From: Bacteroidales bacterium
GTDB taxonomy: Bacteria > Bacteroidota > Bacteroidia > Bacteroidales > VadinHA17
Assembly (NCBI GenBank): GCA_017999895.1
Contig: JAGNKY010000001.1
Coordinates: forward strand, 218,715 to 282,714
Reading direction: 5' to 3'
Length of the DNA: 64,000 nt
Part shown: one piece after another, positions 1-64,000 of the stretch
Numbering within the stretch: the stretch's first letter is position 1
Layout: the number at the start of each line of letters is the position of its first letter
Notes under the pieces: generated by a model
Databases searched by the model: none
What the model was told of the DNA's origin: nothing
The model's input: the letters and a program-made list of their open reading frames with translations, nothing else
Position numbers and translations under genes: made by a program

Positions 1-166
1 TACAGATTGATAATTAGGATTGCAAAGATATAAAATCTTTAATAAATACAATTCATTTATATTGGTTAATAAAAAAATAAATTTATATCCATTGGATAAG
101 GCATTAATCTTTATATTTGCTGTTGCTTAAGGCTAATTGATGAATTCTGTCTCATAAATGTGACAA

Positions 167-757
167 ATGAAAAGGATAAAGCTTAAAGTTCTGGGAGTAT
201 CTTACAGCCAGACGCAGTCTGGCGCTTATGCTCTCATCTTGATGGAGGAGAAAGGAGAGAGGAGAATACCTATTATAATAGGAGGTTTTGAAGCCCAGTC
301 GATAGTTATTAAAATAGAGAATCTTGAACCTCCGAGGCCGCTCACTCACGATCTTTTCAAAAGTTTTGCAGATGCTTTTGGCATCGATATCACCGAAGTA
401 TTTATTTACAAACTTGAAGACGGCATATTTTTTTCTAAGCTGGTCTGCAATAGAAATGGTGAAGAACTGACTATTGATAGCCGTACTTCTGATGCAGTTG
501 CGCTCGCCCTCCGGTTTAATTGTCCTATATATACTACCGAGGAAATTATGGAAAAAGCCGGAATAACTATACCACGATCCGATTCTCAGCAACAAGATAA
601 TGAATCAGAAATGCAACCCCGCAAATCATCCGAATTCGACGCATATACTGATGAGGAACTTTATAAAATGATTGACGAGGCCGTTCAAACGGAAAACTAT
701 GAACGTGCGGCAGTAATTAGAGATGAAATTGAGAAAAGAAAGAGGCGCAAATCATAA
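167..757 (+). CDS. bifunctional nuclease family protein (DUF151/BFN) with C-terminal UVR-like helix
   Basis: 196-aa ORF. RIPIIIGGFEAQSI...PPRPLTHDLF is the typical DUF151 signature. C-terminal ENYERAAVIRDEIEKRK resembles the UvrB/UvrC UVR motif. Confidence 0.75.
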   Translation: MKRIKLKVLGVSYSQTQSGAYALILMEEKGERRIPIIIGGFEAQSIVIKIENLEPPRPLTHDLFKSFADAFGIDITEVFIYKLEDGIFFSKLVCNRNGEELTIDSRTSDAVALALRFNCPIYTTEEIMEKAGITIPRSDSQQQDNESEMQPRKSSEFDAYTDEELYKMIDEAVQTENYERAAVIRDEIEKRKRRKS

Positions 758-790
758 AGTAACATTTAGAATATATAAATATTTATAGAT

Positions 791-2740
791 ATGAAAAAGC
801 ATGTTTTTCTTTTATCTCTATTATTATTTATGTGTTTCATTCAAGGATTTTCAAGGGATTATAAAGTAAGTTCCCCCGATGGTAATATTGCTGTAACAGT
901 AACTGTTGACAAACATATTTCATGGGTTGCGGCATATAAGGGCGAACAAATACTGAGTTCGTCAAGAACTGCAATAATACTTTCCGACGGCAGAATTCCG
1001 GTGGAAAATGAATCTGTAAGAAAACCACTTACCGGCAAAGTAAATGAAATAATTACCCCTGTGGTTGCACATAAGAGATCGTCTATTAACGATAATTATA
1101 ACTACCTGACGTTGACTTTCCGGTCGGGTTTTGGTATAACATTCAGGATTTATAACGACGGCTTTGCCTACAGGTTCGAATCGGATATAAAGGATTCACT
1201 TGTAATAAAAAATGAGATATCCGAGCTTTCTTTCCCTGAAGGAACAGTTTGCTGGTTTCCTTATGAATCAGGTTTTATGTCTCACAACGAAAATACATTT
1301 GTCTATTCACTACTCGATAGTATAAACGCTAAACATCTTGCAAGTCTTCCTGTGCTTTTTAAGCCGAAGGATGTAAATGTCCTTATTACTGAATCCTCCA
1401 TTGAAGAATACCCCGGAATGTGGCTCAGAGGGGCAGGTGGAGGCAGATTAACAGGTGTATGGCCACAATATCCTGCAGAGGAGAGGCTTATAGGTGATCG
1501 GAATCTCAGAGTAACAAAAACGGAAGATTATATTGCCAGGGTTGCCGGAGAGAGGACTTATCCATGGAGGGTATTTATCATCTCGAAGGAGGACGGAGGC
1601 CTGATTGAAAGCGATATGGTTTTCCGGCTTGCTGCTCCCAACCGACTTAAGGATACCGACTGGATTAAACCGGGTAAAGTAGCATGGGACTGGTGGAACG
1701 CAAATAATCTTTATGGAGTTGATTTTAGAGCCGGAATAAACAACCAGACTTATAAGTACTATATTGATTTTGCATCAAAAAACAAACTGGAATATGTTAT
1801 ACTTGATGAAGGATGGTACAGGCGTGGTAATGTACTCGATGTGGTGCCAGGCCTCGATATTCCTGAACTATGCAGATATGCGTCGGAAAGAAATGTTGGC
1901 ATAATACTGTGGGTTGTTTTTAAAGCATTAGATGATAAACTTGATGAAGCCCTTTCAAAATTCGAAGAATGGGGCGTTAAAGGTGTGAAAGTGGATTTTA
2001 TGCAGCGCGATGACCAGAAAATGGTTCGTTTTTATTATAAAATAGCACGGAAAACTGCAGAACATAAGATGCTTGTTGATTTTCACGGTTCGTATAAACC
2101 TGATGGATTTATCAGAACATACCCAAATGCAATTACCAGGGAAGGAGTCAAAGGAATGGAACATAGTAAATGGAGCAAAGATGTTAATCCTGAACATGAT
2201 GTGACAATACCTTTTACAAGAATGGTGGCAGGGCCGATGGACTATACTCCCGGAGCAATGGTTAATATGGAAAAAGAAAATTTCCAGCCCATTTATTCAA
2301 GACCTACAAGCCAGGGGACCAGAGTGCATCAGATGGCTATGTATGTTATTTTTGAGAGCCCTCTCCAGATGCTCTCCGACAGCCCATCTAATTATGAACG
2401 TGAAAAGGAATGTACCGACTTTATTGCCAGCGTACCGGTTGTATGGGATGATATAAAAGTGTTGCAGGCAAAAACAGGCGACTATATTCTCCTTGCAAGA
2501 AAAAGCGGCAGAAACTGGTTCGTTGGAGGTATGACCGACTGGAATGCTCGTGAACTGGAACTCGACCTTTCGTTTCTTGAGCCGGGCCAGTATGTAATGG
2601 AAGTATTTCAAGACGGTGTAAATGCCGATAGATATGCGAGTGATTATAAGCATATTGTATTAGAAATTGATCGCGGAGTAAAAAACAAGATATATATGGC
2701 TCCGGGCGGTGGCTGGGTGGCAAAAATTTCGCCGAAATGA
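791..2740 (+). CDS. glycoside hydrolase family 97 (SusB-like alpha-glucosidase/galactosidase)
   Basis: 649-aa ORF with an N-terminal signal peptide. DWWNANN...[20 protein letters not shown] and downstream motifs are typical of GH97. Confidence 0.85.
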
Positions 2741-3531
2741 AACAATATCTCGATCTTCTCAATTATGTTCTCGACAACGGCGTAAGAAAGAATGACCGCA
2801 CAGGGACCGGCACAATAAGTATTTTCGGTTACCAGATGAGGTTCGATTTAAGGAATGGTTTTCCTTTGCTTACAACCAAGAAACTTCATGTCAAATCTAT
2901 TATTCATGAATTGTTATGGTTCATCAGCGGAAGCACCAATATAAAATATCTTAAAGATAACGGTGTAAAAATCTGGGACGAGTGGGCCGACAGCGAAGGT
3001 AACCTGGGACCTGTGTACGGATATCAGTGGAGATCGTGGACTACAGCCGACGGTAGAAAAATAGACCAGTTGATGAATGTGATCGAAAATATCAGAAAAG
3101 ATCCTGATTCCCGCCGCCACATTGTAAGCGCGTGGAATGTAGGAGACATAGACAAAATGGCTTTGCCGCCATGTCATCTTCTTTTTCAGTTTTATGTAGC
3201 GAACAACCAGCTCTCCTGTCAGCTATACCAGCGGAGCTGCGATATATTCCTCGGTGTACCTTTCAACATTGCATCTTATGCACTTCTTACAATGATGGTT
3301 GCCCAGGTTACAGGGCTTGAAGCTGCCGAATTTATTCATACTCTTGGCGATGCCCATTTATACCTTAATCATATTGAACAGGCAAAGCTGCAACTTACAC
3401 GCCAGCCATATCCTCTGCCCGAAATGAAAATAAATCCGGCTATTAAGGATATAAGAGATTTTGAGTATGAGGATTTCGAGCTTGTCAATTATATTGCACA
3501 TCCTCATATAAAGGCGGATATCTCGGTCTAA
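2737..3531 (+). CDS. thyA: thymidylate synthase
   Basis: 264 aa with canonical ThyA motifs (DRTGTGT, ALPPCH, GDAHLY). ATGA start/stop overlap with the upstream gene. Confidence 0.97.
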
Positions 3532-3536
3532 TTGTT

Positions 3537-4022
3537 ATGATATCAATTATTGCAGCAGTTTCAGATGACCTTGGTATCGGGAAAGATAACAAGCTTCTGT
3601 GGTATATCCCCGACGACCTTAAGCGTTTTAAGAAGCTGACAACGGGTAAGTGCGTGATAATGGGTGAAAGAACATGGGAGTCGTTGCCGGCAAAGCCCCT
3701 TCCTAACAGAAAAAATATTGTTCTTACCGACATACCGGGTAAAAGCTTCGATTGTGATTTTACCGCACACTCCATAGAGGAGGCGTTGTCGTCGTGCAGC
3801 GATTTTGATGAAGTGTTCATAATAGGCGGAGAAACTCTCTTCCGGCAATTTATGCCGATAGCGGAACGACTTTATATAACTCATGTACATGAAAAAGCTC
3901 CGGCCGATACTTATTTTCCTGAGATTGACCCGAAAACATGGAAGCAGATTTTTACCGAATACCATGAAGGGGTTCCCGGATTATATCCTGATTATACATA
4001 CATTGTTTACGAAAGAAAGTAA
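3537..4022 (+). CDS. folA: dihydrofolate reductase
   Basis: 161 aa. Has IIAAVS...IGKDNKLLW and VIMGERTWESLP motifs. Shows the classic thyA-folA pairing. Confidence 0.93.
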   Translation: MISIIAAVSDDLGIGKDNKLLWYIPDDLKRFKKLTTGKCVIMGERTWESLPAKPLPNRKNIVLTDIPGKSFDCDFTAHSIEEALSSCSDFDEVFIIGGETLFRQFMPIAERLYITHVHEKAPADTYFPEIDPKTWKQIFTEYHEGVPGLYPDYTYIVYERK

Positions 4023-4165
4023 CATTTTAAATGAATTTTTCGTATAATTATTATAGGAGCGAGTTCATTTAACAGCAAAGTTGAATATTGTAAACTCAAC
4101 TTTGAAAATTGTTTTTCAACGGGAGGTATTAGTAGTCAACCACCTCGTCCCGAAACATCAGAACA

Positions 4166-4186
4166 CCCCTCCTTGGGAAGGAGGGG
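4166..4186. terminator. GC-rich hairpin between convergent folA and clpX (second hairpin at 4076-4104)
   Basis: CCCCTCCTT-GGG-AAGGAGGGG is a perfect 9-bp stem. CAAAGTTGA-N11-TCAACTTTG lies at 4076-4104. Both sit in the convergent intergenic region. Confidence 0.5.
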
Positions 4187-4228
4187 AAATTAAAGCAAGA
4201 AAAGTAGAAATTGAATTATATCTGAATT

Positions 4229-5443
4229 TTAGGATGCTTTCAGCACCTTAATATCTATTTTCTCAAGCTTATGCTTTGCATAATCAGTAGTTATTGTAAG
4301 CTCATCGGCATTTCTCGAAGGCATATCAAACATTGCATCGAGCATAATAGCTTCGCATATTGATCTCAGACCTCTTGCACCAAGTTTAAACTCAATGGCT
4401 TTATCTACAATATAGTCAAGAGCTTCGTCGGTAAATGTGAGGTCAATATTGTCCATTTTGAAGAGTTTAATGTACTGTTTTATTATTGCATTTTTAGGTT
4501 CGGTCAGGATAGATCTAAGAGCATGGCGGTCGAGCGGGTGGAGATGGGCAATCACCGGGAGTCTTCCTATTATTTCGGGTATCATTCCGTATGCCTTAAG
4601 ATCTTGTGGGGCAATATATTGAAGCAAATTATCCTTATCAATTATTTCTCTGGTTCGTGATGCACCATAACCAACAACTGTTGTATTGAGCCTTTGGGCA
4701 ATTTTCTTTTCGATACCCTCGAAAGCTCCTCCACAGATGAAAAGTATGTTTTTGGTATCAACCGGTATCATTTTCTGTTCAGGGTGTTTTCTGCCACCCT
4801 GTGGCGGAACATTTACAATTGAGCCTTCGAGCAGTTTAAGCAATCCCTGTTGCACACCCTCGCCTGAAACATCCCTGGTTATTGATGGATTATCGCTTTT
4901 TCTGGCAATCTTATCAATTTCATCAATAAATACAATACCTCTTTCTGCGGCTTTGACGTCATAATCGGCGTTCTGAAGTAGCCTTGTGAGGAGGCTTTCT
5001 ACATCTTCTCCCACATAACCTGCTTCGGTAAGTACGGTTGCATCGACTATTGTAAAAGGCACATGAAGCATCCGTGCGATGGTCCTTGCAAGCAATGTCT
5101 TGCCCGTACCTGTTTCGCCGACAAGAAGTATATTTGACTTTTCGATTTCTATATCCTGGTCGTCCTGTTTCTGAATCAATCGTTTATAATGGTTATAGAC
5201 TGCGACCGAAATAATCTTTTTTGCTCTTTCCTGTCCGATAACATATTGATCGAGAAATGATTTTATTTCAGCAGGTTTGAGCAGATTTATAGAGTCGAAA
5301 GAAGAACTATGTCTTGGTCCAAGCTCTTCAGTCATTATACTGTAAGCCTGTTCAATGCAATGGTCACATATATGACCTTCAAGGCCGGCGACGAGTATAT
5401 TAGCCTCTTTTTTTGTTCGTCCACAGAAAGAACATCTATCCAT
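4229..5443 (-). CDS. clpX: ATP-dependent Clp protease ATP-binding subunit ClpX
   Basis: 404 aa. N-terminal zinc ribbon CSFCG...CDHC, Walker A GETGTGKT, and full-length ClpX-like sequence. Confidence 0.97.
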
Positions 5444-5448
5444 TTTTA

Positions 5449-6129
5449 TTAGCGATTTTTCGACTTTTGTAGCACTTCATCGATCATTCCATAATCTTTT
5501 GCTTCCTGGGCAGTCATCCAATAATCCCTGTCGGCGTCCTTTTCAACTTTAGAGTATGGCACACCTGTATGATATGAGATAATTTCGTAGAGTTCTTTTT
5601 TAAGTTTTACAATTTCTCTTGCGGTTATTTCTATATCCGAAGCATGGCCTTCCACACCACCCATAGGTTGATGAATCATAATACGTGAATGCTGTAGTGC
5701 TGAACGTTTTCCTTTAGTTCCTGCGCCAAGAAGAACGGCTCCCATTGAGGCAGCCATTCCTGTACATATAGTAGCAACATCGGCAGAAATGTACTGCATT
5801 GTGTCGTAAATACCCAGGCCTGCATGAACGGCACCCCCCGGTGTATTGAAATAAATCTGAATATCTTTTCCCGGATCCGTAGAATCAAGGTAAAGAAGCT
5901 GTGCCTGAATGATATTTGCAGCATAATCGTCAATCGGCAGTCCGAGGAAAATTATTCTGTCCATCATAAGACGTGAAAAAACATCCATTGTAGCCACATT
6001 AAGTTGTCTTTCCTCTATGATGGTAGGTGAGATATAGTTGTCTGAAGCGGAAATATATTGTTGCAGCGTCAGGCTACTTATACCCATCCGGCTTCTTGCG
6101 AATTTACTGAAATCGTCAGAATTACTCAT
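5449..6129 (-). CDS. clpP: ATP-dependent Clp protease proteolytic subunit
   Basis: 226 aa. ClpP catalytic context ([17 protein letters not shown]). Lies between tig and clpX. Confidence 0.97.
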
Positions 6130-6195
6130 AATATATAGATTATAATTAATTTACAAATATAATAAAACAAATTTTTATTAAGTCAACCTGATTTT

Positions 6196-7545
6196 TTATT
6201 TGAATAAGTTATTGAACTCTTCAACAGTAACTTGTTTATTTTCAATAGTAACCATTTCCTTAAGTTTTTCTAAAGCCTTTTCTTCAAGGATTTTGTCTGC
6301 AATTCTTTGTGCCTCTTCCTCATTATTAATCATCTCCTTTGCATATTTAGTTATTTGTTCGTCAGTTGCATAGAAAAGGCCATACTGATAGAATTGACGG
6401 CGAGCTATATTTTCAGCTTCTTTTATCACATCATCGGCGTCTATTTTTATATTATTGTCGCGTGCAACTTTATTGCGTATAAGCTTCCATTTAAGGTCGT
6501 TAAGAAAAGAATCGAATTCCTTTTCTATTTCCTCGGCTGTTGTTTTTTCATTAATTTTTAAAAGCCATTTTTTCAAAAAATCTTCTGGGAGATCCAGGTT
6601 TGTTTTTTCCATCAAAAGATTTTTTAAGTCGAACTTAAGTTTATAATTGCTTTCATTATTTAGAGATGCCGCAATTTCTTCATCTATTTTTTTATAGAAT
6701 TCTTCCTCAGTTGTAACAACATTTTCGCCGTAGATGAGGTCAAAAAGTTCCTGATTTATTTCGGCAGGCTGGAACCTTGAGATTTCAGAAACCGTGAATT
6801 TATAAATACCATCTGCTTTTTCTGCCTGCTCCTTTGTGATATTAAGAAGTCCGGCAATTTCGTTTTCATTTGGGAAAGCCTTTTTCAGGTCGAAGTTTAC
6901 AGAATCGCCTGGTGCTAAACCTATGAACTGTTTTTTAATGTCTTCATCCTTAATTAATGTAGCCGATAATGTTGCGTTATCATTTCTGAAAGTTTCCTTT
7001 TCTGCTTCTATATTATTTTCAGCTGGTACTATGCTTCCTTTAAGGATGTCATTTTCTTCCGATTTGTCGGCACTGACAAACTTTCCATATTGTCGGGCAT
7101 AGTTGTCAATATAGTTATTTCTCAGCTTTTCATCAATTAATATTTCATAAAAAGTCACTTTATCATCTTTGCCTACTTCTATATTGAATTCAGGTTCGAG
7201 CCCAACTTCGAATGTAAAGGTAAAATCTTCTGCCATTTCAAAATTTTTATTCTCCATATTGTTTTCATGAGGCAGAGGGTCGCCAAGTATTCGGATATTT
7301 TCACTCTGCAGGTAGTTTGCGATGCTTTCTGAAACCAATTTGTTTATTTCTTCAAGTTTAACTGCATTACCAAACATTTTTCTTATCAATCCGATTGGCA
7401 CCATTCCTGGTCTAAAACCTTTAATATTGGCTCTTTTCCTGTATTCTTTTAGAGATTTTTCAACGTTTTCTTCATAGTCAGCCTTATTAAGCTCGACTTT
7501 CAGTATGGCGTTCAGTTTATCGATGTTTTCTTTTGTTATATTCAT
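6196..7545 (-). CDS. tig: trigger factor
   Basis: The ORF track runs to 7644 but that extension reads into the tRNA. The ATG at 7545 (MNITKENIDKLNA...) gives a typical ~449-aa trigger factor with the GFRPGMVP motif. Part of a tig-clpP-clpX operon. Confidence 0.92.
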   Translation of the reverse strand: MNITKENIDKLNAILKVELNKADYEENVEKSLKEYRKRANIKGFRPGMVPIGLIRKMFGNAVKLEEINKLVSESIANYLQSENIRILGDPLPHENNMENKNFEMAEDFTFTFEVGLEPEFNIEVGKDDKVTFYEILIDEKLRNNYIDNYARQYGKFVSADKSEENDILKGSIVPAENNIEAEKETFRNDNATLSATLIKDEDIKKQFIGLAPGDSVNFDLKKAFPNENEIAGLLNITKEQAEKADGIYKFTVSEISRFQPAEINQELFDLIYGENVVTTEEEFYKKIDEEIAASLNNESNYKLKFDLKNLLMEKTNLDLPEDFLKKWLLKINEKTTAEEIEKEFDSFLNDLKWKLIRNKVARDNNIKIDADDVIKEAENIARRQFYQYGLFYATDEQITKYAKEMINNEEEAQRIADKILEEKALEKLKEMVTIENKQVTVEEFNNLFK

Positions 7546-7599
7546 TAAGTTAAAAGATAAATTAGGTTTAAATATTATAAAATTATTTATATTGATTTT

Positions 7600-7686
7600 T
7601 GGTGCGGATGAAGGGACTCGAACCCTTACGTCATTAAGACACAAGATCCTAAGTCTTGCTCGGCTACCAAATTACGACACATCCGC
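7600..7686 (-). tRNA. tRNA-Leu (anticodon UAG), type II with long variable arm, CCA encoded
   Basis: Minus strand reads GCGGATG...CAAGA-CTTAGGA-TCTTG...GGTTCGAGTCCC...CATCCGCACCA. It has a perfect 7-bp acceptor stem, a 5-bp anticodon stem with a 7-nt loop (TAG), and a T-arm consensus. Confidence 0.9.
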
Positions 7687-7737
7687 TAAAATCTTGGCAA
7701 AGTTACTGAAAAAAATTGGTATTACAATTTGAGGGGG

Positions 7738-8463
7738 TTAGCGGCGCAGTTCAAAGTTTTTGCCCAGGTAAACTTTTCTTACATGTTCATCTTCTGCGAG
7801 TTGTTCGGATGTGCCCGATTTAAGAATCTTACCTTCAAAAAGGAGATAGGCACGGTCGGTGATTGACAATGTTTCGTGAACATTATGGTCGGTGATAAGG
7901 ATTCCGATATTTTTATCCTTTAGATGGGAGACGATACTCTGGATATCTTCAACGGCAATAGGATCAACACCTGCAAACGGCTCATCGAGCAATATAAATT
8001 TCGGTTTCAGGGTAAGAGCTCTTGCGATTTCAGTACGTCGGCGTTCGCCACCTGAAAGTTGTATTCCTTTGTTTTTTCTTATTTTTTGAAGGCCAAACTC
8101 GTTGAGTAAGGATTCCAGACGTTCTTTTTGTTCTTCTTTGGAGAAACCCGATAGTTCAAGCACTGCTTTAAGATTATCCTCTACTGAAAGATTACGGAAA
8201 ACGGAAGGCTCCTGTGAAAGATATCCGATACCCTTTCTGGCTCTTTTATAAACAGGTAAAGGAGTAATATCCTCATCATCGAGATATATTTTGCCTTCAT
8301 TTGGTTTTATAAGCCCGACGATCATATAAAATGTTGTTGTTTTTCCTGCGCCGTTTGGTCCGAGAAGGCCAACTATCTCTCCCTGCACAAGTTCTACCGA
8401 AACCTGGTCAACCACTTTACGTTTACCGTATCTCTTTACTAGTTTTTCAGTGTAGAGTTTCAT
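7738..8463 (-). CDS. lptB: LPS export ABC transporter ATP-binding protein
   Basis: 241 aa. Walker [10 protein letters not shown], signature LSGGERRR, Walker B ILLDEP. LptB-like over its full length. Confidence 0.88.
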
Positions 8464-8468
8464 GGCAT

Positions 8469-9353
8469 TTATGAGGCAACAACTTCGCCGACAGTCTCTT
8501 TTTCATCTTTCATAAAGGACTCATGTTCAATCTGCTTTCTACGGTAAACACTTTTTGAAACAAGGATGCTTACTTCATATAGCAGAAACAAAGGGATACA
8601 GACAAGAATTTGTGAAAACACATCTGGCGGCGTGATAATTGCAGCAACTATAACAATTATTACAAGTGCATGACGTCTGTATTTTGTCATGAATTGAGGT
8701 GTAATTACACCTATTTGAGTAAGAACAAAAGCGAGCAGGGGGAGTTCGAAGGTAATACCGGTTGCAAGAACAATCGAAGAAATGGTTCCTATATACGACC
8801 TTATGTAAATCTGATTAACAACCTGTTCGCTAATTGAATATGAGCCGAGAAAATGAATAGATAGAGGAACAATCATATAATATCCAAAGAATACACCCAG
8901 AAAGAAAAGAAAGCTTATCCAGAAAACAGCGCCTCTGGTATATCTTCTCTCATTTGCGTAAAGAGCGGGTTTGAAAAATTTCCAGAATTCCCATATCACA
9001 TAAGGTAGGGCAATAATAATACCGGCAACAATTGATATGGTTATATGTGTGGTAAGCTGTCCCGACATTTTAATACTTATAAGCTCAAATGGTTTTCTGT
9101 TAATGCAAAGTATATCGGAATGAAGAAGAGAATTTCCGAGTTTGCAAAACAAGCTGTTAGTAAAAAATTCGGGATTTTTTGGTGCAAGAATTATTTTATT
9201 GAAAATAAAATCTTTTTCTATGAACGCTATAACTGTGAAGATGACAATTGCAAGAATAGACCTCAAAATATGCCACCTTAATTCCTCGAGATGCTCAAGA
9301 AATGACATCTCTTTCTCGTTATTATCCCTTTTTCCTTTCCTTCCTGATGTCAT
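8469..9353 (-). CDS. tatC: twin-arginine translocase subunit TatC
   Basis: [15 protein letters not shown] is the TatC N-terminal motif and six TM segments are predicted. The true start may be the internal ATG at 9308. Confidence 0.88.
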
Positions 9354-9639
9354 AAATCAAACAAAAAAAATTAGCGTGTAAAGATGATAAAACTTATTTT
9401 TCAAAACAATAGTATATTTGCATTAAGTTTTTTACTCTCCCTAACCGCCAAAAATTTTTCTTTTTAAGGAAAATTAACAGTGAAATAAAATACCTTAGAA
9501 AAATTATAATTATCTTAAATTTTTATTTAAGTATTTGTTGATTTGAATTGTGAACTATTTTAATTAAATTTGATTATAAGCAGTATAGCAAAAATTTTTA
9601 ATAAGAAAATGAGGAAAAAAGAAAGTTAAGGAAGAGAAT

Positions 9640-11832
9640 ATGGAAAATGTGGTGGAAGATAAAGTTATTCATGACTATTTAAAGAAATATTTTGGATTTG
9701 ATACGTTTAAGGGATTACAGGAACCGATAATAAAGAATGTTCTGACAGGGAGGGATACATTTGTTCTTATGCCTACAGGGGGAGGTAAGTCACTTTGTTA
9801 TCAATTGCCTGCAGTGATGAAGGAAGGTACTGCAATTGTAATATCGCCACTTATCGCTCTAATGAAAAATCAGGTTGATGCGATGAGGAATTTTTGTACC
9901 GGCGACGATGTTGCGCATTTTCTTAATTCATCGCTTACGAAATCTGAGATTAGTAAAGTTAAACAGGATGTAATATCAGGCATAACAAAGCTTCTTTATG
10001 TTGCACCTGAATCACTAACTAAAGAGGAAAACATTGAATTTCTGCAGAATATATCGGTCTCTTTTTATGCTGTCGACGAGGCGCACTGTATTTCAGAATG
10101 GGGGCATGATTTCAGACCGGAATACAGGAGAATCAGACCTATAATTGATACTATCGGCAGGTCGCCCATTATTGCACTTACAGCAACTGCAACACCGAAA
10201 GTTCAGCATGATATTCAGAAAAATCTGGGTATCCTCGAGGCCGACGTATTTAAATCATCGTTTAATCGTCCTAATCTTTATTACGAAGTTAGGCCAAAGA
10301 CAGATGCAACCAGGGAAATTATTAAATATATTAAGAATAATCCCGGGAAATCTGGTATCATATATGCATTAAGCCGGAAAAAAGTTGAAGAACTTGCTGA
10401 AACACTTAAGGTAAACGGAATAAAGGCTTTACCTTACCATGCTGGTATGGATTCAGCAACACGAACTCAGAACCAGGATAAATTCCTTATGGAAGAGGTT
10501 GATGTTATTGTAGCAACAATTGCATTCGGCATGGGTATTGACAAACCCGACATAAGATATGTTATACATTACGATATGCCAAAAAGTCTCGAAGGTTATT
10601 ACCAGGAAACAGGAAGGGCTGGAAGGGACGGAGGAGAAGGAAGGTGTATTGCTTATTATAGCTATAATGATATACAAAAGCTTGAAAAATTTATGCAGGG
10701 AAAGCCTATTGCCGAACAAGAAATTGGCAAGCAGCTTCTTCTCGAAACAGTATCTTATGCCGAATCGTCAATATGCAGGCGCAAAACCCTTTTGAATTAT
10801 TTCGGTGAGGAGTATACAAAGGAAAATTGTGAAGCTTGCGATAACTGTCTTCATCCTAAAACACAGTTTGAAGGGAGCGAATATGTTGTTAGCGTTCTCG
10901 AGGCTGTTCTCGCAGTAAAAGAAAAGTTTAAAGCCGACCATATTGCAAGCATCCTTGCAGGCAAAGCAACTTCGGCAATCAAGTCATATAAACATCATAA
11001 ACTGGAGATTTTCGGCTCAGGTAGTGAAAAAGATGAAAAATTCTGGAATATGGTTATCCGTCAGGCACTTATTGCTAAATTGCTGACCAAGGATATTGAG
11101 AATTACGGCTTGCTTAAGATTACTCAAAAAGGGAAAGAATTTCTTGAACATCCAACAGAATTTATGCTCATTGAAGACCACGATTACAGTGATGCAGAAG
11201 AAGAGGAAGGTGGCGGTTTTGGAGCAAAAACCTCCGCAGTTGATGAAGAGCTTTTCAGCATTTTGAAAGATCTCAGAAAAAAAATATCAAAACAGAAAAA
11301 TGTCCCTCCATTTGTTATTTTTCAAGACCCTTCGCTTGAAGAAATGGCAATACAATATCCGATTAATCTCGATGAACTACAAAACATAACCGGCGTAGGT
11401 GTTGGTAAAGCACAGAGATATGGGAAAGAGTTTGTGGATGTGATAAAAAAATATGTGGAAGAAAAAGAGATTATCCGCCCACTTGATATGGTGGTGAAAT
11501 CACCCGTAAACAAATCAAGCCTGAAAGTTTACATAATCCAGAGCATAGATATGAAAAGGCCACTTGAAGATATAGCCGAGGCAAAAGGGCTGGATATGGG
11601 TGAACTTATTTCCGAAATAGAGGCAATAGTTAATTCAGGCACACGAATAAATCTGGATTATTATATCAATATGGTTATGGACGAAGAACGTCAGAATGAT
11701 ATATATTCCTATTTTCGAGAAGAAGCGCAAACAGATTCTGTTGACGAGGCCATAAAAGAGCTCGGAAGCGAATTCGAAGAGGAGGAGATAAGGCTTATGA
11801 GAATAAAATTCCTGTCAGAAATGGGGAACTGA
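9640..11832 (+). CDS. recQ: ATP-dependent DNA helicase RecQ
   Basis: 730 aa. FGFDTFKGLQ, PTGGGKSLCYQLP, DEAHCISEWGHDFRPEY, the RecQ-Ct zinc motif CRR...C..CDNC, and a C-terminal HRDC-like region. Confidence 0.95.
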   Translation: MENVVEDKVIHDYLKKYFGFDTFKGLQEPIIKNVLTGRDTFVLMPTGGGKSLCYQLPAVMKEGTAIVISPLIALMKNQVDAMRNFCTGDDVAHFLNSSLTKSEISKVKQDVISGITKLLYVAPESLTKEENIEFLQNISVSFYAVDEAHCISEWGHDFRPEYRRIRPIIDTIGRSPIIALTATATPKVQHDIQKNLGILEADVFKSSFNRPNLYYEVRPKTDATREIIKYIKNNPGKSGIIYALSRKKVEELAETLKVNGIKALPYHAGMDSATRTQNQDKFLMEEVDVIVATIAFGMGIDKPDIRYVIHYDMPKSLEGYYQETGRAGRDGGEGRCIAYYSYNDIQKLEKFMQGKPIAEQEIGKQLLLETVSYAESSICRRKTLLNYFGEEYTKENCEACDNCLHPKTQFEGSEYVVSVLEAVLAVKEKFKADHIASILAGKATSAIKSYKHHKLEIFGSGSEKDEKFWNMVIRQALIAKLLTKDIENYGLLKITQKGKEFLEHPTEFMLIEDHDYSDAEEEEGGGFGAKTSAVDEELFSILKDLRKKISKQKNVPPFVIFQDPSLEEMAIQYPINLDELQNITGVGVGKAQRYGKEFVDVIKKYVEEKEIIRPLDMVVKSPVNKSSLKVYIIQSIDMKRPLEDIAEAKGLDMGELISEIEAIVNSGTRINLDYYINMVMDEERQNDIYSYFREEAQTDSVDEAIKELGSEFEEEEIRLMRIKFLSEMGN

Positions 11833-11847
11833 TTATTTACTCATAAT

Positions 11848-12942
11848 TTATTTCCATCGCTTTTTTATTGTTAAGGTTTTTAGAGAAACAATCAGTACAT
11901 AAAGCGGATAAAGTATCTCAGATACAAAGAAATACTTCGATTTTACAGGTTTGAAGGATTTCCTGATAGTTTCTTTAATCAATGCAAAGTCGGAGGCTGA
12001 TTTTATAACAAAGCCAGAGATTAGAATAAATGCCAAGGTCGGATTTAATATACAGGCAAGATACAACCCAAGTAGTTCAATATTTGTACAAAATGTTACA
12101 AGTGCAATAATAATTATATAAGGATCCTTATAGAAACCGGCCTTTGATATCCATCTGGCCCTTTGCATTAAAAGATGCATTAATGTCGGAGCAGCTGGAG
12201 TGGTAACAACTGCTTCATTGCTTTCGAGCCAGCGAATGTTTGATTTCTTTTCTTTTTTGAGTGTTTGCAGAAGGAAAATATCATCACCTGAAGCCAGATT
12301 ATATTTTAGTCCGTATGAGTGGTTAAGAAAAGTCTCCCTTTTAAAACCAAGATTTGCTCCGTTACACATGACAGGATTTCCTTGAGCCGCAGTGCCTGCC
12401 GTTATTCCCTGCAAAGCTTGCCATTCAATAATTTGAAAGGAGTTTAGAAATCTATTATTTACTTTTAACAAATTTACAGGTGCGATTATCATTTCGGGTT
12501 TGTAATGATTATAAAATGACACTACTGAGGATAACCATCGCGTTCCCATACGACAGTCGGCATCTGTTGTAAGAATAAGTTCCGAAGAAGAAACCTCGAC
12601 GCCTTTTTTAATCGCAAATTTTTTACCTGTACCGTGATTCCTTATTACCTGTAAATTTTTTATTCCATCGAATTTATTGGAAAGGTCGAATGTTGAATCA
12701 GTCGAGTTGTCATCTACAATTATTACTTCAAAAAAATCTTGAGGGTAATCTTGTTTTGAAAGACATGATAACAGTCCGGGAAGATTGTTTTCCTCATCCC
12801 GACATGCCACGACAACCGAGACTTTTATTCCCGCATTATGGGCTTTCCCCTGAAAAGGTTCAATTTCTTTGTGATACCATGCAATATGAATAAGAATTAT
12901 GGAATAAATGATAAAAGGTATGATTAAAAGCCACAACATCAA
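11848..12942 (-). CDS. membrane-associated family 2 glycosyltransferase
   Basis: 364 aa. N-terminal TM segment, VSVVVACRDEE...DDNSTD...TDADC GT2 motifs, and C-terminal TM helices. Confidence 0.8.
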   Translation of the reverse strand: MMLWLLIIPFIIYSIILIHIAWYHKEIEPFQGKAHNAGIKVSVVVACRDEENNLPGLLSCLSKQDYPQDFFEVIIVDDNSTDSTFDLSNKFDGIKNLQVIRNHGTGKKFAIKKGVEVSSSELILTTDADCRMGTRWLSSVVSFYNHYKPEMIIAPVNLLKVNNRFLNSFQIIEWQALQGITAGTAAQGNPVMCNGANLGFKRETFLNHSYGLKYNLASGDDIFLLQTLKKEKKSNIRWLESNEAVVTTPAAPTLMHLLMQRARWISKAGFYKDPYIIIIALVTFCTNIELLGLYLACILNPTLAFILISGFVIKSASDFALIKETIRKSFKPVKSKYFFVSEILYPLYVLIVSLKTLTIKKRWK

Positions 12943-13092
12943 CTATTCATTATTCGACATTCCTTGTTCGACATTCAATATTCGGTCTTTCTTTTTAGGT
13001 ATTCTTCATTCGACGTTCCTTGTTCGATCTTCGTTTAACGTTATCGTTTATAGGTAAAATGTGACTGTATAATTTTTTACCCTGCCTGTTGC

Positions 13093-16000
13093 CTATTTAT
13101 ATTCGTCCCAGCTTTTTATCACGATATCTTCTTCTTTTAGTTTACAAAAGGCCATGATAAAAGCATTTGCAAGGCGTGAGTTTGTAAGCAGGGGAATGTT
13201 ATAATCAACGGCGCTTCTTCTTATTAAATAGTCGTTATTTAATTCGCTTTGGCTCAGGTTTTTCGGAATATTAATTACCATATCCACCTTACCTGTACGA
13301 ATAAGTTCAACTGTATTTGGAGAGTTGTTTTCGTCGGGCCAGTAAGCTACTTCGGTTTCAATGCCTGCATTGGCAAGAAATTGGTGAGTGCCTCTTGTTG
13401 CATACAGTTTATAACCTTTATTGCTTAGTGTTTTTATTGCAGTAAGGAGTTCGGCTTTTGATTTTGCAGGGCCTGTGGAGAGCAATATTCCTTTTTGGGG
13501 GATTCGGTATCCTACTGAAAACATAGCTTTTAATATTGCTTCATAGAAGTCTTCACCGAGGCAACCGACTTCGCCAGTTGATGCCATATCGACTCCGAGG
13601 ACAGGATCAGCTTTTGCAAGACGTGAGAAGCTGAACTGGGGGGCTTTTACTCCGACATAATCAAGGTCGAATAATGATTTATGAGGTTTTTCGACCGGGA
13701 TGTCGAGCATAACTTTTGTGGCAAGGTCTATAAGATTTACCTTGAGTACTTTGGAAACAAATGGCATGCTGCGGCTTGCTCTCAGATTACATTCGATAAC
13801 TTTTATCTCATTATCTTTAGCAAGGAACTGAATATTGAATGGTCCGGAGATATTGAGCTCTTTTGCAATTTGTCTCGAAATACGTTTAATACGTCTGACT
13901 GTCTCAAAGTAAAGTTTCTGAGGTGGGAAAACCATTGTGGCATCGCCGGAATGTACTCCTGCAAATTCAACATGTTCGTTTATTGCGTAAGCAATTATTT
14001 CGCCCTGGCATGCCACTGCATCAATTTCCACTTCTTTTGCGTTTTCTATGAATTCTGAAACAACCACTGGATGTTGTTTTGATACTTTTGTTGCGAGGTC
14101 GAGGAAATGAGTTAGTTCATTTGCATTTGAAACGACGTTCATTGCTGAGCCCGAAAGGACGTATGAAGGACGAACAAGGACAGGAAAGCCTATTTTATTG
14201 GTGAATTCAATAATATCGTCTATGCTTGAAAGTTCTTTCCATCGGGGCTGATCTACTCCGAGAGAATCGAGCATGAAACTAAATTTATGTCTGTCTTCGG
14301 CTCTGTCGATCGAAAGTGGTGAAGTACCGAGCACTCTTACGTTTGCCAGGTGCAGCCTCATTGCAAGGTTATTGGGTATCTGTCCTCCCATTGAAACGAT
14401 AACGCCGAGAGGATACTCGAGTTCGATAATATCCATTACCCTTTCGAATGAGAGTTCATCGAAATAGAGTCTGTCGCACATATCATAGTCGGTACTTACT
14501 GTTTCAGGATTATAGTTTATCATCACCGATCGATATCCTTCTCTGCGAATAGTATTTATGGCATTTACAGAGCACCAGTCGAATTCCACACTTGATCCTA
14601 TCCGGTATGCCCCTGATCCAAGTACAATTACTGACATGCCGTCATCTTCAAACGTAATGTCGTGTTCACTGCCGCTGTATGTAAGATATAGATAATTAGT
14701 TACAGCAGGGTATTCGGCAGCGAGTGTATCTATCTGTTTTACATAAGGTTTTATGCCGAGTGCCTTTCTGAAGGCTCTTACTCTGAGAAGAGCTCTGTTC
14801 ATATCTTCAGCATTTGCCTTCAAAACGTGCCTTGCAATCTGGAAGTCGCTGAATCCAGATTCTTTAGCTTCGATGAGAATATCTCTCGGAATTTCTTCAA
14901 TAGTTTTATATTGGCTAAGGAGGTTTTTTATTTCAATAATGTTTTGCAATTTATAAAGAAACCATCTGTCGATTTTTGTCAATTCATAGATTCTGTCGAT
15001 AGATATTCCCTCATCAAGAGCCTGAGCGATTGAAAAAATCCTCATATCTGTTGGTTCGGCGAGTTCTTTTTCTACATCTGAAAAATAGATATCGCGATTT
15101 CCTGTAAATCCGTGCATTCCCTGGCCTATCATTCTTATGCCCTTTTGGATAGCTTCCTCAAAGGTTCGTCCGATTGCCATAACTTCACCTACGCTTTTCA
15201 TGCTACTTCCTATATGGTGGGATACACCTGAAAATTTATTGAGATCCCAGCGGGGTATCTTAACAACAACATAGTCGAGGGCCGGCTCGAAAAAGGCTGT
15301 TGTTGAACGTGTGACTGAGTTTTTAAGCTCATGAAGTCCGTAGCCGATTGCAAGTTTTGCCGCAATAAAAGCAAGAGGATAGCCTGTGGCTTTAGAGGCA
15401 AGAGCGCTAGAGCGCGATAATCGTGCATTTACTTCAATAACCCTGTAATCGTCTGAATCAGGGTCGAGAGCATACTGGATATTACATTCGCCTATTATTC
15501 CGATATGCCTGATTATTTTAATTGAGAGGTTTCTGAGTGAATAAAATTCACTGTTAGTAAGTGTCTGTGAAGGAGCCACAACAATGCTTTCGCCTGTATG
15601 AATTCCGAGTGGATCGAAGTTTTCCATATTGCACACTGTTATGCAATTGTCATATTTATCTCTCACTACCTCGTATTCAATTTCTTTCCAGCCCTTCAAC
15701 GATTCTTCAACGAGTATCTGGCTTGTAAATGAAAACGATTTTGATGCGAGGCTTTCCAGTTCTTCAGGAGTTGATGAAAATCCGCTTCCCAGCCCTCCAA
15801 GTGCATAAGCTGACCTAATGATGACCGGATATCCCAGCTTTTCAGCAGCATTAATTGCCTCTTCAATTGAATTTACAGCGATACTCTTTGGAGTTTTAAT
15901 ATTTATCTCTTCAAGTTTCCTGACAAAAAGCTCCCTGTCTTCCGTGTCAATAATAGCAGAGACCGGAGTGCCGAGAACCTTTACGTTATACTTTTCAAAT

Positions 16001-16314
16001 ACTCCTTTTCTGTAAAGCTCGGTTCCGCAATTAAGTGCAGTTTGACCCCCAAACGAAAGAAAAATTCCATCAGGTTTTTCTTTTGCAATCACTTTTTCAA
16101 CAAAAAAAGGATTCACCGGAAGAAAATATACCTTGTCGGCCACATTTTCAGAAGTTTGTATTGTAGCTATATTTGGGTTGATAAGTACTGTCGAAATGCC
16201 TTCTTCCCTTAAGGCTTTAAGGGCTTGCGACCCTGAATAGTCAAACTCACCTGCTTCTCCAATCTTAAGAGCGCCTGAACCAAGTATGAGCACCTTTTTT
16301 ATTTCATCAATCAT
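13093..16314 (-). CDS. carB: carbamoyl-phosphate synthase large subunit
   Basis: 1073 aa. Duplicated ATP-grasp halves and an MGS-like C-terminus. Canonical CarB sequence throughout. Confidence 0.97.
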   Translation of the reverse strand: MIDEIKKVLILGSGALKIGEAGEFDYSGSQALKALREEGISTVLINPNIATIQTSENVADKVYFLPVNPFFVEKVIAKEKPDGIFLSFGGQTALNCGTELYRKGVFEKYNVKVLGTPVSAIIDTEDRELFVRKLEEINIKTPKSIAVNSIEEAINAAEKLGYPVIIRSAYALGGLGSGFSSTPEELESLASKSFSFTSQILVEESLKGWKEIEYEVVRDKYDNCITVCNMENFDPLGIHTGESIVVAPSQTLTNSEFYSLRNLSIKIIRHIGIIGECNIQYALDPDSDDYRVIEVNARLSRSSALASKATGYPLAFIAAKLAIGYGLHELKNSVTRSTTAFFEPALDYVVVKIPRWDLNKFSGVSHHIGSSMKSVGEVMAIGRTFEEAIQKGIRMIGQGMHGFTGNRDIYFSDVEKELAEPTDMRIFSIAQALDEGISIDRIYELTKIDRWFLYKLQNIIEIKNLLSQYKTIEEIPRDILIEAKESGFSDFQIARHVLKANAEDMNRALLRVRAFRKALGIKPYVKQIDTLAAEYPAVTNYLYLTYSGSEHDITFEDDGMSVIVLGSGAYRIGSSVEFDWCSVNAINTIRREGYRSVMINYNPETVSTDYDMCDRLYFDELSFERVMDIIELEYPLGVIVSMGGQIPNNLAMRLHLANVRVLGTSPLSIDRAEDRHKFSFMLDSLGVDQPRWKELSSIDDIIEFTNKIGFPVLVRPSYVLSGSAMNVVSNANELTHFLDLATKVSKQHPVVVSEFIENAKEVEIDAVACQGEIIAYAINEHVEFAGVHSGDATMVFPPQKLYFETVRRIKRISRQIAKELNISGPFNIQFLAKDNEIKVIECNLRASRSMPFVSKVLKVNLIDLATKVMLDIPVEKPHKSLFDLDYVGVKAPQFSFSRLAKADPVLGVDMASTGEVGCLGEDFYEAILKAMFSVGYRIPQKGILLSTGPAKSKAELLTAIKTLSNKGYKLYATRGTHQFLANAGIETEVAYWPDENNSPNTVELIRTGKVDMVINIPKNLSQSELNNDYLIRRSAVDYNIPLLTNSRLANAFIMAFCKLKEEDIVIKSWDEYK

Positions 16315-16379
16315 ATAAAAGTTATTTGATGCAAAATTAGAAGAATTTTTTTCTCCTGTTTATAAGATATTAAAATAAA

Positions 16380-16414
16380 TGTATATATTTGCAATCATAA
16401 TGTATAAATATGCA
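16380..16414. promoter_or_regulatory. tandem ARG-box-like operators in the carB/argR divergent region
   Basis: TGTATATATTTGCA (16380-16393) and TGTATAAATATGCA (16401-16414) resemble the TGAAT-W4-ATTCA core. Start-to-start spacing is 21 bp, as in canonical tandem ARG boxes. The second box overlaps the argR ATG. Confidence 0.45.
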
Positions 16415-16901
16415 AAAGCTTTCAAGGCTGATAGCGATAGAAAAAATTATTTCGAATGAAGATATTTCAAGCCAGGAAGAGCTGATGGAGAAACTTGTAA
16501 GTCAGGGCATAAAATGCACCCAGGCAACATTATCAAGAAATCTTAGACAGCTTGGAGTAATAAAAGTGCCTGACGGAAAGGGAGGGTACCGTTATTCACT
16601 TGTAAAAGGGCTTATAAATGGCATGAAAGAAAGTAATAACAAAGAGAAAGGTTTTGAACTGGTTAGCGTGATCAAGAATATAATAGAAGCAAAATCGATG
16701 ATTCTGATAAAGACAAGTCCGGGTTATGCAAACAGTGTTGCTGTAACTATTGATAATGCCGGCAGATATGAAATAGCTGGTACTGTTGCAGGTGATGACA
16801 CTCTTCTTGTGATTCCGAGAGATAATGTTTCGGTTGAACATGTTCATGAAATTCTTGATATTATATTTCCAGGGATTAATTCTATATCAGGGAAGATTTA
16901 A
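16410..16901 (+). CDS. argR: arginine repressor
   Basis: 163 aa. Winged-helix N-terminus ([28 protein letters not shown]) and a C-terminal oligomerisation domain with GTVAGDDT. Confidence 0.9.
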
Positions 16902-16935
16902 AAGGTTTACAATAATTAAGAAGTTAAAAACTAAA

Positions 16936-18174
16936 ATGATGAAAGAGAAAGTTGTTCTGGCCTATAGTGGAGGCCTTGATACTTCGGTTATACTGAAGTG
17001 GTTAATTGAAAAGGGGTATGATGTAATTGCGTTTGTTGCTGACGTAGGGCAGCAGGAAGATTTTGAAGAGTGCAGGAAGAAGGCACTAATGCTCGGTGCT
17101 TCGAAAGTAGTTATAAAAGATTTGAAAAGAGAGTTTGTTGTGGATTACATTTTTAAAGCTCTTAAAGCTAATGCTATTTATGAGGACAGGTATTTACTGG
17201 GAACGGCGCTTGCCAGGCCGCTTATTGCAAGTAAGCAGATTGAGGTTGCCGAGGAGGAAGGTGCAAATGCGGTTGCGCATGGAGCTACAGGCAAAGGCAA
17301 CGATCAGGTAAGGTTTGAGTTATCTTATTATGCTCTCAAACCGGGTATAAAAGTAATTTCCCCATGGAAAGATCCTGAATTTCTTAAAACCTTCAAAGGA
17401 AGAACTGATCTTCTTAAATATGCTGCTGAGAAAAATATTCCGGTTAAGGCAAGTCTGGCAAAGCCTTACAGTGAGGATGAGAACTTGATGCATATAAGCC
17501 ATGAGGCTGGAATACTGGAGGATCCTATGTTTGCGGTTCAGAAAAATATTCTGGTTAAAATGGTAATGCCGCAGGATGCACCTGATAAGGAGACGCGGAT
17601 AGTTATTACTTTTAAAGACGGGATTCCGGTTAAGGTTCTTAACAAAGACGACGGAACAGTTAAGGAAGATCCTTACGAATTGTTTGTTTACCTCAACAAG
17701 CTGGGCGGGGAGAATGGTATAGGTTTGCTCGACATGGTTGAAAACAGGTTTGTCGGTATAAAGTCGAGAGGTGTTTATGAGACGCCTGGCGGCACAATTC
17801 TTTTTGCAGCGCACAGGGACATAGAAGGGATTGCAATGGACCGCGAAGTTATGCGCCTCAGGAATATGCTTACACCCAAATTTTCCGAACTTATATATTA
17901 TGGCTTCTGGTTCAGTCCTGAAATGGATTTCCTTATGGCGGCTATTGACAAGAGCCAGGAACTTATTGACGGTTGCGTGCATCTCAATCTTTACAAAGGA
18001 AATATACTGATTGAGGGAAGAGAGTCGCCATCATCACTTTATAACAAAGACCTTTCAAGTATGGATATAGAAGGTGGCTTTGATCAGACCGACAGTAAAG
18101 GCTTTATTAAGATAAACGCAATTAGACTTATGGCTCACAGAGCTATTATTGAATCGGGAAAGAAAAAACATTAA
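16936..18174 (+). CDS. argG: argininosuccinate synthase
   Basis: The ORF track starts at 16825 and overlaps argR. The ATG at 16936 ([17 protein letters not shown]) gives the canonical N-terminus. Confidence 0.95.
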
Positions 18175-18188
18175 AATAGAAATGTTTT

Positions 18189-19535
18189 ATGAATTACTCA
18201 AGGCTTTGGGATAAAGGCATTGTGCCTCATCCTGCAATTATAGAATTCACGTCAGGCAAGGAGAGAGAGACCGATTTGCTTCTGGCTGGCTGGGACATTG
18301 TTGGTTCTATGGCCCATGTCATCATGCTTTGCAAAGTTGGACTAATATCTTCCGAAGAAAAACATAATCTTCTGGAATCACTTCATAAACTCTTTCTCCG
18401 TTACATGAAGAGCGATCTTAAAATTGAGGATGGTGTTGAAGATATACATTCTCAGATTGAGAAGGAACTTTCGGAAATGATTGGTGCGACAGGGAGAAAA
18501 GTTCATACAGGCAGATCGCGTAACGACCAGGTTTTGCTTGCTATAAGGCTTTTCACAAGAGCAGAAATAGACGATCTTGCAGTGAGTGTACGTAATCTTT
18601 TTGATAAACTTATAGCTTTGGGTAATCAGTATAAAGAAGTATTTCTGCCGGGTTATACACACATGCAGCCGGCTATGTTATCGTCATTTGGCCTTTGGTT
18701 CGGTGGCTATGCTGAAGCTCTTACCGACGATTTATTTCTGCTTTCCGCAGCGAGAGCGCTTAATAACCGTAATCCGCTCGGAACGGCTGCAGGGTATGGT
18801 ACAACTCTCCCTCTCGACCGTAGTCTTACAACCTCATTACTTGAATTCGACGATATGATTTTTAATTCGGCTTATGCAGGAATAAATAGAGGGAAAGTGG
18901 AAGCAGCTGTTGCAGCATCTCTATCATCACTGGCGAATACTCTTTCAAAATTCAGCATGGATATTTGTCTCTTTATGACATCAGAATTCAGATTTATCGA
19001 ATTCCCCGATGAACTTATTACAGGCTCAAGCATAATGCCCCAAAAGAAAAACCCCGATGTTTTTGAACTGATAAGAGCTAAGTGTAACCTTATACAGGCG
19101 CTGCCCGCTCAGGTTAATATGTTAATCAATAATCTGCCATCGGGTTATAACCGTGATCTGCAATTACTAAAAACGCTGATATTCAATGCATTTATAGATA
19201 TTATTGAATGTGTTGATGTTATGACATTTATGCTGGGTGAAATAAAAGTAAGGTGCGACATTTTAGAAAATATACAATATAATACTATTTTCAGTGCCGA
19301 AGAAGTAAATAGAATGGTAAGGAACGGAATACCATTCAGAGATGCATATAAGGCTGTATCGGAGACATTAAAAGAGAACTCATTTCGGCAAACAAATCCT
19401 TCTGACTATAAACATGAAGGAAGCATCGGGAATTTATGCAATGATAATATTATAGCGCGGGCCGATAAGATTATGGGAAATTTTAGAAAGATAACAATTA
19501 CATACCTTGAGGAAAAGATGATGAGTTATTTATGA
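18189..19535 (+). CDS. argH: argininosuccinate lyase
   Basis: 448 aa. Fumarate-lyase signature GSSIMPQKKNPD and HTGRSRNDQV. Confidence 0.95.
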   Translation: MNYSRLWDKGIVPHPAIIEFTSGKERETDLLLAGWDIVGSMAHVIMLCKVGLISSEEKHNLLESLHKLFLRYMKSDLKIEDGVEDIHSQIEKELSEMIGATGRKVHTGRSRNDQVLLAIRLFTRAEIDDLAVSVRNLFDKLIALGNQYKEVFLPGYTHMQPAMLSSFGLWFGGYAEALTDDLFLLSAARALNNRNPLGTAAGYGTTLPLDRSLTTSLLEFDDMIFNSAYAGINRGKVEAAVAASLSSLANTLSKFSMDICLFMTSEFRFIEFPDELITGSSIMPQKKNPDVFELIRAKCNLIQALPAQVNMLINNLPSGYNRDLQLLKTLIFNAFIDIIECVDVMTFMLGEIKVRCDILENIQYNTIFSAEEVNRMVRNGIPFRDAYKAVSETLKENSFRQTNPSDYKHEGSIGNLCNDNIIARADKIMGNFRKITITYLEEKMMSYL

Positions 19536-19567
19536 ATATTTTAAATATGTTAAGATTTAAAATATTC
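19534..19567. terminator. AT-only 13-bp inverted repeat spanning the convergent argH/carA stop codons
   Basis: GAATATTTTAAAT-N8-ATTTAAAATATTC is a perfect 13-bp inverted repeat. It is a weak (AT-only) bidirectional terminator candidate. Confidence 0.35.
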
Positions 19568-20654
19568 AATTACGGTATTTTTTCAAATTTTCAATAAAAT
19601 TATCGAAAAGAAAATCGGTATCGGTAGGGCCGCCTGAAGCTTCGGGATGAAACTGCGTTGAAAAATAAAGACCTGATTTATGGATTATGCCTTCATTTGT
19701 CCGGTCATTAAGATTTATAAAGTAAGGTTGCCACTCTTTGGTTAGAGTGCTGTTATCAACAGTATAACTGTGGTTCTGAGAAGTTATATAGGCTTTGTTT
19801 GTGCCTTCCATTATTACCGGCTGGTTATGACTTCGATGGCCATATTTGAGTTTATATGTATCTGCTCCTGAAGCGAGAGCCATAAGCTGGTTCCCAAGGC
19901 AGATTCCAAAAACAGGCTTATCCCCGTTAAGTGATTTTCTGATATTTTCAATTGCTTCAGTACACATTTTCGGGTCGCCAGGTCCGTTCGATATAAACAA
20001 ACCATCGAATTCATCATTATGATAATCATAATTCCATGGTACCCTTATTACAGTAGTATCATATCGTAGAAGTAATCTGATAATATTGTATTTTACACCA
20101 CAGTCAATGAGCATTATCTTAAAAGATCCTTTTCCATATATCTTTTTTTCTTTAATACTTACCTGTTCGACAAGATTTACTTTATTAGGATCGAAAAAAT
20201 CGGCATGCATGCCGTCAGGCTCTATTTTGCCAAGCATGTCTCCTTTTTCTCTAATTCGTTTTGCAAGTGCACGGGTATCTACTCCGTATATTCCAGGTAT
20301 ATTGTTTCTAGTCAGCCATTCATCAAGGCTTTCAACAGCATTCCAATGGCTGTATTTGAATGAATAATTCGTCACAATCAATCCTGATATATGTATTGAA
20401 GACGATTCATAGTATTTAAGAATGTCATCTTCCTCTGCTTTTGAAGGTGCGCCGTAATTTCCTACGAGTGGATATGTAAGACATAATATTTGACCTCTGT
20501 ATGAAGGATCGGTGAGGTTTTCGGGGTAGCCTGTCATTGCGGTGTTGAATACAACCTCTCCGGCAGCTGGAACAGGCGCACCAAATAACTTACCTTCCCA
20601 TATTGAACCATCTTCAAGTGTAAGTTTTACACTTTTTAGTTCTTTTTTGAACAT
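19566..20654 (-). CDS. carA: carbamoyl-phosphate synthase small (glutaminase) subunit
   Basis: 362 aa. GATase class I motif GICLGNQL and a CarA N-terminal domain. Confidence 0.95.
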   Translation of the reverse strand: MFKKELKSVKLTLEDGSIWEGKLFGAPVPAAGEVVFNTAMTGYPENLTDPSYRGQILCLTYPLVGNYGAPSKAEEDDILKYYESSSIHISGLIVTNYSFKYSHWNAVESLDEWLTRNNIPGIYGVDTRALAKRIREKGDMLGKIEPDGMHADFFDPNKVNLVEQVSIKEKKIYGKGSFKIMLIDCGVKYNIIRLLLRYDTTVIRVPWNYDYHNDEFDGLFISNGPGDPKMCTEAIENIRKSLNGDKPVFGICLGNQLMALASGADTYKLKYGHRSHNQPVIMEGTNKAYITSQNHSYTVDNSTLTKEWQPYFINLNDRTNEGIIHKSGLYFSTQFHPEASGGPTDTDFLFDNFIENLKKYRN

Positions 20655-20902
20655 AGCAAAATTTTTAAATAATCAGCCAGTTTGAAAGAATCTTGCCAGC
20701 TATCGGCTTGCAAAGATAATCAAAAACAGAAACTGAAAAATTTTAATAATAAATATTTGAATATTTTGCATTAAATTTTATCATAAATTCGTGAGAATTT
20801 TGCTAAACCGTTATAATTAAATTAGTATGCAACAGGAGTTAGTAAAATATATTTTCTTATTTTTATGCCCGATTTAATAAGATTAACTTTAATATAATTA
20901 AA

Positions 20903-21730
20903 ATGAAAAAAGTTACCTTAATTGCAATAACGATGTTGCTGGTTGTTTGCGTTGCAAGCATTACTTCATGCAAGAACAAGGCCACTACTAAGGAAAAGAA
21001 GGCAAAAATAGAAAAAGAGTCTGAGGAGATTGAGACTATCAAAAAGAAAATTGAAGAGAACGTTTATCCCTTACCTACTTCGGCTGAAGTAGTAAAAATG
21101 CTTACCGATCTTGAGGTGGGCTATATGATAGGAATAACCAATCCTGCCTCTAACGCAAAAAAATACATTAAAAGTGACAAAAAGGCATTGAATCTTGGAG
21201 TATATGGTGCTGATTTAAGTTATGTTACACTTTATAATATTCAGGACAAAGTGCAGGAATATCTGGAAGCTTTGAGATTGCTGGCAAATGACCTTAACAT
21301 GGGAAGAATTTATGATGTAAGGCTTTACGACAGCATTAAAATTTATTTCGACGACAGGGACAGGCTTGTAAAATTGCTTACTAATGCATTTAATGAAACC
21401 TATCAATATTTGAGCGAGAACGAGCAGCAGAACCTTGCTCTTCTTGTTGTTGGAGGAGCATGGGTTGAGGGCTTGTACCTGACAACTCATGTTTCGGAAG
21501 AGGCTTATCATGTTGCAGGTATTTCAAAAGCTATACTCGAACAGAAAAAATCATTCGAACTATACCTCGATATAACTCAACCTTATGCAGATGATCCGAT
21601 GATAAAAGATTTTCTCAAGTTGCTCGAACCAATGAAAAAAATTTATGAAAGATTATCTACCAGCCTCACAGAACAGGATATAAAGGATATTACTGCCGCT
21701 ATTACTTTAATAAGGGAGAAGATTATTTAA
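20903..21730 (+). CDS. hypothetical lipoprotein
   Basis: 275 aa. Signal peptide with lipobox (ASITSC) and a Lys/Glu-rich linker. I recognise no family. Confidence 0.6.
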   Translation: MKKVTLIAITMLLVVCVASITSCKNKATTKEKKAKIEKESEEIETIKKKIEENVYPLPTSAEVVKMLTDLEVGYMIGITNPASNAKKYIKSDKKALNLGVYGADLSYVTLYNIQDKVQEYLEALRLLANDLNMGRIYDVRLYDSIKIYFDDRDRLVKLLTNAFNETYQYLSENEQQNLALLVVGGAWVEGLYLTTHVSEEAYHVAGISKAILEQKKSFELYLDITQPYADDPMIKDFLKLLEPMKKIYERLSTSLTEQDIKDITAAITLIREKII

Positions 21731-21742
21731 TATTTAACTAAC

Positions 21743-21774
21743 CTGAAATGATATAATAATTTGTGTCATTTCAG
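21743..21774 (+). terminator. hairpin downstream of the lipoprotein gene
   Basis: CTGAAATGA-N14-TCATTTCAG, a 9-bp stem 13 nt after the stop codon. Confidence 0.35.
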
Positions 21775-21858
21775 ATGCCGTTATGAAATTGTAGTTTAAG
21801 TTACCCGGGTCTTGAAACAGGAAAGGTATTTGATCTGTTTCCGGTCAAATTTGCACAG

Positions 21859-24800
21859 ATGAGGGAATCAGTATTACTTGCACTGATACATATCTTTGCA
21901 ATCATATCAACGGTTAATCCGGGCGGGGTCACCAGTCGCGGAAAGAAAATTCTTAGAAGCTATCTGAGAAGATATCTTAACAGAGAGCTTGAAGAAGAAT
22001 ATTTTTCTTTGTTCGAGAATAATCTGGAATTTTATTCGAATGAATTAAAAAATCTCGACCGCAGTGAGCTTGATAATGAAAATTCCTTGATTACATTCCA
22101 GATTACAAATATCTGCCGTCAGATTAAAAAAGGTCTCTTCATTGAAGAGAGAATGATTGTATTCATTCAACTTCTTGAATTTACTTTTGAAGATGGCCAG
22201 ATTACAGAGCAGGAAAAAAACATCATTGATATAGTTGCGCGTTCATTCAACATAAACCGAAAGGAATACAATAATGCTTTTGCTTTCATGATTGGAGGTC
22301 AGTTTGACAAAGTTTCTCCAGATTGTATGCTTGTAATAGAAAGTGATAACCCTCAGTACAGAACAAATTCAGGCTTTGAGAATTACAATAAGTGGAAACA
22401 TCTGTATATTAAAGGTTTCAAAGGTAATCTGTATGTTCTTCATATTGAGAGTACGGGTTCACTCCTTCTTATATACGATGGTCCACTGGCTTTATATTTT
22501 AGAGGGAGAGATATTATCGCATACCGTCCTTATCTCCTGGAAAGAGGGGTAAATATTAAAGGCCCGGGAATTGAACCTATCTATTATTCCAAGGTTTATA
22601 AAGCATTTATATTAGAAAACCTACGCGAAAAAGTTATTTTTGAAGGTCACAATATCGAATTCAGATTTAAAAATTCGGATAATGGCATAAAACCATTAAA
22701 TTTTAAGCTTGAGTCAGGCAATCTTGTCGGAATAATGGGGAGTAGCGGCGTAGGTAAAACTACTCTGCTCGATGTTTTACATGGTAAAATAAAGCCTGAT
22801 AAAGGCAATATCTTTATTAACGGCCATGACCTTTATAAAGATGCGGAAAACTTGAAGGGCCTGATCGGTTACGTTCCGCAGGATGACCTTCTGCTTGAGG
22901 AACTTACCGTTTATCAGAATCTTTATTTTAACGCAAGACTTTGTTTCGGGGATTATACAGAGCAACAGCTAAACGAAATTGTCGAGAAGATTCTCACCAA
23001 TCTTGAACTTATTGAAATTAAGAACCTTCAGGTGGGCGATGTTCTCGACAAAAAAATCAGTGGCGGTCAGCGTAAAAGGCTTAACATAGGACTTGAACTA
23101 ATGAGGGAACCTGCAGTTCTGTTTGTTGATGAACCCACTTCAGGATTATCATCGCACGACTCCAGGAATGTAATGGAAATTCTGAGAAAACAAGCCCTTT
23201 CAGGTAAGCTTGTGGTTGTAAATATTCACCAGCCCTCATCGGATATTCTTAAGCTTTTCGACCGACTATGGATTCTCGACAGGGGCGGGTATATGGTTTA
23301 TGATGGGGATCCGATAGAAGCTCTCGTTTATTTGAAAACCGAAACATCACAGGCTAACGCCGCAGAAAGCGAATGCCCAAACTGCGGAAACATTGATACT
23401 GATAATATTCTTCAGATTATTGAAGTAAAAGTTATAGACGAAAATGGTTATCCTGGCAAAGAGAGGCAAATATCACCATCAGAGTGGTACGAGAAATATA
23501 AGCGCAAAATGATGCCTAAGTTTGCAGGAGTCCCACCAAAAACACCTCTTCCTGCAAGCAACTTCAAAGTGCCGGGTAAGCTGTATCAGATAAGAACATT
23601 TATCAAGCGAAACTTTTTGAGAAAAATAGTAGACAAACAATATGTTGCTTTAAATCTCTTAGAATCGCCTGTTCTTGCATTTATCCTTGGTTATTTTTCA
23701 AAATATACTTCCGAAAATAATTACACATTTGCAGGTAATAAAAATTATCCAGTCTTTCTTTTCATGGAAGTGGTTGTTGCCCTTTTCCTTGGACTTATGG
23801 TAAGTGCAGAGGAAATATTCAGGGATAGAAAAATACTTCTTCGAGAGAAATTCCTGAATATCAGCAGACTAAGCTATCTTATTTCCAAACTTAATTACCT
23901 GTTCATTCTTTCTGCCATACAATCTTTGTTTTTTGTTGCCATTTCGAGCATGGTTCTGGAAATAAGGGGAATGTTCTGGCAGCAATGGCTAATTTTCTTT
24001 ACGACCGCTTGCTATGGTAACCTTCTGGGATTGAATTTATCGGCTGGTTTAAGAACTGTTGTAAGTATCTATATATTTATTCCGTTGATTCTTGTACCTC
24101 AGTTACTTCTGGGAGGTGCAATGATACAATTCGATGATTTGCATCCGTCGCTTACAAATAAAGAATATGTTCCGGTTATCGGTGACCTTATGGCTACAAG
24201 ATGGTCGTATGAGGCTGAAATGGTGGAAGGTTTCAAAGGAAATAGATACAATAAGCCTGTTTTCAAATATAATCTTGAAATTGAGCAAAATAATTATTAC
24301 AAAGATGAACTTATAAGAAATCTTAAAAATGAGGTTATAAGTTATGTCTTGCAAAGAAAAGATAAAGAGGGGAAGGATGTAATTGAAAATAAACTTAAGA
24401 TTTTGAAATATCATATAAATCAGCTTGCGGGTATTTCAGGAATTGCTCCTGGTAACTGGACCGCCATGATTAGTTATGAAGGATTCGATGAAAGAACGGC
24501 CGATTCAGTAAATGTTTTCTTTGGAAAGGTTCAAAAATATTTTATTGACGAGAACAAATATTATTTCAACCTTAAGCTTGAGGCTGAAAAGAAATTAGCG
24601 GAAGAGATAAAAGGCATGAGTGAAGATGAGTTTGCCACTGCATATAATAATATAAGGCTTGCAGATATTGTGCTTAACCAGACCGAATTACTTTCGGAAA
24701 AAAAATATGTGATTAATAAGGATCATTTTGTACAAAAGTCGACCCCTATATACATGAAACCTACATCAAATTACGGGAGAGCACATTTTTTTGCTCCATA

Positions 24801-24981
24801 TAAGCAGATTGGAAATATTAAAATTGACACTTTATTTTTTGATTTAATTGCCATCTGGTTGATGTCATTTGTTTTTTTCATAACCCTTTATTATAATCTC
24901 CTTTATATTTTCATACATTATCTTGAGATACGGGGATTTCCTTTCCTGAGGAAGTTTGGAAGGCATCTTATTGAAAGATGA
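21859..24981 (+). CDS. ABCG-type (ABC-2) transporter: N-terminal TerB-like domain, ATPase and permease fused
   Basis: 1040 aa. Walker A GSSGVGKTT, signature ISGGQRKRL, Walker B LFVDEPTSGL, a CPNCG knuckle, then about 6 TM helices. The ~280-aa N-terminal extension has a TerB/DjlA-like helical region. Confidence 0.8.
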   Translation: MRESVLLALIHIFAIISTVNPGGVTSRGKKILRSYLRRYLNRELEEEYFSLFENNLEFYSNELKNLDRSELDNENSLITFQITNICRQIKKGLFIEERMIVFIQLLEFTFEDGQITEQEKNIIDIVARSFNINRKEYNNAFAFMIGGQFDKVSPDCMLVIESDNPQYRTNSGFENYNKWKHLYIKGFKGNLYVLHIESTGSLLLIYDGPLALYFRGRDIIAYRPYLLERGVNIKGPGIEPIYYSKVYKAFILENLREKVIFEGHNIEFRFKNSDNGIKPLNFKLESGNLVGIMGSSGVGKTTLLDVLHGKIKPDKGNIFINGHDLYKDAENLKGLIGYVPQDDLLLEELTVYQNLYFNARLCFGDYTEQQLNEIVEKILTNLELIEIKNLQVGDVLDKKISGGQRKRLNIGLELMREPAVLFVDEPTSGLSSHDSRNVMEILRKQALSGKLVVVNIHQPSSDILKLFDRLWILDRGGYMVYDGDPIEALVYLKTETSQANAAESECPNCGNIDTDNILQIIEVKVIDENGYPGKERQISPSEWYEKYKRKMMPKFAGVPPKTPLPASNFKVPGKLYQIRTFIKRNFLRKIVDKQYVALNLLESPVLAFILGYFSKYTSENNYTFAGNKNYPVFLFMEVVVALFLGLMVSAEEIFRDRKILLREKFLNISRLSYLISKLNYLFILSAIQSLFFVAISSMVLEIRGMFWQQWLIFFTTACYGNLLGLNLSAGLRTVVSIYIFIPLILVPQLLLGGAMIQFDDLHPSLTNKEYVPVIGDLMATRWSYEAEMVEGFKGNRYNKPVFKYNLEIEQNNYYKDELIRNLKNEVISYVLQRKDKEGKDVIENKLKILKYHINQLAGISGIAPGNWTAMISYEGFDERTADSVNVFFGKVQKYFIDENKYYFNLKLEAEKKLAEEIKGMSEDEFATAYNNIRLADIVLNQTELLSEKKYVINKDHFVQKSTPIYMKPTSNYGRAHFFAPYKQIGNIKIDTLFFDLIAIWLMSFVFFITLYYNLLYIFIHYLEIRGFPFLRKFGRHLIER

Positions 24982-25009
24982 AATATATTTTTATTCAATC
25001 AATTCTACA

Positions 25010-25789
25010 ATGAATGGAATACGACCCAAAAAAAGCCTTGGACAGCATTTCCTTAAAGATACAGGCATAGCTGATAGAATAGCAGGATCACTTCTGGCTG
25101 AAGGCTGTGATTCTGTTCTCGAAATTGGCCCTGCAACTGGGGTTCTGACCAGGCCTCTTATTGAGATGGGTTTTAAGGATTTCCGGGTTGTTGAAATTGA
25201 TAGAAATCTGGTAGAATATCTTAAAAATAATCTCGGAAGTTATTGCGACATAATTGAAGGCGATTTTCTTGAGCTCGACCTTGAAAAACTTTTTCCCGGC
25301 ACTCTTGCCATAACAGGGAATTTTCCTTATAACATATCTGCTCCGATACTTTTCAAGGTACTCAGATACAGGGACAAAGTAATTGAACTGACAGGTATGT
25401 TTCAGCGTGAAGTTGCAAAGCGATTATGTGCCGTTCCTGGTTCTAAAACATACGGCATAATAAGTGTTCTTATTCAGGCATTCTATAATGTGGAATATCT
25501 TTTCACCGTTTCGGAAAATGTTTTTTTCCCACCTCCAAAGGTCAAGTCGGCGGTGATAAGAATGAGAAGAAACAACACAAAACATCTCAATTGTGACGAG
25601 GAACTCTTCTTAAAAGTTGTGAAGTCGTCATTCAATCAGCGCAGGAAAATGCTTCGTAATTCGTTGAAATCGGCTTTCAGGTTGAGATCAGAAGATAATC
25701 CATTATTACATTTACGACCGGAACAACTAACCGTTGAGCAATTTATAAATCTTACGCGCTGGGTTTCGGAAAATATAATATCAGAATGA
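25010..25789 (+). CDS. rsmA: 16S rRNA (adenine1518/1519-N6)-dimethyltransferase
   Basis: PKKSLGQHFL and EIGPATG motifs. The start is taken at the internal ATG (MNGIRPKK) rather than the ORF-track start at 24956, which overlaps the ABC gene. Confidence 0.92.
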   Translation: MNGIRPKKSLGQHFLKDTGIADRIAGSLLAEGCDSVLEIGPATGVLTRPLIEMGFKDFRVVEIDRNLVEYLKNNLGSYCDIIEGDFLELDLEKLFPGTLAITGNFPYNISAPILFKVLRYRDKVIELTGMFQREVAKRLCAVPGSKTYGIISVLIQAFYNVEYLFTVSENVFFPPPKVKSAVIRMRRNNTKHLNCDEELFLKVVKSSFNQRRKMLRNSLKSAFRLRSEDNPLLHLRPEQLTVEQFINLTRWVSENIISE

Positions 25790-27043
25790 ATATCCGATTG
25801 CGTCTACCGGATTCATCTTTGCGGCCGTATAAGCCGGAGCATACCCTGCTACAATTCCTATAACACCTGAAATAAAAATTCCAAGAAGAATGTTTCCTAA
25901 AGTCAGAAACATATTCATTTCATAGAGGTAATTAACAACAAGAGTCCCAAGAAATACGAAGAACAATCCTAAAATTCCTCCCATCAGGGACAACATGACC
26001 GATTCGGAAAGGAATTGAAGGAGGATAAAGAAACGTTTTGCACCTAGAGCTTTCTGGATTCCGATGATATTTGTCCTTTCTTTTACCGAAACAAACATGA
26101 TATTTGCTATGCCGAATCCGCCAACAAGTATAGCAAACCCGCCGATAAGCCATCCTCCGGCATTTATTCCTGCGAACACAGTATTAAATCCCTGAGTAAG
26201 AAGACTTGCCTTATTGACTGAAAAGTTAGATATTTCTCCAGGCCTGAGTCTTCTCGATACTCTAAGAATCATTGTAATTTCATCAGAAAGTTCATCAAGG
26301 GGTACCTGAGGTTTAGCTTTTATCATAATCTGAGTTTCGGCCGATCGCCTGCGTAAATTGATGAATGATTTTGCAAAGTTCAAGGGAACAAGCGTTATTT
26401 CATCCATTCCGCTGTCGCTTATTCCACCCTTACCTTCTTTTCTTATAACCCCTATAACAGTTGTTTTAAAACCGGCAATTATTATTTCCTTACCAATAGG
26501 CTCCCTGTTTTCAAAAAGTCGCGATGCAATTTCAGCACCTAAAATTGCGACATTTTTGCCGGCTTGTGCTTCGAATATTGAAAAATATCTGCCTTTTTCT
26601 ATTTCAAAATTCCTGATATCCTTATATTCTATTGTGCTTGCCAATATATTGGCATTATTTATCGAATTATTTTCAAATTTGATAACAACAGGTCTGTAAA
26701 CGGTAAAACAAGTCGATTGTGCGAACTTTGATTTGTTTGATACAGCTTCATAATCTTCAATTGAAACAGGAGGCCACTTTACAATGTCCCACCAGTTAAG
26801 ATTAGGATCGAACGACCATGGGAATTTCTGAACATAAATCACATTATCACCCAGAGTGGAAATGCTGTCACGAATTGACTTCTCCATCCAATCAAGAACA
26901 GTAAAAACTGAAATTATAGAGACAATTCCAATTGTGATACCAAAAAGTGTAAGGAAAGTTCTAAGCTTGTTTACGGAAATTGAATTGAAAGCAAAAATAA
27001 TTCCCTCCTTTATTAATCTTAGAAATATTACCTTATTTTTCAT
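25781..27043 (-). CDS. ABC transporter permease, MacB/FtsX family
   Basis: N-terminal TM segment, a MacB-type periplasmic domain, and a C-terminal FtsX 3-TM bundle (KALGAKRFFILLQFL). The likely start is the ATG at 27043. Confidence 0.85.
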   Translation of the reverse strand: MKNKVIFLRLIKEGIIFAFNSISVNKLRTFLTLFGITIGIVSIISVFTVLDWMEKSIRDSISTLGDNVIYVQKFPWSFDPNLNWWDIVKWPPVSIEDYEAVSNKSKFAQSTCFTVYRPVVIKFENNSINNANILASTIEYKDIRNFEIEKGRYFSIFEAQAGKNVAILGAEIASRLFENREPIGKEIIIAGFKTTVIGVIRKEGKGGISDSGMDEITLVPLNFAKSFINLRRRSAETQIMIKAKPQVPLDELSDEITMILRVSRRLRPGEISNFSVNKASLLTQGFNTVFAGINAGGWLIGGFAILVGGFGIANIMFVSVKERTNIIGIQKALGAKRFFILLQFLSESVMLSLMGGILGLFFVFLGTLVVNYLYEMNMFLTLGNILLGIFISGVIGIVAGYAPAYTAAKMNPVDAIGYSF

Positions 27044-27228
27044 AACATTGTCGCTCAGCGATTTCTTTTTATATAAAGAATTCAAAAATAGCAAATTTAA
27101 TTCATACCTTTATTTATTAATATTTTGGTTTAATATAATTAATTGAATTTAATCGGACTTATAAAAAAAAATTAGCTATTTTTATTCGCCCTGAAGGGAT
27201 GGCGTTTTGCAATCATAAATTACAGAAA

Positions 27229-28752
27229 ATGAGAGAAAAAAAAATTAAGAGTGCGCTTATTTCAGTGTTTTATAAGGAGGGACTGGAAGAAATTGTTAGA
27301 ATTCTTAACGATCTCGGTGTCAGAATTATATCTACAGGCGGAACTCATGATTTCATAAAAGGGCTCGGAATATCTTCCGAAGCTGTTGAAAAGCTTACGA
27401 GTTTCCCCTCTATTATCGGAGGTCGTGTGAAAACGTTGCACCCTTTGATTTTCGGCGGTATTCTTGCGCGAAGAGACAATAATGAAGATATTAATCAGAT
27501 GAGAAATTACAATATACCGGAAATAGATATGGTTGTTGTGGATCTCTATCCCTTTGAAGAAACAGTATCCTCACTGGCAGATGAGGAGGAGATAATCGAA
27601 AAAATAGATATAGGAGGCGTTGCCCTTATACGCGCTGCTGCAAAAAATTTCAACGACGTTCTGGTCGTATCGTCGAGAGCACAATATAGCAGACTTACCG
27701 AGTTGCTCAGGAAGGATAATGGGTACACTTCAATTGAAGAAAGGAAACAATTTGCAACAGAAGCCTTCAGTATTACATCAGGTTATGATGTGGCAATTTT
27801 TAAATATTTTAACCGCGAGAGATATTTCCCTGCTTTTAGAGAGAGTTTCGAACCGCCTCTCCTTTTAAGATATGGAGAAAATCCTCATCAGAAAGGAATA
27901 TTTTTCGGTAAACTTGAGGAAGTATTCGACAAGCTTCATGGGAAGGAGATATCATATAACAATCTGCTCGATATAGATGCTGCACTTTCTTTATCGTTTG
28001 AATTTTCGAATCCTGCATTTATAATTACCAAGCATACAAATGCATGTGGAGTTGCCGAAAGAGACAATATTTTCGATGCATGGAAAGATGCTCTTGCATG
28101 CGATCCTGTTTCGGCTTATGGAGGTGTTTTAGCATGTAACCGGCCTATAGATGAAAAAACCGCAAACGAGATTGACAAACTGTTTTTTGAGATAATAATT
28201 TCTCCAGGATATGAGCCTTTAGCTCTTGAGATACTTAAACATAAAAAAAACAGAATTATATTGCTACAAAAGGATTTCAACTTCTCTCCACATGTTTTCA
28301 GAAGCAACCTCAATGGAGTTTTATGGCAGGAGAGGGACAATATAACCGAAGACATAAGCCTTATGCAACCCGTTACAGTAAGGGTACCAGATAAAAGAGA
28401 ATATGACGATCTTGCTTTCGCTTTGAAAATAGTTAAGCATAGCAAATCGAATGCTATTGTCCTGGCAATGAATAAACAACTTTATGCAAGCGGTGTCGGA
28501 CAAACGTCAAGGATAGACGCACTGAAACATGCAGTGGAAAAAGCAGGTATGTTCGGATTTAATCTTAACGGTGCAGTGCTTGCTTCCGATGCTTTTTTTC
28601 CTTTTGCCGACTGTGTAGAGATGGCTCAGAAAGCAGGTATCACAGCTATAGTCCAACCTGGAGGCTCGATAAGAGATCAGGATTCGATTGACCTATGCAA
28701 TAAGCACAACATAGCAATGGTTTTTACAGGAATAAGACATTTTAAACATTAG
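27229..28752 (+). CDS. purH: bifunctional AICAR transformylase / IMP cyclohydrolase
   Basis: ALISVFYKEGL...STGGT and GGRVKTLHP motifs, plus C-terminal QPGGSIRD. The likely start is the ATG at 27229. Confidence 0.95.
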   Translation: MREKKIKSALISVFYKEGLEEIVRILNDLGVRIISTGGTHDFIKGLGISSEAVEKLTSFPSIIGGRVKTLHPLIFGGILARRDNNEDINQMRNYNIPEIDMVVVDLYPFEETVSSLADEEEIIEKIDIGGVALIRAAAKNFNDVLVVSSRAQYSRLTELLRKDNGYTSIEERKQFATEAFSITSGYDVAIFKYFNRERYFPAFRESFEPPLLLRYGENPHQKGIFFGKLEEVFDKLHGKEISYNNLLDIDAALSLSFEFSNPAFIITKHTNACGVAERDNIFDAWKDALACDPVSAYGGVLACNRPIDEKTANEIDKLFFEIIISPGYEPLALEILKHKKNRIILLQKDFNFSPHVFRSNLNGVLWQERDNITEDISLMQPVTVRVPDKREYDDLAFALKIVKHSKSNAIVLAMNKQLYASGVGQTSRIDALKHAVEKAGMFGFNLNGAVLASDAFFPFADCVEMAQKAGITAIVQPGGSIRDQDSIDLCNKHNIAMVFTGIRHFKH

Positions 28753-28770
28753 AAACAATTTAAAGCTTAT

Positions 28771-29793
28771 ATGGGATTATTTTCATTTTTAACTCAGGAG
28801 ATTGCGATAGACCTTGGCACAGCCAATACTGTCATCATTCAGAACGATAAGGTTGTAGTTGATGAGCCTTCGATAGTAGCCATCGACAGAAATACAGGCA
28901 AACTAATTGCCATCGGTGAGCAGGCAAGGCAAATGCATGGAAAGACTCATGAAAATATACAAACTATAAGACCTTTACACGATGGTGTGATTGCAGATTT
29001 TAATGCCGCAGAATTGATGATAAGAGGAATGATTAAAATGATTAATAAAAATTCCAGGCTCTACAGTCCTACTCTAAGAATGGTCATAGGCATCCCTTCC
29101 GGAAGTACTGAGGTTGAAATCAGAGCTGTGCGCGATTCCTCAGAACATGCCGGCGGGAGAGACGTTTATATGATTTATGAACCAATGGCTGCAGCAATAG
29201 GCATTGGACTTGACGTGGAAGCACCTGAAGGTTCTATGGTTGTGGATATCGGTGGAGGAACAGCCGAAATAGCAGTTATAGCTCTCGGTGGAATAGTGTG
29301 CTTTAAATCAATAAGAATTGCAGGCGACAGCTTTACATCGGATATTCAAACTTATATGCGCCACCAGCATAATATAAAGATTGGAGAAAGGTCGGCCGAA
29401 GATATTAAGATTGCCGTAGGTGCCGCCCTGCCGGATATTGATAACCCTCCTCCAGATTATATCGTTCGCGGACCAAATATAATGACCAGCCTGCCTGTAG
29501 AGATTCCGGTATCTTATCAGGAAATTGCTTATTGTCTTGATAAATCACTCTCAAAAATAGAAGCTGCAGTTTTGAACGTGCTTGAACAAACTCCTCCTGA
29601 ACTTTATTCTGATATTGTCAATAAAGGTATATTCCTTACAGGAGGAAGCTCTTTGCTTAGAGGCCTCGATAAAAGACTTACCGACAAAATAAATATTAAT
29701 TTCAAAGTAGTCGAAGATCCTTTGAGAGCCGTTGCAAGAGGTACAGCAGTTGCCCTAAAAAATATCGATAAGTTCCAGTTTCTGATGAGATGA
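28771..29793 (+). CDS. mreB: rod shape-determining protein MreB
   Basis: 340 aa with an actin-fold (DLGTANT, DIGGGTAE). Confidence 0.96.
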   Translation: MGLFSFLTQEIAIDLGTANTVIIQNDKVVVDEPSIVAIDRNTGKLIAIGEQARQMHGKTHENIQTIRPLHDGVIADFNAAELMIRGMIKMINKNSRLYSPTLRMVIGIPSGSTEVEIRAVRDSSEHAGGRDVYMIYEPMAAAIGIGLDVEAPEGSMVVDIGGGTAEIAVIALGGIVCFKSIRIAGDSFTSDIQTYMRHQHNIKIGERSAEDIKIAVGAALPDIDNPPPDYIVRGPNIMTSLPVEIPVSYQEIAYCLDKSLSKIEAAVLNVLEQTPPELYSDIVNKGIFLTGGSSLLRGLDKRLTDKININFKVVEDPLRAVARGTAVALKNIDKFQFLMR

Positions 29794-29800
29794 AGAATAG

Positions 29801-30628
29801 ATGAAAAGTCTCCTCCAATTCCTGACGAAGCATAACAGGCTTATAATATTTATTCTTCTGGAAGGAGTGGCATTCTATCTTATTTTTACTTCGAATAATT
29901 ACCATAATACTCAGCTTGTAAAAGGAATAAGAAGCTCCACTCTTGCATGGGAGTCAATAATCAAAAATATGACTAATTATTTTAGAATTAAAAAGTTGAA
30001 TGCTGAACTCCAGACAGAAAACCGAGAATTAAGAAATACACTAGAAAAAATGATTTCAGTACGTAAAGATTCCATTTTATCCGTAATTTTAATTACCACT
30101 GAAGAACCTCAATATGAGTTTATCGCGGCAGAAGTTGTCAATAATTCTGTCAACCGTCAAAAGAATTTTTTTACTCTTAATGTCGGCACAAAGCAGGGAG
30201 CGGATGTAAACATGGGAGTAATAAGTCCCAGTGGTGCGGCAGGAATTATAATCTCGGCAGGAAAGAATTATTCAGTTGCTATTTCACTTCTTAACCTTGA
30301 TTTCCGTCTTAGTGCAAAAATAAAATCGAATGATTATTTCGGCTCTCTTTCCTGGGATGGTAGTAATTATAGATATGCAATTTTGAACGATATACCGCAA
30401 CATGTATTGCTGAACAAAGGAGATACTGTTGTAACCACAGGATATTCGGCTATTTTCCCGGCCGGAATAATGGTAGGAACAATAAGTGATTTTGAAAAAT
30501 CGGGAAGTGAGTTTTATAGCATAAAAGTGAAGCTCGCTACCGATTTTAAAAAGCTTGCCCACGTATATCTAATTAAGAATAACCGCAGGCAGGAACAGAT
30601 TTCAATTGAGAAGGAATATAATGATTAA
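29801..30628 (+). CDS. mreC: rod shape-determining protein MreC
   Basis: 275 aa with an N-terminal TM segment, a coiled coil and a beta-barrel domain. Positioned between mreB and mreD. Confidence 0.88.
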   Translation: MKSLLQFLTKHNRLIIFILLEGVAFYLIFTSNNYHNTQLVKGIRSSTLAWESIIKNMTNYFRIKKLNAELQTENRELRNTLEKMISVRKDSILSVILITTEEPQYEFIAAEVVNNSVNRQKNFFTLNVGTKQGADVNMGVISPSGAAGIIISAGKNYSVAISLLNLDFRLSAKIKSNDYFGSLSWDGSNYRYAILNDIPQHVLLNKGDTVVTTGYSAIFPAGIMVGTISDFEKSGSEFYSIKVKLATDFKKLAHVYLIKNNRRQEQISIEKEYND

Positions 30629-31127
30629 CAAAGTATTAAGATATACGACTATCTATCTGGTACTTTTACTCCTGCAGGTACTGGTATTGAACAATATACA
30701 GTTTAGCGGTTATATAAATCCCTATGTTTACATTCTTTTTATACTTTTACTTCCTTATGAAACTCCGGGATGGATGCTTCTATTAGTATCTTTTCTTGGG
30801 GGTCTTATTATTGACTTCTTTACAGGCACCCCCGGAATGCATGCGGCCGCCACAGTTGCCGCTGCGTTTGTACGACCATATATTCTGATATCAATCTCTC
30901 CACGGGAAGGATATAAAGCCGAAACAGAACTATCAGCCGCTGTTTACGGGTTCAAATGGTTTGTCATTTATGCCCTTGGGATGGTTTTTGTTCATCATCT
31001 CATTCTGTTTTATCTTGAAGTATTCAGGCTGAATGATTTTTTCAGAACCCTGGCACGAGTGATTCTCAGTACAGCTTTTACCGCTGTAATTATTCTAATG
31101 CTGGAATATTTTAGAAAAGGCCGGTAA
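30621..31127 (+). CDS. mreD: rod shape-determining protein MreD
   Basis: ~168-aa polytopic membrane protein directly after mreC. The start at 30621 overlaps the mreC stop. Confidence 0.75.
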   Translation: MINKVLRYTTIYLVLLLLQVLVLNNIQFSGYINPYVYILFILLLPYETPGWMLLLVSFLGGLIIDFFTGTPGMHAAATVAAAFVRPYILISISPREGYKAETELSAAVYGFKWFVIYALGMVFVHHLILFYLEVFRLNDFFRTLARVILSTAFTAVIILMLEYFRKGR

Positions 31128-31137
31128 ATATGCAGGG

Positions 31138-32949
31138 ATGAAAGATCGTTACATTAATAGAAGAATAGTGGTTGCTACAATGATAATTGTTGCTGCATTA
31201 GTTTTAGCTGTAAGGCTTTTCACTATCCAGGTAGTTGAAACTTCATACCGTGTGTCAGCCGAAAATAATGTTTTACGTTATGTTACACAATATCCGGCCA
31301 GGGGGCTTATATATGAACGTAACCGTAAATTACTTGTTTATAATCAGGTTGCTTATGACCTAATGGTTGTTCCTGTTCAGGTTTCATTATTAGACACGAC
31401 TGAGTTCTGCAACTCACTTGGCATAACAAAAGAATATTTCAACGAACGCATGAAAGCCGCTAAAAACTATTCAAAGAGAGTGCCTTCGATATTTCTTAAA
31501 CAAATCTCGGCCGAGACGTATGCCGCATTCCAGGAAAAAATGTTCAAATTTCAAGGTTTTTATGTCCAGCCAAGAACGCTTCGTAAATATTCAAAGCCTG
31601 TTGCAGCGCATGTGCTGGGTTATGTGAGTGAAGTTGACGAAGGAATTATAAAAAAGAATCCTTACTATAAACCTGGAGATTATATAGGAACTACAGGCAT
31701 CGAGGAAGCTTACGAGAAGGAGTTAAGGGGGAAGAAAGGATTGAAAATTTATCTTGTCGACGTTTACGGTAGAGTAAAAGGCTCTTATGAAGATGGCCGA
31801 CTTGATACTGCAGCGGTTCAGGGCAAGGACGTTATTTCGACAATTGACCTCGAGCTTCAGGAATATGCGGAGATGTTAATGTGCAATAAATCAGGAAGCA
31901 TTGTGGCTATTGAGCCCGCAACAGGAGAAATATTGACTCTTGTTTCATTTCCTGCTTATGATCCATCACTTCTTATAGGCAGGGCTAGATCTGAGAATTT
32001 TCAACAACTGCAGGCTGATACTACAAAACCTATCTTTAACCGCGCAATAATGGCAGCTTATCCTCCCGGTTCGACTTTAAAGCCTGTAAATGGGCTTGTT
32101 GCTTTGCAGGAAAAAGTTATTACTCCATCAACACTTTTTGGCTGTAGCCCTGGTTATCTTTTTGTCGGATGTCATATTCATGAAACTCCGCTCGATATTA
32201 TAGGTGCAATCAAAAATTCATGCAATTCATATTTCTGCCAGGCATTCCGCAAAATCATGGAAAATCCTTCACACTCTTCGATATCGTCTGCTTATGATAA
32301 ATGGAGATTCTATCTTAATCAGCTTGGTTTCGGCCGTACAATAGGATACGATCTGGTGAATGAAAAGCCTGGTTTTTTACCCGATACCTCATTTTATAAT
32401 GACCGTTACGGGAAAAATAGATGGAAATCACTCACAATAATTTCCCTTGCAATAGGTCAGGGTGAAATAGGCGCATCACCCCTTCAGATGGCTAATGTAA
32501 CTGCCGCAATAGCAAACAGGGGTTTTTATTACAGCCCGCATCTGGTAAAGGCTATCGGTGATTCTGCAAATGTAGCGCAAAGTGTAGCTTATAAGCATAA
32601 TATATCGGTTGATTCGGTGAATTTTGAGTATATAATAAAAGGGATGGAGGAGGCAGTGAACGGAAGTGGCGGTGCAACTGCAAAAATTGCTGCAATTAAT
32701 GATATAATAATTTGTGGCAAAACAGGAACAGCTCAGAATCCGCATGGTAAAGATCATTCAATATTTGTTGCTTTTGCTCCGAAAGATAAGCCAGAAATAG
32801 CAATTGCAGTTTATATTGAAAATGCTGGTTTTGGTGCCACTTATGCTGCTCCGGTTGCCAGCCTTATAATAGAGAAATATCTTAAGGGCACGGTTTCCCG
32901 TAAGTACCTTGAAGATTATGTTATGGGATTGCAAGTGAGTAGAGAATAA
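31138..32949 (+). CDS. mrdA: penicillin-binding protein 2 (elongasome transpeptidase)
   Basis: 603 aa with transpeptidase motifs STLK, SCN and KTGT. Lies in the mre operon. Confidence 0.93.
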   Translation: MKDRYINRRIVVATMIIVAALVLAVRLFTIQVVETSYRVSAENNVLRYVTQYPARGLIYERNRKLLVYNQVAYDLMVVPVQVSLLDTTEFCNSLGITKEYFNERMKAAKNYSKRVPSIFLKQISAETYAAFQEKMFKFQGFYVQPRTLRKYSKPVAAHVLGYVSEVDEGIIKKNPYYKPGDYIGTTGIEEAYEKELRGKKGLKIYLVDVYGRVKGSYEDGRLDTAAVQGKDVISTIDLELQEYAEMLMCNKSGSIVAIEPATGEILTLVSFPAYDPSLLIGRARSENFQQLQADTTKPIFNRAIMAAYPPGSTLKPVNGLVALQEKVITPSTLFGCSPGYLFVGCHIHETPLDIIGAIKNSCNSYFCQAFRKIMENPSHSSISSAYDKWRFYLNQLGFGRTIGYDLVNEKPGFLPDTSFYNDRYGKNRWKSLTIISLAIGQGEIGASPLQMANVTAAIANRGFYYSPHLVKAIGDSANVAQSVAYKHNISVDSVNFEYIIKGMEEAVNGSGGATAKIAAINDIIICGKTGTAQNPHGKDHSIFVAFAPKDKPEIAIAVYIENAGFGATYAAPVASLIIEKYLKGTVSRKYLEDYVMGLQVSRE

Positions 32950-34373
32950 TGGAACGAAAAATTAAAATATGGGCTGCAGTTGACAAAGTAACTATTCTGC
33001 TTTTCCTGCTACTTGTATTGATAGGCTGGCTTAATATATATTCTGCAGTATATAATGAAGAGCAGAGGAAAATATTCGATTTTTCTCAGCGATACGGGAA
33101 ACAGATGGTATGGATTATCACTACGTTCCTGCTTGCTTTTGCCGTCCTCAATATTGACAGCAGGTTTTATTTCTTTTTCGGGTATTTAATTTATGGAATA
33201 TTTATTTTATTCCTATTTCTTGTTCTTTTATTCGGGAATGAGATTAATGGCACAAGAGCATGGTTTGAAATAGGTCCCTTCAATATTCAACCTTCTGAAT
33301 TCGCAAAAGCAGGTACAGCACTTGCACTTGCGAAATATCTTAACACACGCGGTCAGGAACTTACTAGACTCCAGCTGTTAATTCCGGCTGCAGCAATAAT
33401 ATTATTACCAGCATTGCTTACAGCTGCTCAGCCCGATATGGGAACAACGGCAGTTTATTTCGGTTTTTTCATTGTGCTCTTCAGAGAAGGTTTAAGCCCT
33501 TATCTTTTTTTCACAGCTTTTCTGGTAATAATCTTATCCTTTGTTGCTCTTATATTTAACGATTTGTATATTACCATACTGATTATATCGCTTGGTTTTC
33601 TGGTTGCAGCTCTTTTCATACGTAAATTTTCAACCTTGATTAAGAGTTTGATGGTTTTTGCCGTTTTTACAGGAACACTTTACCTTCTTAATTATTACCT
33701 GGTAAAAAGTTTTAGTCTCCTTTTTATTATAATATCTGGTCTGCTACTTTCGGGTATTTTCTATGGCTGGCACTTTTACAGATATAAAGCGAAAGAATTA
33801 ATGGTTATTTACTTATTTACAATTGGAAGTATTTTATATGTAAATATGGTGGATTATGGATATCATAATTTTCTCAAGCCTCATCAGCAGCAAAGAATAG
33901 ATATTTTTTTAAGATTGAAGTCCGATCCGAAAGGTGCCGGTTATAATATTAATCAGTCGGTTATTTCGATTGGTTCTGGAGGCCTCACTGGTAAAGGCTT
34001 CCTGAGAGGAACGCAGACAAAATACAAATTTGTACCTGCTCAAAGTACCGATTTTATTTTCTGTACGATAGGCGAGGAATGGGGTTTTCTGGGTTCATTG
34101 GTTGTGATATCTCTTTATGTTTTTTTAATGCTTAGGCTTATTTTTCTTGCCGAAAGGCAGAAATCATCTTTTTCAAGAATATATGGGTATGGTGTTGTAT
34201 CAATTTTGCTAATTCATTTTTTTGTCAATATTGGGATGACAACAGGCATAATGCCTGTTATCGGTATTCCTCTTCCATTTTTAAGTTACGGAGGCAGTTC
34301 GTTATGGGGTTTTACTCTGCTGCTTTTTATTTTTCTCAGACTTGATGCGGCAAGAAATGAATATCTGATATAA
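32949..34373 (+). CDS. rodA: rod shape-determining protein RodA (SEDS family)
   Basis: 474 aa with about 10 TM helices and the FtsW/RodA/SpoVE C-terminal motif PLPFLSYGGSS. Confidence 0.93.
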   Translation: MERKIKIWAAVDKVTILLFLLLVLIGWLNIYSAVYNEEQRKIFDFSQRYGKQMVWIITTFLLAFAVLNIDSRFYFFFGYLIYGIFILFLFLVLLFGNEINGTRAWFEIGPFNIQPSEFAKAGTALALAKYLNTRGQELTRLQLLIPAAAIILLPALLTAAQPDMGTTAVYFGFFIVLFREGLSPYLFFTAFLVIILSFVALIFNDLYITILIISLGFLVAALFIRKFSTLIKSLMVFAVFTGTLYLLNYYLVKSFSLLFIIISGLLLSGIFYGWHFYRYKAKELMVIYLFTIGSILYVNMVDYGYHNFLKPHQQQRIDIFLRLKSDPKGAGYNINQSVISIGSGGLTGKGFLRGTQTKYKFVPAQSTDFIFCTIGEEWGFLGSLVVISLYVFLMLRLIFLAERQKSSFSRIYGYGVVSILLIHFFVNIGMTTGIMPVIGIPLPFLSYGGSSLWGFTLLLFIFLRLDAARNEYLI

Positions 34374-34375
34374 AA

Positions 34376-34987
34376 TCAGAATGGTATCCTTATATTATGT
34401 GAAATCTGGATTCCGAATTCTTTCTCGACGTAATCTATAAGCTGTGGGAAAAATTCCATGAAGTCATCAAATAAAGAATAGTAGTTTTTTTTCAATATTT
34501 TAACTGCGAATTTTGTTTCATCCGGTAATGTTGAGCCTTTACTCAAAGCTTTAAGCACACGTTTTATTCCCTTTATTGTCTGATATGACTCGATCCAGTT
34601 ATGGATGATGAAAAAAGGCATTATTTGTTTTACTTTCTCAGGTAATAAATCGTAGTGATTTACAAGTGCACGGTAAAAGTTATATGTTACACTTTCGAGA
34701 GGCCTTCTTGAAAAGAAATCCCACTCCTTTGTCAAAAAATGATCGTAAATTATATCCACAATCACTCCGGAATATTTATGATATTTCCCTGAAAAATGCA
34801 ATTTGCTCCTCTGAACAACAGGATGTCTGTCAGTGAATGCATCAATATGACGATGAAGTATTATACCCTTACGTATCATATCAGGATATTTGAGATAATC
34901 TCTCCCTTTTACATAGTCGCCTATATAATTCCCGATGATTATCTTTTCAGAATCACCCGAAAGATATATATGTGCAAGTACATTCAT
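34376..34987 (-). CDS. acpH: acyl carrier protein phosphodiesterase
   Basis: 203 aa. The N-terminus MNVLAHIYLSG...HRHIDAFTD matches the AcpH family pattern (MNFLAHLHLA...HRRID). Confidence 0.75.
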   Translation of the reverse strand: MNVLAHIYLSGDSEKIIIGNYIGDYVKGRDYLKYPDMIRKGIILHRHIDAFTDRHPVVQRSKLHFSGKYHKYSGVIVDIIYDHFLTKEWDFFSRRPLESVTYNFYRALVNHYDLLPEKVKQIMPFFIIHNWIESYQTIKGIKRVLKALSKGSTLPDETKFAVKILKKNYYSLFDDFMEFFPQLIDYVEKEFGIQISHNIRIPF

Positions 34988-35210
34988 TACTTAGTTTCAA
35001 TAGTACAAAGAATTTGTCATATTGTTTTGTCTAACTGACAAATAAATTTACTATTACTTTTAGAATAACGGATGATTTAACACAGAATTATTGCTATTAG
35101 AATTTTCCCTTAAAAACATGAAAAAAGAATTGTAAAACAAGGTAAGGTAAGTTAATTTCTTAAATTTGCCTTTTCTTGAAACAAATTTTAGTTATCAAAT
35201 TGTAAGTTTA

Positions 35211-36554
35211 ATGGCTGTAAAGAATGTTATCATTATAGGCGCTGCTGGTAGAGATTTTCATAATTTCAATGTTTTTTTCAGGGACAATAAAAATTATAAT
35301 GTAGTTGCCTTCACTGCCGCCCAGATACCTGACATTTATGGCCGTAAATATCCTGGGGAGCTTGCCGGGAAACTCTATCCGGAAGGAATACCTGTTTTCT
35401 CCGAGGAAGAATTATCTGATTTGATAATAAGATTTAATGCAGATTTATGTGTTTTTTCGTATAGTGATGTTACTTATCAGAAAGTGATGTCAGTAAGTGC
35501 GATAGTCAACGCTGCAGGTGCAAGTTTTATGCTTCTTGGCCCTTCCGACACTATGTTGAAAAGCACAAAGCCTGTAATTGCTGTAGGCGCAGTGAGAACG
35601 GGCTGTGGTAAAAGCCAGACTTCGAGAAGGATTATCGAAATCCTTATGTCGAAAGGATTGAAAGTCGTGGCGGTTCGCCACCCGATGCCTTATGGCGATT
35701 TGCTATCGCAAAAGGTTCAGCGTTTTTCATCAATAGAAGATTTTGAAAAGTATCACTGTACCATTGAGGAGATGGAGGAGTATGAACCTCACGTGGCAAG
35801 AGGTAATGTGATATATGCCGGAGTTGATTACGAGTTTATATTGCATGAAGCTGAAAATGACCCTTCAGGCTGTGATGTAATTGTATGGGATGGTGGCAAT
35901 AACGATTTTCCTTTTTATAAACCCGATCTGATGTTAACATTAACCGACCCGCACAGGGCCGGTCATGAACTCAGGTATTATCCCGGCGAAGTGACTCTCA
36001 GACTTGCCGACGTTGTGATTATTAATAAAATTGATACTGCGCCTGCTGAAGGGATTCAGATTCTGAAAGAAAACATTAAGAGGGTTAATCCGCACGCCGT
36101 TGTTATTGAAAGTGCTTCTCCAATTAAAACGGATGATCCCTCACTTATAAAAGATAAGAAAGTGCTTGTTGTTGAGGACGGCCCAACATTGACTCACGGT
36201 GAAATGAAAATCGGTGCAGGCGTTGTAGCTGCAAAGAAATACGGCGCCCGACAGATAGTTGATCCGCGACCTTTCGCAGTGGGCAAACTAAGAGAAACGT
36301 TCAGGATCTATCCGGAAATAGGAACTCTCCTGCCGGCAATGGGCTACAGTAAAGAACAACTGCACGACCTTGAGAAAACGATTAATAATACCGATTGTGA
36401 TAGTGTGATTATTGCAACTCCTGTCAATCTTAAACGTATAATAAAAATAAATAAACCCTCGACAAGAGTTTATTATGAACTGCAAGAAACAGGCTATCCC
36501 GACCTCTCACATATACTGGATGAGTTTCTTTTGAAACACAATCTTATAAAATAG
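35211..36554 (+). CDS. cyclic 2,3-diphosphoglycerate synthetase-like P-loop protein
   Basis: IIIGAAGRDFHNFNVFFRDN N-terminus and P-loop GAVRTGCGKSQTS. The ORF-track TTG start at 35166 is replaced by the ATG at 35211. Confidence 0.7.
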   Translation: MAVKNVIIIGAAGRDFHNFNVFFRDNKNYNVVAFTAAQIPDIYGRKYPGELAGKLYPEGIPVFSEEELSDLIIRFNADLCVFSYSDVTYQKVMSVSAIVNAAGASFMLLGPSDTMLKSTKPVIAVGAVRTGCGKSQTSRRIIEILMSKGLKVVAVRHPMPYGDLLSQKVQRFSSIEDFEKYHCTIEEMEEYEPHVARGNVIYAGVDYEFILHEAENDPSGCDVIVWDGGNNDFPFYKPDLMLTLTDPHRAGHELRYYPGEVTLRLADVVIINKIDTAPAEGIQILKENIKRVNPHAVVIESASPIKTDDPSLIKDKKVLVVEDGPTLTHGEMKIGAGVVAAKKYGARQIVDPRPFAVGKLRETFRIYPEIGTLLPAMGYSKEQLHDLEKTINNTDCDSVIIATPVNLKRIIKINKPSTRVYYELQETGYPDLSHILDEFLLKHNLIK

Positions 36555-36560
36555 CATATT

Positions 36561-37640
36561 TCATCGTTTTACGCGTGCATTTCCTTCCCAGATGCTCCAT
36601 ACTTGCTCTTCATCGGCCGGCTGGCAGTAATCTGTGAGGAATGTCGTTGCCATGGCTCCTGTTGCCCATCCAAACTGAATCCATTTTTCCTGTTCCCATC
36701 CTTTCAGGATAGCATAGAGCATGCCGCCAACGAAACCGTCGCCCCCGCCTATACGGTCGAGAACATGAATCTCTCTTGGCTCTACAACATGCCATCTGTT
36801 TCCTTCAAGCATGATCGCACCCCACAGATGAAGATTCGAACTTATTACCTGCCTGAGAGTATTTGCAAAGACTTCAGTTTGCGGATAAGCTTTTTTAACC
36901 CTGCTTATCATTTCCTTGAAGCTATCTATTTTTGATGCAAGTCCTTTGCCGCCTTCTTCGGGCCCTTTGATCCCCAGACTTAGCTGAAAATCTTCCTCAT
37001 TGCCGATAAGTATGTCGGAAAGCAAAGCAATTTCGCAGAAAGCAGCTGAGAGTTCCTTCTCACGGTTTTTCCAGAAGGAAGCTCTGTAATTCAAGTCGAA
37101 TGAGACTCTTGTACCGTATTTTTTAGCAGTGCGTGCAAGTTCAAGGCAGAAATTACTTGTTTGGGAAGAGAGGGCACAGATTAGTCCGGAGATATGGAGT
37201 ATCTGAACGCCTTCTTTTCCGAAGAGTCTTTCGAGGTCGAAATCGTTGATATTAAGTGTTCTTCCAACTTCACCGGCCCGGTCATTATAAACTCGCGGTC
37301 CTCTTGGCCCATAGCCTGTGTCAGCTATGTTGAACTGATGACGGTAACCCCATGGGCCGCCCTGTTCAACTTCGACACCTTCCCATGAAATGTGACGGCT
37401 TGCAAGATCATCCTTAATAAACCTCGCAATCGGGCTGTCTTTTACAAATGTAGTAAGGACTTTCACAGGCAGGCCAAGATATGACGATACACTTGCAACA
37501 TTCGTTTCAGCGCTTGTTGCTTGCATTATATAAATATTGCTACAATGTACAGGCTGATAATTCACCGGGGTGATACGAACGCCCATACTTGTAGGTACAA
37601 CAAGCGACCACATAAAATTTTTTTTCAATTCAATGCTCAT
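36561..37640 (-). CDS. PfkB-family sugar kinase (2-keto-3-deoxygluconate kinase-like)
   Basis: 359 aa with the ribokinase-fold C-terminal motif DRIGGGDGFVGGMLY. Confidence 0.85.
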   Translation of the reverse strand: MSIELKKNFMWSLVVPTSMGVRITPVNYQPVHCSNIYIMQATSAETNVASVSSYLGLPVKVLTTFVKDSPIARFIKDDLASRHISWEGVEVEQGGPWGYRHQFNIADTGYGPRGPRVYNDRAGEVGRTLNINDFDLERLFGKEGVQILHISGLICALSSQTSNFCLELARTAKKYGTRVSFDLNYRASFWKNREKELSAAFCEIALLSDILIGNEEDFQLSLGIKGPEEGGKGLASKIDSFKEMISRVKKAYPQTEVFANTLRQVISSNLHLWGAIMLEGNRWHVVEPREIHVLDRIGGGDGFVGGMLYAILKGWEQEKWIQFGWATGAMATTFLTDYCQPADEEQVWSIWEGNARVKR

Positions 37641-37647
37641 GTTATAA

Positions 37648-38988
37648 CTAAAATTTTTCTCTTAACTTTTTGCCTTCTTCTTCATAACCAGGCTTATTGA
37701 GAAGTGCAAACATATTTTTCTTGTATGCTTCAACGCCCGGCTGGTCGAAAGGATTTACATCAAGTATATAACCGCTTATTGCACATGCCATTTCAAAGAA
37801 ATAAATCATCTGCCCTAAATAATAAGCATCAAGGGCCGGAATGTTTAACTTAATTACAGGAACGCCTCCTTCATGATGTGCAACTATTGCACCTGTTTCA
37901 GCACATTTATTAACTTCACAAATCTGCTTTCCAGCAAGATAATTAAGTTGATCGGGATCGTCCTTTTCAAACGGTATTTTGACTTTTTCAAGGGTTGATT
38001 TTACAGATAATATAGTTTCGAAAAGAATCCGCTGCCCTTCCTGAATGTATTGCCCCAATGAATGCAGGTCGGTTGTGAACTCGGCTGAAGCCGGGAAAAT
38101 TCCTTTGCCTTCTTTGCCCTCGCTTTCGCCATAAAGTTGTTTCCACCATTCGGCAAAATAGTGGAGTTTGGGGTTGAAGCTGACGAGAATTTCCACATTT
38201 TTCCCTGATTGCAATAACAAATTTCTTGTCGCAGCATAAACTAATGCGGGGTTATTCAGTGGATTCTTACTATCGAGAGTTAATTCTTTAGCGGCTCTTG
38301 CACCGTTTATAATTTCCTTTATATCGAAGCCGGCCACTGCAATAGGAAGAAGACCTACAGGAGTCAGAACCGAGTAACGTCCGCCTACATCGTCAGGAAT
38401 TTCAAATGTTTCGTATCCGTTAAGTTCTGCAAGTGACCGAAGAGCTCCTTTTTTTGCATCGGTTATCGCAACAATCCTGTCGGCAGCTATCGATTTGCCG
38501 TATTTTCTTTCCACATGGTCTTTGAGAAGTCTGAATGCTATAGCCGGTTCCATCGTTGTGCCCGATTTGGATATCACAACCACCGAATAATTCCGGTATT
38601 CTAGTATCTCGAGAAGTTCAGCCATATATTCCTCGCATACATTATGCCCAGCATATATTATCTGATGAAATTTTTCTTTTCTTATCTGAGGAAAAGAGTG
38701 AGAGAGGGCTTCTATTACTGCTCTTGCACCAAGGTAAGAACCTCCTATTCCTACTACCACTGTAGTATCCGACACCGATCTTAAGTGCTTTGCAATTTTT
38801 TCTATCCTTCCAATCTGTGGTAGAATATTATCAGGAAGTTTTATCCAGCCCAGGTAATTATTTCCTGCACCAGTCCCTGAGACAAGCTGCTCCAGATGTC
38901 TGACAGACTGTTTTGAGTGGGCAGCTATCTCCTCATAAGAAATATACTTTTCCACCCATTTTAGATTAATGCTGATATTCTCTTTCAT
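37648..38988 (-). CDS. pgi: glucose-6-phosphate isomerase
   Basis: 446 aa with SIS domains (GIGGSYLG, DDVGGRYSVLT, GQHA-like). Confidence 0.95.
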   Translation of the reverse strand: MKENISINLKWVEKYISYEEIAAHSKQSVRHLEQLVSGTGAGNNYLGWIKLPDNILPQIGRIEKIAKHLRSVSDTTVVVGIGGSYLGARAVIEALSHSFPQIRKEKFHQIIYAGHNVCEEYMAELLEILEYRNYSVVVISKSGTTMEPAIAFRLLKDHVERKYGKSIAADRIVAITDAKKGALRSLAELNGYETFEIPDDVGGRYSVLTPVGLLPIAVAGFDIKEIINGARAAKELTLDSKNPLNNPALVYAATRNLLLQSGKNVEILVSFNPKLHYFAEWWKQLYGESEGKEGKGIFPASAEFTTDLHSLGQYIQEGQRILFETILSVKSTLEKVKIPFEKDDPDQLNYLAGKQICEVNKCAETGAIVAHHEGGVPVIKLNIPALDAYYLGQMIYFFEMACAISGYILDVNPFDQPGVEAYKKNMFALLNKPGYEEEGKKLREKF

Positions 38989-39044
38989 TTTAATTTAATA
39001 TTTAGATTTTCTTTTCATAGAACATCCGTGTCAGGTACAAATAT

Positions 39045-39078
39045 AAAAAAGCCGTCGGAATTATTTCGACGGCTTTTA
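39045..39078 (-). terminator. rho-independent terminator for the GIN-domain gene
   Basis: On the minus strand, AAAAGCCGTCG-N10-CGACGGCTTTTTT: a 9-bp GC-rich stem followed by a T-run, 19 nt after the stop. Confidence 0.65.
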
Positions 39079-39096
39079 ATTAAAAATCAATATTTT

Positions 39097-39819
39097 TTAT
39101 CTTTTTCTAATTCTGCCTGCGCTCGATGATCTTGCATCAATATATTTCGGATTTCCATCATAAACTACATCTCCAGCACTTGAAACTTTTGCAACGAGTT
39201 TTTCTGTAACATAAATTTCTGCATCTCCTGCGCTTGAAACATTAATATTTGCTTCTTTTACCTTGAAATCGAAAGCATTAAGATCTCCGGCACTACTCAA
39301 AGAAGCATTAAGGGTCTCTGCTTCCCCTGATAACTTAATATTGCCTGAGCTGCTAATTTCAATGTCAACATATTTTGCATATAATTCTAAAGTTATATCG
39401 CCGGCACTACTTGAACTGAGAGATATATATTCACATCTTATGGGCGTTTCAGCGATTATATCACCTGCGCTGCTTGTCTTCAACGACCTTATATTTTTCA
39501 TCGTAACATAAACTTTCTTCGTTTTGGCGCTGCGTATGGAGACATTATCGAAATATACATTCAGTATGCCGCCTTTTACTTCAGTGACGATATATTCATG
39601 AAGATTCTCATCGGCTTCCACTCTAATACTTTCCCTCTCTCCCTGGCTAAGGTATACATCAATACCGGTGCTAACCCTGATGCCGTCGAAATAGGGAGCA
39701 GGCCTTTCTTTTGTTACAACGTTTCCATTTCCGGTTACAGACCTGTAAAACTGCGCATTAACAGAAACGGTGAGAAAAATGAAGGAAATGACCGTTATAA
39801 TAATTCTGTTGGTTTTCAT
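39097..39819 (-). CDS. head GIN domain (DUF2807) beta-helix protein, secreted
   Basis: 240 aa. Signal peptide plus repeated SSAGD/SSSG(D/N)I strands, typical of the putative autotransporter-adhesin head GIN domain. Confidence 0.7.
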   Translation of the reverse strand: MKTNRIIITVISFIFLTVSVNAQFYRSVTGNGNVVTKERPAPYFDGIRVSTGIDVYLSQGERESIRVEADENLHEYIVTEVKGGILNVYFDNVSIRSAKTKKVYVTMKNIRSLKTSSAGDIIAETPIRCEYISLSSSSAGDITLELYAKYVDIEISSSGNIKLSGEAETLNASLSSAGDLNAFDFKVKEANINVSSAGDAEIYVTEKLVAKVSSAGDVVYDGNPKYIDARSSSAGRIRKR

Positions 39820-39946
39820 TTATTTTCCAGTTTTATTTTTAATACAAAGACATTCTATTTTTCAAAATGATGCATGATAGATAAATACTAATTTATGTAA
39901 AGATTAAATACTTATTATTAAAACACAGAAAAGAATGATAATAATT

Positions 39947-41497
39947 TTAATCCGCCTTTCCCGAACTTCCTTCACTACTTTCGGTGTCAGCCTTTGAAAC
40001 CAACGGTTTCATCTGGGGGAAAAAGATGACATCCTGTATAGAGGGCTGGTTGGTCATAAGCATTGTAAGTCTGTCTATGCCAATACCCATGCCTGAGGTA
40101 GGAGGCATGCCATATTCAAGTGCCCTTATAAAATCATAATCAATGAACATAGCCTCATTGTCTCCCTTTTCCGACAACTTAAGCTGCTCTCTGAACCTCT
40201 CCATCTGGTCAATAGGATCATTTAGTTCGGAATATGCATTTGCAATCTCCCTGCAGTTGATGAACAGTTCGAATCTCTCAGTAACACCTGGTTTACTACG
40301 ATGCTTCTTTGTAAGGGGTGACGTCTCGACAGGATAATCAATAATAAAAGTAGGCTGTATAAGCTTATTTTCACATTTTTCTTTGAAAATAGCGTCAATA
40401 AGTTTCCCTTTGCCCATTGTTGGATCATGCTCAATGTTAAGGCTGTCGCATACTTTTCGCAGAGAGGCTTCATCCATACCGTTAATGTCAAAGCCTGTCG
40501 TTTCCTTTATCAGATCGAGCATAGGTATTCTTGGATAGGGAGGCTTCAGGTCAATAATCTGGTCGCCGTATGTTATTTCTGTTGTGCCATGAAGATCGAG
40601 AGCCACTTTCTGAATTATCTCCTCTGTGAACGACATCATCCAGAGGTAATCTTTGTAAGCAATATATATTTCCATTACGGTGAACTCAGGATTATGGGTT
40701 CTGTCCATGCCTTCATTCCTGAAGTCTTTGGCAAATTCATATACTCCTTCATAACCTCCGACAATAAGGCGTTTCAAATACAGCTCATTGGCAATCCTCA
40801 GGTACAAAGGGATATCGAGTGCATTGTGATATGTGATAAACGGCCTTGCATTTGCACCTCCTGGGATCGGCTGAAGAATCGGAGTTTCGACTTCGAGATA
40901 ACCGCGCGAGTCAAAGAGCTCTCTCATTGATTTGATGAGAGCTGTCCTTTTCTTAAAGACATCCTTTACATTAGGATTTACTATAAGATCGACATACCTC
41001 TGTCTGTATCTTAGTTCGGGATCTGATACGGCATCGTATAAAATACCGTTCTTCTCTTTTACAATCGGCAGCGGATGCAACGATTTGCACAGTAAAGTCA
41101 ATTCCTTTACATGAACTGTTGTTTCTCCGGTCTGGGTTTTAAAAACAAAACCTTTAACACCGATTATATCGCCGATATCGAGCAAACGTTTGAAAAATTT
41201 ATTGTAAAATGTTTTATCCTCACCCGGGCAGAGATCATCACGCCGAATGTATATCTGAATTCTTCCAGTGGAATCCATTAACTCGGCAAAGGAAGCATTC
41301 CCCATGATTCGCCTCGACATCACTCTTCCGGCAATGCTTACATCGCTGTAATTATTCTTTTCAGGTGAGAAATTTTCGAGTATCTCTGCGGCGTATGCAT
41401 TTGTTTTATATTCCGCAGCAGGATAGGGATCGATGCCCATTGCTCTTATCTCCTCGAGCGCTTTGCGCCTGATTATCTCCTGTTCGCTTAAATTCAT
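39947..41497 (-). CDS. lysS: lysine--tRNA ligase (class II)
   Basis: 516 aa. OB-fold N-domain and class II motifs (FRNEG, GMGIGIDRL). Confidence 0.96.
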   Translation of the reverse strand: MNLSEQEIIRRKALEEIRAMGIDPYPAAEYKTNAYAAEILENFSPEKNNYSDVSIAGRVMSRRIMGNASFAELMDSTGRIQIYIRRDDLCPGEDKTFYNKFFKRLLDIGDIIGVKGFVFKTQTGETTVHVKELTLLCKSLHPLPIVKEKNGILYDAVSDPELRYRQRYVDLIVNPNVKDVFKKRTALIKSMRELFDSRGYLEVETPILQPIPGGANARPFITYHNALDIPLYLRIANELYLKRLIVGGYEGVYEFAKDFRNEGMDRTHNPEFTVMEIYIAYKDYLWMMSFTEEIIQKVALDLHGTTEITYGDQIIDLKPPYPRIPMLDLIKETTGFDINGMDEASLRKVCDSLNIEHDPTMGKGKLIDAIFKEKCENKLIQPTFIIDYPVETSPLTKKHRSKPGVTERFELFINCREIANAYSELNDPIDQMERFREQLKLSEKGDNEAMFIDYDFIRALEYGMPPTSGMGIGIDRLTMLMTNQPSIQDVIFFPQMKPLVSKADTESSEGSSGKAD

Positions 41498-41593
41498 CCC
41501 GACGGCTTTTTTAAAGTTCTTGCAAATATAGAAAAACTTATACAGCCGTGCCGTTATTTGATTGAATAAGATATTACTATTTAAAATTAAAAG

Positions 41594-43051
41594 TTATATA
41601 GAGATGAATTTTGGTTCATATATTTCTCTTCGGAATTCAATCTCTTTTAGTGCTTCCTCTGGTGAGGATGAATTTCCGCATGCATATTGTACGAATAGTG
41701 AGGCACCCAGTACAGTTGTTTCAGACTTGTCGATAACAATAACTGGTACGCCTGTAAAATCGGCACGTAGCTGGTTCCACAGTTTGTTTTTCGAGCCACC
41801 TCCCACACATAGAATTGTGTCGGTACGAAAACCACCTGCTTTTTCGAGCGCTTCCTTGCCTTCTTTGAGCCGCAGTGCAAGTGACTCGAGCATTGCCCTG
41901 TATATCTCATCACGCGTAGTATCCATGGTAAGGCCTGTTATCTGGCCCCCGGGCTTACCCTTTAATTCTTCATAAAATTTAGGAACTACCTTTACGCCGT
42001 TACATCCCGGAGGTAATTTAGAAGCACCATCTATCATCACTTCATAGACATTTTCCTTTACATCGGAATAAAGAACCCTTCTTGCCCATTCGAGCATTCC
42101 TGATGCTATCCACTGGTTACCTATGTCAAAAAGGCCTGGAATAGGATCGAGTTCAGTAGTTATGCCTTTTTCGAGTTGTTCCGGCCCTGATTCGAAGGAT
42201 GAAGATCTTACCATAAGTATTTCCCAGGTGCCCGAACTGAGCACCGGCTGATTCACTCCCGCGCCTGACCCGAAAAGTGCAAACTGTGTATCATGGCCTG
42301 TGGCAACAACAGGCAGACCTTCAGGAAGTTCAGTTTCAAAAGATGCCTTTCTGATTACTTTTCCAATAACAGTGCCGGGCTCGACAGGTTTACCGAGTTT
42401 TTCTATCGGGAAGCCGATACGCGAAAGTATATTTTCGGAAAATGTTCTTTTTCTCTGATTTGTAACCATCGAGGTGCCAGCCATTGTCATGTCGTTAACC
42501 ATTTCTCCTGTAAGAAAACATGCAAATATTGAAGGCATAAAGAGAAACAGATGCGACTTCTCCACGAGAGCGGGTTTATTTTCGACGAACCAGATAAGTT
42601 TGTTTATGGTATTGAAGTTGAAAGGGAGAACGCCAGCCTCAGAATAAAGTTCATAAGGTGAGATATATTTACTTATATTCTCCATAATAGAGCTGGTTCT
42701 TTCACATTGCCATGATATTACCGGATAAAGCATGTTGCCATTTCTGTCGAACAATGTTCCGTCAACGCCAAAGGTTGTGATCGTTATTCCTGCAATATCT
42801 TTCTTATTTATTGCTGAAATGACCTTCCTCGATGCCATACACATTTTTTCCCATATCTCGTTTACATCCCATATTTTTCCATCTGGGAAGAACGGGTCGG
42901 GTTTTGTGTTGTTAAGAGCCGATTCGCTTGCAATGATATCCCCTTTATTGTTCAGTGCCGCTACCCTTACATTGGTTGCGCCGCAGTCGAAAACGATAAC
43001 GATATTCCCTTTTTTCCTATGATCTGTGACAATCTGTTTTATCTGTGTCAT
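41594..43051 (-). CDS. FGGY-family carbohydrate kinase (fuculo/rhamnulo/xylulokinase-like)
   Basis: VFDCGATNVRV N-terminal motif and GGGSKN C-terminal motif. The start is taken at 43051, just downstream of the GntR stop, not at 43186. Confidence 0.85.
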   Translation of the reverse strand: MTQIKQIVTDHRKKGNIVIVFDCGATNVRVAALNNKGDIIASESALNNTKPDPFFPDGKIWDVNEIWEKMCMASRKVISAINKKDIAGITITTFGVDGTLFDRNGNMLYPVISWQCERTSSIMENISKYISPYELYSEAGVLPFNFNTINKLIWFVENKPALVEKSHLFLFMPSIFACFLTGEMVNDMTMAGTSMVTNQRKRTFSENILSRIGFPIEKLGKPVEPGTVIGKVIRKASFETELPEGLPVVATGHDTQFALFGSGAGVNQPVLSSGTWEILMVRSSSFESGPEQLEKGITTELDPIPGLFDIGNQWIASGMLEWARRVLYSDVKENVYEVMIDGASKLPPGCNGVKVVPKFYEELKGKPGGQITGLTMDTTRDEIYRAMLESLALRLKEGKEALEKAGGFRTDTILCVGGGSKNKLWNQLRADFTGVPVIVIDKSETTVLGASLFVQYACGNSSSPEEALKEIEFRREIYEPKFISI

Positions 43052-43073
43052 CTGTGTACTATTATTCAGGTTT

Positions 43074-43799
43074 TTAGAATGTTCCGAAGATTGAATATTT
43101 CTGAGTGTTGCAATATATTGAAGAATAAACGAATAAGTCAGGTATGTTTGTTTCCATTTTTCTTTCGAGATGAAGGACCGGTTCACCTTTTGCTATGCCG
43201 AGGAATTTATTGATTTTTGGTGATGCGTTTATTGCTCTTATTCTTTGTTCACCCCCTTTTATTTCAACGTTGTAATGATCGCGAAGAATCTGGAACAGAG
43301 AGCTGTCTTTGAATTCTCGCGATGTAAATCCCGGCAGGTTGAGGTTAACGATATAGTTGATATCATAAAAAATCGGGGATCCCTCGAGAAGTCTGAGTCG
43401 CTCCATATAGATGCAGCCCGATTTTTTTTCAATTTCCGATAGCGGGAACATAAAGCCTTCGGGCCATGGTTTTATTACAGGTTTGACGATGATATCTGTT
43501 TTGAGGTTTCTGTTTCCTGCTGCGGACGTTGTTCCGGCTGCGGAAAGGATGCCTATTTCTCTGGGAGGTTTATTTACGATGCTTCCTTTACCCTGGCGTT
43601 TGGTTATCAATCCCTCCGAAGCGAGAGCCGCAAGAGAGAGTCGCACTGTAGGCCTGGTCATATTATAAATGCGGCACAGTTCATTCTCCGACGGCAATAG
43701 ATCGCCTTCTCTGTAAACGCCGTCGATGATTTGTTTACGCAGCGTCTCATAGAGCGACCGGTATAAAGGAAGAGGTTTCATATTCGAAACGGATTCCAA
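43074..43799 (-). CDS. GntR/HutC-family transcriptional regulator (wHTH + UTRA)
   Basis: 241 aa. LPSENELCRIYNMTRPTVRLSL is a GntR wHTH, and the C-terminal domain is UTRA-like. Confidence 0.88.
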   Translation of the reverse strand: MESVSNMKPLPLYRSLYETLRKQIIDGVYREGDLLPSENELCRIYNMTRPTVRLSLAALASEGLITKRQGKGSIVNKPPREIGILSAAGTTSAAGNRNLKTDIIVKPVIKPWPEGFMFPLSEIEKKSGCIYMERLRLLEGSPIFYDINYIVNLNLPGFTSREFKDSSLFQILRDHYNVEIKGGEQRIRAINASPKINKFLGIAKGEPVLHLERKMETNIPDLFVYSSIYCNTQKYSIFGTF

Positions 43800-43886
43800 T
43801 AAAATACAAAAGTTGTAAAGATTGGGATTAATTCAAAATATTAAAGCCGGATAAAAGGATAATAATTTCTGCAGTTGTGACCGCAC

Positions 43887-44314
43887 ATGGCAGATTTAAA
43901 GAATGTATATGGGGCTATCAACAGGGATATGGCTTATGATGCCCTTGAAGACTTTGCGAAGAAATGGGGTGCTAAATATGCCTATGCAATAAAATCCTGG
44001 AAAGATAACTGGGATGAGCTTACGGCTTATTTTGATTACCCACAGGAGATCCGAAAAATCATTTATACCACTAATGCCATTGAAAGCCTGAACGGTTATA
44101 TCCGGAAATACACTAAAACCAAAACTCTCTTCCCTGATGACCAGGCAGCCTTGAAAGCTGTATATCTGGCTATTGCAAATAAAGAGAAAAAATAGACCAT
44201 ACCCATTAAAGACTGGGGAAATGTTATAAATTAATTTATTATTATATTTGGAGATAGATGTGGCGTTATTTAAACCTGGCAACTACCAGTTTACACACAA
44301 ATATTTACAGGCTC
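43887..44314 (+). pseudogene. IS256-family transposase remnant (C-terminal ~115 codons only, internal TAG)
   Basis: YPQEIRKIIYTTNAIESLN...KTKTLFPDDQAALKAVYLAI matches the IS256/mutator C-terminus. TAG at 44193-44195 occupies the position expected for Trp (KK*TIPIKDWG continues in frame). The ~300 N-terminal codons are missing. A possible right end lies near 44314. Confidence 0.75.
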
Positions 44315-44341
44315 TAAATTTTTGTATAAAACTAAATTGCT

Positions 44342-45514
44342 ATGTATCAAAAATACCTTTTTTTTCTAGTTTTGTTTACATTCTCATGTAATTCCGGGAA
44401 TAATGTTCTTTACGAATTTAATCCCGAAGTCATTAATAAAAATGAAATCAAGCTTTCCGATATAGCTGATGAGATCACTTACATCCCGCTGAATTATCAA
44501 TACCCTTTAGGACTTTGCCATAAGATTGAAATTACAGACAATTCAATTTATGTATCAGTAAGTGATATTGGTATAATAGCTTTTAGCAGGAATGGGCAAT
44601 TATACAGAAAAATTGGGAATATAGGAAGAGGGCCGGGAGAATACCGTAACGGCTTGAAATTCGCTGTCGATGATAAAAATGAAAGAATATATGTTTTAGA
44701 CCAGGGTATAAAAATTAAAGTCTATTCAAAGTCCGGCAATTTTATAAGAGATATTCCCCTGCAGGATTATGAAGTTTATTTTGATGATATTGACTTTTAT
44801 AATTCCAGTTTATTTTTATCTGAATATATTGGTATTGGTAAGGCAGTATATAACTGGATAATTATAGACACACTTGGCAATTTAATCAGCCACAAAAAAA
44901 ATTCTGTTCCTTCATTTAAAAGTATCTTGATCCCTGGGGGAGGGACCTATAAATTTGAAAACAGAATATTTTACTGGAATTGTTATAACGATACTATATT
45001 TTCAATTTCTCCAGATTTAACATGTAAACCATCATTTTTATTTAGCCCAGGAGAACATAGATTACCAAGATCACAGTATTATTCAGAAGGAAAGAAGTTA
45101 TCTGATTATATGTTACTTAATAACATATTTGAAACAAGACGCTTCTGGGTGATTGTATATTACTTAAAAGCGAAAGGGGCAATCGTCCTTATTGAAAAAA
45201 TAAGTAATAAATCATTTTATGTAGATCTTGAAACTGAATCAATACCTTGGATTAGTTTTACTAATCATGGTGGTATTTTGGATGATCTTGACGGTGGGCC
45301 CAAGTTTCAGCCGTTTGGCTATTTCGAGGAAAATGGTCAGGAATATATTATGGGATTACTGGAACCTTATATACTCAAAACTCACGTTGCCGGCATCGAA
45401 TTTAAAAATTCTAGTACCAAATACCCAAGGGGAAAAGAAGAGTTAAAAAAACTTGCTGACCGACTTAATGAAACTGACAACAAGATACTTGTAATAGTGA
45501 AACTTAAAAAATAA
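44342..45514 (+). CDS. exported six-bladed (NHL-like) beta-propeller lipoprotein, paralogue 1 (no adjacent peptide gene)
   Basis: 390 aa. Lipobox-like FTFSC, GRGPGEY motif, DDLDGGPKFQP motif, and a conserved C-terminal tail KELKKLADRLNETDNKILVIVKLKK. Confidence 0.8.
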   Translation: MYQKYLFFLVLFTFSCNSGNNVLYEFNPEVINKNEIKLSDIADEITYIPLNYQYPLGLCHKIEITDNSIYVSVSDIGIIAFSRNGQLYRKIGNIGRGPGEYRNGLKFAVDDKNERIYVLDQGIKIKVYSKSGNFIRDIPLQDYEVYFDDIDFYNSSLFLSEYIGIGKAVYNWIIIDTLGNLISHKKNSVPSFKSILIPGGGTYKFENRIFYWNCYNDTIFSISPDLTCKPSFLFSPGEHRLPRSQYYSEGKKLSDYMLLNNIFETRRFWVIVYYLKAKGAIVLIEKISNKSFYVDLETESIPWISFTNHGGILDDLDGGPKFQPFGYFEENGQEYIMGLLEPYILKTHVAGIEFKNSSTKYPRGKEELKKLADRLNETDNKILVIVKLKK

Positions 45515-45586
45515 ATTATGCTTAGCTGAAGAAATGAATAAGTTGTATATGAACACAATAAAAAGCCATAATATAGTTTCGAAAGA

Positions 45587-47224
45587 ATGAGAAGAATAAA
45601 AGAGGATAATACTGTTTCAGTAGTACAAAGAGCGATTAAGTATTTTCGGATTCCAGTCACAAAAAGTTCGGTGAAAGAAGCTCTCAAATCAAATTCTTAT
45701 TATCCTACTTTAAGAAGTATTTGCGATGTACTTAATGAATGGAAAATAGAACACTACCCTTTAAAATACGAACAGGAAGAAATAAGAGAATTACCTGCTC
45801 CATATATAGTCCATTTTAATGTTGGCGGCGGTAAACTGGCATTTGTTTCAAAAACCGGGGATGATATAGTAACATATTATGAGTCGTATTACTCTAAAAG
45901 AGTGACTGGTTATGAGGAATTTTTAAAGAAGTGTTCAGGTGCGGTAATTTTATTAAATCCTGATGAAAAGTCGGGCGAGAAAGATTACCGTGTAAAATTC
46001 CAGAGTGAAATAATAGATAATGTTATTTTACCGGTTTCAATACTAACATTCCTGCTTTTCATAATTCTGACTATAATAAACAAATTGATTGCAGGCGGTT
46101 TAATGTATGATAAGGCAGCATATTTTTTATTATTAACAAAAGCTTCAGGGATTGCGCTTTCCACTTTATTGATTTTTCATGAATTCGAGATACAATCGGC
46201 ATTAACTAATAAGTTATGTCATCTTAATAAAGCAACGAATTGTAATACTGTTTTGAATGATAAAGCCTCGAAAATATTCGGATGGTTTGGGTGGGCTGAT
46301 GCCGGGTTTATATATTTTACCGGCGGTTTACTGTTTTTATTGCAAGGTTCCGGTTCAGGTTATTTTTCATTACTTGCATTATTATCAGCTCTTTCATTAC
46401 CCTATCCGGTGTTTTCCATATATTATCATGGCGTTGTACTTAAAAAATGGTGTCCGATGTGCCTGGGTGTCCAGCTTATATTGATTCTTGAGTTTATTTT
46501 ACTTTTCCGGCAATTTTCAGATTTAAATATTTCTTTAAAAAGTATATCAGATTTTATTATAACCTTTTTATTAACAGGATTAATTTATATTCTATTTATC
46601 ACATACATAAAGGAAAAACAGTCAAATGAAATTAATCGTTATCAATACCTTTCTTTTAAGAGAAATCCTGCAGTTCTCAATGCTTTATTGGCGGAGCAGA
46701 CATTTTATGATATACCTGCTACAGAAACCAGTTTAATATTTGGCAGGAAGGAAGCTACTTTACATGTAACGGCCTTTTTAAGCCTTCATTGTTCACATTG
46801 TGCAAGGGCTTTCAATAAAATAAAAGACTTAATTAAATCTGGAGTTGACACAAATTTTAATATCATATTGATTGCTGCGGAAATTGATATAATGAATGCT
46901 TTATATTATTTAAAACGTAATAATAAAGATGATGAAGCGCTGGATTTGCTTTATGAATGGTATAACAGAGATCCCTATTCGAAATATAAAATTTCAGATA
47001 AATATTGCATTCCGGAACTGGAAAATATACCTGAAACGTTAAAAGAAGAGAATGTCAGAATTTTCAAAGAATGTAAAGTAAGCGGTACTCCGACGTTTTT
47101 TATAAATGGATATAAACTTCCGGCACAATATGATATTACAGATATTAAATATTTTATAGAGTTTTTTGTAAATAATGAAAGTACGAATATTAAAAGAGAA
47201 GAAATTCAAAAAGGCATAAAATAA
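45587..47224 (+). CDS. C39-like (non-catalytic) domain / VKOR / thioredoxin fusion protein
   Basis: 545 aa. The N-terminal ~130 aa have a peptidase-C39 fold pattern but no Cys at the catalytic position. Next come 4-5 TM helices with loop Cys pair C-x8-C (LCHLNKATNC) and KWCPMC (46451-46462), then a C-terminal DsbA/Trx domain with CSHC (46790-46801) and cis-Pro GTPT. Confidence 0.85.
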   Translation: MRRIKEDNTVSVVQRAIKYFRIPVTKSSVKEALKSNSYYPTLRSICDVLNEWKIEHYPLKYEQEEIRELPAPYIVHFNVGGGKLAFVSKTGDDIVTYYESYYSKRVTGYEEFLKKCSGAVILLNPDEKSGEKDYRVKFQSEIIDNVILPVSILTFLLFIILTIINKLIAGGLMYDKAAYFLLLTKASGIALSTLLIFHEFEIQSALTNKLCHLNKATNCNTVLNDKASKIFGWFGWADAGFIYFTGGLLFLLQGSGSGYFSLLALLSALSLPYPVFSIYYHGVVLKKWCPMCLGVQLILILEFILLFRQFSDLNISLKSISDFIITFLLTGLIYILFITYIKEKQSNEINRYQYLSFKRNPAVLNALLAEQTFYDIPATETSLIFGRKEATLHVTAFLSLHCSHCARAFNKIKDLIKSGVDTNFNIILIAAEIDIMNALYYLKRNNKDDEALDLLYEWYNRDPYSKYKISDKYCIPELENIPETLKEENVRIFKECKVSGTPTFFINGYKLPAQYDITDIKYFIEFFVNNESTNIKREEIQKGIK

Positions 47225-47292
47225 CCTATTGAGAAAATGATGATTAAAAAATGGAAATATATTATTGCAGGGAATAGACGAGCAGAAATATT

Positions 47293-47383
47293 GGCAGAGG
47301 GCATAGGGCTGAGAGCAAAGGGTAAAATTATACTGCAATCCACGCTATTCTCCTCGTTCTTAGCTCTTTGCTCTCAGCCCTTT
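47293..47383. repeat. heptanucleotide-array hairpin element, copy A
   Basis: GGCAGAG GGCATAG GGCTGAG AGCAAAG, a 28-nt spacer, then TCTCCTC GTTCTTA GCTCTTT GCTCTCA GCCCTTT. It contains a perfect 15-bp inverted repeat (47306-47320 / 47366-47380). Confidence 0.8.
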
Positions 47384-47435
47384 ATAAAGAGAGGAGGTAA
47401 GCCTATGTGCAGATAATACTATTCCGTGACTTCGG

Positions 47436-47455
47436 TTGCGGCCTGTGAAAGGATA
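47436..47455 (+). promoter_or_regulatory. conserved cassette box 1 (TTGCGGCCTGTGAAAGGATA)
   Basis: The 20-mer occurs 4 times in the window, always 47-48 nt upstream of a precursor-peptide ATG. Confidence 0.6.
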
Positions 47456-47503
47456 CAGCAGGAAAAAGTAAAAAATAAATTGTTTAACTAAAAACATAAA
47501 ATT

Positions 47504-47761
47504 ATGAAAAAATTAAGTAAATTGCAGATTAATCCGGAAAGAATTATGAAGAATGAAGAACTGAAAATTCTGAGAGGTGGAGATTATGACTCTGGTTGTG
47601 GGAATTATACAGAGTGGTTTTGTGATGTGCATTACGATGGAGTTTATGCTTTTTCAGGCATAGCCTGTGGCACACAAGAATATATTTCTGGTGTCTGTCA
47701 ACAACTAAATTATGAATGTTCTTGTACACAAACATGGACTCCCATGCCTATCATTAATTAG
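47504..47761 (+). CDS. double-glycine-leader Cys-rich peptide precursor P1 (26-aa leader + 59-aa core, 6 Cys)
   Basis: The leader MKKLSKLQINPERIMKNEELKILRGG is conserved with three paralogues. The core has 6 Cys and ends in an NYECSC motif. The gene sits immediately upstream of the propeller/C39-ABC/HlyD genes. Confidence 0.85.
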   Translation: MKKLSKLQINPERIMKNEELKILRGGDYDSGCGNYTEWFCDVHYDGVYAFSGIACGTQEYISGVCQQLNYECSCTQTWTPMPIIN

Positions 47762-47874
47762 TATTAAAATTATAAATTGGAGAGTCAGAGGATAGTATTA
47801 ATTAAATTGAGTAAACAACCTCTGGTTCCTTTTCTTCATAATTTCATTTTGAAATTTATATTTTTTGTTCTGCT

Positions 47875-49179
47875 ATGATAAAAAAAATATACATGTTTTT
47901 TCTTCCAGTTGTATTAATGATTTTTCTTGCCCTAAAATGCACTGAATTTTGTATAGACAAAAATATAATAGACAAAAATATAATTGAAGAAATTGACATT
48001 CAGAGTAAAATTGGAAAATATGAAATCGTTAAATTGAGTCAATTTAGTTCTTCAATAAAATATTTACCTCTGATATTAGATGGTGAACATAAAATTAACA
48101 GGATTGTACAAGTAGATTTTACTCCAGACAAGATTCTAATTAGCGATGGGAAAGAATGCCTGTTACTTACTGCAGATGGATCATTTATTAGAAAAATAGG
48201 AGATACAGGCAGGGGACCCGGTGAATATAATATTATTTCAAATATAAGCTTTGGATCAAATAGTACTATTTTTATTCAATCGGCTAATGGTATTTTTCTA
48301 GAGTTTTCTGATGAAGGAACTTTGATTAATATTTCCAAAGTTCCTTCAAATTATTCACATGACTACTATATAGGATCGTGGATACAAGTAAATGACTCAT
48401 TGTTTTTCGGGCAAACTCCAATAACAACAGGGAAGGAATCAACAAAAGCTATATTATTCAATAAAAATGGTAAGATTATTAAGGAATATAAAAACTATAT
48501 TCTGCTTGACAGGCAAATAAGAATGTTTACCACAGATGACAGCGAAGCATCTTATTACTCATATAATGGCAGGATATATTATAAAGAAAAACTGAGCGAT
48601 ACATTATTTTACCTCGACGACAATTTCGATTTATTGCCCAGAATGACTTTTAGGCTGGGTAAATATTTAATGCCTAAAAAATACCGCGAAAACATAAGCT
48701 TTGGTCAATCCTTAAGCCCAAAGTTTAACTACATTTTCATAGAAAATGTTTATGAAACTCAACACTATTTATTGCTGGATTGTGAGTTTAACAGATACTT
48801 TCCGGCAAAACGAATTACACCTAAAATAATACATGGAGTGGAAATCTGGCAAAATACTTTGAATGTTCTGGGATTTTATAATAAACAAAATAGGACTCTT
48901 GTTTTTATTGAGCCAACATCGACAGATAATCCTTTGTACACCTCAGGGCTTTATAATGACATTGATGCCGGTCCAAGATTTTTTCCTATGAAGCAGGTCG
49001 ATGACTCAACTATGGTAATGTGGGTTGATTCTAAACAGCTTAAGGATCATATTGCAAGTGAGGAATTTAAAAATGCCAAGCCTCTATATCCTGAAAAGAA
49101 GGAAGAGTTGAAACATCTGGCCAACAGTCTTAAAGAAACCGATAATCCGGTTTTGATGATTGTACGTTTGAAAGAATAA
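47875..49179 (+). CDS. exported six-bladed beta-propeller protein, paralogue 2
   Basis: 434 aa. Signal/anchor N-terminus, GRGPGEY, NDIDAGPRFFP, tail LKHLANSLKETDNPVLMIVRLKE. A 15-bp in-frame tandem duplication lies at 47956-47985 (DKNIIDKNII). Confidence 0.85.
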   Translation: MIKKIYMFFLPVVLMIFLALKCTEFCIDKNIIDKNIIEEIDIQSKIGKYEIVKLSQFSSSIKYLPLILDGEHKINRIVQVDFTPDKILISDGKECLLLTADGSFIRKIGDTGRGPGEYNIISNISFGSNSTIFIQSANGIFLEFSDEGTLINISKVPSNYSHDYYIGSWIQVNDSLFFGQTPITTGKESTKAILFNKNGKIIKEYKNYILLDRQIRMFTTDDSEASYYSYNGRIYYKEKLSDTLFYLDDNFDLLPRMTFRLGKYLMPKKYRENISFGQSLSPKFNYIFIENVYETQHYLLLDCEFNRYFPAKRITPKIIHGVEIWQNTLNVLGFYNKQNRTLVFIEPTSTDNPLYTSGLYNDIDAGPRFFPMKQVDDSTMVMWVDSKQLKDHIASEEFKNAKPLYPEKKEELKHLANSLKETDNPVLMIVRLKE

Positions 49180-49181
49180 AT

Positions 49182-51479
49182 ATGTCCGAATTTCCTTTCT
49201 TCAAGCAGCTCGATTCCATGGATTGCGGTCCGACGTGTCTGCGCATGATAGCCAGGTTTTACGGGAAATCATATTCATTACAATATCTGCGTTCAAGGTC
49301 ATTTCTTACAAAAGCGGGTGTTTCGATGCTTGGCATCAGTGAGGCAGCCGAGAGCATCGGTTTCCGCACCCGCGGCTACCGCCTCACCTGGGAACAACTA
49401 CGTGACGAGGTACCACTCCCATGTATTGTTCACTGGAGTCAAAGGCATTTTGTCGTAGTGTACAATATCGAGAAGAAGAAGAAAGCTTGGGGCTTGGGGC
49501 GGAGGGCGGAGGGCAGAGTGCGGAGAGCAAAGGATATGGAGCAGGGAGCAAGAGGCGAAGAGCGCAGAGCATACAATTCAGAAACCATAGTTTATGTTGC
49601 CGATCCTGCCTCCGGTCTTCTTAAATACACCAGAGATGAGTTCCTTAAATGCTGGTATAGTACGAAAACCGATGGTGTTCAGGAAGGCGCCGCACTGTTG
49701 CTGGAGCCGTCACCTGATTTCTACCGCCAGGAAGACGAAGAAAAGGGTAAACTTAAATTCACATATCTGCTTGGTTATATAAAGCCTTACAAAAAGTTCA
49801 TCCTGCAGCTTATGCTTGGAATGCTCACCGCAAGCATAATCAGCCTTATATTTCCTTTTCTTACACAATCTCTTGTTGATACCGGTATCGGAAACAGCAA
49901 CATTGCATTTGTCATTCTGGTTCTTGTCGCCCAGTTGATACTTAGTCTCAGCCAGACAGCCAACGGACTGCTGCGTAACTGGATAAGCCTACACGTCACA
50001 AGCAGGATAAGCATCTCCCTTATATCTGATTTTCTAATTAAACTGATGAGACTTCCTATTTCGTTCTTCGATACAAAAATGATCGGAGATATAATGCAAA
50101 GAATAGGCGACCATAACCGCATAAAAACATTCCTTACCGATTCTCTTATCAGTATAATATTTGCCGTTATTACTCTAGTTATGTACACCATTATTATGGC
50201 TACATATAACCTTGCGATACTCGGAGTCTTTCTTGTCGGCAGTGCCTTATACATAGGCTGGGTCGTTCTTTTTCTCAAACGCCGCCGCGAACTCGATTAC
50301 AAGCGTTTTCAGCAAAGCGCGGCTAACCAGAGCAACATAGTACAGCTTATTACAGGGATGCAGGAGATAAAGCTTAACAACTGTGAGAAACAAAAACGGT
50401 GGGAATGGGAAAGGATACAGATAAAGCTCTTTAAGGTAAGCTTAAAGAGTATGATGCTTAACCAGAATCAGCAGCTCGGAGCAGTTTTGATAAACCAGAC
50501 GAAAGATATCTTTATTTCCTTCCTCTCGGCTATGGCTGTCATTCGCGGCGAGATGACCCTTGGTATGATGATGGCCGTTCAGTATATAATAGGTCAGCTC
50601 AATGCACCGATACAACAATTCATCGGTTTTACTCAGGCGGCTCAGGATGCAAGGATAAGCCTCGAGCGGCTTGGCGAGATACACAACCGTGAGGATGAGG
50701 AGAAGCCGGAAGACTATAAGATAAGAGACATTCCTGTAGATAAAGATATAGAGATAAAAAACCTTGTTTTTCAGTACGAAGGTCCTCATTCTGAAAAAGT
50801 ACTGGATGACATTTCGTTGGTTATTCCGGCAAAAGGTGTAACAGCTATTGTTGGAACAAGTGGAAGCGGTAAAACAACACTTATAAAGTTGCTGCTTGGG
50901 TTTTATGCTCCCGTGAAAGGGGGAATCTATCTGAACGGGACTCCTCTCAACCGGTTCAGCCAGAGTGAGTGGCGCAAAAGGTGCGGTGTTGTAATGCAGG
51001 AAGGATTCATCTTTTCCGATACTATTGCCGGAAACATAGGACTGATAGATGAAATTCCCGACAGGGAAAAGATAGACAAGGCATCCGATACGGCTAACAT
51101 CAAAGATTTTATCGAGGGCCTGCCGCTTGGGTATAATACCAGAATCGGCAATGACGGACATGGTCTGAGTACAGGTCAGAAACAAAGGATACTGATTGCC
51201 CGGGCAGTTTATAAAGAGCCTGATTTTATCTTTTTTGATGAGGCAACCAACGCTCTTGATGCAAAAAACGAAAAGACAATTATGGACAATCTGGGCAGCT
51301 TTTTTGAGGGTAAAACGGTTGTGATTGTTGCACACCGTTTGAGCACTGTAAAGAATGCCGATCAGATAGTGGTTCTCGAAAAAGGCAAGATAGTGGAGAA
51401 AGGAACGCATAATGAACTTGTTAAGATGAAAGGGGCGTATTATAACCTTGTGAAAGATCAGCTGGAACTGGGGAATTGA
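49182..51479 (+). CDS. peptidase-C39 domain ABC transporter (bacteriocin-type exporter) carrying an in-frame repeat insertion
   Basis: 765 aa. C39 triad context (QLDSMDCGPTC, HWSQRHFVVV, VADPASG), 6 TM helices, Walker A GTSGSGKTT, signature LSTGQKQR, Walker B IFFDEAT. Confidence 0.92.
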   Translation: MSEFPFFKQLDSMDCGPTCLRMIARFYGKSYSLQYLRSRSFLTKAGVSMLGISEAAESIGFRTRGYRLTWEQLRDEVPLPCIVHWSQRHFVVVYNIEKKKKAWGLGRRAEGRVRRAKDMEQGARGEERRAYNSETIVYVADPASGLLKYTRDEFLKCWYSTKTDGVQEGAALLLEPSPDFYRQEDEEKGKLKFTYLLGYIKPYKKFILQLMLGMLTASIISLIFPFLTQSLVDTGIGNSNIAFVILVLVAQLILSLSQTANGLLRNWISLHVTSRISISLISDFLIKLMRLPISFFDTKMIGDIMQRIGDHNRIKTFLTDSLISIIFAVITLVMYTIIMATYNLAILGVFLVGSALYIGWVVLFLKRRRELDYKRFQQSAANQSNIVQLITGMQEIKLNNCEKQKRWEWERIQIKLFKVSLKSMMLNQNQQLGAVLINQTKDIFISFLSAMAVIRGEMTLGMMMAVQYIIGQLNAPIQQFIGFTQAAQDARISLERLGEIHNREDEEKPEDYKIRDIPVDKDIEIKNLVFQYEGPHSEKVLDDISLVIPAKGVTAIVGTSGSGKTTLIKLLLGFYAPVKGGIYLNGTPLNRFSQSEWRKRCGVVMQEGFIFSDTIAGNIGLIDEIPDREKIDKASDTANIKDFIEGLPLGYNTRIGNDGHGLSTGQKQRILIARAVYKEPDFIFFDEATNALDAKNEKTIMDNLGSFFEGKTVVIVAHRLSTVKNADQIVVLEKGKIVEKGTHNELVKMKGAYYNLVKDQLELGN
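49485..49575 (+). repeat. 13-unit heptanucleotide array embedded in frame in the C39 domain
   Basis: GCTTGGG GCTTGGG GCGGAGG GCGGAGG GCAGAGT GCGGAGA GCAAAGG ATATGGA GCAGGGA GCAAGAG GCGAAGA GCGCAGA GCATACA. It encodes AWGLGRRAEGRVRRAKDMEQGARGEERRAY between the catalytic His and Asp. Confidence 0.85.
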
Positions 51480-51573
51480 TGCTTTTGCCTCTCCCGGCAC
51501 TCCCAAAATGGGGAGGTGTAGCGTGGTATAAGAGAAATAAGCCCCCCATTTTTGGGGGTTGGGGGGCAAAATA

Positions 51574-52899
51574 ATGGGATGTCAAACAGATAAAACTTAC
51601 ATGCCGGAACTTAACAAACAAGAGATTCGCAGTCCTGAGATGCAGGAGGTGATGTCGGGGATACCCGGAAGTATTATTAGATGGGGGTTGTTCATCTTTT
51701 TTGGTATAGTAATAATCTTTATTGCAGGGAGTTACTTTATAAAAAATCCCGAGATTGTTACAGTTCCTGTTGTTATTACCACTCAGAATCCGCCGGTTTC
51801 CATTGTTGCAAAATCAGGGGGCGAGATAGATAAATTATATGTTTCGGAAGGCTCGACGGTCGGGGAAGACGATGTTATAGCATTAATAAGTAACACATGC
51901 AATTATGACGACGAGAAAAGGCTTAAACGGTTCATTTCAGTCTTCGATGATAAGACGGACTGGGCAGTTATTGTTCGTATGCAACAGTCTCCTCCCGACC
52001 TGTCGTTAGGTGAAATACAAAGCGAATATGTCAGTTTTCAGAAAGTATGGAAAGAGATGAAGGATTATCTCGATCAGGCATATATTCCTTCAAAGCTGAG
52101 TCTTCTTGAAGAGCAAATAACCAGAAAGAAAGAATATAACGATGAGCTTGTCCGTCAGAAGGAGCTTCTTACGGAAGATCTTCTTCTTACAAGAAACAGT
52201 TTTGAACGCGATTCCATTCTATTTCATAGGCAGAGTTATTCGATATCGGTAAATGAATTTGAGAAATCGAGGCAGGCTTATATTCAGAAGCAATATTCCT
52301 ACAGTGTTTTCAATGCATCGCTAAAAAATAATGAGGCGGAATTTTTGCGTCTTAATGAAACACGGCTTGACCTGGAGATACAATATGAAAAAGAGCTGAA
52401 GCAATACATTTTTGCTATTGAAGAGTCGCTTCAGTTACTGAGGAGTTCAATATCACAGTGGGAAGAAAAGTATTTGATTAGAAGTCCGGTAGAAGGGAAA
52501 GTTACATTTAACAGGACACGGTATGAGAATCAGTCAATAAAGGTAGGAGAAACTTTTGCTGTGGTTATACCCGGTAATGCTTCTGAGGTTATTGCACGTG
52601 CAGTTATACCTGTGTCCGGATTTGGGAAGGTCAACACAGGGCAGTCTGTTAACATAAAGCTTTCCGGCTTTCCATATATGCAATATGGAGTATTGAAGGG
52701 AAGGATTTATTCCGTATCACAGGTACCCGGTGAGGAAGGTTTTATTGCAGAGATAGAGCTTACCGGGGGAATGACGTCAACATACAGGGAAAAAATAAGG
52801 TTCATTCATGAAATGAGCGGAACAGCCGATATTATTACCGGTAACAGCAGGCTGTTATATAGGTTTATTAAACCGATAAGAAGCATAATAAGCGAATAA
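51574..52899 (+). CDS. HlyD-family membrane fusion/adaptor protein
   Basis: N-terminal TM segment, a long coiled coil, and a C-terminal beta-barrel (GMTSTYREKIRF...GTADIITG), typical of bacteriocin-exporter accessory proteins. The start is ATG 51574 or 51601; the ORF track used TTG 51559. Confidence 0.88.
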   Translation: MGCQTDKTYMPELNKQEIRSPEMQEVMSGIPGSIIRWGLFIFFGIVIIFIAGSYFIKNPEIVTVPVVITTQNPPVSIVAKSGGEIDKLYVSEGSTVGEDDVIALISNTCNYDDEKRLKRFISVFDDKTDWAVIVRMQQSPPDLSLGEIQSEYVSFQKVWKEMKDYLDQAYIPSKLSLLEEQITRKKEYNDELVRQKELLTEDLLLTRNSFERDSILFHRQSYSISVNEFEKSRQAYIQKQYSYSVFNASLKNNEAEFLRLNETRLDLEIQYEKELKQYIFAIEESLQLLRSSISQWEEKYLIRSPVEGKVTFNRTRYENQSIKVGETFAVVIPGNASEVIARAVIPVSGFGKVNTGQSVNIKLSGFPYMQYGVLKGRIYSVSQVPGEEGFIAEIELTGGMTSTYREKIRFIHEMSGTADIITGNSRLLYRFIKPIRSIISE

Positions 52900-52935
52900 G
52901 AAATTATTAAATTTTGCTGTGTTCAAAACGCCTTA

Positions 52936-52995
52936 TGTCCGGTTTTGACCGATATTGTCCGATATTGTCCGATTTTGACCGAAAATTACCGAAAA
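52936..52995. repeat. six tandem degenerate 10-bp repeats (TKWCCGRWWW)
   Basis: TGTCCGGTTT TGACCGATAT TGTCCGATAT TGTCCGATTT TGACCGAAAA TTACCGAAAA, starting 37 nt after the hlyD stop. Confidence 0.8.
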
Positions 52996-53089
52996 TTTCC
53001 CATTATTTTTTGTTGTTATTTGAAACTATTTGCTTAACTTTTTATCCGTTAGCTGTTAAAAGGTTATAGTGAAACATCAATGATAATAG

Positions 53090-53386
53090 GGAACGGATAT
53101 AAGGTTTTCGAGAGTTGACGAACGTCTTAAGCGTATTGCAAATGTTCTGCTCATTAATGCCAGTTTTACCGACAACCTTGGACTATTATACGGTAAAATG
53201 GGGATCGCGATATTTTTATATCAATATAATTTTGAATATAATAGAAAGGCAAGGTCAGAAATATTGGCAGAGGGCATAGGGCTGAGAGCAAAGGGCAAAA
53301 TTATACTGCAATCAACACTGTTCTCCTCGTTCTTTGCCCTCCGTTCTTTGCCCTTAGCCTTCAGCCACTTAACAGAGAGGAGGTAA
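53090..53386 (+). pseudogene. start-less open frame: LanC-like N-terminal fragment fused in frame to heptad element copy B
   Basis: After a TGA TAA TAG triple stop, the frame reads ...RLKRIANVLLINASFTDNLGLLYGKMGIAIFLYQYN... This GLL-G-K-x-GIA-hydrophobic pattern resembles the first helical repeat of LanC-like cyclases. The frame then runs through the repeat. Confidence 0.3.
53266..53370. repeat. heptanucleotide-array hairpin element, copy B
   Basis: The left arm is identical to copy A. The right arm is TCTCCTC GTTCTTT GCCCTCC GTTCTTT GCCCTTA GCCTTCA GCCACTT. About 190 nt (53253-53441) are homologous to 47282-47455. Confidence 0.8.
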
Positions 53387-53421
53387 GCCTATGTGCAGAT
53401 AATACTATCCCGTGCCTTCTG

Positions 53422-53441
53422 TTGCGGCCTGTGAAAAGATA
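53422..53441 (+). promoter_or_regulatory. conserved cassette box 2 (TTGCGGCCTGTGAAAAGATA)
   Basis: 19/20 match to box 1, 47 nt upstream of the P2 ATG. Confidence 0.6.
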
Positions 53442-53488
53442 AAACAGGGAAGAATAAAAATAAATTATTTAACTAAAAATATAAAACT

Positions 53489-53716
53489 ATGAAAAAAATT
53501 GGTAAATTGCACATAAATCAGGATAAGATTATGAAGAATGAAGAACTTTTAGTACTTCAGGGAGGTTATGGAAGTGAGTGTGGTTTCTTGTGTTGTGTTT
53601 ATCTTGGTTCATCATTACTTTACTGCGGTGTCGGTTGTGGTGATAGTGCATTCGGAGCAGAAGCTAATTGTAATATGGAGTTCGGCCAATATGGATATAA
53701 CTGTAAATGCTGGTGA
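53489..53716 (+). CDS. double-glycine-leader Cys-rich peptide precursor P2 (26-aa leader + 49-aa core, 8 Cys)
   Basis: Leader MKKIGKLHINQDKIMKNEELLVLQGG. The core has 8 Cys and ends YNCKCW. Confidence 0.85.
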   Translation: MKKIGKLHINQDKIMKNEELLVLQGGYGSECGFLCCVYLGSSLLYCGVGCGDSAFGAEANCNMEFGQYGYNCKCW

Positions 53717-53802
53717 TTAAACTGAGTTAATTGAATCTCCTGTTATGAACATAAGATATTTAACTTGGTGATTGAAATAATAGGAGACTCTAATTTTAAA
53801 AT

Positions 53803-55071
53803 ATGAAGGAAGCTATTCTTTTTATTGGCTTGTTAATATCAATTATTCGTTGTTCATGCTCTTTTCATGAAAAAACGGATAATAATTTATATCATATTGA
53901 CATAGAAGCTAATATGCATAAAATGCAGCAGATCAATCTTAGTAAGTTTACAAAAAGTATTGAATACCTTCCTATGGAGATAAAGGATAATTTGGCATTT
54001 ACCGGAATTTGGGAGTGTGTGTTTTCTGATAAATACTTTTTAGCTAAAGATATTTCTAAATGTCTGCTTTATGATTATAATGGTAAATTAATTTCTATAA
54101 TCGGGAATCGTGGGCGAGGGCCTGGAGAGTATCAATATGTCAATAATGTGGCATTTGGTTTGAATAAGATTTATTTGCAAAGTTTAAGGGATTTAATGGA
54201 ATACGGTTTTGATGGTTCTTTTCATGATATACACAGGAATTTATTTTTTTTCAAAAGCTATTATGTGGGAAAATGGTTACCTCTGAACGATTCATTGTTT
54301 TTTGGAAAAATAGAGACTATAGTTGGGAATGAACCGTGCAAGGCATTAATATTTGATTTAAACGGGAACACTGTAAAGGAGTTTAAAAACTATATCATTT
54401 TTCAACGGGAGAAACCTTTATCCAGTGAAACGGAACGTCATGCAAATATCTATCGTTTTCAGAATGAGATCTTTTTTAAAGAATTACATAATGATACATT
54501 ATTCTATTTATCAGAACAGTTGGAACTTATACCAAAATATGTAATCGATCTGGGACAATACACTGTTCCAGTTTCGATAAGAAAACTTTTGATTATTCCG
54601 GAGAATAATTATATGACTGTAAATAATGTCTTTCAAACTTCAGATTATTTGTTCCTTGATACAAACTTCGGTTCACATTTTCCTGCTAGAAGATTGACAC
54701 CTATAAAATTACCAATATTTAATATTGAATCATATTATAACACTCAAGATGTATTGGGCATATTCGATAGAAGGAATAAAGAATTAATTTTTTGCAGTCC
54801 AACCAGCACAGATAATCCGTTATTTACTACAGGTTTTTATAATGATGTTGATGCCGGCCCGAGGTTCTTTCCAAAGGTGCAGGTCGATGACTCAACTATG
54901 GTAATGTGGGTTGATTCTAAACAGCTTAAGGATCATATTGCAAGTGAGGAATTTAAAAATGCTAAGCCTCTATATCCTGAAAAGAAGGAAGCGTTGAAAC
55001 ATCTGGCCGACAGTCTGAGTGAGTACGATAATCCTGTACTGATGTTTGTAACTTTCAAGAGTGAAAAATGA
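53803..55071 (+). CDS. exported six-bladed beta-propeller protein, paralogue 3
   Basis: 422 aa. Signal peptide with Cys (IIRCSC), GRGPGEY, NDVDAGPRFFP. The 3' 137 nt are near-identical to paralogue 2. Confidence 0.85.
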   Translation: MKEAILFIGLLISIIRCSCSFHEKTDNNLYHIDIEANMHKMQQINLSKFTKSIEYLPMEIKDNLAFTGIWECVFSDKYFLAKDISKCLLYDYNGKLISIIGNRGRGPGEYQYVNNVAFGLNKIYLQSLRDLMEYGFDGSFHDIHRNLFFFKSYYVGKWLPLNDSLFFGKIETIVGNEPCKALIFDLNGNTVKEFKNYIIFQREKPLSSETERHANIYRFQNEIFFKELHNDTLFYLSEQLELIPKYVIDLGQYTVPVSIRKLLIIPENNYMTVNNVFQTSDYLFLDTNFGSHFPARRLTPIKLPIFNIESYYNTQDVLGIFDRRNKELIFCSPTSTDNPLFTTGFYNDVDAGPRFFPKVQVDDSTMVMWVDSKQLKDHIASEEFKNAKPLYPEKKEALKHLADSLSEYDNPVLMFVTFKSEK

Positions 55072-55110
55072 TAACCAATAGGTAATAGGAAAACAAGGTC
55101 AGGGATATTA

Positions 55111-55208
55111 GCGCAGAGGGTAGTGCATACGAAGCGAAGTAGAGTCCTGAGCATTGAGAGAGCTCAGAAATCAGAGTTATTCTTTGCCCTCAGCTCCCCT
55201 TTGCCCGC
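55111..55208. repeat. heptad element copy C, left part (interrupted by the IS)
   Basis: GCGCAGA GGGTAGT GCATACG AAGCGAA GTAGAGT ... TCTTTGC CCTCAGC TCCCCTT TGCCCGC. It ends at the IS256 target-site duplication. Confidence 0.7.
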
Positions 55209-56560
55209 GAGGGTGTTCAAAAAAGTGTGTCAAAGAGTAAGTAATAAAAAATAGATTTGACACATGGAAAATAAGGAACGAAAACGGACGCCTCGAATAG
55301 AGGAACTGATTCCTGACTCTGAGAGGCGGGAGCAGGTATTAAACAGGTTATACAAAGGGGAACCCATACTTGGGGATGGAGGCATATTTACAGAAATGCT
55401 TCAAGCCTTTGTCAATGCAGCCCTTGAAGGGGAGATGGATCATCATCTGAAAGGGGGAAAAGGTGGATGCCAGGGCAACAGGCGCAACGGTCATACGCAC
55501 AAGGTAGTAAGAAGCACAGCAGGTCCATTTGAAGTTCATACTCCCCGGGACCGGGATGGGGAACACGAACCCATTCTGATTAAGAAATGGGAAAGGGAAC
55601 TTGGGACCGGTCTGGATGATATCATACTGAGTTTATATGCACGAGGACAATCGGTTGAAGATGTTCGGTATCAGTTGCGCAGGTTGTATGGATTAGAAGT
55701 GAGCGCAGGAGCGATAAGTGCGGTTACCGACCGTGTCTGGAGCGAGATTACCCAATGGCAGGAAAGGCCTCTGTCACCATTACAGGTAATAGTTTACCTG
55801 GATGCAATTCATTACAAGGTAAGGGAATCAGGTCAGATTATCTCCAAGGCGATATATACGGTTTATGGGGTAGATGTAAATGGAGAGCGAGATGTACTTG
55901 GGCTTTATCTGAGCGACAATGAAGGCTCGCGACAATGGGGTCTCATCCTTGAAGATATCAAGCGCAGAGGAGTGGATGATGTCTTATTCTTTTGTGTAGA
56001 TGGGCTTAAGGGGTTCAAAGAGGTGATTGAACAGGTATATCCTGAATCGATCCTGCAGCGCTGTATTGTTCATATGGTGCGAACATCGACACGGTTTGTA
56101 AGTGACAAAGATATTAAGGCAGTGTGTTCAGATCTGCGCAAAATTTACTCTTCAGCAGACAGGCAGCATGCGGAAATTGCCATGGAAGCCTTTGGTGAAA
56201 AATGGGGCAAATACCCTGAGATAAAGCCAAAATGGGAAGAGAACTGGGAAGAGTTGATGGCATTTATGGATTATAGCTCCAATATCCGCAGGATGATTTA
56301 TACGACCAATCCAGTAGAAGCTCTTCACCGAATTATGCGCAAGGTCACAAAAACAAAAGGAGCATGGATCAATGACAAGGGATTATTAAAACAGCTATAT
56401 TTAGCACTTAAGTACAACGAAAAAAGCTGGAAACGTAAAGCCTTCAACTGGCTTCCGATCCATAGAGAGCTCATTGAAAAGTTTGGAGACAGGTATGCAA
56501 AATTTGTTGTCCAATAAGTTTACCCGAAAAAGAAAATGACACACTTTTTTGAACATACCC
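55209..56560 (+). mobile_element. intact IS256-family insertion sequence (1352 bp)
   Basis: Terminal inverted repeats GAGGGTGTTCAAAAAAGTGTGTCA (left) and TGACACACTTTTTTGAACATACCC (right), with 19 bp perfect. Flanked by the 8-bp direct repeat TTGCCCGC (55201-55208 and 56561-56568). Confidence 0.9.
55264..56517 (+). CDS. IS256-family (mutator-type) transposase
   Basis: 417 aa and full length. DAIHYKV...CVDGLKGF...IVHMVR...IYTTNPVEALH are typical of Transposase_mut. Confidence 0.93.
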   Translation: MENKERKRTPRIEELIPDSERREQVLNRLYKGEPILGDGGIFTEMLQAFVNAALEGEMDHHLKGGKGGCQGNRRNGHTHKVVRSTAGPFEVHTPRDRDGEHEPILIKKWERELGTGLDDIILSLYARGQSVEDVRYQLRRLYGLEVSAGAISAVTDRVWSEITQWQERPLSPLQVIVYLDAIHYKVRESGQIISKAIYTVYGVDVNGERDVLGLYLSDNEGSRQWGLILEDIKRRGVDDVLFFCVDGLKGFKEVIEQVYPESILQRCIVHMVRTSTRFVSDKDIKAVCSDLRKIYSSADRQHAEIAMEAFGEKWGKYPEIKPKWEENWEELMAFMDYSSNIRRMIYTTNPVEALHRIMRKVTKTKGAWINDKGLLKQLYLALKYNEKSWKRKAFNWLPIHRELIEKFGDRYAKFVVQ

Positions 56561-56763
56561 TTGCCCGCCGTATCCGCCGGCTGGCAGAGAAGGCGGGTGC
56601 CCTCTGCCCTGCGCTCCTTGCTCTCCCGAATCTCGGGACTGCGTCGCTTCGCTCCTTGTGTGCTCTGTGCCAATCTTTCGCAGTCTTTCAATCAGCTACA
56701 GCTTGCAAAGCTTCCGCCTCTTTCCTTCTGCCTATCGCCTTTCGCCTTCTTCCCTGACTTCGG
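56561..56763. repeat. heptad element copy C, right part
   Basis: C/T-rich heptads (TCTGCCC TGCGCTC CTTGCTC ... TGCCTAT CGCCTTT CGCCTTC TTCCCTG). A ~48-nt core (56663-56710) is shared with copy D. Confidence 0.75.
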
Positions 56764-56783
56764 TTGCGGCCTGTGAAAGGATA
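56764..56783 (+). promoter_or_regulatory. conserved cassette box 3 (TTGCGGCCTGTGAAAGGATA)
   Basis: Identical to box 1, 47 nt upstream of the ATG at 56831. Confidence 0.6.
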
Positions 56784-56830
56784 AATCAGGAAAACTGAAT
56801 AAAATTTATTAATTTTAAAAAATAATGGTT

Positions 56831-57073
56831 ATGAAAACACTTGGAAAATTAAAAATCAATCAGGGGAAAATTATTAAAAATGAGGAGCTGGTACAGATAA
56901 GAGGAGGTTATTCTTACTTTATCTGTCATGCTATATGTAGTGGTGGTTTGGATGACTATATCGGTTTCTCATCTACTTGTGATGAAATGGATTGGCAATG
57001 CGCAAGGGGACAATGTATTGAATTTTACAATCAGGTTTTTTATAATTGTGAGTGCGCTTGCGTCAATGGTTAA
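56831..57073 (+). CDS. double-glycine-leader Cys-rich peptide precursor P3 (26-aa leader + 54-aa core, 8 Cys)
   Basis: Leader MKTLGKLKINQGKIIKNEELVQIRGG. The second ATG is preferred over the ORF-track 56825 because it gives the same 26-aa leader and the same 47-nt box spacing as P1 and P2. The core ends YNCECACVNG. Confidence 0.85.
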   Translation: MKTLGKLKINQGKIIKNEELVQIRGGYSYFICHAICSGGLDDYIGFSSTCDEMDWQCARGQCIEFYNQVFYNCECACVNG

Positions 57074-57279
57074 ATCTACTAAATAAAAAATAATATACAA
57101 ATTGTTTAAAAGCTTTTTAGTCGTTTAATGATGTTGAATTATTTAGTGCCATGTCAGCTTAATTAATGTTTTTTATTGCATAAAAATGTTAAAATAAAAT
57201 GTAATATTACAAAAAGAGGAAGAATAATTACTTAAATTGGCATGGCACTTTTACTTAATTAAATTTATCATAGAGTTCG

Positions 57280-58617
57280 ATGTTAAATTTATTTACTAAT
57301 CAATTAAATATAATTAATAAATTAATTTTCCCAATCTGTCTGATTGTCTTATTAATAGCGTCACGCTGCTTATCAAAAAGGCCGATAAATATATTACCGC
57401 TTATTGATATAGAAGCAAATATAAATAATATGCAGAAAGTTTATCTCAGTGAATTTACCGATAATATATGGTATGTTCCTCTTGAAAGTAATCCAGACTT
57501 TTTATTATACTGGACTTATAATAACTTATCGGATTTCTCCGAAAACTATATTTTGTATTCTGATGGAAAGATGTGCCTTCTATATGATAATGAGGGACGA
57601 TTTATCCGACCAATTGGCAAACAGGGCAGAGGTCCGGGAGAATATATAGGAATAGATTATATAGCATTGATAAATGAAAAAATATTTATACATGACTATT
57701 TTACCGATGATCTATTAGAATATAATATTGATGGAACTTTTATAAACCGTAACAAGAGTGGTTTTACTGGACATGACAAATACCGTCTGAGAGATGCAAT
57801 TATGATAAATGATTCAATGATTTTCGGAAATATTCAAAACTATACAGGTCATGAAGAATATAAGGCTTTGATTGTTGATAAAAAGGGGAACATTAAATAT
57901 CCTTATAAAAACTATATTTTCTTTGACTTAAAACCTGGTGTGCCACATGCTCAGGAAATGGGGGAGGGTGCAATATTCTCCAGATTTGGAGAAATAATTT
58001 ACTTTAAAGAACCATTTAATGATACCTTATTCCAGATTGATAATCAATTTCGACTTATACCTTTTTATATTTTTAACTTTGGTAAATACAAGTTTCCACT
58101 ATCAGAAAGGGGTAAAGCCTGGGCCGATATAGATCTTTCTTCATATATTTTTTTGAATGAAATTTTTCAGACAAAAAACTATTTATTTGTTTCATGTAGA
58201 TTAGGTAAGTATTTTCCAGCAAAAAGAATAACGCCTGAAATAATACGTACACCGAGTAATAAAGATTATATCCAATGGTATAACACACAATCGGTATTAG
58301 GTATTTTTGATGAGAGAAAAGGAGATATTGTTTTCTCTGAGCCTACCAGTACAAACAATCACTTATTTACATCAGGGATTTACAATGATATTGATGCAGG
58401 ACCAAGATTTTTCCCCGATAAGATGGTAAATGATTCAACTATGATGATGAAAATCAAATTTGACTATCTTGTAGAACATATTGAAAGCAATGATTTTAAA
58501 TATAATATTCCGAAATATCCTGAAAGAAAGAAAAAACTTGAAATGCTTGTAGATAGTCTGAAAAAGGTTGAATTTGATAATCCTGTATATATGTTTGTAA
58601 CCTTTAAGTCTAAATGA
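57280..58617 (+). CDS. exported six-bladed beta-propeller protein, paralogue 4
   Basis: 445 aa. TM/signal with Cys (IASRC), GRGPGEY, NDIDAGPRFFP, tail DNPVYMFVTFKSK. Confidence 0.85.
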   Translation: MLNLFTNQLNIINKLIFPICLIVLLIASRCLSKRPINILPLIDIEANINNMQKVYLSEFTDNIWYVPLESNPDFLLYWTYNNLSDFSENYILYSDGKMCLLYDNEGRFIRPIGKQGRGPGEYIGIDYIALINEKIFIHDYFTDDLLEYNIDGTFINRNKSGFTGHDKYRLRDAIMINDSMIFGNIQNYTGHEEYKALIVDKKGNIKYPYKNYIFFDLKPGVPHAQEMGEGAIFSRFGEIIYFKEPFNDTLFQIDNQFRLIPFYIFNFGKYKFPLSERGKAWADIDLSSYIFLNEIFQTKNYLFVSCRLGKYFPAKRITPEIIRTPSNKDYIQWYNTQSVLGIFDERKGDIVFSEPTSTNNHLFTSGIYNDIDAGPRFFPDKMVNDSTMMMKIKFDYLVEHIESNDFKYNIPKYPERKKKLEMLVDSLKKVEFDNPVYMFVTFKSK

Positions 58618-58660
58618 AATTCCCTTTCTTCAAGCAGCTCGATTCCATGGATTGCGGCAA
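58614..58660 (+). pseudogene. orphan 5' end (15 codons) of a C39-ABC transporter gene
   Basis: ATGAAATTCCCTTTCTTCAAGCAGCTCGATTCCATGGATTGCGG encodes MKFPFFKQLDSMDCG. Positions 58623-58657 are 35/35 identical to 49194-49228. It overlaps the propeller stop, as the intact gene does, then runs directly into heptad element D. Confidence 0.8.
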
Positions 58661-58828
58661 GACCTTTCTCTGCCAATCCTTCGCTGTCTTTCAGCCAGCT
58701 AAGGCTTACAAAGTCTGAGCTCTGTGCTCCTTGCCCTCAGCCCTTCGCCCTGTGCCCTGCGCTCTGTGCTTCGTGCCTCACGCCTCTCGCGTCACGCCTC
58801 ATGCCTCACACCTTTTCCGTGCCTCCGA
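58661..58828. repeat. heptad element copy D (13 consecutive NNGCYCT units at 58717-58807)
   Basis: GAGCTCT GTGCTCC TTGCCCT CAGCCCT TCGCCCT GTGCCCT GCGCTCT GTGCTTC GTGCCTC ACGCCTC TCGCGTC ACGCCTC ATGCCTC, preceded by the core shared with copy C (58668-58713). Confidence 0.85.
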
Positions 58829-58848
58829 TTGCGGCCTGTGAAAGGATA
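58829..58848 (+). promoter_or_regulatory. conserved cassette box 4 (TTGCGGCCTGTGAAAGGATA)
   Basis: Identical to boxes 1 and 3, 47 nt upstream of the ATG at 58896. Positions 58829-58926 match 56764-56861 at 97 of 98 nt. Confidence 0.6.
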
Positions 58849-58895
58849 AATCTGGAAAACTGAATAAAATTTATTAATTTTAAAAAATAATGGTT

Positions 58896-59126
58896 ATGAA
58901 AACACTTGGAAAATTAAAAATCAATCCTGAAAAGTTGATGAAAAATGAGGAATTAATGACATTGAGAGGGGGATATAGCGGTGGTATAGTATTATGGTGT
59001 TTAGCTGTTGGGCCTACTTGTGTTCTACATAATATGCCCGGAAATTGTGATTGGGTATATAATGACACCATTTGTAGAATTGAATGTCCTAATTATATAG
59101 GAGTTTATTACTGTTTTTCAGAATAG
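58896..59126 (+). CDS. double-glycine-leader Cys-rich peptide precursor P4 (26-aa leader + 50-aa core, 6 Cys)
   Basis: Leader MKTLGKLKINPEKLMKNEELMTLRGG (second ATG preferred). The core has 6 Cys. Confidence 0.85.
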   Translation: MKTLGKLKINPEKLMKNEELMTLRGGYSGGIVLWCLAVGPTCVLHNMPGNCDWVYNDTICRIECPNYIGVYYCFSE

Positions 59127-59147
59127 GAGTTGATTTAAGATTAATTT

Positions 59148-59176
59148 AAAGAAGGGGGACTTCAACTCCCTTCTTT
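59148..59176 (+). terminator. hairpin between P4 and propeller 5 (possible partial terminator/attenuator)
   Basis: AAAGAAGGG-N11-CCCTTCTTT followed by AATTTT, 22 nt after the P4 stop. Confidence 0.45.
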
Positions 59177-59188
59177 AATTTTGATAAG

Positions 59189-60424
59189 ATGATAATAAAA
59201 ATAAACATGAAGATAAATATGAAGATAAATATGGGGACATTTGATAAGTTATTATCAAATGTTTTAATTCTTTCATTATTGGCAATTAGCTGTAGAACCT
59301 CAAGTACTAAGGCCGACAGTCATATAATCACTTTTAACTTAAATAAGCTTCCCAAAATTTCAGAAGTAAAATTATCAGATCTTGGATTTACTGACATTGA
59401 ATATATCCTACTGGAAACAAATGATCAAAGCATGGTCCCAATGATTAACAATGTATTATTTGGGGATAACTACTTTTTAACACTTTTTTTTACGAATATA
59501 CTTATGTATAGATATGATGGAAAGTTTGTTACAAAAATAGGAACAGAAGGAAGAGGCCCGGAAGAGTTTACTGTTGTTCATGATGTAGATATCAATAGAA
59601 ATAATCAAAAAATTTATTTGGCTGATGGGTGGCAAAAGAAATTTTATGTTTATTCAGAAAGCGGGGGATTTGTTAATACATTTCGGACTTATATTCAAGG
59701 CAATATTTCCTTTAGATTCACTGAAGATGGAATTTTATGCTACAATAAGAATTCACTTGGGAATGTTGAAAACAGTTATACTTTGATTGATACTTCAGGT
59801 AAAATCATAAAAAATTTCCCTAATAAGTATCTTTGGAATTTAAGACAAAAAAATACAGTCATTTTTAATGAGAACCTTTTTTATCGTTTTAATAACAAGC
59901 TTTATAAGAAAGAGATTTATTCTGACACTATATTTATTTTCGAACATTCTTATTTTAAACCTCACTTAATTATTAAGCATGGGGATAAATTATTAACCAC
60001 GAAAGCACGCTCAGAATATGACCCAAGAATACTTTCAGAAAAGTTTATATCACAAAAGAATCTTTTTGAATTTGGTGATTATATTTATTATGAGTTTACT
60101 TATGATTCTAAAAGAAATGAGGGTATTACTTTTAAAGGTTTTATTGGTTCAAAAAAAGATAACACTCAGTTCTTAATTAATTCTGAAAATGGTATAGTTA
60201 ATGATCTGGACGGTGGGCCTGGTTTTTGGCCTAAAACTATAAAAGATGACCGCACGGTTGTTTCATGGGTTGAGGCTTTGAAATTAAAGAAATATATTGA
60301 TTCAGATTTGTTTAAAAATTCAACTCCCAAATACCCTGAAAAGAAGAAAGAGCTTGAAAAACTTGCAAACAGTCTTAAAGAGACCGATAATCCGGTTTTG
60401 ATGATTGTACGATTGAAAGAATAA
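59189..60424 (+). CDS. exported six-bladed beta-propeller lipoprotein, paralogue 5
   Basis: 411-aa ORF. The likely true start is ATG 59231 (MGTFDKLL...LLAISC lipobox). GRGPEEF, NDLDGGPGFWP, and a tail near-identical to paralogue 2. Confidence 0.85.
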   Translation: MIIKINMKINMKINMGTFDKLLSNVLILSLLAISCRTSSTKADSHIITFNLNKLPKISEVKLSDLGFTDIEYILLETNDQSMVPMINNVLFGDNYFLTLFFTNILMYRYDGKFVTKIGTEGRGPEEFTVVHDVDINRNNQKIYLADGWQKKFYVYSESGGFVNTFRTYIQGNISFRFTEDGILCYNKNSLGNVENSYTLIDTSGKIIKNFPNKYLWNLRQKNTVIFNENLFYRFNNKLYKKEIYSDTIFIFEHSYFKPHLIIKHGDKLLTTKARSEYDPRILSEKFISQKNLFEFGDYIYYEFTYDSKRNEGITFKGFIGSKKDNTQFLINSENGIVNDLDGGPGFWPKTIKDDRTVVSWVEALKLKKYIDSDLFKNSTPKYPEKKKELEKLANSLKETDNPVLMIVRLKE

Positions 60425-60554
60425 ATAAAACTGTAGTCCGGCCACTGACGGGCGATAGAAATGGATTTAAAGTTTATATAAAGTATAACCGATTGATCAA
60501 TAAACTGCTTTTATAATTTGTTGATATTTAATGTATAACTAAAACTATATTTCT

Positions 60555-61706
60555 ATGAAAAGGTTTTTAATCCAGCTTCTGTTTTTTGGCCTGTATAATA
60601 GTATTTTTTGCCAGCAGTTGCCTGTTTTAAATCTTTCTTCAGCAATTGGAAACCTTGAAAATATTACTTTAAGCGACTTTGTCGAATCCGTTACATATAT
60701 TCCTCTTGCCACCACTTATGACTGTCTCGTAGATAAGAATCCGAAAGTTTATGTTACCAAAGATTACATAGTAACAGTAACGTTTTTAAGGTGTCTTGTT
60801 TTCAACCGAAAGAATGGGGAATTTATACGTGAGATTGGGAGTTATGGCCGCGGACCCGGGGAATTTCAGAACGCCAGAGGGTTCTTAAACGAACATATTC
60901 CTGCATGTTACTTTAATGGATGGAATGGAAATCTGGTCAAGTATTCGATTGACGGCGCTTTCAGGGGAAATGTAAGGATACCTGGTTTTAAAGATAACTT
61001 CGATTCTCTTTCTCTCCCAATGAATTATTCTTATCTGAACGATTCAATTATAGTATGTGATCTTTTGATTGCTTCCGGAATCGAACCCAATTCACTAATG
61101 ATATTTAATGAGAAGGGCGAAGCCTTAAAGATTTTTCCTAACAGAAATATTTTAGAAACTAAACGAAATTTTGTGCTTCGAACCGGCGAAACGAGTTTTT
61201 ACCATTTTAACAACAATTTATTCTTTCAAAGTATGTACAATGATACTGTATTCCGGATATCCATCGACAAAATAACTCCATATTTTATTCTCAACCGTGG
61301 TAAACATAGTCCTCCGTTTGAATCAAAATGGTGGTCATTCGACAAGCAACTGCAATCAAATTTTATTTCTCAACCGGTATATCTTGAAAATGAGCGATAC
61401 ATCTCATTCAATTTCTATCTGAGCAAGAATAAATATTTTGCACTGTATGATAAATCATTGAAATTACTTAAAGTCACCGACAATAACTCCGGAATTAAGA
61501 ATGATATTGATGGATTCATGAATATAACATTCGATTCTATGAATTGGGAAGGAGAGTTGATTGGCATTCTTCAGGCAAATGAACTGGTAAGCTGGATAGA
61601 AAAGAATCCTGAAAAATTCAAAAAACTGAATCCTGCATTACAGAAATTAGGGAATATCGGGATGTGGGATAATCCGGTAGTTATTATCGGAAAATATAAG
61701 AGATAG
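60555..61706 (+). CDS. exported six-bladed beta-propeller protein, paralogue 6 (most divergent, no adjacent peptide gene)
   Basis: 383 aa. Signal peptide, GRGPGEF, a degenerate C-terminal motif (NDIDGFMNITF), tail DNPVVIIGKYKR. Confidence 0.8.
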   Translation: MKRFLIQLLFFGLYNSIFCQQLPVLNLSSAIGNLENITLSDFVESVTYIPLATTYDCLVDKNPKVYVTKDYIVTVTFLRCLVFNRKNGEFIREIGSYGRGPGEFQNARGFLNEHIPACYFNGWNGNLVKYSIDGAFRGNVRIPGFKDNFDSLSLPMNYSYLNDSIIVCDLLIASGIEPNSLMIFNEKGEALKIFPNRNILETKRNFVLRTGETSFYHFNNNLFFQSMYNDTVFRISIDKITPYFILNRGKHSPPFESKWWSFDKQLQSNFISQPVYLENERYISFNFYLSKNKYFALYDKSLKLLKVTDNNSGIKNDIDGFMNITFDSMNWEGELIGILQANELVSWIEKNPEKFKKLNPALQKLGNIGMWDNPVVIIGKYKR

Positions 61707-62292
61707 GGATTCGTCATATTTTACTGTATACAAGATAGATAATGATGCCTGTACAAATCAAATAATTTTGTTGATTAATACTTTTTATTCTTTTACCACG
61801 GAGCGCACGGATTGGCACGGAATGAATCCGTGTTAACCCGTGAATTCTAAGATAAAAACAAATTTTTAAACGATTTTTTGTTGATAAGTTATTACATAGG
61901 GTGTTTGTCTCCGTGGTGAATTATTCCTGTTATTACTCATTGTGACACCAAAAATATTAATATTGATTATCAATGTTGTATTATGTAGCGACCTGAAAAA
62001 GTGCAGAAAACAAGGAATGAGTGTTATTTTTTATGCGGAGGGGAATGTCTTTAACATACTTTTCTTAAATTCCAGAAACAACATATTTCTGTTTTTCTAC
62101 AAAAATATATAAAAATATAAATATATTAAACAGCTACAAAGTAAAGAATCCTTCATGAAAAAAGTATAGAATATTAGTTTTTTATCTTTACTTGTAAATA
62201 CAAGTTAAAATTCTTATTTTAGCACTCTCATAAAATTCATTTATCAGGGATAAATTGATTTTTAAATATATCCGTAAGTTAATAAATGTAAG

Positions 62293-63555
62293 ATGGCAAC
62301 TCCCGTAATAATGCCAAAGCAAGGCCAATCGGTCGAAACCTGTGTTATAATGACCTGGTTTAAAAATAAAGGCGATTATGTAAAAACTGGCGATATTCTA
62401 TGTTCTTACGAAACAGATAAAGCCTCTTTCGAGCTCGAGTCACCTGCCGAAGGATCTCTTCTCGAGATATTTTTCCCCGAAGGAGCGGAGGTGCCTGTCC
62501 TGACGAATATTGCAGTAATTGGCAGGGAAGGCGAGGATATAGAGGCTTTCAGACCTGGCTCTGCCGGTGCTTCGGCCCCAGCCGAAACATCGAAAAAAGA
62601 AACTTTAGAACAAGCGACTGCCGAATCTACGGTTTCATCCCTTTCTGTAACAGAAACAGGAGGGAAGATACGCATATCGCCGCGTGCCAGAAACCTTGCC
62701 CTTGCAAAGGGAGTGCCTATTACACAGATAAAAGGCACCGGCCCCAACGGAAGAATAATTGTAAGAGACATCGAGAATGCCCTTAAAGGTTATACGCCTT
62801 TGGAGGCAACTAAAGAGCCTGAGCCTGCCTTATCCGGTACAGAAAACGAATACACAGATAAACCGCTTTCGAATGTAAGAAGGATTATTGCAGGTGCTAT
62901 GCATGCTTCACTGCAGAATTCTGCACAGCTCACCCACCACATGAGCGCAGATGTGAGAAAACTCCTCGAGGCAAGGAAAAAGATAAAAGAGGAACGTGCA
63001 TCGGGTAAGAGCGTGCCCGACATCACACTGAACGATATGGTTTGTTTTTGTGTGATAAAAGCCCTGAGGAAGTTTCCTGAGGCGAACAGCCATTTCCTTG
63101 GAGATTATATCCGTATCTTCAATAGTGTACACCTTGGCCTTGCTGTGGATACCGAACGCGGATTGATGGTTCCTGCCATAAAAAATGCATGCCGGATGAC
63201 TCTTCCCGTTCTTTCGAAAGAGCTGAAGTCTGCCGCTGAGGCGTGTCGTAAGGGGAACATCAACCCCGAACTGATTCAAAGCACAGCCGCCTCATTCACC
63301 GTCACAAACCTTGGTGCATACGGCGTGGAAATGTTTACACCGGTAATCAATCTTCCACAGGTTGCTATACTGGGTGTTTGTACTATAACATACCGGCCGG
63401 CCGACATTAGCAACGGAGTGATGGGATTCATCCCGGTCATCGGCCTGTCACTCACTTACGACCACAGAGCCATAGACGGCGGACCGGCAACACTATTCCT
63501 GAAAGAAATCAAAGAACAGATTGAAGGTTTTAACTTTAATGAACATATAACATAA
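62293..63555 (+). CDS. 2-oxoacid dehydrogenase E2 (dihydrolipoamide acyltransferase)
   Basis: 420 aa. Lipoyl domain (ETDKASFE), E3/E1-binding domain (ISPRARNLALAKGV), catalytic DHRAIDG. Confidence 0.93.
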   Translation: MATPVIMPKQGQSVETCVIMTWFKNKGDYVKTGDILCSYETDKASFELESPAEGSLLEIFFPEGAEVPVLTNIAVIGREGEDIEAFRPGSAGASAPAETSKKETLEQATAESTVSSLSVTETGGKIRISPRARNLALAKGVPITQIKGTGPNGRIIVRDIENALKGYTPLEATKEPEPALSGTENEYTDKPLSNVRRIIAGAMHASLQNSAQLTHHMSADVRKLLEARKKIKEERASGKSVPDITLNDMVCFCVIKALRKFPEANSHFLGDYIRIFNSVHLGLAVDTERGLMVPAIKNACRMTLPVLSKELKSAAEACRKGNINPELIQSTAASFTVTNLGAYGVEMFTPVINLPQVAILGVCTITYRPADISNGVMGFIPVIGLSLTYDHRAIDGGPATLFLKEIKEQIEGFNFNEHIT

Positions 63556-63588
63556 TGAAGAATAATTTGAAGATGAGGAGAATGGGAA

Positions 63589-63641
63589 ATGACTACTGAA
63601 TGACTACTGAATGACCATTGAATGACCATTGAATGACATTC
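63589..63641. repeat. 11-bp tandem repeat, about 4.8 copies (ATGACYAYTGA)
   Basis: ATGACTACTGA ATGACTACTGA ATGACCATTGA ATGACCATTGA ATGACATTC, in the E2-E1 intergenic spacer. Confidence 0.85.
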
Positions 63642-63697
63642 TAATTAAAAACTACACCATTGCAGTATTAAAAACTAAAATATTATTAATTCAGACT

Positions 63698-64000
63698 ATG
63701 CCAAAAAGCCTTAACATTTATCCCGGAGAAGTCAGAAAACCGGGTTTTATCGAATTCGGTAAAATTCCTTTGAATCAGTATGACAGGTCAATCGAAGAAG
63801 AGCGTGTAAACTATTCTGATGCCGATTTTATAAGGATATACCGCGACATGGCTATTATACGCGAGTTCGAGACGATGCTCAACAGCATCAAAACGAAGAA
63901 CGAATACAGAGGCATATCCTATAACCATCCAGGGCCTGCACACCTTTCGATAGGTCAGGAAGCGGCCGCCGTAGGCATGGCTTATACCCTCGGCATCGAC
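63698..64000 (+). CDS. 2-oxoacid dehydrogenase E1 component alpha subunit (5' partial, runs off the window)
   Basis: MPKSLNIYPGEV...IYRDMAIIREFE...GPAHLSIGQEAAAVG is typical of a TPP-dependent E1 alpha N-terminus. The frame is open to the window end. Confidence 0.85.
   Translation, partial: MPKSLNIYPGEVRKPGFIEFGKIPLNQYDRSIEEERVNYSDADFIRIYRDMAIIREFETMLNSIKTKNEYRGISYNHPGPAHLSIGQEAAAVGMAYTLGID

Follow-up and report, generated by a model that had tools for sequence, protein, structure and literature searches.

A degenerate heptad repeat array read in frame within the C39 peptidase domain of a Bacteroidales ABC exporter

The window, by which we mean the whole 64,000-nucleotide stretch of a Bacteroidales contig analysed here, contains the gene of a peptidase-containing ABC transporter (PCAT) of 765 aa (49182-51479, plus strand) that carries an array of 13 heptads of the pattern G-C-D-N-R-G-R (49485-49575, plus strand). 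This array is translated in frame as exporter residues A102-Y131, between the catalytic His89 and Asp141 of the C39 domain, and arrays of the same family are found between the genes of the same locus, while the corresponding site of the orthologues is hypervariable. We consider it probable that a GC-rich mosaic repeat, dispersed and specific to the clade, has here a copy that is translated, housed in a permissive beta-turn and tolerated there as a loop.

An in-frame array of 13 heptads inside the C39 domain had been described in an earlier note on this DNA, and both the sequence and the phasing of the units confirm it. GC opens 12 of the 13 heptads, which read in order GCTTGGG, GCTTGGG, GCGGAGG, GCGGAGG, GCAGAGT, GCGGAGA and GCAAAGG (units 1-7), then ATATGGA, GCAGGGA, GCAAGAG, GCGAAGA, GCGCAGA and GCATACA (units 8-13). 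Identical neighbours occur in only two pairs; the distal units are degenerate and keep the GC phase, and TRF spans only the first ~7 units (49485-49533, 86-100% matches), with 2.3 copies at 100% or 4.1 copies at 86%. The array is 64% G+C and 76% purine, compared with 44% G+C in the rest of the exporter gene and 37.7% in the window, and no array of at least 4 units appeared in 50 shuffles of the window. It starts exactly at codon A102 and encodes the peptide AWGLGRRAEGRVRRAKDMEQGARGEERRAY, which ends at Y131; these residues occupy 90 nt (49485-49574), and base 49575 opens the codon of N132. All six frames of the array are free of stop codons, which are rare in arrays of this kind because the purine strand is poor in T and its complement in A and G.

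The host protein has the architecture of a PCAT. Pfam profiles identified Peptidase_C39 (PF03412, E 3e-30), ABC_membrane (PF00664) and ABC_tran (PF00005), and the database search returned 8000 homologues; homologues in the PDB are PCAT1, ComA and LahT150. The PF03412 match covers protein residues 4-100 (profile positions 2-99 of 133) and thus breaks at the insert. With PCAT1, ComA and LahT (4ry2, 3k8u and 6mpz) the exporter shares the C39, TMD and NBD domains and a Cys/His/Asp triad, which we assigned from the triad of ComA (Cys17/His96/Asp112); its Cys and His regions align with both ComA and LahT150. Cys15 (TGC, 49224-49226, plus strand) falls in an invariant column aligned with the catalytic Cys region of these two proteins, the invariant His89 (CAT, 49446-49448, plus strand) opens beta-strand 89-98 directly before the insert, and Asp141 (GAT, 49602-49604, plus strand), in an invariant D141 P142 pair, closes beta-strand 135-141 after it. 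All three residues are unchanged in 40 of 40 aligned orthologues, so that a protease crippled by the array, one of the consequences imagined earlier, finds no support. As for other PCATs, a GG-leader substrate gene (47504-47761, leader ...NEELKILRGG) and a HlyD-type partner (HlyD_3 by Pfam, 51559-52899) are found nearby, and the locus is complete, with GG-leader peptide, HlyD-type partner and propeller genes. What distinguishes this exporter is the turn between the His and Asp strands, which has few residues in solved PCATs (about five, GSQNN, in ComA) and 41 here, 30 of them repeat-encoded. A deletion mediated by the in-gene array was considered as the source of an exporter remnant at ~58590-58655 and rejected, as the homology stops at codon 16-17, ~250 nt short of the array.

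In the AF2 model the insert lies between beta-strands 89-98 and 135-141, with pLDDT <50 for residues 102-132 and 66-86 for the surrounding C39 core; the full-length model is poor (mean pLDDT 47.5, pTM 0.32), and only this local contrast of confidence within the C39 domain was used. As modelled, the insert would probably be a hydrophilic, disordered loop rich in Arg, Gly, Glu and Ala, in a domain that homology with PCAT1 suggests to be cytoplasmic.

That related transporters have few residues at this site, as the earlier note stated, holds for the solved C39 structures and for distant orthologues. The phmmer alignments end at query residue 99 for LahT150 (6mpz) and ComA (3k8u, 5xe8) and at residue 98 for PCAT1 (4ry2), with weak second segments of ComA restarting at 133-136, and 5-9 residues separate HFVVVY from xVxVADP in the solved structures and in orthologues at 59-66% identity. 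Orthologues at 67-86% identity have 10-80 residues at the site, consisting of the same heptads, of a C5-loop-G5-NN-G5 hairpin module or of 9-nt repeats. Among 120 homologues at 77-86% identity, whose lengths range from 702 to 803 aa (the shortest also lack part of the N-terminus), it is at the C39 site that the large internal differences in length are located, and the loop there differs in almost every lineage; judging from these alignments, the His-Asp beta-turn is the main place of large length change among the orthologues. The loop DNA of the orthologues is GC-rich, with a lag-7 autocorrelation of 0.5-0.6, and dozens of them have homologous arrays at the same codon. Homologues P0113, P0104 and P0129 have almost no loop, and the 90% cluster of P0005 comprises alleles with four different inserts, or none; hence, considering also the distant orthologues, the array is an in-frame insert at a site that is empty or nearly empty in some relatives. 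Nonetheless, it is not a private insertion of this exporter, since the whole clade shares an old, hypervariable hotspot at this site, occupied by different repeat types depending on the lineage. Unrelated loops in orthologues had been named beforehand as a sign that nothing had been inserted; differing loops are indeed present, but they are themselves repeat-derived insertions.

In-gene and intergenic arrays form one heptad family, as the earlier note held: the position matrices of 158 in-gene and 373 other units are near-identical. All the heptad arrays of the window lie within 47-59 kb. Four intergenic units at 47294-47321 (plus strand), upstream of the GG-leader peptide gene, match the in-gene array in register at 22 of 25 positions at best; an intergenic heptad hairpin is located at 53267-53370 (plus strand; purine arm 53267-53301, pyrimidine arm 53331-53370); two short arrays (56594-56626 and 56711-56750, minus strand) lie downstream of an IS256-type transposase gene; and 13 intergenic units at 58714-58809, purine-rich on the minus strand, hold the second G4 motif of the window. 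The GC-rich hairpin module, of which no match was found in shuffles of the window, occurs after the exporter stop codon (51486-51570, plus strand; core 51542-51566, CCCCCCATTTTTGGGGGTTGGGGGG) and is of the type present inside the C39 site of relatives (L004, L007, L008, L065, L081, L102 and L103). Both heptads and hairpin module are also intergenic, including directly 3' of the exporter stop codon, and the arrays recur at fixed operon positions, one ahead of peptide genes and the other immediately behind the exporter gene. Arrays of the same type are found at housekeeping loci of other Bacteroidales contigs (L166-L168), in one of which (L168) the hairpin module and the heptads stand in tandem. 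Repeat copies extend the 3' ends of genes in L007 and L046, and L046 has a perfect array of 14 x GCACAGA, belonging to the same heptad family. Other heptamer SSRs are also present in related loci.

A search with heptad-encoded peptides retrieved 280 small, domain-less ORFs; those inspected lie at unrelated loci, and the few with a named source come mostly from Bacteroidales MAGs. One match (L169) was set aside, being a (GGAGCAG)23 microsatellite by a tRNA-like sequence, in a gene-poor and probably eukaryotic contig with SPRY/ART genes. The Rfam scan of 44-64 kb (E <= 1) gave nothing beyond a sub-threshold MIR529 match on the 53259-53368 hairpin, which we regard as spurious (28.5 bits, the gathering score being 75). 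The region of the in-gene array has no inverted arm and a fold z-score of -0.42, whereas L005 and L072 carry both arms and reach -5.0 and -3.1, respectively. The family has no fixed-length palindromic consensus of the RPE or MITE kind; no terminal inverted repeats were seen in the in-gene insert, nor any target-site duplication or transposition footprint at the array borders in the alignment of L161 with L092, and the literature gave nothing specific on the RGRGC-NN heptad or on PCAT loop insertions in Bacteroidetes.

The array changes between lineages by whole units. The array counts 2 units in L161 and 11 in L091/L092/L095, in exporters ~96% identical outside the loop, and the gap is exactly 63 nt (9 heptads), in register; this natural allele pair bears out the expectation that the frame is kept only by changes in multiples of 3 units. 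Length differences between lineages are frame-preserving, the four-fold sites of those lineages differing by about a third, and none of ~39 clade loci has a frameshift at the C39 site. Among near-clonal copies the array is stable: the window and four other assemblies (L162-L165) have an identical array with the same unit number, in loci that are 99.8% identical and differ by 14 SNPs in 8.3 kb, with no indels. In the one lineage pair compared in this respect, L091 and L092, array divergence is 0.09 per site, with changes mostly at heptad position 3, against 0.33 at four-fold sites of the flanks; at the protein level, the loop has 5/33 amino-acid differences against ~5% in the flanks, which is roughly threefold faster. 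Across 34 TRF-ascertained arrays, G1 (0.99), C2 (0.98) and G6 (0.93) are conserved and positions 3-4 are free. At position 7, G is present in no more than about 45-57% of units. Since 7 and 3 are coprime, the conservation by heptad position is independent of the codon phase; the near-fixed positions 1, 2 and 6, together with the low divergence, imply that the nucleic acid itself is under constraint or subject to a biased turnover. Concerted evolution through a unit 'dialect' shared by in-gene and same-locus intergenic arrays is suggestive for L002, L003 and L092 and was discarded as not significant (cosine 0.27 within loci and 0.20 between, permutation p = 0.089).

The G4 motif reported earlier, GGGG-CTT-GGGG-CGGA-GGG-CGGA-GGG, is literally present on the coding (plus) strand at 49489-49513, and a regex scan for the canonical form, (G3+ N1-7)x4, found only two in the 64 kb, both within heptad arrays. 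Such a motif follows automatically from at least 4 consecutive GCNNRGG units, and by inspection the same one is found in arrays of L001, L002, L003 and L092. With its G4 option, ViennaRNA predicts a two-layer G4, with -3.8 to -7 kcal/mol in comparison with folding without G4.

The scenario that we propose is that GC-rich repeat DNA was acquired at the turn in an ancestor of the Bacteroidales/Marinilabiliales-type exporters, from a mosaic repeat whose modules would be the heptad arrays (RGRGC as core, with two variable bases) and the C5-loop-G5-NN-G5 hairpin. In the clade of the window, slippage or unequal exchange of whole units may then have lengthened, shortened and renewed the heptad module, with survivors restricted to frame-preserving outcomes and a disordered loop that would leave the catalytic triad intact. 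The original event may have been the insertion of a mosaic element rather than purely in-situ growth. For the heptad part itself, arrays begin right at Lys/Arg codons (AAGAAGCGGAGG) and those at gene ends begin within unit-like coding sequence (GCTGGAACTGGGG), so that the sequence context favours local seeding. Among the functional options raised in the earlier note, a tolerated loop, presumably neutral in function, fits best, and neither the crippled protease nor the phase switch is supported.

Different roles of the array have to be weighed against this explanation. An unlikely one is that the array is kept for an action at the nucleic-acid level, as G4 or purine-rich structure or as protein-binding lattice, tuning transcription, translation or recombination of the bacteriocin operon, the peptide loop being a by-product. 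The codon-phase-independent constraint (G1, C2 and G6 at least 93%, positions 3-4 free), an array divergence of 0.09 against 0.33 at four-fold sites in L091/L092, the confinement of both G4 motifs of the 64 kb to heptad arrays and the recurring operon positions speak for such a role, and G4-forming heptamer repeats near gene ends are known in other bacteria (PMC4692102). However, the low divergence comes from a single lineage pair; many arrays fall short of four G3 tracts, because position 7 is so often not G; the gain predicted by ViennaRNA is small and two-layered, with a fold z of -0.42; and many clade members have at the site no heptads, or hairpin or 9-nt modules, or almost no loop, so that no single structure is conserved. 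A broader version, likewise unlikely, makes of heptads and hairpin together a nucleic-acid system under active maintenance, a lattice recognised through its structure or by a protein, with selection or templated turnover holding the core positions; the C39 copy would then be a functional cis element (for instance G4, pause site or recombination hotspot) instead of passive junk, and would link the expression of the exporter, or the shuffling of cassettes, with the remainder of the bacteriocin locus. The loop could also be adaptive at the protein level, for instance as a charged and flexible arm that influences docking of the protease domain on the transporter, leader selection or partner binding and is made hypervariable by diversifying selection: it is placed between both catalytic strands, changes roughly three times as fast as the flanks (5/33 vs about 5%) and differs in nearly every lineage. 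We consider this quite improbable, given that its composition varies from Arg/Gly/Glu-rich in the window to acidic DLQ repeats, STEHRAQ, EPCALSPEQ and PFSLGRRAGD, that conservation tracks the heptad phase and not the codons, that nearly loopless alleles coexist at >=90% identity, and that the loop is modelled as disordered in a domain presumed cytoplasmic from PCAT1.

A phase-variable switch is very improbable; in it, slippage by any unit number not divisible by 3 would frameshift the exporter, and bacteriocin export would be turned off and on. The array is an in-ORF tandem repeat of a 7-nt unit, lineages differ in length by whole units, and neither of the shifted forward frames meets a stop within the array, both closing shortly after it (by about 49592 and 49624), which would truncate the exporter after about 135-147 residues; the perfect array of L046, furthermore, indicates that the family can be slippage-active. 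Against this, the units are degenerate (two identical adjacent pairs, TRF 86% over 4 units), their number is the same in five near-clonal copies, 0 of the ~39 clade loci is frameshifted, and the array lies in the middle of a domain, whereas classical contingency genes have theirs close to the 5' end. To an assembly or chimera artefact, the eventuality that would have emptied the earlier note of its object, we assign next to no probability. Assemblies do break at these arrays, and the contig of L083 ends in an array fused to a Nextera adapter; for this reason the apparent short post-stop allele of L083 in comparison with L082, with Nextera/Illumina adapter within the array, was rejected as a polymorphism. 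Nevertheless, the 91 nt of the window recur base for base in four independent assemblies from different samples, the ORF is open, and dozens of orthologues have homologous arrays at the same codon. The translated, tolerated copy of a mosaic repeat is therefore the reading that we retain.

The finding shows that tandem repeats with a unit length indivisible by three can persist stably within the catalytic domain of an enzyme; throughout a clade, one beta-turn has become a loop that is hypervariable and encoded by repeats. This offers a natural series of insertions of about 0 to 80 residues between the catalytic His and Asp strands of PCATs, useful both for engineering and for understanding the docking of the C39 domain. 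The mosaic family of heptads and hairpin is a previously uncharacterised one in uncultured Bacteroidales, which breaks assemblies and yields many spurious 'hypothetical protein' calls, and its phase-independent heptad conservation raises the question of what maintains such arrays.

Among known systems, the contingency repeats of Haemophilus and Neisseria consist of perfect units, lie in most cases close to the 5' end and vary between sibling isolates. The exporter array resembles them in being an in-ORF tandem repeat with a unit that is not a multiple of 3, and differs from them in being degenerate, mid-domain and invariant in five near-clonal copies. Heptanucleotide LSSRs have been described (Mrazek et al., 2007, as cited in PMC4679880). 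The TAACTGA/STRR heptamers of Beggiatoaceae, cyanobacteria and a few Bacteroidetes (MacGregor, 2015; PMC4679880) are likewise intergenic direct repeats near start or stop codons, but they are unrelated in sequence to RGRGC-NN, have stop codons in forward orientation and are almost always intergenic. Comparable are the GGGNATC and GGGGA(C/T)T SSRs of Xanthomonas and Nostoc (Rehm et al., 2015; PMC4692102), with 7-nt G-tract units in 2 to >20 copies, mostly intergenic, frequently located upstream of an ORF or no more than tens of bases away from a stop codon, in some cases as inverted tandem pairs, and transcribed with operons; at least four G3 tracts with loops of <=7 nt derived from the repeat unit, as in those SSRs, are found at 49489-49513. 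Unlike them, RGRGC-NN, a unit of different sequence, belongs to Bacteroidota, is far more degenerate and has GGG in only about half of its units. That intergenic repeats can become fused in frame with ORFs is established (PMC3184786). In the case of the Rickettsia palindromic elements, or RPEs (Ogata et al., 2000; Delihas, 2011; PMC3184786), a mainly intergenic family is also found in genes, where, as in the exporter, it is read through without stop at sites that do not destroy the protein. RPEs, however, are palindromic units of 105-146 bp with one insertion per site, whereas the present insert is a degenerate 7-nt tandem array, accompanied in relatives by a hairpin module of 25-35 nt, and its copy number and composition vary between lineages at one fixed site.

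The array studied here (window 49485-49575) lies within the open reading frame of the exporter (49182-51479, plus strand; 765 aa; Pfam Peptidase_C39, ABC_membrane and ABC_tran) and consists of 13 phased heptads, 12 of which begin with GC: GCTTGGG, GCTTGGG, GCGGAGG, GCGGAGG, GCAGAGT, GCGGAGA and GCAAAGG (units 1-7), followed by ATATGGA, GCAGGGA, GCAAGAG, GCGAAGA, GCGCAGA and GCATACA (units 8-13). As the earlier note had claimed, it is read in frame: it starts exactly at codon 102, is translated as AWGLGRRAEGRVRRAKDMEQGARGEERRAY (A102-Y131) and contains no stop codon in any of the six frames. Its G+C content is 64%, compared with 44% in the remainder of the gene and 37.7% in the window, and purines account for 76%. 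TRF picks up only the first ~7 units, the distal ones being degenerate but still in phase, and no arrays of at least four such units occurred in 50 shuffles of the window. The G4 motif claimed at 49489-49513 is literally present and is one of two canonical G4 motifs in the 64 kb, the second sitting within the heptad array at 58714-58809.

The extra sequence is evident from solved C39 domains, since phmmer alignments with LahT150 (6mpz) and ComA (3k8u, 5xe8) stop at query residue 99, and that with PCAT1 (4ry2) at residue 98; weak second segments of ComA, whose turn has five residues, pick up again at query 133-136. Across 135 sites, taken from the window plus 160 related loci of which a few have two copies, the distance between the HFVVVY and xVxVADP strands was 5-9 residues in orthologues of 59-66% identity (KIKND, KISKKN, KIEKKRGQW) versus 41 in the window exporter, in agreement with the insertion claimed relative to related transporters.

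The same site is variable throughout the clade. Among the best 120 homologues (77-86% identity, 702-803 aa, nearly all from Bacteroidales MAGs), the large internal length differences fall at the C39 site, the shortest homologues being also truncated at the N-terminus; in tree order, the loops range from 10 to 80 residues and are different in nearly every lineage. Many loops contain 7-aa periodic peptides (STEHRAQ..., EQGAGG..., EPCALSPEQ), as expected for translated heptads, and their DNA is GC-rich, with lag-7 autocorrelation of 0.5-0.6. The arrays start right behind Lys/Arg codons (e.g., TTAAGAA GCGGAGG GCGTGGG GCAGGGA ...); in some relatives a purine arm is followed by a pyrimidine arm, generating strong hairpins in the coding sequence (z -5.0 in locus L005, z -3.1 in L072), and in some a 9-nt (GACCTGCAA)n module, encoding DLQDLHDL, is added. 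Alleles of the 90%-identity cluster of homologue P0005 have four different inserts, or none. The frame-preserving change in multiples of three units that had been predicted is observed between locus L161 (2 units) and loci L091, L092 and L095 (11 each), separated by an in-register gap of exactly 63 nt, or 9 heptads.

Other exporters deserve mention. Contig L001 carries two paralogues, each with a heptad array at the C39 site (892-975 and 6283-6369; 84 and 87 nt) made of different units. In loci L055 (6001-9012) and L056 (6001-9064) the exporter match spans ~3.0 kb and not 2.2 kb, which suggests a ~800-nt insertion (IS, intron or joined paralogue) upstream of the His strand. Near-identical Bacteroidales-type exporters labelled Methanomethylovorans sp., Spirochaetota, Aminicenantes and Clostridiales in public MAGs (P0140, MCC7575511.1; P0108; L068; L079) are probably binning contaminants and not cases of horizontal transfer.

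The array belongs, as claimed, to the same heptad family as the intergenic ones, the position matrices of 158 in-gene and 373 other units being nearly alike. Elsewhere in the window it is matched best, at 22/25 and in register, by the arrays at 47297 and 53270; it is of their family but not a copy of them. In 34 TRF-ascertained arrays the near-fixed positions are G1 (0.99), C2 (0.98) and G6 (0.93), with A/T/G at position 3, C/G/A at 4, A/G at 5 and G/A at 7; each unit thus consists of an RGRGC core and two free bases. The second component, a hairpin module of the form C5-loop-G5-NN-G5, lies directly past the stop codon of the window's exporter (51542-51566), behind or close to the exporters of L005 and L089, and within the C39 site in L004, L007, L008, L065, L081, L102 and L103, with zero matches in window shuffles; looser variants of it account for the loops PFSLGRRAGDEV, LPPWGKGRGRG and SPLSFWRGVGGEV that recur in orthologues of 67-84% identity. 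At locus L168 (7000-7400), between Fer4/CCG and SIS genes, 5-11 heptads (GCACAGA/GCTCAGA) plus a ~65-nt module (CCCCCTTCAGGGGGTTGGGGGTGG...GTGTAGAAGGGCTAT) occur three times in tandem, which shows that heptads and hairpin module belong together outside bacteriocin loci. A database search with heptad-encoded peptides returned at least 280 domain-less ORFs (no Pfam, 57-146 aa, "hypothetical proteins"), the few named sources being mostly Bacteroidales MAGs; the four inspected were all at unrelated loci, one being probably eukaryotic. Because of the housekeeping locus L168 and these unrelated-locus ORFs, the family is dispersed in the clade and not specific to bacteriocin loci; in the window, all heptad arrays are confined to 47-59 kb. 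The matches to translated heptad repeats include mini-ORFs P0143-P0262; such mini-ORFs appear to be translated arrays called as genes because they are stop-poor, so that heptad arrays add spurious ORFs to metagenome annotation.

Unrelated heptamer/octamer SSRs are found in the same genomes (ACTGAAC, ACTTTCT, AGAAACG, GAAAGTA x20, CAATTAG, GTTTAGT and GACCGCAA; L002 6206-6316; L013 8337-8461 and 10710-10744; L167 6079-6219, 7275-7312 and 12416-12580), and tandem repeats of 7-9 nt seem to be abundant in these Bacteroidales as a whole. Of these SSRs, the 8-mer GACCGCAA is similar to the 9-mer GACCTGCAA (DLQ) module that is read in frame. TRF also reports in the window a 10-nt TGTCCGATAT x4.7 just past the HlyD stop (52936-52997) and, at 63588-63637 and 12945-13027, an 11-nt AATGACCACTG x4.5 and a 14/28-nt ATTCATTATTCGAC array.

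The locus is otherwise complete, with a GG-leader peptide (...KILRGG), a HlyD-type partner, DUF5128 propeller genes and a VKOR-thioredoxin protein. The exporter-HlyD intercistronic region (51480-51602) folds into a GC-rich hairpin pair (-42.9 kcal/mol), a position occupied in relatives by 7-34 heptad units, and HlyD probably starts at ATG 51603 (MPELNK), as in L002 and L004, and not at the listed TTG 51559. After the propeller gene 57280-58617, a remnant at 58590-58660 retains the junction between propeller-gene end and exporter start (first 16-17 codons, FFKQLDSMDCG), past which homology ends and a 13-unit heptad array follows in opposite orientation, suggesting that a second exporter was deleted or the module duplicated. 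The motif TTGCGGCCTGTGAAA(G/A)GATA is conserved at 47437-47456, 53420-53440 and 58825-58845, downstream of a heptad hairpin and inside a ~100-nt conserved leader; every GG-leader peptide gene has it 50-70 nt upstream. With no Rfam match, it could be a promoter or leader RNA. The bacteriocin island also includes an IS256/Mutator-family transposase gene (55264-56517; Pfam E 5e-90), followed by two short heptad arrays (56594-56626, 56711-56750).

An assembly artefact, named in the earlier note as a possible refutation, is for practical purposes excluded because the array is identical base for base in four independent assemblies (ERZ773283, GCA_035371065.1, GCA_035421605.1 and GCA_035419505.1), whose exporter genes have one substitution each relative to the window gene; along the 8.3 kb of the longest matching locus, L162, there are 14 SNPs and no indels. 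The phase-variable switch proposed there is very unlikely: both shifted frames do end soon past the array (by ~49592 and ~49624), so that any shift would mean OFF, but the array is made of degenerate units (only two adjacent pairs are identical), their number is equal in five near-clonal copies (the window and the four other assemblies), and no sign of actual frameshifting at the C39 site was found in these copies or in any of ~39 clade loci. A short allele in L083 was rejected as a length variant: at 5334-5553 (ERZ1026810 NODE-2141) the heptad array runs into Nextera transposase/Illumina adapter sequence (CTGTCTCTTATACACATCT...), an adapter contamination of the public assembly at a repeat-induced break.

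A cis-acting nucleic-acid function of the array is a minor possibility. Heptad positions 1, 2 and 6 are near-invariant irrespective of codon phase, and between L091 and L092 the array diverges by 0.09 per site versus 0.33 at flanking four-fold sites, with 4 of 9 array changes at heptad position 3. Slippage and neutral mutation alone would not make diversity so uneven between positions, so that the family must be subject to some constraint, or biased turnover, at the nucleic-acid level. G4 formation is not its full explanation, since only about half of the units have G at position 7. Unit variants were not significantly shared within loci (p = 0.089). At the protein level, Cys15, His89 and Asp141 are invariant in 40 aligned orthologues despite very different loops, and nothing in these sequences or in the complete locus suggests the crippled protease once proposed. 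AF2 gave a poor whole-protein model (pLDDT 47.5), in which the C39 core scored 66-86 and only residues 102-132 fell below 50, between predicted beta-strands 89-98 and 135-141. That the loop is an adaptive protein feature seems improbable.

We consider it likely, instead, that the array is a dispersed mosaic repeat tolerated as a disordered loop at the C39 beta-turn. A GC-rich mosaic repeat would have colonised this permissive turn in an ancestor of these exporters; the hairpin part, at least, would have arrived by insertion, because it could not grow from Lys codons. The heptad part was probably seeded from coding sequence that resembles the unit (AAGAAGCGGAGG for the turn, GCTGGAACTGGGG for the gene 3' end, where arrays also begin) and may then have expanded or turned over locally via whole-unit slippage or unequal exchange. 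Frame-breaking outcomes would be purged by selection, leaving a hydrophilic disordered loop tolerated by the protease.

It is established that intergenic repeats, RPEs and others, can be fused in frame into ORFs (PMC3184786), and in many prokaryotes no class of long SSR is more common than heptanucleotide repeats (Mrazek 2007, cited in PMC4679880). What is new is the combination, of which literature searches found no description: the array is degenerate, with a unit length not divisible by three; it is a member of a Bacteroidales mosaic family that combines hairpins and heptads; and it always occupies the same turn between the C39 catalytic strands and is hypervariable across the clade.

Follow-up and report, generated by a model that had tools for sequence, protein, structure and literature searches.

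Why does an AT-rich stretch of bacterial DNA (GC about 30-43%) carry runs of GC-rich heptanucleotides with a GC dinucleotide in fixed phase, and what kind of element do these runs represent? The runs were found in a 64,000-nucleotide stretch of Bacteroidales DNA, called the window throughout, in which a Bacteroidales peptide-export cluster occupies 44-62 kb. This cluster contains six DUF5128 six-bladed propellers, a VKOR-thioredoxin gene, a C39-peptidase ABC transporter (49182-51479), an HlyD-type gene, an IS256-family transposase, and four small Cys-rich peptide genes with GG-type leaders. The window contains no rRNA (the Rfam search returned a tRNA only), and the arrays lie between or inside protein-coding genes. 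The reading that we favor, with a probability of roughly 55%, is that the arrays are the arms of repeat-built stem-loops resembling the intervening sequences (IVS) of 23S rRNA, and that they belong to a wider class located at co-oriented gene junctions, the full-length members of which carry a TIGR02436/PF05635 gene in the loop.

Heptad arrays in the peptide-export cluster

The initial annotation of this DNA described 7-nt units with an invariant GC in fixed phase, and this was borne out, as GC chains at exact 7-nt spacing were far above those of shuffled windows, which gave 0.16 chains of at least 4 units. The observed chains comprise 13 units at 58719-58804 and 7+5 units at 49485-49570, with shorter ones of 5 units (53267-53296) and 4 units (47294-47316 and 56599-56621). 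The pattern GCNNRRN x4 has 18 matches in the window, every one of them within 47-59 kb and none in the remaining 47 kb; shuffles gave 0. The periodicity also withstood autocorrelation, the test named in that annotation, with peaks at lags 7, 14, and 21. Base identity at lag 7 was 0.72 in copy D (z 8.9), 0.65 in the array within the ABC gene (z 7.0), 0.51 in copy A (z 5.6), and 0.50 in copy B (z 5.7). Copy C is weakly periodic, with an identity of 0.38 (z 3.1) at 55111-55208 and of 0.36 (z 2.3) at 56561-56763, the latter being non-significant after considering all lags. The related arrays listed in that annotation are accordingly strong at 47293-47383, 53266-53370, and 49485-49575 and weak at the two copy C segments. 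TRF assigned a period of 7 or 14 with 69-86% matches, i.e., a head-to-tail period-7 organization.

The features of the cluster that bear on the arrays are given below, with scores from R1, a covariance model of the peptide-gene leader that is described in the next section.

47294-47378, + strand: copy A, intact hairpin; fold -37.4 kcal/mol
47342-47472, + strand: leader of peptide gene A; R1 87.4 bits, E 6e-21, full length
47504-47761, + strand: GG-leader Cys-rich peptide gene A; TIGR04149-like leader, E 1e-5, 24.9 bits against a cutoff of 25
49485-49575, + strand: purine-rich heptad array, partnerless single arm, in frame within the C39 domain of the ABC ORF
53265-53367, + strand: copy B, intact hairpin (purine arm, loop, pyrimidine arm); fold -46.1 kcal/mol
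53322-53458, + strand: leader of peptide gene B; R1 81.5 bits, E 2e-19, full length
53489-53716, 56825-57073, and 58890-59126, + strand: sister peptide genes served by the leaders (ORF list)
55095-55208, + strand: left part of copy C, comprising P1 5' strand AAGGTCAGGGA, a purine arm of weak periodicity, and the beginning of the pyrimidine arm (spacer alignment)
55209-56560, + strand: IS256-family (Mutator-type) insertion sequence splitting copy C; Pfam Transposase_mut E 5e-90, inverted ends
56569-56800, + strand: right part of copy C, with pyrimidine-rich arms, the 48-nt core (56663-56710), P1 3' strand TCCCTGACTT, and the box
56709-56800, + strand: partial leader C; R1 43.8 bits, E 1e-9, 3' part of the model only
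58616-58670, + strand: 5'-end fragment (18 codons) of the ABC/C39 gene, replacing the 5' part of copy D
58668-58713, + strand: non-heptad core common to copies C and D; 39 identical positions
58714-58813, + strand: copy D, pyrimidine-rich single arm of at least 13 heptads; 5' partner lost
58814-58865, + strand: 3' part of leader D, with degenerate P3 and box; R1 44.5 bits, E 7e-10, match 58726-58865, 3' part only

Two features of this organization were missing from the initial annotation, namely that the arms are inverted and that the conserved box is half of a hairpin. Each purine-rich arm of a pair has its pyrimidine-rich complement next in line, so that the two fold into a hairpin; in copy A, the purine-rich heptads GGCAGAG GGCATAGG GCTGAG AGCAAAG... 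pair with ...CTCTTTG CTCTCAG CCC. The complementary arms fold better than shuffles in copies A and B and in the reconstructed copy C (z -2.05, -3.0, and -2.1, respectively). For the last of these, removal of the insertion sequence gave a fold of -121.8 kcal/mol in which the left and right parts pair over a long range. The insertion sequence is the sole transposase element of the cluster and has its own ends and an 8-bp target duplication (TTGCCCGC at 55201-55208 and 56561-56568) inside copy C. A sister-strain contig has an identical copy at its end (L121, 1-1353). Over copy B, a weak match to MIR529 (53259-53368) reflects the hairpin shape only.

The single arms are not structured by themselves (fold z +1.1 for copy D and -1.2 for the ABC array). 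The fragment that replaces the 5' part of copy D matches the ABC protein at 83% over 18 residues (tblastn), and 40 nt of it share 97.5% identity with 49189-49228. Among the matches listed, copy D is most closely related to L153, in which the array has 18 units, the 5' GTGCAGGGCACAG arm is kept, and no ABC-fragment sequence occurs in the ~210 nt upstream of the box. The core reported as shared by copies C and D was confirmed, with 39 positions identical in 46-48 nt, and in two relatives (L153 and L230) it is present twice with heptads between. A 9-bp direct repeat, GATTGCGGC, that flanks copy D (58651-58659 and 58828-58836) was considered as a target duplication and set aside as probably coincidence or microhomology, since its second copy is the leader P3 strand and L153, which lacks the ABC fragment in the stretch covered, has the same variant; the first copy lies in the ABC-fragment codons for DCG. 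Overall, the window holds two intact hairpins (A and B), one broken by the insertion sequence (C), and two single arms (D and the ABC array). All of them are ORF-less, and no four-helix-bundle gene occurs anywhere in the window.

Other repeats and duplications were observed in the window. Positions 52926-53250 are a partial, frameshifted duplicate of a LanC-like upstream region plus the first ~50 codons, cut off at array B; the intact LanC-like gene is found in contig L121 (2372-3466), with 94.6% identity over 292 nt. Within this segment, 52936-52997 carries direct 10-nt repeats of the TGTCCGAT(A/T)TT type, which recur both upstream of LanC-like genes and after pyrimidine arrays in relatives (L154, L182, and L214). 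At 12945-13027, between two minus-strand ORFs, lies an AT-rich tandem repeat with a period of 14/28 (ATTCATTATTCGAC / ATTCCTTGTTCGAC), whose sequence has no relation to that of the GC heptads, and an 11-nt tandem repeat (AATGACCACTG x4.5, 94% matches) lies at 63588-63637.

A covarying leader upstream of the peptide genes

The box TTGCGGCCTGTGAAAGG was reported as a conserved sequence into which the array runs in phase. It does occur four times, solely upstream of the four peptide genes, and the arrays adjoin it; the phase relation holds for copy D only, copies A, B, and C being out of phase. The box belongs to a conserved leader, in which it supplies the 3' half of P3, a hairpin that covaries; the repeat-built stem-loops lie on the 5' side of this leader. 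In leader A, the recognizable parts are a P2-like stem, the mini-ORF-like ATGTGCAGATAA at 47405-47416, P3 at 47424-47441, and a conserved CCTGTGAAAGGATA...CAGG; in leader B, they are the mini-ORF-like ATGTGCAGATAA at 53391-53402, P3 at 53410-53427, and the box.

Relatives' loci were reached via the protein-cluster representative P0001, exact look-ups of two window proteins having given no match. A metagenome scan with the CCTGTGAAAKGATAAATCAGG motif returned at least 119 loci and, among the matches listed, 84 distinct leaders. The features of the leader follow one another in a fixed order in related contigs: a GC-rich closing stem (GGGCAGGGG ... CCCCTGCCC) enclosing the heptads, a CCTTTC/GAAAGG hairpin, the conserved ATGCGAAGATAA, a hairpin with the 3' strand TTGCGG, and then CCTGTGAAAKGATAAATCAGG, which precedes the ATG by ~40 nt. 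The longest GC-phased heptad chain in these 84 leaders (among the matches listed) is typically 3-6 units, with some reaching 9-10 units and that of L153 reaching 18.

RNAalifold on a MAFFT alignment gave only the invariant CCTG/CAGG pairs; P2 and P3 were set by hand, and their pairs were then counted. P3 is 88-90% paired in 69 aligned leaders, with compensatory changes (UA 30, UG 18, and CG 12 at one pair; CG 51, UA 5, UG 3, and AU 1 at another), and the covariation score of P2 and P3 was attained by 0 of 500 shuffles. When R1 was built from the metagenome relatives alone, with the window left out, its search of the window gave exactly four matches, all on the + strand and corresponding to copies A-D. 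Neither gathering nor relaxed thresholds gave an Rfam family that matches the leader. Across Bacteroidales metagenomes, leaders of this type are widespread ahead of GG-leader peptide genes, and they are new relative to Rfam.

A 12-nt start-two-codons-stop motif, usually ATGCGAAGATAA (Met-Arg-Arg-stop), follows GGAGG in 72 of the 84 leaders among the matches listed. Shine-Dalgarno sequences are rarely used in the phylum Bacteroidota. Variants of the motif (relatives L125-L249) retain a start codon (GTG/TTG) and a stop (TAG), and this preservation of start and stop after GGAGG suggests that ATGCGAAGATAA/ATGTGCAGATAA is a candidate translated mini-ORF. A Bacteroides-type -7 box (TAnnTTTG) lies directly 5' of the leader in just 7 exact and 8 near instances among 51, too seldom for a claim about the transcription start. 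At the other end of the cassette, a hairpin after peptide gene D (59111-59180) gave a weak, sub-threshold match to the Bacteroidetes FopS sRNA family (28.6 bits against 56, E 0.64) and is probably merely a terminator-like stem.

Paired arms and four-helix-bundle genes in relatives

In related contigs, purine arrays begin at the stop codon of a DUF5128 or ABC gene or overlap with it, and pyrimidine arrays end a short way ahead of the following gene or leader. Along the direction of the genes, the purine arm precedes the pyrimidine arm in 14 cases and follows it in 0. The position of the array is kept at shared gene boundaries across species, with unit sequences that differ and unit lengths of 7, 9, or ~10 nt. 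No unit-number change was seen in the window's own arrays among four assemblies that are 99.6-99.97% identical; the polymorphism that had been proposed as a check was found in relatives, in steps of 7. There, (GCAGGGA)n with identical flanks has n = 6, 7, or 9, and L256 exceeds L250 by 35 nt (+5 units). Similar arrays lie between housekeeping genes in other Bacteroidota.

The arrays also enter coding sequence. Not every array is a spacer, as that at 49485-49575 is translated in frame. The Pfam C39 match of the window ABC protein ends at residue 100, and the array encodes a loop at about residues 100-135. Among ABC orthologues of 77-86% identity (113 alignable of 120 retrieved), this one site holds 24-94 residues, bounded by HFVVVY.IKK and V.VADPA. 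The content of the loop resembles translated 7-nt repeats (EHRAQST, GQGAGSG, EPCALSPEQ) or 9-nt repeats (HASRAS..., DLQDLHDLQ). At the DNA level, 7 of 13 distinct inserts show a lag-7 identity of 0.46-0.56 against about 0.3 at other lags, and some inserts, e.g., that of L127, hold both arms. Some loops carry GC-rich palindrome-like sequence (PFPKWGRAGDEV) instead of repeats. In-frame arrays were also found inside a urocanase (L007) and a glycyl-radical enzyme (L054).

Full-length counterparts were found at the junction between the ABC and HlyD genes, where a 120-residue PF05635/TIGR02436 four-helix-bundle gene lies in L129/L130, L177, L202, L186, and L263-L272, flanked 5' by a purine heptad arm and 3' by the complementary pyrimidine arm. 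In L127 and L219, this junction has both arms around a short loop and no gene. The corresponding junction in the window (51480-51565) is without heptads and carries small GC-rich palindromes instead (CTCCCAAAATGGGGAG; CCCCCCATTTTTGGGGG); in relatives, it has heptad hairpins with the four-helix-bundle gene present or absent. A second subfamily (34-39% identical) occurs at an RND-RND junction, flanked by the 9-nt repeats (GTCATGCAA)n and (GACCTGCAA)n, the same nonamers from which the HASRAS/DLQDLH inserts in the ABC loop are translated. The RND-RND junction of L127 (18480-18600) has a hairpin with arms of ~10-nt repeats of the ACGGAGT type; in other genomes, this junction has heptad or nonamer arms and a four-helix-bundle gene.

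Genes chosen by protein homology alone are likewise flanked by arms, at RND-RND (L250-259), Wza-Wzc (L260 and L261), and adhesin-PorP (L273) junctions. A second four-helix-bundle gene in L261 has AT-rich 8-9-mer arms, and one Lysobacterales gene also lies between complementary tandem-repeat arms. Altogether, 12 of 12 distinct TIGR02436 four-helix-bundle genes examined lie between complementary tandem-repeat arms, with arm-arm duplex z-scores of -3.9 to -10.7 (nine pairs tested) and three subfamilies above the TIGR02436 cutoff. Viewed from the side of the arrays, only 1 of 120 heptad-array loci sampled across phyla (L002, among the matches listed) has a four-helix-bundle gene within 4 kb. Identical four-helix-bundle proteins each occur in a single genomic context, which gives no indication of recent transposition. 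What these comparisons show of the arrays is pairing, polarity, a conserved position, fast evolution, and a link to TIGR02436 genes.

Explanations and comparison with known systems

How such stem-loops might arise and persist can be outlined as follows. The arrays may lengthen and shorten by replication slippage, and the complementarity of the arms may be maintained by a DNA-level process, e.g., template switching. Upkeep at the DNA level is favored because the RNA of the sense strand folds no better than that of the antisense strand: the sense fold was more stable in 8 of 22 comparisons (Wilcoxon p 0.08, opposite direction), and this lack of a sense-strand advantage means that there is no G.U signature of transcript-level selection. 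The stem-loops would be co-transcribed with their host genes, and their strict co-orientation could reflect a dependence on host transcription. By analogy with IVS, the stems may serve as RNase III-type processing or stability sites; alternatively, they may persist as selfish IVS-like passengers. Other observations that weigh against the favored reading are the missing four-helix-bundle gene in the window, the rarity of such genes near heptad arrays sampled across phyla, the partnerless arms of copy D and the ABC array, the single contexts of identical four-helix-bundle proteins, and the constant unit number of the window's arrays in near-identical strains. A bolder version, which we regard as tentative and rather doubtful, is that TIGR02436 (S23p/Avd-like) genes with repeat arms form a widespread undescribed class of mRNA-borne IVS-like elements, that the window arrays are ORF-less relics of it, and that the four-helix-bundle pentamer, or else RNase III, acts on the arms. 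Such elements would colonise co-transcribed gene junctions, 5' leaders, and protein loops.

Two functional suggestions of the initial annotation can be judged against this outline, and both agree with the findings. For a structured regulatory DNA or RNA, the complementary hairpin arms within a covarying leader speak in favor of the structure, and the regulatory role would be a presumed one. For a small non-autonomous element, the ORF-bearing hairpins with a TIGR02436 gene in relatives are in favor; the lack of a dedicated transposase in the cluster and of target duplications speaks against a mobile element in the strict sense.

The arrays could instead be punctuation beneficial to the host, i.e., intercistronic or 5'-UTR RNA structures selected for their effect on how the mRNAs of the peptide, transporter, and propeller genes are stabilized, processed, or translated, with the repeat build merely giving robustness to insertions and deletions. 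Their placement exactly at stop codons and ahead of starts of co-oriented genes, their embedding in a covarying-hairpin leader upstream of each peptide gene, and the conservation of position under sequence turnover are in favor of this. However, the sense strand has no folding advantage, and some leaders close P1 on non-repeat loops (L127 at 6797; L210, L219, and L248), so the heptads are dispensable in those leaders. Punctuation also leaves the four-helix-bundle genes in the loops and the in-frame ABC arm unexplained; we consider it unlikely.

It is distinctly improbable that the arrays are ordinary long simple sequence repeats (SSRs), generated by slippage in unconstrained sequence, functionless, without element identity, and decayed by point mutation. 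Heptanucleotides are described, in a passage of PMC4679880 that cites Mrazek 2007, as the commonest long SSR class in prokaryotes, with slippage as the proposed cause. Our scan of a genome collection with the 7-unit pattern matched many phyla, mostly as homogeneous 7-mer microsatellites among the matches listed; unit number changes in 7-nt steps, and the arrays occupy tolerant sites (spacers and a surface loop). Slippage of this kind does not account for complementary inverted pairs in a fixed order (14:0) with strong duplex z-scores, for recurrence at the same gene boundaries across species despite differing unit sequences and lengths, for arrays flanking every four-helix-bundle gene examined, or for their absence from the other 47 kb of the window. 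The earlier view that these are copies of an element rather than simple microsatellites is upheld by the complementary arms and the conserved leader setting.

Two further explanations are very improbable. In the first, the arrays would be G-quadruplex (G4) regulatory repeats comparable to the GGGNATC heptamers of Xanthomonas and Nostoc, which are G-rich, lie between co-oriented ORFs, and form G4 in vitro (PMC4692102); the "several" segments said to satisfy the G4 rule number just two in the whole window, the canonical (G3N4)x4 at 58734-58757 (the minus-strand segment originally described) and at 49489-49513 (+), so that the rule is satisfied by 2 of 6 arrays, which differ in strand with respect to transcription, while A, B, and C fail, many relatives' units lack G-runs (GCACAGA, GCTCAGA, and AT-rich 8-9-mers), and four units are not preferred in the leaders among the matches listed.

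In the second, equally improbable explanation, the arrays would shuffle peptide cassettes, either as substrates of recombination or as non-autonomous transposable elements of the MITE/REP type. The evidence for the recombination role that the initial annotation had proposed is circumstantial: gene fragments adjoin arrays (58616-58670 from the 5' end of an ABC gene and 53115-53250 from that of a LanC-like gene), an insertion sequence entered an array, the 3' arm of L254 is truncated and followed by different genes, and relatives' contigs often end at arrays (among the matches listed). Rearrangements at repeats may nevertheless be a by-product rather than a function, and identical four-helix-bundle elements stay in single contexts. 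No terminal inverted repeats with target duplications were seen around the arrays. The associated transposase that the initial annotation had proposed to look for, RAYT-like or other, was not found: the cluster ORFs scanned, all beyond 44 kb, have no RAYT or dedicated transposase, only the unrelated IS256-family element.

In practical terms, the arrays break metagenome assemblies, yield spurious small ORFs and extended gene ends, and place low-complexity stretches in conserved enzymes.

Several known systems share part of this architecture. The cis-regulatory leader RNAs of peptide and bacteriocin genes resemble the leader in that a multi-hairpin structure lies directly upstream of each precursor gene, here with compensatory changes in P3; they differ in that the present leader has no Rfam match and carries a conserved start-two-codons-stop motif. 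REP/BIME, Rickettsia palindromic elements (RPEs), and Correia-type MITEs are GC-rich hairpin-forming repeats at gene ends, and RPEs are tolerated in frame inside conserved proteins. Hairpins at gene ends and in-frame tolerance, in the ABC C39 loop, the urocanase, and the glycyl-radical enzyme, are found here too, but the present copies have a unit pattern only, with no consensus element sequence, and their arms are internally tandem-repetitive. Long heptanucleotide SSRs (cyanobacterial STRR, Xanthomonas/Nostoc GGGNATC, and Beggiatoaceae TAACTGA) share the period of 7, the co-oriented intergenic placement, the variable unit number, and the patchy phylogenetic distribution. In contrast, each unit of the present arrays keeps an invariant GC within a degenerate sequence (about 70% matches), and the arrays form complementary inverted pairs in a fixed order, tied to a leader and to four-helix-bundle genes.

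The closest known relative of the repeat-armed hairpins, and the closest architectural match, is the 23S rRNA IVS (Coxiella, Leptospira, Xanthomonas; PF05635, TIGR02436). S23p/four-helix-bundle proteins are relatives of the Avd proteins of diversity-generating retroelements. The IVS of Coxiella forms a stem-loop, the loop of which carries an S23p four-helix-bundle ORF, and is excised by RNase III; two or three tandem GACAGAT heptamers, varying in number among strains, lie 5' of the ORF, cleavage occurs at the first heptamer, and the origin and mobility of the element are unresolved (PMC4990558). Common to both systems are a stem of complementary arms, a TIGR02436 gene in the loop (here in relatives), tandem heptamers beside the ORF in strain-variable number (PMC4990558), and co-orientation with the host transcript, although dependence on host transcription is presumed in the present case. 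Our elements differ in their predicted mRNA settings (operon junctions, a 5' leader, and a coding loop) instead of 23S helices 25 or 45, in arms that are long degenerate tandem arrays rather than a unique 28-bp stem, and in the ORF-less state of the window copies. A limited full-text literature search gave no description of IVS-like repeat-armed elements outside rRNA. If this architecture is common at operon junctions, the question of the origin and purpose of the rRNA IVS and S23p, open since the 1990s, would become testable outside the ribosome.
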